From Macrostomum lignano (lineage: Eukaryota): a DNA stretch of 64,000 nucleotides. The stretch is taken from assembly GCA_002269645.1 (NCBI GenBank), contig NIVC01000016.1, positions 186,001 to 250,000 of the forward strand. The letters run 5' to 3'. The first letter of the stretch is position 1, and each line of letters opens with the position of its first letter. The position numbers and the translations under genes are program-made. Below the pieces are notes generated by a model. The model ran no database searches, was not told the origin of the DNA, and saw nothing but the letters and a program-made list of their open reading frames with translations. Below are positions 1-64,000 of the stretch, in pieces.

Positions 1-25627: not shown

Positions 25628-28600
25628 TTAGCCGAACAATGCCACAGGAAATGGCTCGGTCTGAAGCAGGTCGGCCAGCTCGGCCGGATGTCGGGCCAGG
25701 AACTCGCGCACAGTGAGCAGCGCCGGATCGTCCGGCTGAAGCTCCCAGCGGTTTGTCCAGCGCAGGGCGGCGCGCGACCGCACGGCCGGGTCGAGCGAGT
25801 CGGGAGCGGACAGCAGGCACAGCAGGGCGGCCCGGCGCGCCTCGCTACAGCCGGCCTTCAATTCGTCTTCGGTGGCGTCGGCACCGACTGCCAGTTCGCT
25901 GAGCGTCGACACGATTCCGGCGACAGTCGAGCTATCCGAGCTTGAGCTGAGATGACCCTGCACTTCCGGCAGGAGGGCCAGCAGCTGCTCGGAGGCCAGG
26001 GGTCGAAGCGCCGCTAGGCGGCTCAGTTTTGCTTCTACTGTTGCTTCGGCTGGCTCCGCTTCAGGATTTAGTTCCGGCTCTGATTGACCAACTGTTTTTG
26101 GAATTGTTGTAACATCCGCATCAACATCCGGTCTAGTGTTCTCCGATTCCAAAGACTGTGCCAAAGCGATTGCTTCCTTTTCTGCTTTCTTGCGCGCAGT
26201 TGCTTCTGCTTTCGCTTTTCTGCGCTCATCTGCTTCCAATTTCTTGCGAGCGGCTGCCTCTGATTTTGCTTTTCTGCGCGCAACTGCTTCCTCTTTCTTA
26301 CTTTTGAGTGTCTTTGCTTTTTCTTGCTTTTGCGAAGCATCTGCTTCAACTTCGGCCTTCTTATCCTCTGATTCTCTCTGTGCATCTGCTTTTGCTTGCT
26401 TCTGTGCATCTGCTTCCGCTTTTGCTTTCTTGATAGAGTCTTCATCTGGAGCTTTTGTTTTCGCCTTCTTCAAAGCACCTGCTTCAACTTCGGCCTTCTT
26501 ATCCTCTGTTTCTCTCTGTGCATCTGCTTTTGCTTGCTTCTGTGCATCTGCTTCCGCTTTTGCTTTCTTGATAGAGTCTTCATCTGGAGCTTTTGTTTTC
26601 GCCTTCTTCAAAGCACCTGCTTCAACTTCGGCCTTCTTATCCTCTGTTTCTCTCTGTGCATCTGCTTTTGCTTGCTTCTGTGCATCTGCTTCCGCTTTTG
26701 CTTTCTTGATAGAGTCTTCATCTGGAGCTTTTGTTTTCGCCTTTTTCAAAGCACCTGCTTTCACTTTCTTTCGTGCGTCTGCTTCCATTTCCGCTTCCGC
26801 TTTCTTATGAATATCTGCCTCCGCCTCTGCTTCCGCTTTGTTTTGAGCATCTGCTTCCACCTCTGCTTCCGCTTTCTTCTGAGAATCTGCTTCCGCTTTC
26901 TTCTGAGCATCTGCTTCCGCCTCTGCTTCCACTTTCTTCTGAGCATCTGCTTCCGCTTTCTTCTGAGCATCTGCTTCCGCTTTCTTCTGAGCATCTGCTT
27001 CCGCCTCCGCTTCCACTTTCTTCTGAGCATCTGCTTCCGCCTCCGCCTCCGCTTCCACTTTCTTCTGAGCATCTGCTTCCGCCTCCGCCTCCGCTTCCGC
27101 TTTCTTCTGAGAATCTCCACCTGTTGCCGCTTCTGCATTATTCCCAGCATCTTTATCTGCTGCATCTGCTTCTGCTTGCTTGCGAACAGCATTGGTTTCT
27201 GCATCTAAATCAGTCAGGCGTGCCGCTTCAGTCTCGGCCTGCAGGCACAGATAATCGCCAGCATTATCGTCGATAGGCTCAAGAACTTCAGAAAGCCGGC
27301 CGCCGCATTGAAAGACGGCCCAAGCGGCCAGCGAGTCCGGCCGCCAGTCGGAGCCCAGCTTGGCCGACACGGCCTGATAGGCAGCTGAGCACTCCAGCCG
27401 GTGACGGCTCTCCAGTCTGGGCCGCTTCTCAACCGGCTGAGGCTCCTCATCGTCTCTATCTTTGTCCGTCTCGTTCAACTCGCGCATCAGCGACTGGGCC
27501 ATGGCCGGGATGTCAGCGAATAGCGACGATTCGGCGGCTAGAACGTCCGGGTCGAAGCCGAAATCCGATAAGGACTCCTGATCGGCTGAAGGAGGCGGCA
27601 GCGGCGGAGGCGGCAGCGGAGGCTTCGGCATCTCCCGAGTCGGAGAGGAAGAAGCCAGAGAAGGCCGCTTGGCGCTGTAGCTTCGAAGCGTTCGCCGCCG
27701 CATCGGCACATCGCAACTGGTGGCCTCTTTTCCCACTGTCTCTTCCTCTTTCGCGCTGTCATTTTCGGTGTCCCCGACGGTCTCGGGTGTCAGAGCCGCC
27801 GCTGCCGAGGCTCGTTTGCGCGTCTGCCGCGTCTGCCATTTCGGTTTTGGCGCAGGCGGTGGTGGAGGTGGTGGCGGCGGCTTCGGCGGCGGCGGTCGCT
27901 TAGCCGGCAGCGCAGTCACGGTCTCAAACTCACCATCGCTATCGTCTGAACTGGTCGACAATCGCGTCGAGGAGGACGACGAACTGGCCACCGCCGCGGA
28001 CGCTGCTGCCTTGGTTCGGCCGCGCCTCCGACTGCTGTCAGCCGAGACTGCCGCTGCCGGCTTCCACTGGAGCGTCTGGCTGCCAACACTACGAACCGCC
28101 GGCCGCTTCTCCAGCGCAAGGCGGAGGTCGCGGTTGGCCAGCCGCAGCTGCACCAGCTCGTTGTTTGCCGTTTGCAACTCCTGACGGAGCTGCCGGCGCT
28201 CGGCTTCCAATTGGGCTGAGGCCAGCGCCGCTGTTAAATGCTGCCGCGGCGGCGCCGTTGAATCCGCGCCGCTATCGGCGCTTTGCGGTTGGCGCCGAAG
28301 TCGAGCGACTTCCGTCTCCAGCTGGGCGACGCGCTCGCATTTCTCTCTGGCAAAAAGGACAGTTGAACAATTATTAATATATTCTCCCAGCATTTTAGTT
28401 GGTTGAAGTTAACCTCTTGCCCAGGTGACTATACATAATCTGGATCCCGAGTCTTCTCGAAACCCATAAGTACAGTTGTTATCGAAAACAAAGGATTCGG
28501 TTGCGATGGAAACATCTGTAAATAGTTGCTATGGAAACAGTTATTCTCGGTTGCTATGGAAACAATCATTCTCGGTTGCTATGGAAACAATCATTCTCGG

Positions 28601-28900
28601 TTGCTATGGAAACAATTATTCTCGGTTGCTATGGTAACAATTATTCTCGGTTGCTATGGAAACAATTATTCTTGGTTGCTATGGAAACAATTATTCTCAG
28701 TTGCTATGGAAACCCTAGATCTAGGCTTATGGAGCCTTGCAATTCAGTATTAATTGACTTCCGGAACCAGTTAACCAGGGGTGTACTCTGAAATTCAGGC
28801 CAACTCACTTGTACGCGTGTAGAATCTCGTTGCATTCGAGCACAATGCCTTTGGCACGGAACAGCGCCTGCAACAGCTGCTCCCGGCTCAGATTTGAGTA
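25628..28900 (-). CDS. Large coiled-coil/low-complexity protein (>=936 aa; start exon not found), possibly ICE1-like
   Basis: Exon 28900-28809 (ttccAG|TAC...AA|GTGAGT, phase 2) joins exon 28346-25628 (gccAG|A GAG AAA TGC), giving YSNLSREQLLQALFRAKGIVLECNEILHAYKEKCERVAQLETEV. Then Pro/Ser-rich region, AEADAQKK repeats and a helical C-terminal domain. Confidence 0.7.
28500..28713 (+). repeat. 25-bp minisatellite x 9, each unit containing GTTGCTATGGAAAC (RFX X-box-like)
   Basis: Copies start at 28500, 28525, ... 28700; intronic. Confidence 0.92.
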
Positions 28901-29024
28901 CTGGAATCGGAGTGGCGTGAAGTTTTAAGTCAATTCTAAATTGAAATATTTTTTCTAAAACAACTCTTCTTTTGTAGTGAACGCGCCTAGTTGCAGGGAA
29001 TCACTATCAGCTGGAAGGATCCTT

Positions 29025-29885
29025 ATCTAGCTGTGGCGAATCCCTATCTAGATTTGGGGAATCCCTGTCTAGGTGAGGGAAATCCCTATCTAGATATGGG
29101 AATCCCTGTCTAGCTGAAGGGAATCCCTATCAAGATATGGGGAATCCCTGACTACATGTGGAAAATCCCTATCCAGATATGGGGAATCCCTGTCTAGGTG
29201 AGGGAAATCCCTATCTAGATATGGGGAATCCCTGTCTAGGTGAGGGGAATCCCTATAAAGATATGGGGAATCCCTGTCTACATGTGGAAAATCCCTATCT
29301 AGATATAGGGAATCCCTGTCTAGCTGAGGGAAATCCCTATCTAGATATGGGGAATCCCTGTCTAGCTGAATGGAATCTCTATCAAGATATGGGGAATCCC
29401 TGACTACATGTGGGGAATAACTATCTAGATATGGGGAATCCCTGTCTAGCTGAGGGGAAACCCTATCAAGATACGGGGAATCCTTGACTACATGTGGGCC
29501 ATTGTGGGAAATCCCTATCTAGATATGGGAATCCCTGTCTAGCTGAAGGGAATCCCTATCAAGATATGGGGAATCCCTGACTACATGTGGAAAATCCCTA
29601 TCCAGATATGGGGAATCCCTGTCTAGGTGAGGGAAATCCCTATCTAGATATGGGGAATCCCTGTCTAGGTGAGGGGAATCCCTATAAAGATATGGGGAAT
29701 CCCTGTCTACATGTGGAAAATCCCTATCCAGATATGGGGAATCCCTGTCTACATGTGGAAAATCCCTATCCAGATATGGGGAATCCCTGTCTAGCTGAGG
29801 GGAAACCCTATCAAGATACGGGGAATCCTTGACTACATGTGGGCCATTGTGGGGAATCACTTTCTAGATATGGGGAATCCCTGTA
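29025..29885. repeat. ~21-bp quasi-palindromic minisatellite (GGGAATCCCTATCTAGATAT) with ~430-bp higher-order duplication
   Basis: Identical variant runs recur at 29101 and 29530. Confidence 0.9.
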
Positions 29886-30324
29886 TGGCTGAGTCTATAG
29901 CCTGCATTCTTGAATAAAACAGATGCAGCTTTCTATATTTTGGAGATTATGGAGCAAGGCGAGCAAGATTCAAAATTCTTATCTAATGCAGTATCTTACT
30001 ATAAGTAGTCACTCTAGTTGCAACTTTTGAATAAAAAATAATTGAGAAAAAATGTCGAATAGAAAATCGTGGCTCCAATTATCTCGCAAATCAGTCAGCG
30101 GCACGGAAATTTATTGGTTGAATTGTTTAGTCCGTTTCATCCGTGACTTGCCGGACACAAAGTTATAAATTAGTTTAACGGCATTTCTGAGAAAGTGAGA
30201 AAGAGAGACTGTGCCTTTGATGGGGCGATTCCCGGAGCAAGTATTTGTCGAACTTGTAAATAAGTAGAGGATAGTGGCGGATAGAGGCAGAAAGAGGGCA
30301 GAGCACTGGCAGATAGATAATAGA

Positions 30325-31438
30325 AGAGGCAGATAGATGAGACAGAAAGATGAGGCAGGTAGATGAGGCAGATAGATGAGGCAGGTAGATGAGGCAGGTA
30401 GATGAGGCAGATAGATGAAGCAGGTAGAAGAGGCAGATTATGAGGCAGATAGAAGAGGCAGATTGATGAGGCAGATTGATGAAGCAGGTAGAAGAGGCAG
30501 ATTATGAGGCAGATAGAAGAGGCAGATTGATGAGGCAGATAGAAGAGGCAGATAGATGAGGCAGATAGATGAGGCAGATAGAAAAGGCAGATAGATGAGG
30601 CAGATAGATGAGGCAGATAGATGAGGCAGGTAGATGAGGCAGATTGATGAGGCAGATAGAAGAGGCAGATTATGAGGCAGATAGAAGAGGCAGATAGATG
30701 AGGCAGATTGATGAGGCAGATAGAAGAGGCAGATTGATGAGGCAGATTGATGAGGCAGATAGAAGAGGCAGGTAGATGAGGCAGATAGAAGAGGCAGATA
30801 GAAGAGGCAGATAGAAGAGGCAGATAGATGAGGCAGATAGAAGAGGCAGGTAGATGAGGCAGATAGAAGAGGCAGATAGAAGAGGCAGATAGAAGAGGCA
30901 GATAGATGAGGCAGGTAGATGAGGCAGATAGAAGAGGCAGGTAGATGAGGCAGATAGAAGAGGCAGGTAGATGAGGCAGATTGATGAGGCAGATAGAAGA
31001 GGCAGATTATGAGGCAGATAGAAGAGGCAGATAGATGAGGCAGATTGATGAGGCAGATAGAAGAGGCAGATTGATGAGGCAGATTGATGAGGCAGATAGA
31101 AGAGGCAGGTAGATGAGGCAGATAGAAGAGGCAGATAGAAGAGGCAGATAGAAGAGGCAGATAGATGAGGCAGATAGAAGAGGCAGGTAGATGAGGCAGA
31201 TAGAAGAGGCAGATAGAAGAGGCAGATAGAAGAGGCAGATAGATGAGGCAGGTAGATGAGGCAGATAGAAGAGGCAGGTAGATGAGGCAGATAGAAGAGG
31301 CAGGTAGATGAGGCAGATAGAAGAGGCAGATAGAAGAGGCAGATTGATGAGGCAGGTAGATGAGGCAGGTAGATGAGGCAGATTGATGAGGCAGATTGAT
31401 GAGGCAGGTAGATGAGGCAGGTAGATGAAGCAGATAGA
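30325..31438. repeat. 12/13-bp minisatellite (GAGGCAGATAGA[T/A])
   Basis: Tandem copies read directly. Confidence 0.95.
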
Positions 31439-32199
31439 TCACAGAGCGAGCTTCCGTCAAGCCGGGATGCAAAGGCTTAAATAAAAAAAGTTTAAGAACA
31501 CGTGGTGAAAAGTATATCATCAGCAAATTTATAGGCATAGTATAAATATTATAAAAATGTTCTATTACATAGAAGAGCTGCGTCAATTTCAGACTAAAAG
31601 CATTCGGGAATCGCGATTTCACAACAGCTCTATGAAGATGGGCGGCGGTTTGTTGAAACTAAGCAAAAAAACAGCGTCAATTCTTGGACTAGAGGGGGGG
31701 GCATGTTATTGCTATACAGAATAGATGCGCAGTTTAAACAAACAAAATGACTTGTGAATAATTAATAATCGTAATAATTGCAAGCTGCTAGGAGGCGCTG
31801 AATTACATTGGACGCGATTACAGACTAGCATTGAATAAAAAAAACAAAAATTACTCTGTGTAATAAAACACTAATTAATTATACTAATGCAAAGTTGAAT
31901 TATTAATTCTGGTAAAATGTGGGGGACGTGGCGGGCTCTGGGCGCTCGAACTAAAATGACAATAGAACTAGCCGCAATGTACTTTAATTAATGTACTTCT
32001 TACCAACAGGGCCTAGGCTGGGACGGCGAAACAGTGGAGAGAAAGACCAGGACAGAGGGGGGATATTATGCAATTAACTTTTCTCTCAGGAGTGATGTTT
32101 CACAGTGTGTAAAACTGGTTATTTTGTTTGCACTGCGGTTAGGCGAGATATGGACGAACCATTTTTTCATGGAAAAGTGCGACTTCAGCTTGAAGAGAG

Positions 32200-33375
32200 G
32201 GTGATGAAGAAAAAGGGATGAAGAAAGGGAGAGGGAGATGAAGAGGGAGATGAATAGAGGGAGAGGGAGAGGGAGATGAAGAGGGGGAGAGGGAGATGAA
32301 GAGAGGGAGAGGGAAATGAAGAGAGGGAGAGGGAAATGAAGAGAGGGAGATGAAGAGAGGGAGAGGGAAATGAAGAGAGGGAGAGGGAAATGAAGAGAGG
32401 GAGATGAAGAGAGGGAGAGGGAAATGAAGAGAGGGAGAGGGAAATGAAGAGAGGGAGATGAAGAGAGGGAGAGGGAAATGAAGAGAGGGAGATGAAAAGA
32501 GGGAGAGGGAAATGAAGAGAGGGAGATGAATAGAGGGAGATGAATAGAGGGAGATGAATAGAGGGAGATGAATAGAGGGAGATGAATAGAGGGAGATGAA
32601 TAGAGGGAGATGAATAGAGGGAGATGAATAGAGGGAGATGAATAGAGGGAGATGAATAGAGGGAGATGAATAGAGGGAGATGAATAGAGGGAGATGAATA
32701 GAGGGAGATGAATAGAGGGAGATGAATAGAGGGAGATGAATAGAGGGAGAGGGAAATGAAGAGAGGGAGATGAATAGAGGGAGAGGGAAATGAAGAGAGG
32801 GAGATGAATAGAGGGAGAGGGAAATGAAGAGAGGGAGATGAAGAGAGGGAGAGGGAAATGAAGAGAGGGAAATGAAGAGAGGGAGATGAATAGAGGGAGA
32901 GGGAAATGAAGAGAGGGAGATGAATAGAGGGAGAGGGAAATGAAGAGAGGGAGATGAAGAGAGGGAGAGGGAAATGAAGAGAGGGAGATGAATAGAGGGA
33001 GATGAATGGAGGGAGAGGGAAATGAAGAGAGGGAGATGAATAGAGGGAGATGAATAGAGGGAGATGAATAGAGGGAGATGAATAGAGGGAGATGAATAGA
33101 GGGAGATGAATAGAGGGAGATGAATAGAGGGAGATGAATAGAGGGAAATGAAGAGAGGGAGATGAATAGAGGGAGATGAATAGAGGGAGATGAATAGAGG
33201 GAAATGAAGAGAGGGAGATGAATAGAGGGAGATGAATAGAGGGAGATGAATAGAGGGAGATGAAGAGAGGGAGAGGGAGGTGAAGAGAGGGAGATGAATA
33301 GAGGGAGAGGGAGATGAATAGAGGGAGAGGGAAATGAATAGAGGGAGATGAAGAGAGGGAGAGGGAGACAGAGAT
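32200..33375. repeat. Purine-rich minisatellite (GAGGGAGATGAATA and relatives)
   Basis: Tandem copies read directly. Confidence 0.95.
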
Positions 33376-33765
33376 GAAGGAGGGAAGAGGGGAGCATGCA
33401 CAGCAGCCGAAGTCAAGCATTCCCATTAAAGCATCCCCAAATACAGCTATCAGCTTGATGGCTTCAATTCAAAGTCGGATTGTTTCCAAAACGCAGCGCG
33501 AACTCCCGCCCGCAGCAGTAAATGCAGGCAAACAAAAAGCAAAATTAGAAAGAGGCTATGAGTAGAAACCCGCAGCTATTATACTGTGAAAGAGGTCAGG
33601 GAAGTTAAATTAGGCCTGCATTCTAATAATCAAACATGCCGTCTGTTCAGCCTGATAAAATAAAAAATGAGCAAGAAACAGCTAACAAATAGAGAAGCAG
33701 AGTAAGCTATCAGAAATTATATAATACGAACGCGGGCAGACGGAGCGGAACAGACAAATTGGGCA

Positions 33766-36256
33766 TCACAAAAATGAATCGCCAGGCAGGCCCGTGGCTG
33801 TTACTGTTAGTAGTATTAGCAGCAGGTTGAGCATCGGCGGCAGCAGCGGGCACCAACGAGACGAAGCGACAAGGCGGCCGGATCCGGCAGTCGCGTTGCC
33901 AACCGTGAAGTTGGCGGTGTCGTTGTCGACGTCTTGTATCGCTGGGGCCGGTGGCGGGGGCGGCGGCGCCAGCAGTTTGCAGCCGGTGAATCGAATTTCG
34001 CTGCGGTTCGGCCCAGTCGGCTTGTAACAGCAGCAGTCGGATTCGCGACAGCGGTCGGTGAAGCCAGCGCCTTTGTAGCTGTCCTCTGCCGGTGGTCAGC
34101 GTGGGCGGGTGGTGAGGTCAGTGTGGGGCGGGTGGTGAGGTCAGTGTGGGGCAGGTGGTGAGGTCAGTGTGGGGCGGGTGGTGAGGTCAGTGTGGGGCGT
34201 CTGGTGAGGTCAGTGTGGGGCAGGTGGTGAGGTCAGTGTGGGGCGTCTGGTGAGGTCAGTGTGGGGCAGGTGGTGAGGTCAGTGTGGGGCGGGTGGTGAG
34301 GTCAGTGTGGGGCGTCTGGTGAGGTCAGTGTGGGGCAGGTGGTGAGGTCAGTGTGGGGCGGGTGGTGAGGTCAGTGTGGGGCAGGTGGTGAGGTCAGTGT
34401 GGGGCAGGTGATGAGGTCAGCGTGGGGCAGGTGGTGAGGTCAGTGTGGGGCAGGTGGTGAGGTCAGTGTGGGGCGTCTGGTGAGGTCAGTGTGGGGCGGG
34501 TGGTGAGGTCAGTGTGGGGCGTCTGGTGAGGTCAGTGTGGGGCAGGTGGTGAGGTCAGTGTGGGGCAGGTGGTGAGGTCAGTGTGGGGCAGGTGGTGAGG
34601 TCAGTGTGGGGCAGGTGGTGAGGTCAGAGTGGTGCGGGTGGCGAGGTCAGTGTGGGGCAGGTGGTGAGGTCAGTGTGGGGCGTCTGGTGAGGTCAGTGTG
34701 GGGCAGGTGGTGAGGTCAGTGTGGGGCAGGTGATGAGGTCAGCGTGGGGCGGGTGGTGAGGTCAGTGTGGGGCGTCTGGTGAGGTCAGTGTGGGGCAGGT
34801 GGTGAGGTCAGTGTGGGGCGTCTGGTGAGGTCAGTGTGGGGCAGGTGGTGAGGTCAGTGTGGGGCGTCTGGTGAGGTCAGTGTGGGGCGTCTGGTGAGGT
34901 CAGTGTGGGGCGGGTGGCGAGGTCAGTGTGGGGCAGGTGGTGAGGTCAGTGTGGGGCAGGTGGTGAGGTCAGTGTGGGGCAGGTGGTGAGGTCAGTATGG
35001 GGCAGGTGGTGAGGTCAGTGTGGGGCGTCTGGTGAGGTCAGTGTGGGGCGTCTGGTGAGGTCAGTGTGGGGCAGGTGGTGAGGTCAGTGTGGGGCAGGTG
35101 ATGAGGTCAGCGTGGGGCGGGTGGTGAGGTCAGTGTGGGGCAGGTGGTGAGGTCAGTGTGGGGCAGGTGGTGAGGTCAGTGTGGGGCAGGTGGTGAGGTC
35201 AGAGTGGTGCGGGTGGCGAGGTCAGTGTGGGGCGTCTGGTGAGGTCAGTGTGGGGCAGGTGGTGAGGTCAGTGTGGGGCAGGTGATGAGGTCAGCGTGGG
35301 GCGGGTGGTGAGGTCAGTGTGGGGCAGGTGGTGAGGTCAGTGTGGGGCAGGTGGTGAGGTCAGTGTGGGGCAGGTGGTGAGGTCAGAGTGGTGCGGGTGG
35401 CGAGGTCAGTGTGGGGCAGGTGGTGAGGTCAGTGTGGGGCGTCTGGTGAGGTCAGTGTGGGGCAGGTGGTGAGGTCAGTGTGGGGCAGGTGATGAGGTCA
35501 GCGTGGGGCGGGTGGTGAGGTCAGTGTGGGGCGTCTGGTGAGGTCAGTGTGGGGCAGGTGGTGAGGTCAGTGTGGGGCAGGTGGTGAGGTCAGCGTGGGG
35601 CGGGTGGTGAGGTCAGAGTGGGGCGGGTGGTGAGGTCAGAGTGGGGCGGGTGGTGAGGTGAGATCAGTGAGGTCAAGGCGGACAGCAGTGATGTCAAAGG
35701 GGAGATCAGTGAGGTCAGGGCGGACAGCAGTGAGGTCAAGGCAGACAGCAGTGAGGTCAAATGATGGAGCGCAGAAACAAACTGATAGATTAAAAGACAT
35801 GTAAAAGATGGTGTAAAAGCAGCAACAATAGGGCTCGAATGGTCAAGGCCCGACGCGTGTTAGCAGTCGCACAGCCAGGAATTGCATGAGCAGAAGCGTT
35901 AAGCATAAATAAGGAGAGTCCTGTGGGAGAAGCTGGGTGAATGACGAAACCTCGTGATGCGAGATGGCGGCTGATGCGCAGATGACACGGAGACGAAGCG
36001 GCTATGGGGGATTCGAGCGCCAGAAGCGGGAGGGAGATAAAAGCTGGACTAGGATCCGGAGCCGCTCACCCTGCAATAGCAGAACGGCCAACACAAATCC
36101 TAGAAAAACCAATCATTAATTTATTCCCGAATGTAAAGCCCTAACTGTTGCATTTGCCTGCCGCAAATAATCCATAATCATAGCTCGTTGTCCGCTCAAT
36201 GAGCAATTCGCGAAACGAGATCAAAGACCGACAGACAGACAGACAGGCAGGCAGGC

Positions 36257-36349
<93 letters not shown>

Positions 36350-36380
36350 CAGACAGACAGACAGACAGACAGACACAGAA

Positions 36381-36433
<53 letters not shown>

Positions 36434-36454
36434 CAGACAGACAGACAGACAGAC

Positions 36455-36499
<45 letters not shown>

Positions 36500-36512
36500 T
36501 AGACAGACAGAC

Positions 36513-36597
<85 letters not shown>

Positions 36598-36608
36598 GGC
36601 AGACACTA

Positions 36609-36675
<67 letters not shown>

Positions 36676-39600
36676 GAGACAGACAGACAGACAGACACAC
36701 AGAAAGACAGACAGACAGACAGACAGACAGACGGACACACAGACAAACAGACGAACAGCTAAAGCAGTAGAATCGCACTAGTAGCAGATCCGAGTAGGCA
36801 CAGAGAATCCCAGAAAAGCATTGGATTTGGCAGCCGTGCAGCAGATGAACACACGGAATCCTTGAAAGTGCTTTCCCCACACCGCTGCCGCCCCAAGGCA
36901 GAGAGCCACTGTACACGGAGCACTTGGATAACTATATATTAATATGAGCAGATGAACTTTTCCCAAATTCTTCAATAGAACAGTTGGGCAAGAGGTTCGT
37001 TTTTGCACAGCAGAGCAGACTGCGGGAGGAATTGGCAGAACGCGAATCTGCCGGAAGGGATTTCGTACGCGGCGGCAACAGCTGCACTAATAAGTTCATA
37101 GCGCACTGGGTCAACTTTCTTCCCATTTCCCATCTCTCTCTCTCCTTCAGTCCCTCCCACTCTCTGGCGCTCTCTCTCTCTAGCCAAGCCGCGGTTGCGG
37201 TCTGCAATGCTAGGGAGGATGGGGATTACAATAATATCCGCCAGAGCGAGCTGGCAAACCCGATACAGCAAGAAGAGAAAAAAGATTGCTCACTGCTCTG
37301 CTCAAGGCTACTTAGATGCGGTTTGCTTGTAGCTGACAGGGCGGGGTGGGTGTGAAGCCGAGAGGGGTGGCGGTCTCTGAGACACCCTAGCGCAGAATTG
37401 GAAGCCTTACACTACATACTAATACTGCGTAGGTGGAGGCCGTTATTGGCATTGGTAATAGTATTCATAATAAAATATTGCTGTGGCCTGGCATTGCTCG
37501 AAAAGAAACAGGATTGATTTGATTGACAGGAAGGATATGAGATCGAGGAAGTGCAGACCAAAGAGAAGCGAATGAAAAAAGATGGAGAGGATGCAGGGTA
37601 GAAGAGCGTGAGTAGAATGTAGAATGAGTGAGGGTAGAGTGAGTGAGGGTAGAGTGAGTGAGGGTAGAGTGAGTGAGTGAGGGTAGAGTGAGTGAGGGTA
37701 GAGTGAGTGAGTGAGGGTAGAGTGAGTGAGTGAGGGTAGAGTGCGTTAGGGTAGAGTGAGTGAGGGTGGAGTGAGTGAGGGTGGAGTGAGTGAGGGTAGA
37801 GTGAGTGAGGGTAGAGTGAGTGAGTGAGGGTAGAGTGAGTGAGGGTAGAGTGAGTGAGTAAGGGTAGAGTGAGTGAGTGAGGGTAGAGTGAGTGAGTGAG
37901 GGTAGAGTGCGTTAGGGTAGAGTGAGTGAGGGTGGAGTGAGTGAGGGTGGAGTGAGTGAGGGTAGAGTGAGTGAGGGTAGAGTGAGTGAGGGTGGAGTGA
38001 GTGAGGGTGGAGTGAGTGAGGGTAGAGTGAGTGAGGGTAGAGTGAGTGAGGGTGGAGTGAGTGAGGGAAGAGTGAGTGAGGGTGGAGTGAGTGAGGGAAG
38101 AGTGAGTGAGGGTAGAGTGAGTGAGTGAGGGTAGAGTGCGTTAGGGTAGAGTGAGTGAGGGTGGAGTGAGTGAGGGTAGAGTGAGTGAGGGTAGAGTGAG
38201 TGAGTGAGGGTAGAGTGCGTTAGGGTAGAGTGAGTGAGGGTGGAGTGAGTGAGGGTGGAGTGAGTGAGGGTAGAGTGAGTGAGGGTAGAGTGAGTGAGGG
38301 TAGAGTGAGTGAGTGAGGGTAGAGTGCGTTAGGGTAGAGTGAGTGAGGGTGGAGTGAGTGAGGGTAGAGTGAGTGAGGGTAGAGTGAGTGAGGGTAGAGT
38401 GAGTGAGGGTAGAGTGAGTGAGTGAGGGTAGAGTGCGTTAGGGTAGAGTGAGTGAGTGAGGGTAGAGTGCGTTAGGGTAGAGTGAGTGAGGGTGGAGTGA
38501 GTGAGGGTGGAGTGAGTGAGGGTAGAGTGAGTGAGGGTAGAGTGAGTGAGGGTGGAGTGAGTGAGGGTAGAGTGAGTGAGGGTGGAGTGAGTGAGAGCGC
38601 AGGGGCGGCAAGCACAGCCCAGACACAAACCGTGGCAGAGGAACAGGGGCTCGCCGGCATTGGACATCTCCTCGGAGGGGCTGAGGTAGGGGCACTCGGT
38701 CTCCACTGCCTGGCACCAGTCTGGACAAGGCTGCATCAGAGCCGATGCGGCCGCCTCGGCGAAGCGACCCCTAGCGGCCTGCACGGTCCAGGCCTCTCTG
38801 GAGGTGTTGTGGACGGTAAAGTACACCGAGCAGAGCCAGTCGGTGTAGGCAATCTGTGGATTTTTTAAAAACAGATGCTTGACTGCCAAATACGTGTGTT
38901 AAACAAACTTGTGAAACTCAACTTGATTTCATATCAGCTACCCTTTACGTATAGAATTATTGAGATGAGCTAACCAGTAGGTCAATATGTAAATTTTTCA
39001 GAATGCAGAAAAAGCAGCTGTAAGATCTAGAAATTCATTAAGGCTTGGTTTGGTATAGCGAGAATACATTGCTCACTGGGGCAAGCCTGCAGCTAATGAA
39101 GGATAACAGTCCACAAGGACGGGAACGGGACAGACAGCCGGACTCACTGATAGATGATGGATGGAGGGCAGGTCAGTCCGGGTCCTGCTAGCGACAAACG
39201 GCAAATGGGTCGGGGCGGAATCAAATAGGAAGCGGTCGAAAGCTCCAACCTTTGCTTTCAACCCCCCTCCCCCGTGACTCTGGGGTAAAGGGGCCGGCTG
39301 CTCTCCAGCAGAGACAGGGGGAAAAAGGATTTAGTCTGGAGCAGTGCCTGCACAAGAGTAGGAGAAATTCCTCATATACATGTCAATGTGTCATAAGAAG
39401 GTTTATATGCGTATAATTATATCTGTGCATTAGATTGAGTGCAGTAATAACTTTGTTTCATATTGAACAGTCCAATCAGAATGAGAGCTGGTTATTAGCA
39501 GGGTTCCTCAAAGGACACGGGGTGACGCCGGGTGCAAGAGGTTGCTGGGAATGTATACTGGGCATGTAAGAATGTGCAAGTTTTATAAAAATATTGCTGG

Positions 39601-42600
39601 CTAATGAAAACTAAAAATAATATTCAAAAGAGTTTGAAACTAAACCTAAACCTAAATTTATTTTGAAACTTCATCAGCGATGGTTTTCCCAACCTGAGAC
39701 TTCTCCACCCTGAGACTTCCCCAACCAGAGGCTTCCCAACCCTGAGGCTCCCCAACCCTGAGGCTCCCCAACCTGAGAATTCCCCAGACTTCCCCAACCT
39801 GAGACCTCCCCAGACTTCCCCAATCTGAGACTTTCCCAGACTTCCCCACCCTGAGTATTCCCCAGACTTCCCAACCCTGCCCTGAGACTTCCCCAGACTT
39901 CGCCACCCTGACTTCCCAACCCTGAGACATTCCCAACCTGAGACTTCCCCAACCTGAAACTTCCCCAACCATGAGACTCTCTTAATCTGAGACTTCCCCA
40001 CCCTAAGACTTCTCCAGACTTCCCCACCCTAAGACTTCCCCAACCTGACTTCCCAACCCTGAGACATCCCCAACCTGAAACTTCCCCAACCATGAGACCT
40101 TCTTAACCTGAGACTTCCCCACCCTGAGACTTCCCCAACCCGAGACTCCTCTCAACCTAAACTTACCCCAACTGAAAATTCATGAACCGAAGCTACTACT
40201 AATACTACTTAGCAAACAGTTTTGCACGAGAGTAATACCCATCTGCAAAGAAGTTATAACTGACATCATACCGGTAATTTGATCGGCTGTCACTCATTTA
40301 TTATGAAAGCTGGAATTCATTGAAATTCGCGCCAACACCAGTAAACTATCTGGCACCACAGTGGCCGAATTTAAGGCAAAAACGAAGCCTTCACTCGCCT
40401 GACCAGGCAACAAATTCGTCTCAAAAGTCGGCCTAGCCCGCACTCCTCACCCCCCTCACTGCCGGGTTGTTGTGTTTAAGCTGCTTAGGCGGGAAAGTGA
40501 TTAAAAGTACAGATTGACAGGGAATTTAGTAAGCGGACCGATAAACGGATGGAGCTTTTGAAAATGACATGAGAGAGGGAGAGGGGACAGGGGGGGGGGG
40601 CAACCCCACTTCACCTATTATTTGGCGGGTCTGCATCAGCCAGGACTGGACAGAGAGGGAACTGAGGCGGGGAAGAGTGGGCTTGGAGCTGGAGATCGGT
40701 GGGAGGGAGGCTAGAGAAAGTGCAAGTCAATCCGACGACCACCGCAGCCACATCGGTAGATCGCCATCTCTATTGGCATTATACTTCTCCCCTGAGGCTT
40801 GCAATGCTTGACCGCCGAGCGCGCCCCTCACTCTTTTGGGAATTCCCAATAGATGTAGACAGGGAACCACCGAGTATTGACAGTAAAAAATGACGGCATT
40901 AATGATTACGAATCCTAATGGGTAGCACGATGCATTCGAGCGTATGCGCCATTTCCAGCGACTTTCTCTCAGCTATTCCTGATGCCACTTTCTCTCAACT
41001 GTGCCATTCCCGATGCCACTTTCTCTCAACTGTGCCATTCCTGATGCCACTTTCTCTTAACTGTGCCATTCCCGATGCCACTTTCTCTCAACTGTGTCAT
41101 TCCTGATGCCACTTTCTCTCAACTTTGCCATTCCCGACGCCGCTTTCTCTCAACTGTGCCATTCCCGATGCCACTTTCTCTCAACTGTGCCATTCCCGAC
41201 GCCACTTTCTCCCAACTGTGCCATTCCTGATGCCACTTTCTCTCAACTGTGCCATTCCCGACGCCACTTTCTCCCAACTGTGCCACTCTCTCACACCTGC
41301 ACTGCACCCCAACTTCCCTAACAAGGGGTTGAAAAATTCAAATTAAACTCAAAAAGGAAAAAAGAAAATTGCGATTCAAGCCGTTGAACACGCCGGCAGA
41401 GAGGATGGGGCGCGTCGGAGAACTGTCTCCGAAGCAGAGCTCCTCAGGCTGGGCAACCGCGCAGACTCCCTTTCGCAGGGGCGCCAATTACTCATTTCGC
41501 TTCATCTTCTCTTCCTCATCCAGTACTCCTCTCGCGCCTCTTCGCTCACCAGTCGTTATCCATCTCCCTCTGGCTAGGCGGCCCCACAGCTCGCTTCGAC
41601 TAAGAGTCGGAATAAAAAAATAAAAGACGGAGAAAGTGAGATGAGTCCGGCCGCTCCCCCCCCCCCACTCCCGTCCCTAAAGTCGGAATCCTCGCCCTTC
41701 TTGGTATTTTCCGCTACGTCCTCTGCTAGCTCGCCTTCGCCTGCCGTCCCCTGAGCTCTCGCTTTTTTCTCCTCTTCTCCGCCCCGCTCCCCCTTACTTC
41801 GCTCTAGTTTTCGTTCGCCGCCCCGTTTACTTGATTGAAAAACGCCCCCCTCTCCCAGCCCGGCTGTCGCCTCGGCTACTCGGCTGGGTTTTGTCACTAG
41901 CTTCACTGGGACTCTCGAGTCCTCCTCCCAGCTTCTCTGCTGCATCTGGCTGGTAACAACTAGCACAGAGCGATAGTTCTCCATTCTCTGCGTGTTACAG
42001 GCGGAGTTTCCGGCTGTTTGCATTACGAGCGTAGATTTGCGAAAGCTATTATTCAATCGTGCCATTCCTGATGCCACTTTCTCTAAACTGTGCCATTCCC
42101 GATGCCACTTTCTCTTAACTGTGCCATTCCCGATGCCACTTTCTCTCAGCAGTGCCATTCCCGATGCCACTTTCTCTTAATTGTGCCATTCCCGATGCCA
42201 CTTTCTCTCAGCAGTGCCATTCCCGATGCCTCTTTCTCTCAACTGTGCCATTCCCGATGCCTCTTTCTCTCAACTGTGCCATTCCCGATGCCACTTTCTC
42301 TCAACTGTGCCATTCCTAATGCCACTTTCTCTCAACTGTGCCATTCCCGATGCCACTTTCTCTCAGCTGTGCCATTCCTGATGCCACTTTCTCTCAACTG
42401 TGCCATTCCCGATGCCTCTTTCTCTCAACTGTGCCATTCCTGATGCCACTTTCTCTCAACTGTGCCATTCCCGATGCCTCTTTCTCTCAACTGTGCCATT
42501 CCTGATGCCACTTTCTCTCAACTGTGCCATTCCCGATGCCACTTTCTCTCAGCTGTGCCATTCCCGATGCCACTTTCTCTCAACTGTGCCATTCCCGATG

Positions 42601-44172
42601 CCTCTTTCTCTCAACTGTGCCATTCCTGGTGCCACTTTCTCTCAACTGTGCCATTCCCGATGCCACTTTCTCTCAGCTGTGCCATTCCTGATGCCACTTT
42701 CTCTAAACTGTGCCATTCCCGATGCCTCTTTCTCTCAACTGTGCCATTCCTGATGCCACTTTCTCTCAACTGTGCCATTCCCGATGCCACTTTCTCTCAA
42801 CTGTGCCATTCCCGATGCCACTTTCTCTCAGCTGTGCCATTCCTGATGTCACTTTCTCTTAACTGTGCCATTCCCGATGCCTCTTTCTCTCAGCAGTGCC
42901 ATTCCTGATGCCACTTTCTCTCAACTGTGCCATTCCCGATGCCACTTTCTCTCAGCTGTGCCATTCCCGATGCCACTTTCTCTCAACTGTGCCATTCCCG
43001 ATGCCACTTTCTCTTAACTGTGCCATTCCCGATGCCACTTTCTCTCAACTGTGCCATTCCCGATGCCATTTTCTCTCAACTGTACCATTCCCGATGCCAC
43101 TTTCTCTCAACTGTGTCATTCCCGGTGCCAATTTCTCTCAGCAGTGCCATTCCCGATGCCAGTTTTTCTCAGCTGTGCCATTCCCGATGCCACTTTCTCT
43201 CAACTGTGTCATTCCCGATGCCAATTTCTCTCAGCAGTGCCATTCCCGATGCCAATTTCTCTCAGCTGTGCCATTCCTGATGCCACTTTCTCTCAACCGT
43301 GCCATTCCCGATGCCACTTTCTCTTAACTGTGCCATTCCCGATGCCACTTTCTCTCAACTGTGCCATTCCCGATGCCACTTTCTCTCAACTGTGTCATTC
43401 CCGATGCCAATTTCTCTCAGCAGTGCCATTCCCGATGCCAATTTCTCTCAACTGTGTCATTCCCGATGCCAATTTCTCTCAGCAGTGCCATTCCCGATGC
43501 CAATTTCTCTCAGCAGTGCCATTCCCGATGCCAATTTTTCTCAGCTGTGCCATTCCCGATGCCACTTTATCCTAACTGTGCCATTCTCAAAAGCAATATC
43601 AAAACATTTATTTTATAAACTGCACGATAACTTTTTATCTAGCTAGCTGTGCCAACGCTAGACGCGAAAATGACAAGTGTGCAGTTTATTGCTTCTGTTT
43701 GAATTTCATGTTTTGTTGTAACGCCGTTTAAAAAAAACTGTGAAACAGAAAAAATTTATCAGGCAAATAGTTGCACGAAAAATCTGGATGAGCTCAATTG
43801 TGTACTTTTGACTCTCGAAAATCATGCCAGACAATATGGCATTAATCGTTGGCTACTCCACTCGACTCGGTATCCTCATCGATTAATGATCATCTAAATA
43901 ACTGCTATAGCAAACATGTCCGCCTCACTGCCCGAGCGCCCATGACCAAACTCCCGGGATGAAAATTGCCGGGTTAGGCAGCCCGGATGGGCTTGAGTTA
44001 TTGGCACTGGTTGGACACGCACTCAGCCTGTCAGCATTGCATGCGGCCTGGTCCATGTCCGCATGCTTACAGGCTGCAGCTGACAGACAGGAACAGCCTT
44101 GCGTTTATTGTTTTTCTCACTCTGTGTGCCTACATCTTTTTATCTGTGCCTTATTTCCGCGCCTGCTGCCTG

Positions 44173-44233
<61 letters not shown>

Positions 44234-44267
44234 ATGTGTGTCTGTCTGTCTGTCTCTGCCTGTGCCC

Positions 44268-44339
<72 letters not shown>

Positions 44340-44387
44340 TAGTGTCTGTCTGTATGTGTGTCTGTCTGTCTGTCTCTGCCTGTGCCC

Positions 44388-44473
<86 letters not shown>

Positions 44474-44519
44474 ATGTGTGTCTGTATGTGTGTCTGTCTG
44501 TCTGTCTCTGCCTGTGCCC

Positions 44520-44577
<58 letters not shown>

Positions 44578-45724
44578 GCCTGTGCCCGTCTGTCTGTTTT
44601 CTATTTACCTATCATGACTGTCCTGCTAATTTATTTCATACAACAATTTTATTAGGTCATTAGGCTCTTACTCAATTGGGGGAGTTAATGCTGAGTTATT
44701 TTTACACCCAAGATCATCGCTGGAGGTCGCAGGGGTTCCTGGTAAATCTTGGCATCCAATGAGCATTTTGCAAAAAACAGACCCAAATCAAAACTGGACT
44801 CACCTGACATTGTTTCAGGCTTTCAATGTGCTCCTGACTATGCGCCGATTTCGCTTTAAAATACATCTGATTGAGCAGCCCGCCGAAGTGGTTTGAGACG
44901 GCGCGCAACTGGTCGGACCGGTCAGCAACCGCTCTGGCGCACTGGCACAGCAGTCGGGACAGGTTCAATGCGCCAGTCAAAGATGGGGCTAGTGATGAGG
45001 CTAACGGAGGCTGCAATAGCGGACTGTCCTCGATGAATGAGCTGAGGCTGGCTCCGCCGAAGCTGCTTGAATTGTAAACGAGGCCGCTGCTACTAGAAGC
45101 AGTCGGGGAAGCAGACGAGGAAGCAGCAACAGCAGCCGGAGTTGTTGCGCCACTAGTTGAGCTGGCGGCCAGCAGGAGGGCCCGGGTGGCCTCGGCCGGT
45201 CCGAGCAGCAGCGCCGAGCAGCCGCTTGGCGGCACTCCGGCGTCAAATTCGAACTTCTTTGTAGTGTCGAACGCGTTGCCGGCGGATCCGGGCAGCGGCT
45301 CGGCGCCCGGTTGCCCGGGAAACATTGGCAGCACGGTTGCTAGGGGCAGATGGGGACAATGGCGAACTCGCAGCCAGGCGGCCGACAGAGCCTCTAATCT
45401 GGCGGCCAGAGCGACGCTGTCCGAGTCGCCCGGACAGAGGCCGAGGCTGTCAATCAGTTGCGGGGCCAGTTCAACCGGGGACGGAGGAGAGCGGCGCTTG
45501 GCCCTATTAATAATTGGCCGCTGGCCCGGCGCCGGGCCCAGAGACAGCACGGCGGCTAAGAAGGCGTCGGAATTGGCGGCGGCCTTCGAAGCCGAAGCGG
45601 CCGCCGCGGCTGTGGCAACGAACGCGCAGGCCAGCAGGCAGAGCCTGGCGGCCAGCGAAGGCGTCAGCGAGCCGGGCCAAGGAGCGCGCAACGACGACGA
45701 CAGTTGGTGCCGGCTTCGTCGCAT
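33766..45724 (-). CDS. FAM155/NALF-family NALCN channel auxiliary factor (Mid1/NLF-1-like cysteine-rich domain), ~487 aa, 3 exons
   Basis: Exons 45724-44804, 38853-38631, 34085-33766; GT-AG, phases 0 and 1. Spliced sequence LCQC...[17 protein letters not shown]...[19 protein letters not shown]...[12 protein letters not shown] matches my recollection of the FAM155A pattern (CKIVYKAWLCSQYF...PCKQYCLEVQTRCPF...FIC...CC). N-terminal hydrophobic segment and hydrophobic C-terminal tail. Confidence 0.8.
34095..35660. repeat. 23-bp G-rich minisatellite (GGTGAGGTCAGTGTGGGGCAGGT) x ~67
   Basis: Abuts the acceptor of NALF exon 3 (34087-34086); degenerate copies continue to ~35760. Confidence 0.97.
36228..36748. 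repeat. (GACA)n microsatellite
   Basis: Read directly. Confidence 0.97.
37620..38596. repeat. 15/19-bp minisatellite (GAGTGAGTGAGGGTA)
   Basis: Begins ~35 nt from the NALF exon 2 donor. Confidence 0.95.
39680..40160. repeat. ~17-bp degenerate minisatellite (CCTGAGACTTCCCCAA)
   Basis: Degenerate tandem copies. Confidence 0.88.
40975..41290. repeat. 31-bp minisatellite block 1 (CTGTGCCATTCCCGATGCCACTTTCTCTCAA)
   Basis: About 10 copies. Confidence 0.93.
42057..43585. repeat. 31-bp minisatellite block 2 (same unit as block 1)
   Basis: About 49 copies. Confidence 0.95.
44170..44600. repeat. (TGTC)n microsatellite with recurring interruptions
   Basis: The interruption TATGTGTG...CTCTGCCTGTGCCCG recurs, indicating higher-order duplication. 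Confidence 0.95.
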
Positions 45725-46199
45725 GACACCGTCCGTCGACAGCCGCTGGGCGGGGGCGCCGCTCCGACCCGCTGCCGAGGCGGGCTCGCCGCGGAGGAGA
45801 TAAAAAGAGAAGGAATTTAAACAGCAGCAGCAGTAGGGCTGCGGCTGCGGTGGTGCCTGCTGATGCTGGCCGGCTTGTCTAGCGCTACATTATTTAGCTG
45901 GCGCTGTTTAGCTAACTGCTGTGCCGCTGTTGCTGCAGCCCCTGACGCAGGCAGCTGCTGTGGTGGCAGGCGGCCGGCGGGGTGTAGCTGAAATGCCCAG
46001 ACTGGAGTCATGTAGGCGGCTTCGGCCCAGCCTTAGGCCATATGCATTTTACATTGCCGACTGGGATTGTACTTGAACTCGTGCATGCAGCCAGGCTTTA
46101 GTGAAATAGAAAGAGAAACTGACACTTAAATCTGCTATACTATATAGTTATAATAGGCCTGAAGTTCGAGGAGGCGCTACGCCAAGTCAAGCGCACGCT

Positions 46200-47450
46200 A
46201 CCGACGCTACTCAAAGAGGAGGCGGAGGATGAAAAAAGGGAGGGCGGGAAGGGGGAAGCGGGTTAGCGCTAAACCCTCCGGGGCATTTCTCCCTCCCCCC
46301 TGACACACACACACAGCTCTCTCGCCATCCCTTCTCACTGCAGCTTCCCTAGCCGCTCCTCTCTCCTCCAGTAGTTTTATTCTCTGCTCGCCCATCGTCC
46401 AGCCAATAGGAATCGGCTGGCACCACCAGCTCCAACCCCACTCCCCAGCACCCCCTCCCTTAGCCTCCAAAGCTGAGCTATCTGAGCTACGTCCGGCAAA
46501 AGCGCCGGCCTTCACTCTGCCTCAAGCCAGCTCAATACTAGCCTCACCCGCTCTCCGTCTCCCACGGAGAGAGAAAAAAGTGCCTCTGCTAGGCTCGCCT
46601 TATCAAACAGGGTCCATCAAATTACATGCGAGACCGCTGAATCGGTGGGTGTGCGTGCGTGTGTATGCGATCCGAGCCCCCCACGGCAGCCGCAAACAGT
46701 AGAGAAGACTAAGGAGCTCTCCTTGACTTAAGTTCCTTACTCTCTCCCCCATACCCACCGAGCTATCCACGCCTCTCCCTCCTCAGCCTTCTCATCGCTA
46801 TATATTTTGCTCCATCTCTCTCCTTTCTTCTCCTGACGGCGTCGAGTTTGGTGTCAGGCGGAGGCTCTCCGCTTCCCTGACTCTCTTCTTCTTCCCAGGT
46901 TCCTCCTCGGCTTCACCTACCCCCCTCCATCCCTATCCGGATCTGCTATTCCTTTAGCCCATCCCAGGCGCATGCAGTTTCGCTTCCCGCTGACTTTCAG
47001 GCTGGGCCCATCCCACTCTCCTCTAACCTAAGCCAGCACACCCTGCGGTTTGAAAAATGCCCCTACAACTACAAGCTCCGCCTCTCTTAGCCAGGGGCCA
47101 TCCAACCACACTATGCCGCCATTCCGACTCCCCCCTGCACCATCATCCCCTAGAACATTTTCTCACACACACACTTCTCTTCCTAACCCCAACCCCCCTT
47201 GAGACCTCATTTGTCCCAGCAGCGGGGGGGGGGCGGCTCCTAACCGCAGGACATGCACTCTATGAGTAAGTAAATCCCGAGGCGAGCATGCAAAAAGCCT
47301 CGATCTGCACGCTGCCGCCTCTCGCTGAGGTTCTGTATTTTTTCTAATGCAGATAAAAAAACTGATTCATCGTTCTCGTACACAAAAAACGTATTAACCG
47401 CAGTCTGCAGAGGCAGGCAGCACTGCACCAATTAGACTAGTATAAAAAAT
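46200..47450. promoter_or_regulatory. Candidate divergent promoter/5' region between NALF-like (minus) and MORC2-like (plus)
   Basis: GC-rich, CpG-retaining segment between divergent genes; CCAAT at 46403; plus-strand donor GTAAGT at 47266. TSS not determinable from sequence. Confidence 0.35.
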
Positions 47451-47510
47451 CCGAGCTTAAAACTGCTCAAAAAGTTACCTTTTTTGTCACTATGGATTCC
47501 TGCGCTGCAA

Positions 47511-47840
47511 CTGAGGATCTGGGAGGCTGGCCCAGCAGCTGAGGGTCTGGGAGGCTGGCCCAGCAGCTGAGGGTCTGGGAGGCTGGCCCAGCAGCTGAGG
47601 GTCTGGGAGGCTGGCCCAGCAGCTGAGAATCTGAGAGGCTGGCCTAGCAGTTGAGGATCTGGGAGGCTGGCCCAGCAGAGCCTGAGAATCTGGGAGGCTA
47701 GCCTAGCAGCTGAAGATCTGGGAGGCTGGCCTAGCAGCTGGAGATCTGGGAGGCTAGCCTAGCAGCTGAGGATCTGGGAGGCTGGCCCAGCAGCTGAGGA
47801 TTTAGGAGGCTTGCCTAGCAACTAAGGATCTGGGAGGGTG
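47511..47840. repeat. 28-bp minisatellite x 12 (CTGAGGATCTGGGAGGCTGGCCCAGCAG) at the GC/AT boundary
   Basis: 12 copies parsed; distal copies carry C->T/G->A changes. Confidence 0.95.
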
Positions 47841-48404
47841 GTACTAAAATAAATGAGAATTTATTTAAAAACTATAAACTTAGTCAATTTTAGAAGTCAA
47901 TAATGTATATATTTTTAAGGAATATATATATAAAAAATAAATATCATAAAAACTATTAATTGTAATAATAAATGCTATAAAAATAAATTGAAAAGATAAC
48001 AATTAGTCTTACTTTACAATGAAAATATTTTTAGATGAATAAAAACCACATTTAAAAGCTTTAAACTAGTTTTTACATAGCCTATCATAAGCTGTAGAAT
48101 GCCATAAGATGAAAAAATAGTTACTTTTTAGCTCATAATTCTATGCTTTCTATGATTTTTCAAGTAAAATAAATAAAATGTAAAAAGTTTAATGGATAAT
48201 AATTTAAATAGAATTTCCTTAATTAAATGAGTTTAATTATCAGTTTTAGATAGGAAAGAATAACAACAAGACATTTATATTATTTTAAGCCAAAAAATGA
48301 TATTGTTTTGTTAGTTTGAAACCTTCTATAAAATAGGGTGTTATTATATTATATTTATACACTGTTTCCTATAAAATTGTATAGTTTAATAGTTTTACAT
48401 CTTA

Positions 48405-48530
48405 ATAGTTAGAGTCCAATACTTATAACCAAAAGATTTGGCTCTAGACCCACTATGAACAATGTCTTGAGCAAGACAATTAACTCTATATACCTTTTGT
48501 CTACCTAACTGTAAAATGGTAAAATGGTTA
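48405..48530 (+). mobile_element. Heavily eroded CORE-like SINE remnant
   Basis: ATAGTTAGAG...ATGTCTTGAGCAAGACAATTAACTCT...CTGTAAAATGG: same core as the 20140-20279 copy plus the MIR-like CTGTAAAATGG motif. Confidence 0.55.
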
Positions 48531-49950
48531 CTAGCATTAGCTAGGATAATTTAGACTATATGATAATATCCATCTTCTATACTCAGGAAAGTGCATATAG
48601 AAAATTCTAGTATACAAAAAGTATATGCAAAATGATGCAAACACTGCCTAGCATAAGCCCAATAGAAAGTTAAGCACATTGTGATATATAGCAAAAGTTG
48701 ATCAAAAAATCTTATAATAATATATCCAAAATATGTTATCTATGTATATAATATATGAAGTTGTCTTCTTTAGACATTATTCTAAAATAAGAATTAGTAT
48801 ATATATAATAAATATTAAAATTCAAAATTGCATTTATTAGAAAGTTTGAGCTGATACCAATTTGATGATTTTGAATATGATTTGAAATAAAATTTAAGTT
48901 TAAAATTATATATACCCAACTACATTGTCTAAAGCTTGTGACTTATTAGTGACAGATCTGAGGATAATTTTGTCATGGCTAGACTTGCATATAAGGTAGG
49001 AATATTATAATTTTAGGCCTATTTTGGGCCAACCAAAAAAGTTAAGCCAATTTGCTTACTACTTAAAATATCCTTTATCTACCACTGGGAAATATTTATA
49101 TATTAAGTAAAGTGGCTCACTTAGCAAGTAAAAAAAGAAAGCCAAAAATCAACATATTGATTGTTATGATACATTTTATATGTCAAGGTGCATTGTGTGT
49201 CAGGTATAGTCTGGAATAAGAGAAAGCAATAAATAAAGCAAACTTAATTATTTGTCAATGTAACTAATGTGACAAAATTTAAATAAAATAACATTTTAAC
49301 ATTTAAGCAAACTTCTGAAATTTTAGGCTTTATATCACTTAAGATTGGCAAGATAATTTTCTATTTGATACCACAATGGCTGGCACCAAAGGGTATTTTT
49401 CCTATTATCAAAACTACATTTGCTAGTTATCAAAACAATTAACATTGAAATGTCTCATTATTTAAATAATTATAATCTATGCACTTAGCATATAATTAGG
49501 CCCATATCAGATAGTGAGATCCTTATTGCATAATGTATTAATGAATTTATTAAAAAAATATTTTTTGTTTATCTTGTTTATAACCTAAATGTTAAATTTT
49601 GTAAATATTATATTTTATAGCTTTATGGGTTAGTATGGCATAGAAATAGTGCTAGAGCACATGAAGCATATAGCCACCATAGTCAGGAAGATGTCTTGTA
49701 TATCAGAATTTTCTGGTGTGCATTAGCACTTCATAGTTCATTGGCATGCATATTTGGCATGCTTGAATCTTAAAAAGTTATATTTTGCAAACAAAAAGTT
49801 ATATACAAAGCTATTTGAATATAGGTTCAAGTATCTTCTAGTTTCTAAAACAAAAGCTATCAAAAGGTAAAATATTTCGAAGAAAAAAGTAAGTGGTTAA
49901 AAAGTGATAGGTGCAGATATTAATTAAATGTGATGGCATTCCTTCAGTTT

Positions 49951-50835
49951 ATAAGTACATTATAAGAATGTATCATGTCTATTATTCCTTTATAACAACT
50001 TGTAATCACACAAAGTTTTAGTATCCAAATTCTATAAAATAGCAATTCTATATTGCAGAAAACCTTCTATTTTGCCAGTTTCAGTTTACAATCATCTTAT
50101 ATTTTGCTCATTGCAGTGCAAAAATGGTATGTTCAAAACTAAAAAACTAAAAATACACAAAATAGAAAGTGCAGTTTGTTGAATGATACTTATAAACTTA
50201 GGGTAAAAGTAATATTGCCAGCTTTGGTTTGCAATCATTTCAGTGGAATGCATGTGTAGAAATGATTGTAAACCAAAGGTGAGAAGGAGCAAAGGTGAGG
50301 GAGGATTTCAATGCCCTTGATCTGGAATGAATAGCAATTTTCTGCATGTGACTATTTATTATATTTGACATGCTTTCCTATAGCCAGCTTTGGTTTACAA
50401 TCATTTTAATGGGAAATATATGTTTGGGTGATCATAAACTGAATGTGATATATAAGCTACTAGTTCAAACTTGCTACTTAACACATGGGACTATTAGACA
50501 CCATTTTCTATAGCCAGCTTTGGTTCACGATTATTTTAACGGGAAATGTACATTTGGATGATTGTAAACTAAAGGTGATATATAAGCTAGAACAACTTTA
50601 CTATCCTTTGAAATTAACAGAGTTAGCTTGTCAACTTTTGATTTCTTTTCATTTGAAACCATTGTTGGCTTTTATGTCTATTTTAAGTGGGTGATCATCA
50701 CTGTTTGAGGTGATTGTAAACCAAAGGAATGCCAATGTGATAGTGCTATTTTATAGAATTTAGATACTAAAATTTTGTGTGATTGCAAGTTGTTATAAAG
50801 GAATAATAGACATAATAAATTTTTATAATGACTTA
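49951..50835. mobile_element. Foldback/MITE-like element with ~95-bp inverted arms and internal hairpin modules
   Basis: 49951-50044 is the approximate reverse complement of 50744-50835. Internal TTTGGTTTACAATCAT / ATGATTGTAAACCAAAG modules in both orientations. No TSD identified. Confidence 0.6.
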
Positions 50836-51053
50836 CAAATGTCAAATGTTATAATGAAAAAAAGTCCTTTATTGTTGTAACATAATTTATTTTATTGTTG
50901 TAGCAAAAGTAAGGTAAAAGTAAGGTCACAATTTTGAAGCTTTGATATACCAATTTTTTTGCATGCTTGGTATATACTTAACTAAAATTTTGCCCAAAAA
51001 CTGGCATACACTAGACTCTAGATACTTCCCTGACAATGGCATATATCATACAT

Positions 51054-51204
51054 GCGCAACTTTAGAAATCACCCGGCTGTTTCTATTGGCAACACACACA
51101 TATAAGTCGCTATTGGCTGATACCAGTCACGTGACTACTTTTCCATCCAATAGCGACTGTATGTGTTGCCAATAGAAATGGCCGAGTGAATCCCAAGGTT
51201 GCGC
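51054..51204. repeat. ~150-bp imperfect palindrome centred on AGTCACGTGACT
   Basis: Arms GCGCAAC / TTTCTATTGGCAACAC / AGTCGCTATTGG mirrored by CCAATAGCGACT / GTGTTGCCAATAGAAA / GTTGCGC. Confidence 0.85.
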
Positions 51205-52391
51205 CCAAGCATGGCATATATTATAAGTTAATATATAGAGATTATCTTCTATAGATATATTCTAGTACATGCTTTGTCACCTACCTACTACTATAATAAA
51301 TAACTGTGGTTTCCAATTCATTTGCCTACTAACAGTTTGTTTGTTAAATAGATGAAAAGCCTTTTTTTTACTTTTTGTCTACTAGAAAATAGGAATAAGG
51401 AGCCATTGTATCCTTGTTAGTATTATTAAAATACTATAGATTTAATCATTTTAACAAACTTATAATATTATAATATTATATATAAAACAGAAAGAAAAAT
51501 ACTAATAGACTTGACTAGCAATCTACACCCCCCTGTTGGGGAGCCAAAGAAATACAATACACATTTTTTTAATAAGCTACATGTAGCCTTGAAATCTTAA
51601 AAAATCTCCTATCAAACTTCTATTATAACCCTAACACTAACCCTAACCATAACCCAAAATTTAATATTTTGTCCATAAGTTTTTGCATGATGCTTCTATA
51701 GTTTTTTGCATGATGCTTCCATTATTTTTTGCATGACACTTCCATGATTTTTACATGATGCTTCCATTTTTTTGCATGACACTTCTATGATAAATATTGT
51801 TAATAAGCTACATGAGCTAAGTTATAAGCTACCCTAAACCAATGGAACCAAAACTTTTGAAAATTTTTAAAGATAAAAATATCAATAAATTGCTTTCTTA
51901 TTCAACAATTTATAGATGCAAGACATATAATTTCAAATCTAGAGTTATTGCAAACAATGTCTCCTTTCTCTAAAACCTTTTCAAATGCCAATAATAATAC
52001 TATGCATAAATGGCAAATATACATAAACTGCAAATAAAGTGTAAATCATCCTATTTAAAGAAATCAACCCTTGCAACATTTAAACAATATCAACAGATTG
52101 TTGGGCAGCTACCACCTTACCCTACATTTTTGGTATCTAGTCAATCCAGTGACAAGACAATCTAGCAATAGAACAATCCAGCAACAGACAATCTAGTAAC
52201 AGTCAAATGGCAATAGTCAATCCAGGAACAATTTGTAATAAAAAGCTATTAGAGCCTTTTCATATTACCAATTCCAGAACCAGAATTGGTTTGGAATTCC
52301 AAGAAAAACAGCAATATAACTATTAAACTCTGTTAATATTTGACTGCTTTAACAACTTAACTTAGCACAATTTTTCACTTTCTTCTTGGCG

Positions 52392-52853
52392 ATTGTCATT
52401 CAATAATAAAAACTTTATAGCACGTATCTCCCTCTAGTTATAGAGACAAAAAGTTATACTTCACAAATTGGTTCTGGTTCTGGAATCAGAGCAAGCAATA
52501 TGAAAAGGCCCTTATATGTAAACCAGCTATTATTACTTAAACAGATTAGAGAGAGCTTTGATTGTAATAATTATTATATTAATTGTTTATTGCCATTATT
52601 ACTATGTATTTTTTATTAGAATGTATGCAAAAAGTTCCAAGAATTAGAATTTAGCAGGTTCAAAATGTGCAGATTTCAATCAACTAGGTCTGGTCCATCA
52701 ATAGCTTATTTGCTTATAATGGGCCTATAATGCTTATAATGCTTATAATGCTTATAATGGGTTCAAACCAAAACCAATTTGTGAAGTATAACTTTTTGTC
52801 TCCATAACTAGAGGGAGATACGTGCTATAAAGTTTTTATTATTGAATGACAAT
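52392..52853. mobile_element. MITE-like element, ~460 bp, with ~85-bp near-perfect terminal inverted repeats
   Basis: 52392-~52478 (ATTGTCATTCAATAATAAAAACTTTATAGCACGTATCTCCCTCTAG...) is the reverse complement of ~52768-52853 with few mismatches. TSD not seen. Confidence 0.7.
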
Positions 52854-55800
52854 TGCTGTAAGCACTGGAATTGTGCTTACATCGAAGCAAAAAAACAACG
52901 GCCTCCTCTCGTCTCAACTGGTTCTATCCAGCCAGACCAGCTCTACACTAAAGGGCAGATAACAAAGCTGAGGTTGGAAGGCCAAGCCAGCAGCCTGCGA
53001 ACGCGTGACACAGTGGACTCGCAGCAATGCTTTGGGGGGGGGGGGTGATATGGTTGCCTAACAACGGGACAGAGAAAAATGCTCGAGCGATAACCCTGCC
53101 CCGCTCAAACTATGCATTGCTCTTCATTTGTCAACTAAACCAGTTTGCTTGCTTGACTATAAAATAAACTGTCTTGAATAATTTGTGGCACAGAGAGAGA
53201 TTCGGAAATGTGAGCCTCACACTCATAACAGGGCCATCAGAGGCCAGTGTGTTAGAAAGTCTTTCTGACTTGTGAGCAGAAGATAACAGGAATAAAAACT
53301 GTTATAATCGCCAAGAAGAGAGTGAAAAATTGTGCAAAGTAGGGCTGTTAAGGCAGTCAAACATTCAACAGAATTAAATAGATCTGGAAGATTTGAAGAT
53401 CTTGGAAGATTCTTTCTTGGAAGATTTGAACCAATTCTAATTCTGGAATTGGTAATATAAAAAGCCTCAATGATAATATATGTACATATATATATATTGA
53501 TTAAAAAATATGAAATCAAATTAAAATTATACATTCTTTATTTTCATTAAAGGCCACATGTGCACTAGTTTTTCATCTATAGATACATTATAATATTAAA
53601 AAATGCATTTGATGTGACAGCCTAAGGCTAAACTATGAAAAGTATGGACATAATGTATTAGTATCATTTTTATTAGAGAAGATACTGGTTGTCCTAAAGT
53701 TTATTATCTACATGTAAAATTAAAAAATAGAGTTCATATAAAGTTTTGCTTAGGGGCCTATATTTATCATGTGTAAAATCTACAATACAAAATATATTAC
53801 CATATTTTCTGTCACCAATTTGACTGTCGCTGAATCATCTTGTTACTAGTTGGTCTGGAAGCCACATTTTCACCCTTATTTCCTAGCAGATAAACAGTTT
53901 TAGAAAGAAAAAAATGGTTCATTTGCTCAGCACAGCATACACTATATACTATATCATACAAACTGTCAGTGGACAAAATGACTATCACTGGCACACATAT
54001 AATTGTTATCAATTGCTAATAAATTTGTCAATACCAACTAATTTTTATTTTTATTTTATTTACACTCATTTGAAAGTGTAAAAAGGTTATTCATTTTCTT
54101 AAGACAAAGCATTTTTGGGCATTTTGCTATTGATCAAACTGTATGAGTATGAGTTACCTAGTTTAGTTAGTTATTAGGCTATGGGGATATCATAGCTATG
54201 CCCATAGCCTAGTAACTAATTTTAATATAAAACCAAAACGAATAAATATAAAAGGTTATAATGTTATCGAAATTCTAAATATCAGTAATAGAAGTAACTT
54301 ATCAATAAATAAAAGAAAAAAATTATTATTTAAATTCTTATTTAAACTATTTAAAGAATTATTTAAACTATTTAAAGAATTGTCTAAATTCTTATTAAAA
54401 TTCTTAGATAAATAATATCAATAAAATAAAAACTAGGGCCCATTTTTATTGAATGAATGAAGGGGATTCATAAAACTAATGAAGAAAGATAATGTTTCGT
54501 GATAAACAGAGTTCTATATTCTAAGAAAGTCTTGCATTTGAAACAAGTGAAAATACGCTAGAATCAATAGTTGTGTTAATAAATGTAAAAAAGCATTGCA
54601 TATAACCATTTTCATGTTATAACTAATTTACTAAAATTTTTGTAAGATGTTAATAAAAATTTGGTTTAGTGGTTAAAAAATTCAAATCGGAGTTAATTAT
54701 TAAACCAGACGTACGCTGCTTTTTAAATTAAAGATTTCGTGGTTTTTAAGTTTTAATTATCAGTCAAATAATCAGGCAGCATATGTCATTTGTTAAGGCC
54801 CAATGAATGAAGTTTAAAAATTTTTTATTATATAATACTGCTAATGATAAATAAGAAAAAATAGCTCAAATCTTTAAGCATGGGTTTCGCGGCAGATAAA
54901 CAAGTCCTGCCCATTCAGTGATTCAGAATGATCGTTTGCGTATTGTATCCTTTATCAGTCGGGAAAACCACATATCAAACCTAGATCTATTCAAATGCAT
55001 GGAATTTATGCAACAGTCAATTGTGCTTAGTTATTGTTTTTCTCTTGCTGGTTTTAGTTGGTCAGACTGACAGACTCAAGTAATTTTTTATAAGTAAATA
55101 ACTTTGCATCTTGTCTTTGTCTATTGTATCTATGTTGTATTATATTATCTATACAATTTATAATTGTATTGTAATTGTAATCTTCTCTATAACTCTATAT
55201 ACATACCTACAAACTAGGCCTATAGTACATTAAAAGACCTAATCTTAATTCCCAAATCCCAATCAATAAGGCATTTTATTTCATATCTAGGCCCTAGTCT
55301 TGGCCTAATGCCAAACTGATTTGATTTTTTTCAAAGCATAGGTAATTGAATTTTTTAATAATTAGATAGGCCAAGTAATGTGTATTCATAAGATGGCTCG
55401 TTCCATCTAATTGTATATTTGTGTTAACAATCCATATCACCAAGTACCATTGATGGCCCCCACTTTAAAAGAGAAGCATGGCCCCCTCCTGCCCTCCTAT
55501 TCTAATGCCTATATTATAGGATATTTAATCATTACTCTTACTCAATACTAGGCCTAAATGGATTCTTATTTTTTAAATTCTTTTTTTTTGTATATTACAG
55601 GGAGATTTGTTTAATCATTTTTTAGGCTTATAATCAATTAATTAGGCCTACAAATCTACAATCAATTTTAGATCTTTCATTTGACCTAATCTATATAACT
55701 AAAATTTATTATGTCTATTTGTTTGTTTTTTTGTTTGTAAAGTTTTTTTTTTTAGAATGAACCACAAGACCAATCTTCACAGGACTTGCACTGTTAGCTT

Positions 55801-56629
55801 GCAAATTTTCTGGCGGTGATGTGGAAGATTTTGCTAAAATTTCTAATAATGCCAAGGATGTTTAATTAGCAAAAAACTACTTTTTGCCACGGAATTTCCG
55901 TGGTCAGTTGAAAAAAGGCTTCCTGACTGCTAATTTGGCTGACTTGATTGAGGTTGCATCAGCAATCTGGCCTATCTCTCGAGTGTATTTCATTTAGCTA
56001 GGCTGATTTGTGTGCAGAAAGGAATGGGGGTTCATTGGCTCACTTGGCAATGTGCAAAGGCATGTGTATCCCTGGCTGCAGGGCGGCGTCAAAATTTAGC
56101 TTCGGCAATGGTTGGGGAGAGAAATTCAATGACTTATTTGCAGGCCTTCAAGTGTAGCTGTGATTTTCATTTGTTGATTGTGCTTTGAGTTTTTTAGATT
56201 GAAGTGAGATTATTATATTGCCTGAAAGAGCTTGAAATGCTGAACATGGGGATATAATTTTATTGCTTAAATCTGAAAATCAGAAGCATAGCACTAAAAA
56301 GAAGATTGGCTTGAACAATGTACTGTGTATATTATTGGCTGGGGCCAATTGAAAATGGACAGCTGTGTACACTGTTGGGGCAGGGAGAGAGAGTTGAACT
56401 CAAATGCAATTTTCAATTGCAAGGCCTCTGGGTTTGGGGACTCAAATTTGTACACGCAAAATATTTCGTATATTTCTCTTAATAAAGTGGGAACTGGGTA
56501 TGGCAGGAGTTCTTGACCAATGATTTAATTTGGTCAAGGTGCCATGAATGATTATTCAATCAGAACTTTAACAAGCTGCTTTTCATCCGAACTACTATTT
56601 AGTTCATATGACTGTCTATGAAACTTATA

Positions 56630-56970
56630 AATTGTTCAAAGTTGGTTTTCACTATTGAAAATTGGTTTTCACAATTCAAAGTGCATTTTGGAGCATTCGA
56701 AGTTGGTTTTGACCATTCAAAGTTGGTTTTGATTATTCAAAGTTGGTTTTGACTATTTGAAGTTGGTTTTGACTATTCAAAGTTGGTTTTAACTATTTAA
56801 AGTTGGTTTTTGACTATTTGATGTTGGTTTTCACTATTTGAAGTGTGTTTCGGAGCATTAGAAGTTGGTTTTGACTATTCAAAGTTGGTTTTTGACTATT
56901 CGAAGTCAGTTTTGACTATTCAAAGTTGGTTTTAACTATTCAAAGTTCATTTTGGCCATTTGAAGTTCGC
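56630..56970. repeat. ~20-bp minisatellite (AAGTTGGTTTTGACTATTC[CG/CA/TG/TA variants])
   Basis: About 16 degenerate copies. Confidence 0.88.
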
Positions 56971-56999
56971 TTATCGGTGTTGTGTGCTGTTTCTCACTG

Positions 57000-57205
57000 C
57001 TTGATCTGTCTGTCTTCCAGCAGGTTGTCTCTGCTTGATCTGTCTACTTTATTGTGGGCTTTCTCTGCTTGATCTCTCTGCTTTTATTGCGGGCTTTCTC
57101 TGTCTGTCTGTCTTCTAGCGGGCAGTCTCTGTTTGATCTGTCTGTCTTCTAGCGGGCAGTCTCTGCTTGATCTGTCTGTCTTCTAGCAGGCAGTCTCTGC
57201 TTGAT
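57000..57205. repeat. ~33-bp degenerate minisatellite (CTGCTTGATCTGTCTGTCTTCTAGCGGGCAGT)
   Basis: About 6 copies. Confidence 0.8.
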
Positions 57206-58268
57206 TGATGATTGATACTGCAAGGTGTCTATGGGTGATGTTGCCAGGTTTGGTGCAGTTCGAGAACTGTCTGTGTCCCGCGAAGTGGGTCTTCCTGGTA
57301 GTCCAATCTATATTTTAATTTCATCTCATATCATAAGATATATAAAAGTAGAAAATACTTAGCACATATAAAGCCCTATCTATGGCATGGGCATTTAAAT
57401 TCAAAATTCAAATATAAAAAATATTAAAATAATTTTTTGAGTATTTTATCTATTTACAAACAATTTTTTTTCTTTTAAAATTTATATAGGCCTAAGCATA
57501 CTAAGCCCCCATGGTAGGTACCTAAGCAAAAAGTCAAATATAAAAAGCATTAAAAATATTGTTCTTCAACTATTTGACTTACTTTCAATTGGTATAAATT
57601 TTATATACCAATTAATTAGGCCCATTAACTATTGTCCCTATCTTTGCCAATCATTACTTACTATATATTAAAATGACACAAAAAAGTTAAAGCAGTTTAA
57701 AGGCTAGAGAAAATGGCTTGTTTCATTTGCTTATTGTATTTGAAACCAGCTTTATATTTATAAACCTCTCTTTTTCATTGACTGTCTTTTTATTATTAGT
57801 AAATATTAAAAATCAATAAACATAACAATTAAACTGGAGTTTTCAATTGGGATTGTGTAAAGGGTCTTAAAACTCTTTAGCTTTATTGTGAATATACACT
57901 CTACACTATACATTGGCCTAGAAGAGATGTAAATGGTTAAACTAAATAATTCAATTTAGTAATAGAGTGCCCATTGAAAGCATTAAAAATCAGTTTTTGA
58001 ATATTTGACCCATTTCCAATTAAAATTTTGCTATTGTATTTGTTTTGTCTACCTTTTTATTGATGTTTAAGATGCCAAATAGCACTTATAATTCTGCTAT
58101 ATAAAGTAGCATATGATGCTATCTGGAATCAATATAAAAGTTATTTTATTAAATTTTAATATTATTGAAAAAAAAATTTCTTACCTATTTAGTATATTTT
58201 TATATTTATAATTAATATTGCAAATCAAAAACAAATTTACAGGTTTAATAAACAATAACTACATTCCA

Positions 58269-61200
58269 ATGAGCTACTCATCATTGAGCAAGGCTCAGCT
58301 TAGCTTTGAGTATTTGCATACAAATTCGTAAGTTTTCTTTGTTTTACATTTCTATAAACAATTAAGGCTTTAAATGTAATTTAATTTAAGGCAGGTCTGT
58401 TTTAAACTGTTTATACAACTATTGAATTTTAGAACTACTCATGAGTTTCTTTTTGGTGCCATTGCTGAGCTAATTGACAATGCCAGGTGAGTGTATTGGC
58501 TTCTGCCTTATCTTCATTGAAGTTCCTATCTTGATAAATAATTTCAATGTATTGTTTAATCACATATTTCTTTTGTAGAGATGCTCATGCAACTGAGTTG
58601 GACATCTTTACAGGTTTGTGCCTTTCTGTTCAATACTTCTTTTTCTTACATCGCATCATTACTCCATATTAAGCAAGGAATTTTTAGGCCTTTTTGACAG
58701 CTTATGCTTATAGTTTCTTATGACATGAAAGCTGTATGCCCAACATTTATTATTGTCAATAGCTCTAGACATGCTGTCTATAGACACAGTATCTCTGGAC
58801 ACAGTAGCTCTTGATGCTACCAAGACTCAACATTTCTAGACTCAATCTCTAGACACAGTATCTCTAGACACAATATCTCTAGACACAACATCTCTAGACA
58901 CAATATCTCTAGACACAATATCTCTAGACACAATATCTTAGAATCAATATCTCGAGACACAACATCTCTAAGTCTAAACACAATATCTCTAGACACAATA
59001 TCTTAGAATCAATATCTCGAGACACAACATCTCTAAGTCTAAACACAATATCTCTAGACACAATATCTTAGAATCAATATCTCGAGACACAACATCTCTA
59101 AGTCTAAACACAATATCTCTAGACACAATATCTCTAGGCAAAATATCTTAAAATCAATATCTCGAGACACAACATCTCTAAGTCTAAACACAATGTCTCT
59201 AGACACAATACCTTAGAATCAATATCTCGAGACACAATATCTATAGACTCAAAGTCTCTAGCCTTAAAATCTCTGGGCCCAATATCTCTAGACACAGCGG
59301 CTTCAGATACAGCATTGACCTGTAAAAACAGTACAATAACAAAGGCCTAACTCCCTAAAATATCTGGCTCACTGCACAGCTCAAAATGCGGAACTACGCG
59401 GCGGCTACATGCTGTGCCTGCGCGACAACGGCTGCGGCATGGACCCCCAGGAGACCAAGGACATCATCACGTTTGGCCGGTCGGCTAAACGCTCGGACGA
59501 AAGCAGCGCCATCGGCATGTACGGCAACGGCCTGAAGTCCGGCTCGATGCGAATCGGCAACGACCTCATTCTGTTCACTAAGAAGGAGGACACAATGAGC
59601 GCCCTGTTCTTGTCGCGCACGTTTCACGAGGCCGAGAGTCTGGACGAGGTGATTGTGCCGCTGCCCTGCTTCCGGGCGGACACGCGCCAGCCGCTCTACG
59701 ACCTGGCCGAGGACCCCACGGCGGCCGAGCGGCACCAGACTGAGATGGCCGTCATCTATAAATACTCGCCATTCAAAACTGAGAAAGAATTCTTTGCCCA
59801 ATTTGACAAGCTCAACTCCGGCAGCAGCGGCACCCTGCTCATGATTTACAACCTCAAACTGTTGGACAATGGCCAGCCCGAGCTGGACGTCACCACGGAT
59901 CCCACGGACGTGCTGCTGGCCAGCCCGGACTTTGATGACGAAACCGATCTGGGGGTTTATTCCGATCACGAGTGAGGCTTGCCGCTTTTTGATGCGTGAC
60001 TTTGCAAACTGGACACCTTCACAAACTAGACGCTTTATAAAAAACTATAAATTTAATCCCGTTTATGGTTTCATGAAAAACTTTTAGTGATCAATCAGTA
60101 ATCAGACATAGCCCCGTTAGGTGTAATAGTAAGCATCAGCAATTTCAAAGATTAGAATTACTGTGATTAGTCTATTTGAAATTTAGATGTTTAAAAGTAG
60201 AAAGGTATTAATCCTGATCTTAGGCGTTCTAGCCTTGGATGTGAAAGCAACCCCCCCCCCCTAATCTTTGGCATCTCAGCAACTGCTGTCTGTGAGCCAT
60301 GGCATCTCAGCAACTGCCCCCTGTGAGCCATGGCATCTCAGCAACTGCTGTCTGTGAGCCTTGGCATCTCAGCAACTGCCCCCTGTGAGCCATGGCATCT
60401 CAGCAACTGCTGTCTGTGAGCCTTGGCATCTCAGCAACTGCCCCTGTGAGCCATGGCATCTCAGCAACTGCCCCCTGTGAGCCATGGCATCTCAGCAACT
60501 GCTGTCTGTGAGCCTTGGCATCTCAGCAACTGCCCCCTGTGAGCCATGGCATCTCAGCAACTGCTGTCTGTGAGCCATGGCATCTCAGCAACTGCCCCCT
60601 GTGAGCCATGGCATCTCAGCAACTGCTGTCTGTGAGCCTTGGCATCTCAGCAACTGCCCCCTGTGAGCCTTGGCATCTCAGCAACTGTCCCTGTGAGCCA
60701 TGGCATCTCAGCAACTGCCCCCTGTGAGCCATGGCATCTCAGCAACTGCCCCTGTGAGCCATGGCATCTCAGCAACTGCTGTCTGTGAGCCTTGGCATCT
60801 CAGCAACTGCTGTCTGTGAGCCTTGGCATCTCAGCAACTGCTGTCTGTGAGCCTTGGCATCTCAGCAACTGCTGTCTGTGAGCCTTGGCATCTCAGCAAC
60901 TGCTGTCTGTGAGCCTTGGCATCTCAGCAACTGCTGTCTGTGAGCCTTGGCATCTCAGCAACTGCTGTCTGTGAGCCATGGCATCTCAGCAACTGCCCCT
61001 GTGAGCCATGGCATCTCAGCAACTGCTGTCTGTGAGCCATGACATCTCAGCAACTGCTGTCTGTGAGCCTTGGCATCTCAGCAACTGCTGTCTGTGAGCC
61101 ATGGCATCTCAGCAACTGCCCCCTGTGAGCCATGGCATCTCAGCAACTGCTGTCTGTGAGCCTTGGCATCTCAGCAACTGCTGTCTGTGAGCCATGGCAT

Positions 61201-64000
61201 CTCAGCAACTGCCCCTGTGAGCCATGGCATCTCAGCAACTGCTGTCTGTGAGCCATGATATCTCAGCAACTGCTTTCTGTGAGCCTTGGCATCTCAGCAA
61301 CTGCTGTCTGTGAGCCTTGGCATCTCAGCAACTGCTGTATGTGAGCCATGGCATCTCAGCAACTGCTGTCTGTGAGCCTTGGCATCTCAGCAACTGCTGT
61401 CTGTGAGCCTTGGCATCTCAGCAACTGCTGTCTGTGAGCCTTGGCATCTCAGCAACTGCTGTCTGTGAGCCTTGGCATCTCAGCAACTGCTGTCTGTGAG
61501 CCATGGCATCTCAGCAACTGCCCCTGTGAGCCATGGCATCTCAGCAACTGCTGTCTGTGAGCCATGACATCTCAGCAACTGCTGTCTGTGAGCCTTGGCA
61601 TCTCAGCAACTGCTGTCTGTGAGCCTTGGCATCTCAGCAACTGCCCTATTATTTTACCTGTATTTCCTGCGACGACTCTGGGGCGACACAAGTGATTCTG
61701 GGACGCTTCTTGGTCTAGGCACCGTTTTCATCGTTTTCATTGGGATTGGAGTCTCATGATTCTTAATAGAGATCAAGTCGGAAGCATGAGTTCCTCACCC
61801 TATTTTGATAATGAAAACTCTTCTCTCGCTAATTCAAGCTCCTACAGGACTGGATTCACCCCCCCCCCTCTCACCACCGCAGTCAGCCGCCTGAGCGCAG
61901 ATCTCTACGCCACTACGTATCAATAATGTACATCGATCCGCGCATGAAGGTGTACATCCAGAACAAGAAGGTGCAGACCCGCATGCTGCTGTCCTGCCTG
62001 TACAAGCCGCTGCAATACAATTACGCCTCTCGCACATTCCGCAATCGGGCGGAAGCGGAAGCCAGCAGATCCAAAGAGGAAACTAAGCAGGCCGATATGC
62101 GAGTGCGCGAGTTCGAGTCCCGCCTGCGCGATCTGGAGCAGCGGCTGGGAGAAGCGCCAGTGGATACCGCCGATAGGATTGCGCTGCGCAAGGCGCGGGA
62201 CGCCCTGGCTTCTAGCAAGCGGGAGGCCCAGATGAAGAAGGTGATTTAGGGGGAGCGGATCTCTTAATTAGTCCTGTTTGGCAATTCGTTTTGTACATTT
62301 TTCAGTTGACAATCGCCCATCTATCTACTCGGAATTTTCCCCCGAGAATGGCCGTCGACCTCCCGAGAATGGCCATCAACCTCACCAAGAATATTGCCCT
62401 CAGTCCTTATTAAAAATCACCCGTAAACCTCCCTGAAGAATCACTCTTCAACCTCTCTAAGAATCGCCCTCAGCCACTCTAAGAATAACCATCAACCTCA
62501 CCAAGAATCGCCCCCAGCCCTCACCAAAAATTGCCTTCAACCTCACCAAGAATGGCCCTCAACCTTCCCAAAGAATAGCCGTCGACCTCCCGAGAGTGGC
62601 CATCGACCTCAACAAGAATCGCCCTCAACCTTCCCAAGAATCGCCCTTAACCTCACCAAGAATCGCCCTCAACCTCACCAAGAATCGCCCTCAACCTCAC
62701 CACGAATCGCCCTCAACCTCACCAAGAATCGCCATCAACCTTTCCAAGAATCGCCCTCAACCTCACCAAGAATCGCCCTCAACCTCACCAAGAATCGCCC
62801 TCAACCTCACCACGAATCGCCCTCAACCTCACCAAGAATCGCCCTCAACCTCACCACGAATCGCCCTCAACCTCACCAAGAATCGCCATCAACCTTTCCA
62901 AGAATCGCCCTCAACCTCACCAAGAATCGCCCTCAACCTCACCAAGAATCGCCCTCAACCTCACCAAGAATCGCCCTCAACCGCCTCACCGCAGGTGATG
63001 GCCCAGAAGAAGCAGAAAGCGCTGAAGGAGCCGAAGACGCTGACATTTTACTTCGGCGTGAACCTGGAGCAGCGCAACATGTACGGCATGTTCGTGTACA
63101 ACTGTTCCCGCCTCATCAAAATGTACGAACGCACCGGGCCCCAGCTGGACAGCGGCCAGACCTGCCGAGGCGTGGTCGGCATTGTGAACGTTCCCTACAT
63201 CCTGCTCATGCCGACCCACAGCAAGCAGGACTTTGCCGACGCCAAAGAGTACAGAGCCCTGCTCAGGGCCATGTCCGACCATCTCATGCAGTACTGGGAC
63301 GACATCGGGATTGAGAAGCGGCCGGGCGGTGTCGACGCTTTCTGGGCCGAGTTCGGCTACTTGAAAGCCAAGTGGAGCGAGCCGCCGTCGCAGGAGCCGA
63401 AGTACGCCAAGAAGCGGGCCATCAGCCTGCAGACTCACGTGCAGTGCAACCGCTGCTTGAAATGGCGAATACTGCCGTTCCAGTCTAATCAGGTGAATGA
63501 ATCAGCTGCCCTGATAGCCAGCTGGAATATCTACAACAATCGCCCTTATTTACCTATCCAACAATCGCCTTTATTTACTTATCCAACAATCGCCCTTATT
63601 TATAATCGCCGCTCTATAAAAATGTCTAAAAATCGCACTAATCTGCCACTTAAATCCCGGCCACAGGTGGGCAAGTCGGTGCCGGACAACTGGGAGTGCA
63701 AGGACAATCCGGACAATGCGCACAAGCGCTGCTCTGAACCGGAGCAGATCCTAGCCGTGCCAGTCCGGGTGCTGAAGCGCAAGATCAAAACCAAGGAGCA
63801 GCGGCAGCAGGAGCTGGAGGACATGATCAAGCGGCGCCAGGCCGAGCTCGAGAAGCTCACAGGCGGCCAGGCTGTCCGCGGCCGCCAGCCAGCCAAGCGC
63901 GACGAGGAAGACGATTCTGAGGAGGAGGAGGAAGAAGAGTCCGAGGAGGAAGAGGAGGAGGAGCCCCCGGCTAAGCGGAGAGCCTCGCAGCAGCAGCAAC
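58269..64000 (+). CDS. MORC2: MORC2-like GHKL ATPase with CC1 insertion, S5 fold and CW zinc finger (3'-partial)
   Basis: Exons 58269-58327, 58433-58486, 58579-58613, 59380-59971, 61883-62240, 62995-63492, 63667->64000; all GT-AG and phase-consistent. [40 protein letters not shown]; DNGCGMDP; [16 protein letters not shown]; PERRSLR..MYIDPRM; coiled-coil insertion; [24 protein letters not shown]; CW finger [22 protein letters not shown]. Closely follows human MORC2 as I recall it. Confidence 0.95.
58775..59300. repeat. 15-bp minisatellite (TATCTCTAGACACAA) with higher-order repeats, MORC intron 3
   Basis: Tandem copies; a ~60-bp higher-order block recurs. Confidence 0.9.
60268..61645. repeat. 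~31-bp minisatellite (TGTGAGCC[A/T]TGGCATCTCAGCAACTGCTGTC), MORC intron 4
   Basis: About 44 copies. Confidence 0.97.
62340..62985. repeat. 22-bp minisatellite (AAGAATCGCCCTCAACCTCACC), MORC intron 5
   Basis: Diverged copies 5', homogeneous copies 3', running into the acceptor at 62994. Confidence 0.95.

Follow-up and report, generated by a model that had tools for sequence, protein, structure and literature searches.

An AT-rich, CpG-poor block of ~11.5 kb (positions 47842–59379; GC 0.30, CpG o/e 0.26) covers the DNA upstream of MORC2 and the first three coding exons of this gene in Macrostomum lignano, a free-living flatworm. The window analysed is a stretch of 64,000 nucleotides from contig NIVC01000016.1 (assembly GCA_002269645.1). 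The block probably represents old, unconstrained, transposon-relic DNA that is near mutational equilibrium and has been depleted of CpG by germline 5mC. On the best reading it is DNA of the CpG-depleted, germline-methylated type and is not a product of RIP-like hypermutation.

In the proposed history, the intergenic/outron DNA upstream of MORC2, with its foldback or MITE relics, and the short introns around exons 1–3 would have been brought near mutational equilibrium (GC ~0.2–0.3) by a genome-wide AT-biased mutation pressure. Methylation of CpGs in the germline and subsequent deamination of the 5mC would have stripped nearly all CpGs from the block, and these would re-enter only via recent transposon insertions. 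The neighbouring DNA would be made up of recently amplified GC-rich minisatellites, of a CpG-rich, apparently unmethylated region on the left, and of exons with very high GC3 and a CpG o/e of ~1, which would evidently be free of germline methylation. The block may be older than its flanks. The sharpness of its edges would come from what lies next to it, young minisatellites and exons, both rich in GC, and most of the GC step reflects this make-up (exon GC3 in the flanks is 55–86%).

Composition, edges and contents of the block

With tandem arrays masked, the block (47842–59350) has a GC content of 0.300 and 59 CpGs in 10.3 kb, which gives a CpG o/e of 0.26, against a GpC o/e of 1.59. The left and right flanks, masked in the same way, have GC contents of 0.512 and 0.547 and CpG o/e values of 0.87 and 0.94. 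When two young insertions are removed together with the arrays, the CpG o/e of the block falls to 0.20. GC drops at 47842, the end of a 28-mer minisatellite, and climbs at 59380, where MORC2 exon 4 begins. The initial annotation had described a sharply bounded, CpG-poor domain over the 5′ region of MORC2, rich in GpC and set between CpG-rich flanks, and this description holds. Its count of three CpGs is exact (49878, 50528 and 50540 are the only ones between 47504 and 51054), and the further intervals it named as depleted contain no CpG (51203–52389) or a single one (53310–54238 and 57282–58651). In the AT-rich part of the gap 47503–49878, 31 CpGs would be expected (P ~ 4e-14). The abundance of CTA/TAG was overstated, as o/e is 1.22 for CTA and 0.96 for TAG; the value of 1.76 for CTAG probably arises because the unit of the intron-3 minisatellite contains CTAG.

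The block is mainly unique sequence rather than repeats. The elements it contains or adjoins, none with an assigned strand, are:

47507–47841, 28-mer minisatellite, GC-rich and CpG-free, ~12 units, at the left edge of the block
49948–50839, foldback or MITE-like element with TIRs of ~97 nt that are 89–92% complementary
51051–51210, young insertion, a palindromic element of ~150 bp, with an empty site in contig L004
52252–53468, nested inverted-repeat element, inner arms 52389–52479 and 52766–52856, 97% complementary
56635–56954, 20-mer tandem array; through decay, most of its TTCGAAG motifs now read TTCAAAG, TTTGAAG or TTTAAAG
56997–57205, 34-mer tandem array with CpG kept in 3/6 units and TpG/CpA in the others
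58759–59296, AT-rich 15/65-mer minisatellite in intron 3, variable in length between copies

The foldback or MITE-like element has internal direct repeats of 130–166 bp that show CpG to TpG/CpA differences. The palindromic element carries four CCAAT/ATTGG motifs and a central GTCACGTGAC, and the direct repeat ATGGCATATAT is present on both sides. It holds seven CpGs of the block (CpG o/e 0.81). A 449-bp segment within the nested element (52857–53305) has 12 CpGs and is missing from L004. Thus 19 of the remaining block CpGs sit in these two window-specific insertions. Repeats common to the block and the flanks, by which decayed and intact versions could be compared, amount to TGTC-type low-complexity matches. 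GGCC / TAGGCCTA is a separate observation: GGCC occurs 31 times where base composition predicts 5.6. This enrichment was set aside, as a second-order model expects 21 GGCC and the excess is not significant alone.

Beyond the block, unique 300-bp bins that are also AT-rich (GC 0.377; only ~2.4 kb of composition-matched background in the window) have a CpG o/e of 0.72, compared with 0.26 in the block (Fisher p = 3e-13). The block therefore departs from AT-matched background, a comparison by which the initial annotation could have failed. Because AT-rich unique bins elsewhere keep this level of CpG, age alone is insufficient for the depletion; if the footprints described below are those of 5mC, the block must differ from other AT-rich DNA in methylation state. 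The excess of TpG/CpA (~194) matches the CpG deficit (~172) in size.

The abrupt compositional step at both ends could suggest an artefact or foreign DNA, i.e. an assembly chimera, inserted mitochondrial DNA or an element of recent arrival. However, the block recurs elsewhere in the assembly. NIVC01003611.1 is collinear with it over window positions 48712–59380 (GC 0.25–0.37, CpG o/e 0.06–0.56), and NIVC01000317.1 shares it from 55423 on; the block and the exon 3–exon 4 junction are thus found in three separate contigs at 4–5% divergence, and misassembly, which the initial annotation had allowed for, does not explain it. The spliced MORC2 frame also crosses the right edge with GT–AG introns. 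A mitochondrial origin was discarded, as tblastn with COX1/COB fragments (code 5, invertebrate mitochondrial) gave no match, and ARAGORN in mitochondrial mode called no more than three tRNAs of mitochondrial type, all weak, over the 11.5 kb. Hidden coding sequence and remnants of transposases were likewise discarded, as no Pfam family was detected upstream of the MORC2 ATG among six-frame open stretches of at least 44 aa. Rfam (gathering thresholds) and ARAGORN searches of the whole window returned no non-coding RNA or tRNA match. It should be pointed out that L004 carries an extra, 100%-identical copy of the exon 1–3 segment, which shows that the assembly is not free of local errors. An artefactual or foreign origin of the block is nevertheless extremely improbable.

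Mutation spectra in the block and its flanks

Between the paralogous copies of the block, 27/43 CpG positions differ, compared with 10% of other G/C sites, and 21 of the 27 are CpG<->TpG/CpA differences. The fraction of C<->T differences is 0.40 at CpG, 0.074 at CpA, 0.081 at CpT and 0.040 at CpC (Fisher p = 4e-10), the value at CpG being five times that at CpA or CpT. In tandem arrays, the ratio of CpG-site transitions to those at other G/C sites is 5.0 and 4.8 in the two block arrays, the 20-mer array being one with a ~5-fold ratio; among the four informative flank arrays it is 5.2 and 14 in two, and 4.0 and 1.4 in the others. A contrast in CpG mutability between exon 4 (0/54) and the block (27/43) was left unused; exon 4 is ~25-fold less diverged at all sites, and the comparison is therefore without power.

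These footprints suggest that the CpG loss was caused by 5mC. A methylation-free origin, in which AT-rich DNA loses its CpGs through a mutation bias that depends on context, or because selection disfavours them, and the block is simply old, would fit the low levels at which M. lignano 5mC is reported (PMC11292947, PMC9246332), but it is improbable. The ~5-fold excess is CpG-specific and consists mainly of CpG<->TpG/CpA changes, the classic signature of 5mC, and other AT-rich unique DNA of the window retains a CpG o/e of ~0.7–1.1. In addition, M. lignano keeps both DNMT1 and DNMT3 (PMC11292947, PMC9246332).

Changes confined to a single copy among the three run 68 GC-to-AT to 37 AT-to-GC (p = 0.003), and imply an equilibrium GC of 0.21–0.25. 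From the variants in tandem arrays, the equilibrium comes to 0.35 (flanks), 0.31 (block) and 0.30 (edge array), and ts/tv is alike in flanks and block (0.85 against 0.88). Since the flank arrays decay AT-ward too, AT-biased mutation is not confined to the block, and the suggestion of an AT-ward process restricted to it has to be dropped.

The initial annotation had proposed a localized cytosine modification or deamination, broader in context than CpG and similar to RIP, partly because repeats in the block appeared to show one-directional transitions. Transitions indeed dominate between repeat copies (49 ts : 13 tv), and nearly all variation in the edge minisatellite is G<->A or C<->T (11 ts, 1 tv). 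TpA/ApT is ~0.95 (mostly 0.84–1.05 per kb, with one bin at 0.63), above the RIP threshold of ~0.89; the o/e of TA is only 0.92, however, so this index is uninformative in AT-rich DNA. RIP, or another non-CpG deamination directed at the repeats (CpA to TpA, or editing-enzyme-like), is contradicted by the substrate index. (CpA+TpG)/(ApC+GpT) is ~1.4 (1.2–1.5; 1.21–1.58 per kb across the block), whereas RIP lowers it to less than ~1.03, and the o/e of CA/TG is 1.18, raised rather than depleted. C<->T change at CpA does not exceed that at CpT, ts/tv between block copies is 1.6 with changes running both ways, array GC-to-AT bias and ts/tv are equal inside and outside the block, and the block is mostly not repeat sequence. 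One-directional, CpA-concentrated C-to-T change in duplicated sequence is thus not what is found. We reject the RIP-like reading, which has only a very slight chance of being correct. What survives of the earlier proposal is CpG loss of the 5mC-deamination type together with the CpG-specific C<->T excess; its fallback, CpG methylation plus a missing GC-raising force, comes nearer to the evidence. The link that had been drawn between erosion and MORC function finds no support here and is probably a coincidence.

The GC3 switch within MORC2

The coding exons of MORC2 that lie in the window are:

58269–58327, plus strand, exon 1, with the ATG at 58269
58433–58486, plus strand, exon 2, AT-rich, no CpG
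58579–58613, plus strand, exon 3, within the block
59380–59954, plus strand, exon 4, the first GC-rich exon and right block edge; GC 0.60, GC3 0.82, 54 CpG, o/e 1.06
61887–62240, plus strand, exon 5, GC3 0.75, CpG o/e 1.07
62995–63492, plus strand, exon 6, GC3 0.86, CpG o/e 0.94
63667–64000, plus strand, exon 7, zf-CW region, running past the window end; GC3 0.83

The annotated transcript start, 58245, is three bases past an acceptor-like ‘tttacag’. Every intron is GT–AG and the reading frame is open throughout. Exons 1–3, inside the block, are small, have no internal CpG and show a pooled GC3 of 19/49 (39%); exons 4–7, outside it, have CpG o/e of 0.78–1.07 and GC3 of 75–86%. The difference, 39% versus 82%, is highly significant (p = 3e-10, z = −7.1). 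Loss of synonymous CpGs, taken by itself, is predicted to bring GC3 down only to ~0.63, and thus more than CpG loss acts, or fails to act, on exons 1–3. Their low GC3 is only partly explained by the best reading. CpG depletion does not extend over the transcribed exons as it would with gene-body methylation, exons 1–3 being the only CpG-free ones among the seven.

The GC3 shortfall is one reason to consider biased gene conversion (gBGC). The flanks and exons 4–7 would be held GC- and CpG-rich by gBGC in recombination-active, unmethylated DNA, and the block, recombination-cold and without gBGC, would decay to AT, with CpG methylation a secondary contributor or a correlate. The GC-to-AT bias of block changes agrees with this, as does the mosaic ancestry of the copies. 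Downstream of 61645, 1.7 kb of unique sequence matches perfectly between the window and copy L002 (no difference in 1703 unique sites, 517 of them intronic), and within the block they differ by 4–5%. This identity indicates recent exchange between the copies, in the gene body, not a difference in rate; the drop in divergence was accordingly rejected as a sign that DNA beyond the block mutates more slowly. On the other hand, tree topology shifts among sub-blocks within the block, so exchange occurs there also, and the point at which the copies cease to diverge and become identical is in or past the intron-4 minisatellite, away from the compositional edge. The flank arrays share the AT-ward bias. 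Moreover, exons 1–3 match the block in composition, but unique intron DNA beside the GC3-rich exons is AT-rich as well (~0.30 at the start of intron 4, 60001–60200; 0.41 in intron 6), and GC enrichment therefore appears exon-specific rather than regional. Altogether, gBGC as the main cause of the block seems rather unlikely.

Relation to known systems and significance

Mosaic germline methylation, with bimodal CpG o/e and sharply bounded domains, is found in Ciona and many other invertebrates. The block resembles such domains in its marked local loss of CpG, balanced by an excess of TpG/CpA, in CpG-specific hypermutability next to DNA with a CpG o/e of ~1, and in a host that retains DNMT1 and DNMT3; the likeness is one of mutational footprint. 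It differs in that the canonical targets are gene bodies. Here exons 4–7 and the other exons of the window have a CpG o/e of ~1, and the depleted DNA is intergenic and transposon-relic, plus just three small first exons.

Fungal RIP produces AT-rich, isochore-like blocks, e.g. in Leptosphaeria maculans. These are likewise sharply bounded, filled with transposon relics and high in TpA/ApT, and the DNA around them is rich in genes and higher in GC. The M. lignano block, however, is without the CpA-to-TpA signature, has CpA/TpG in excess and a CpG-specific mutational excess, and contains an intact, conserved gene start in an animal host; the RIP machinery is not known outside fungi.

gBGC drives GC heterogeneity in mammalian and avian isochores and in the CpG-rich hotspots of the dog. 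The strong GC3 contrast within one locus, the coincidence of the apparently unmethylated CpG-rich parts with GC-rich parts and the evidence for sequence exchange between gene copies are shared features. The scale here is far smaller, a step within one intron, and with AT-rich unique introns beside GC-rich exons the enrichment looks exon- or repeat-specific.

A broader proposition, put forward tentatively and possible rather than probable, is that M. lignano has a methylome atypical of invertebrates: germline 5mC would be limited to AT-rich blocks that have sharp bounds and are built of transposon relics, gene bodies would be unmethylated, and one boundary would fall inside MORC2. Methylation may indeed be restricted to such blocks. 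If so, the promoter region and exons 1–3 of MORC2, a chromatin-silencing ATPase, would lie, in each of the three genomic copies, in DNA of a silenced type. Among the flatworms studied, M. lignano stands out by its retention of DNMT1 and DNMT3, and the locus predicts methylation on sharp-edged, AT-rich, intergenic transposon-relic blocks, with gene bodies spared. The three diverged copies provide a ready system for context-specific mutation rates, and the switch in GC3 within a single gene offers a clear-cut case in which to ask what holds M. lignano exons GC-rich. Should the block prove to be unmethylated, CpG-specific hypermutability would itself call for a new explanation.

CpG depletion and the edges of the block

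The AT-rich, CpG-depleted block at 47842–59379, which includes MORC2 exons 1–3, is real, statistically strong and reproducible across independent contigs. Composition was computed over the entire window and then again with tandem arrays masked. After masking, the block (47842–59350) has a GC content of 0.300, 59 CpGs over 10.3 kb of unmasked sequence and a CpG observed/expected ratio (o/e) of 0.26; GpC o/e is 1.59. The unmasked parts of the left and right flanks show CpG o/e of 0.87 and 0.94 at GC contents of 0.512 and 0.547. The initial annotation, a reading of the sequence by eye, described GpC as common and the flanks as CpG-rich, and these values bear it out; the three CpGs it listed (49878, 50528 and 50540) are exact on recount and are the only ones in 47504–51054. 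For the AT-rich part of the CpG-free run 47503–49878, 31 CpGs are expected (P ~4e-14), and the remaining long CpG-free runs of the window are tandem arrays with a CpG-less repeat unit. For comparison, CpG o/e is 0.72 in the 2.4 kb of AT-rich unique sequence (300-bp bins, GC 0.377) lying elsewhere in the window. The block does not match this background (Fisher p = 3e-13), and therefore the depletion exceeds an effect of base composition.

GC content drops at 47842, where a 28-mer minisatellite (47507–47841) ends, and rises at 59380. Tandem arrays make up about half of the flanking sequence; they are mostly GC-rich and, judging by the 80–99% identity within an array, probably young. A large share of what is left after masking is apparently exon, with GC at third codon positions (GC3) of 55–86%, together with a CpG-rich stretch at 45–47.5 kb. 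Unique non-coding flank DNA is also AT-rich (GC 0.30–0.42), including the 300 bp of intron 4 that directly follow exon 4. Thus, the sharp bounds proposed earlier are present as steps at 47842 and 59380, but the GC step mostly reflects a switch in sequence type, from old unique DNA to young arrays and exons. A hypermutation process halting at a line is not its source, as the unique flank DNA is likewise AT-rich. The block stands apart in how deep its CpG loss goes: CpG o/e is 0.2–0.26 there, compared with ~0.7 in other AT-rich unique DNA and ~1 in exons.

The density of minisatellites (periods 12–138) and of (GACA)n arrays of 350–900 bp is extreme in 1–47500 and 60269–62982, mostly within introns, and these arrays yield many long spurious open reading frames (SVCL..., DRQT... 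and the like). At 21239–23835 on the minus strand, a RING (zf-C3HC4) reading frame is followed downstream by a beta-propeller-like one, with a (GACA)n array between them; this is possibly a TRIM-NHL-type gene. A 921-aa low-complexity reading frame at 25628–28393 has no Pfam match.

Contents of the block and sequence age

Upstream of the MORC2 ATG, the block contains no open reading frame longer than 104 aa, and six-frame open stretches of at least 44 aa match no Pfam family. No mitochondrial genes were found in the block, nor any repeats common to block and flanks. It holds four AT-rich tandem arrays and the following elements:

49948–50839, inverted-repeat element of foldback or MITE type
51054–51204, 150-bp near-perfect palindrome within insertion 51051–51210, that carries four CCAAT/ATTGG motifs and has the E-box GTCACGTGAC at its centre
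52252–53468, inverted-repeat element of foldback or MITE type

The insertion 51051–51210 is flanked by the direct repeat ATGGCATATAT, and the empty site is kept in L004 (NIVC01003611.1), a contig with another copy of the locus. It forms an isolated, window-specific islet of seven CpGs. The segment 52857–53305 is also missing from L004, and these two young pieces account for 19 of the CpGs of the block. Without them and the tandem arrays, 40 CpGs in 9.7 kb are left (o/e 0.20). CpG o/e is 0–0.13 in the parts shared between copies, compared with 0.3–0.5 in parts with window-specific insertions; CpG content therefore tracks sequence age.

The palindrome insertion has a promoter-like look, yet is missing from the L004 copy of the locus. 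The block also carries a short, degenerate telomere-like tract, AACCCTAACACTAACCCTAACCATAACCC, at 51625–51655. GGCC occurs 31 times in 47842–58758, often as TAGGCCTA, where base composition predicts 5.6; a second-order model expects 21, and the excess of GpC and CC/GG explains most of the surplus.

MORC2 and copies of the locus

The open reading frame at 59409–59975 encodes a GHKL ATPase (Pfam HATPase_c_3) whose relatives are MORC2 proteins. An exon model guided by these relatives places the following exons, all on the plus strand:

58269–58327, + strand, MORC2 exon 1, inside the block
58433–58486, + strand, MORC2 exon 2, inside the block
58579–58613, + strand, MORC2 exon 3, inside the block
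59380–59954, + strand, MORC2 exon 4
61887–62240, + strand, MORC2 exon 5
62995–63492, + strand, MORC2 exon 6
63667 onward, + strand, MORC2 exon 7

Every intron is GT-AG, the spliced frame is open end to end, and the product is 99% identical to an annotated 964-aa protein; among named proteins, its best matches are the MORC2 proteins of flatworms (57–60% identity). As first proposed, the 5′ region of MORC2 lies in the block: exons 1–3 are inside it and have no internal CpG. Their GC3 is 19/49 (39%), compared with 75–86% in exons 4–7 (Fisher p = 3e-10), where CpG o/e is 0.78–1.07. Given the encoded amino acids and the codon usage of exons 4–7, exons 1–3 deviate by z = -7.1. The right edge thus coincides with the start of exon 4 and falls within one intact gene. 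A tie between the block and MORC function is unsupported.

The annotated transcript start, 58245, lies three bases past an acceptor-like 'tttacag' site (58236–58245), with the ATG 24 nt further on. Such an arrangement would be consistent with spliced-leader (SL) trans-splicing of MORC2; if so, the real promoter could lie at any point of the block upstream.

Window positions equal those of locus L003, in the window's own contig (NIVC01000016.1, Macrostomum lignano assembly GCA_002269645.1), plus 48244. L004 is collinear with window 48712–59380 and has GC of 0.25–0.37 and CpG o/e of 0.06–0.56 there. A third contig, L002 (NIVC01000317.1), is homologous to the window from 55423 on; upstream of that position its sequence is different and less depleted. 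Because all three contigs, which diverge by 4–5% in the block, show the same exon 3–exon 4 junction and compositional step, a chimeric join is ruled out, and with it the concern that the AT-rich block is a misassembly.

The window and L002 differ by 4–5% in the block and by 0 of 1703 unique sites (517 intronic) beyond 61645 (window 59297–64000 aligned with L002 10855–15272). The switch from divergent to identical lies in or beyond the 31-mer minisatellite of intron 4 (60269–61644), not at the compositional edge, and the tree topology of the three copies shifts between adjacent sub-blocks inside the block. This mosaic indicates recent exchange between copies, by gene conversion or recombination, rather than a difference in mutation rate. 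The CpG contrast between exon 4 (0/54) and the block (27/43) is therefore not used as evidence.

Exon 4 (59380–59954) shows one difference from L002 and L004 in 575 sites, none synonymous, and the adjoining intron differs by 2–5%. The pattern points to strong constraint at synonymous sites or to local conversion, and is relevant to why M. lignano exons hold GC3 near 80%. L004 also has, at 4895–5357, an extra 463-bp copy of the exon 1–3 segment, lying ~4.7 kb upstream of the exons of L004 itself. This extra copy is 100% identical to window 58268–58730 and ~95% identical to L004's own version, with a direct repeat of at least 55 bp on either side; it is either misassembled or the product of an ectopic duplication or conversion.

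Mutational process and the low GC3 of exons 1–3

RIP pushes the index (CpA+TpG)/(ApC+GpT) below ~1.03. In the block this index is 1.2–1.6 per kb; TpA/ApT, at ~0.95, is uninformative here. A surplus of ~194 TpG+CpA balances the CpG deficit of ~172, and CA/TG o/e, at 1.06 in the flanks, reaches 1.18 in the block. Over 7.8 kb of the block, 4.2% of sites differ between the window and L004 (ts/tv 1.6). Among positions that are CpG in either copy, 27/43 differ, 21 of these 27 by CpG<->TpG/CpA, compared with 10% of other G/C sites. C<->T differences per cytosine are 0.40 at CpG, 0.074 at CpA, 0.081 at CpT and 0.040 at CpC (CpG versus CpA+CpT, p = 4e-10). The surplus is thus specific to CpG with none at CpA, which removes both the RIP-like process and the context broader than CpG that had been suggested. 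CpC cytosines show half the C<->T rate of CpA/CpT (0.040 versus ~0.078).

In a three-way comparison over 55.4–58.8 kb, changes private to one copy number 68 GC-to-AT and 37 AT-to-GC (p = 0.003), which implies an equilibrium GC of 0.21–0.25. These figures are approximate because topology shifts between sub-blocks and rooting is uncertain. Unique variants were also scored against the majority consensus of each tandem array in the whole window, and give an equilibrium GC of 0.35 for flank arrays, 0.31 for block arrays and 0.30 for the 28-mer array at the left edge; ts/tv is alike outside and inside the block (0.85 and 0.88). Comparing transitions at CpG sites with those at other G/C positions gives ratios of 5.0 and 4.8 in the two block arrays and of 4.0, 14, 5.2 and 1.4 in the four informative flank arrays; several further flank arrays have no CpG transitions. 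AT-biased mutation and CpG hypermutability thus act in the flanks as well, and the block differs from the flanks in the extent of decay reached. Of the localized process first envisaged, only the depth of CpG loss proves to be local.

M. lignano has kept DNMT1 and DNMT3, and low-level 5mC has been reported in it (PMC11292947). Most economically, the block would be old, unconstrained, germline-methylated DNA at or near mutational equilibrium, and the exons and the CpG-rich region on the left would be unmethylated. The cause is most likely ordinary: CpG methylation decay and AT-biased mutation in old DNA rich in transposon relics. On this reading the CpG loss is the familiar footprint of mosaic methylation, placed not on a gene body but on intergenic and transposon-relic DNA.

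The low GC3 of exons 1–3 is accounted for only in part. Synonymous CpG decay alone would lower it only to ~0.63, and adding a stronger local AT bias gives a rough expectation of ~0.55–0.6, an estimate from computed figures; the observed value is 0.39 (95% interval ~0.25–0.54). The difference could come from the lack of a GC-raising force such as GC-biased gene conversion, from weaker codon selection in tiny 5′ exons beside 92–105-bp introns, or, with 49 codons only, from chance. The variant in which the block is cold for GC-biased gene conversion is considered unlikely. The finding is of moderate value, in that it offers a clean GC3 switch within one gene and a specific prediction for the undescribed M. 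lignano methylome.
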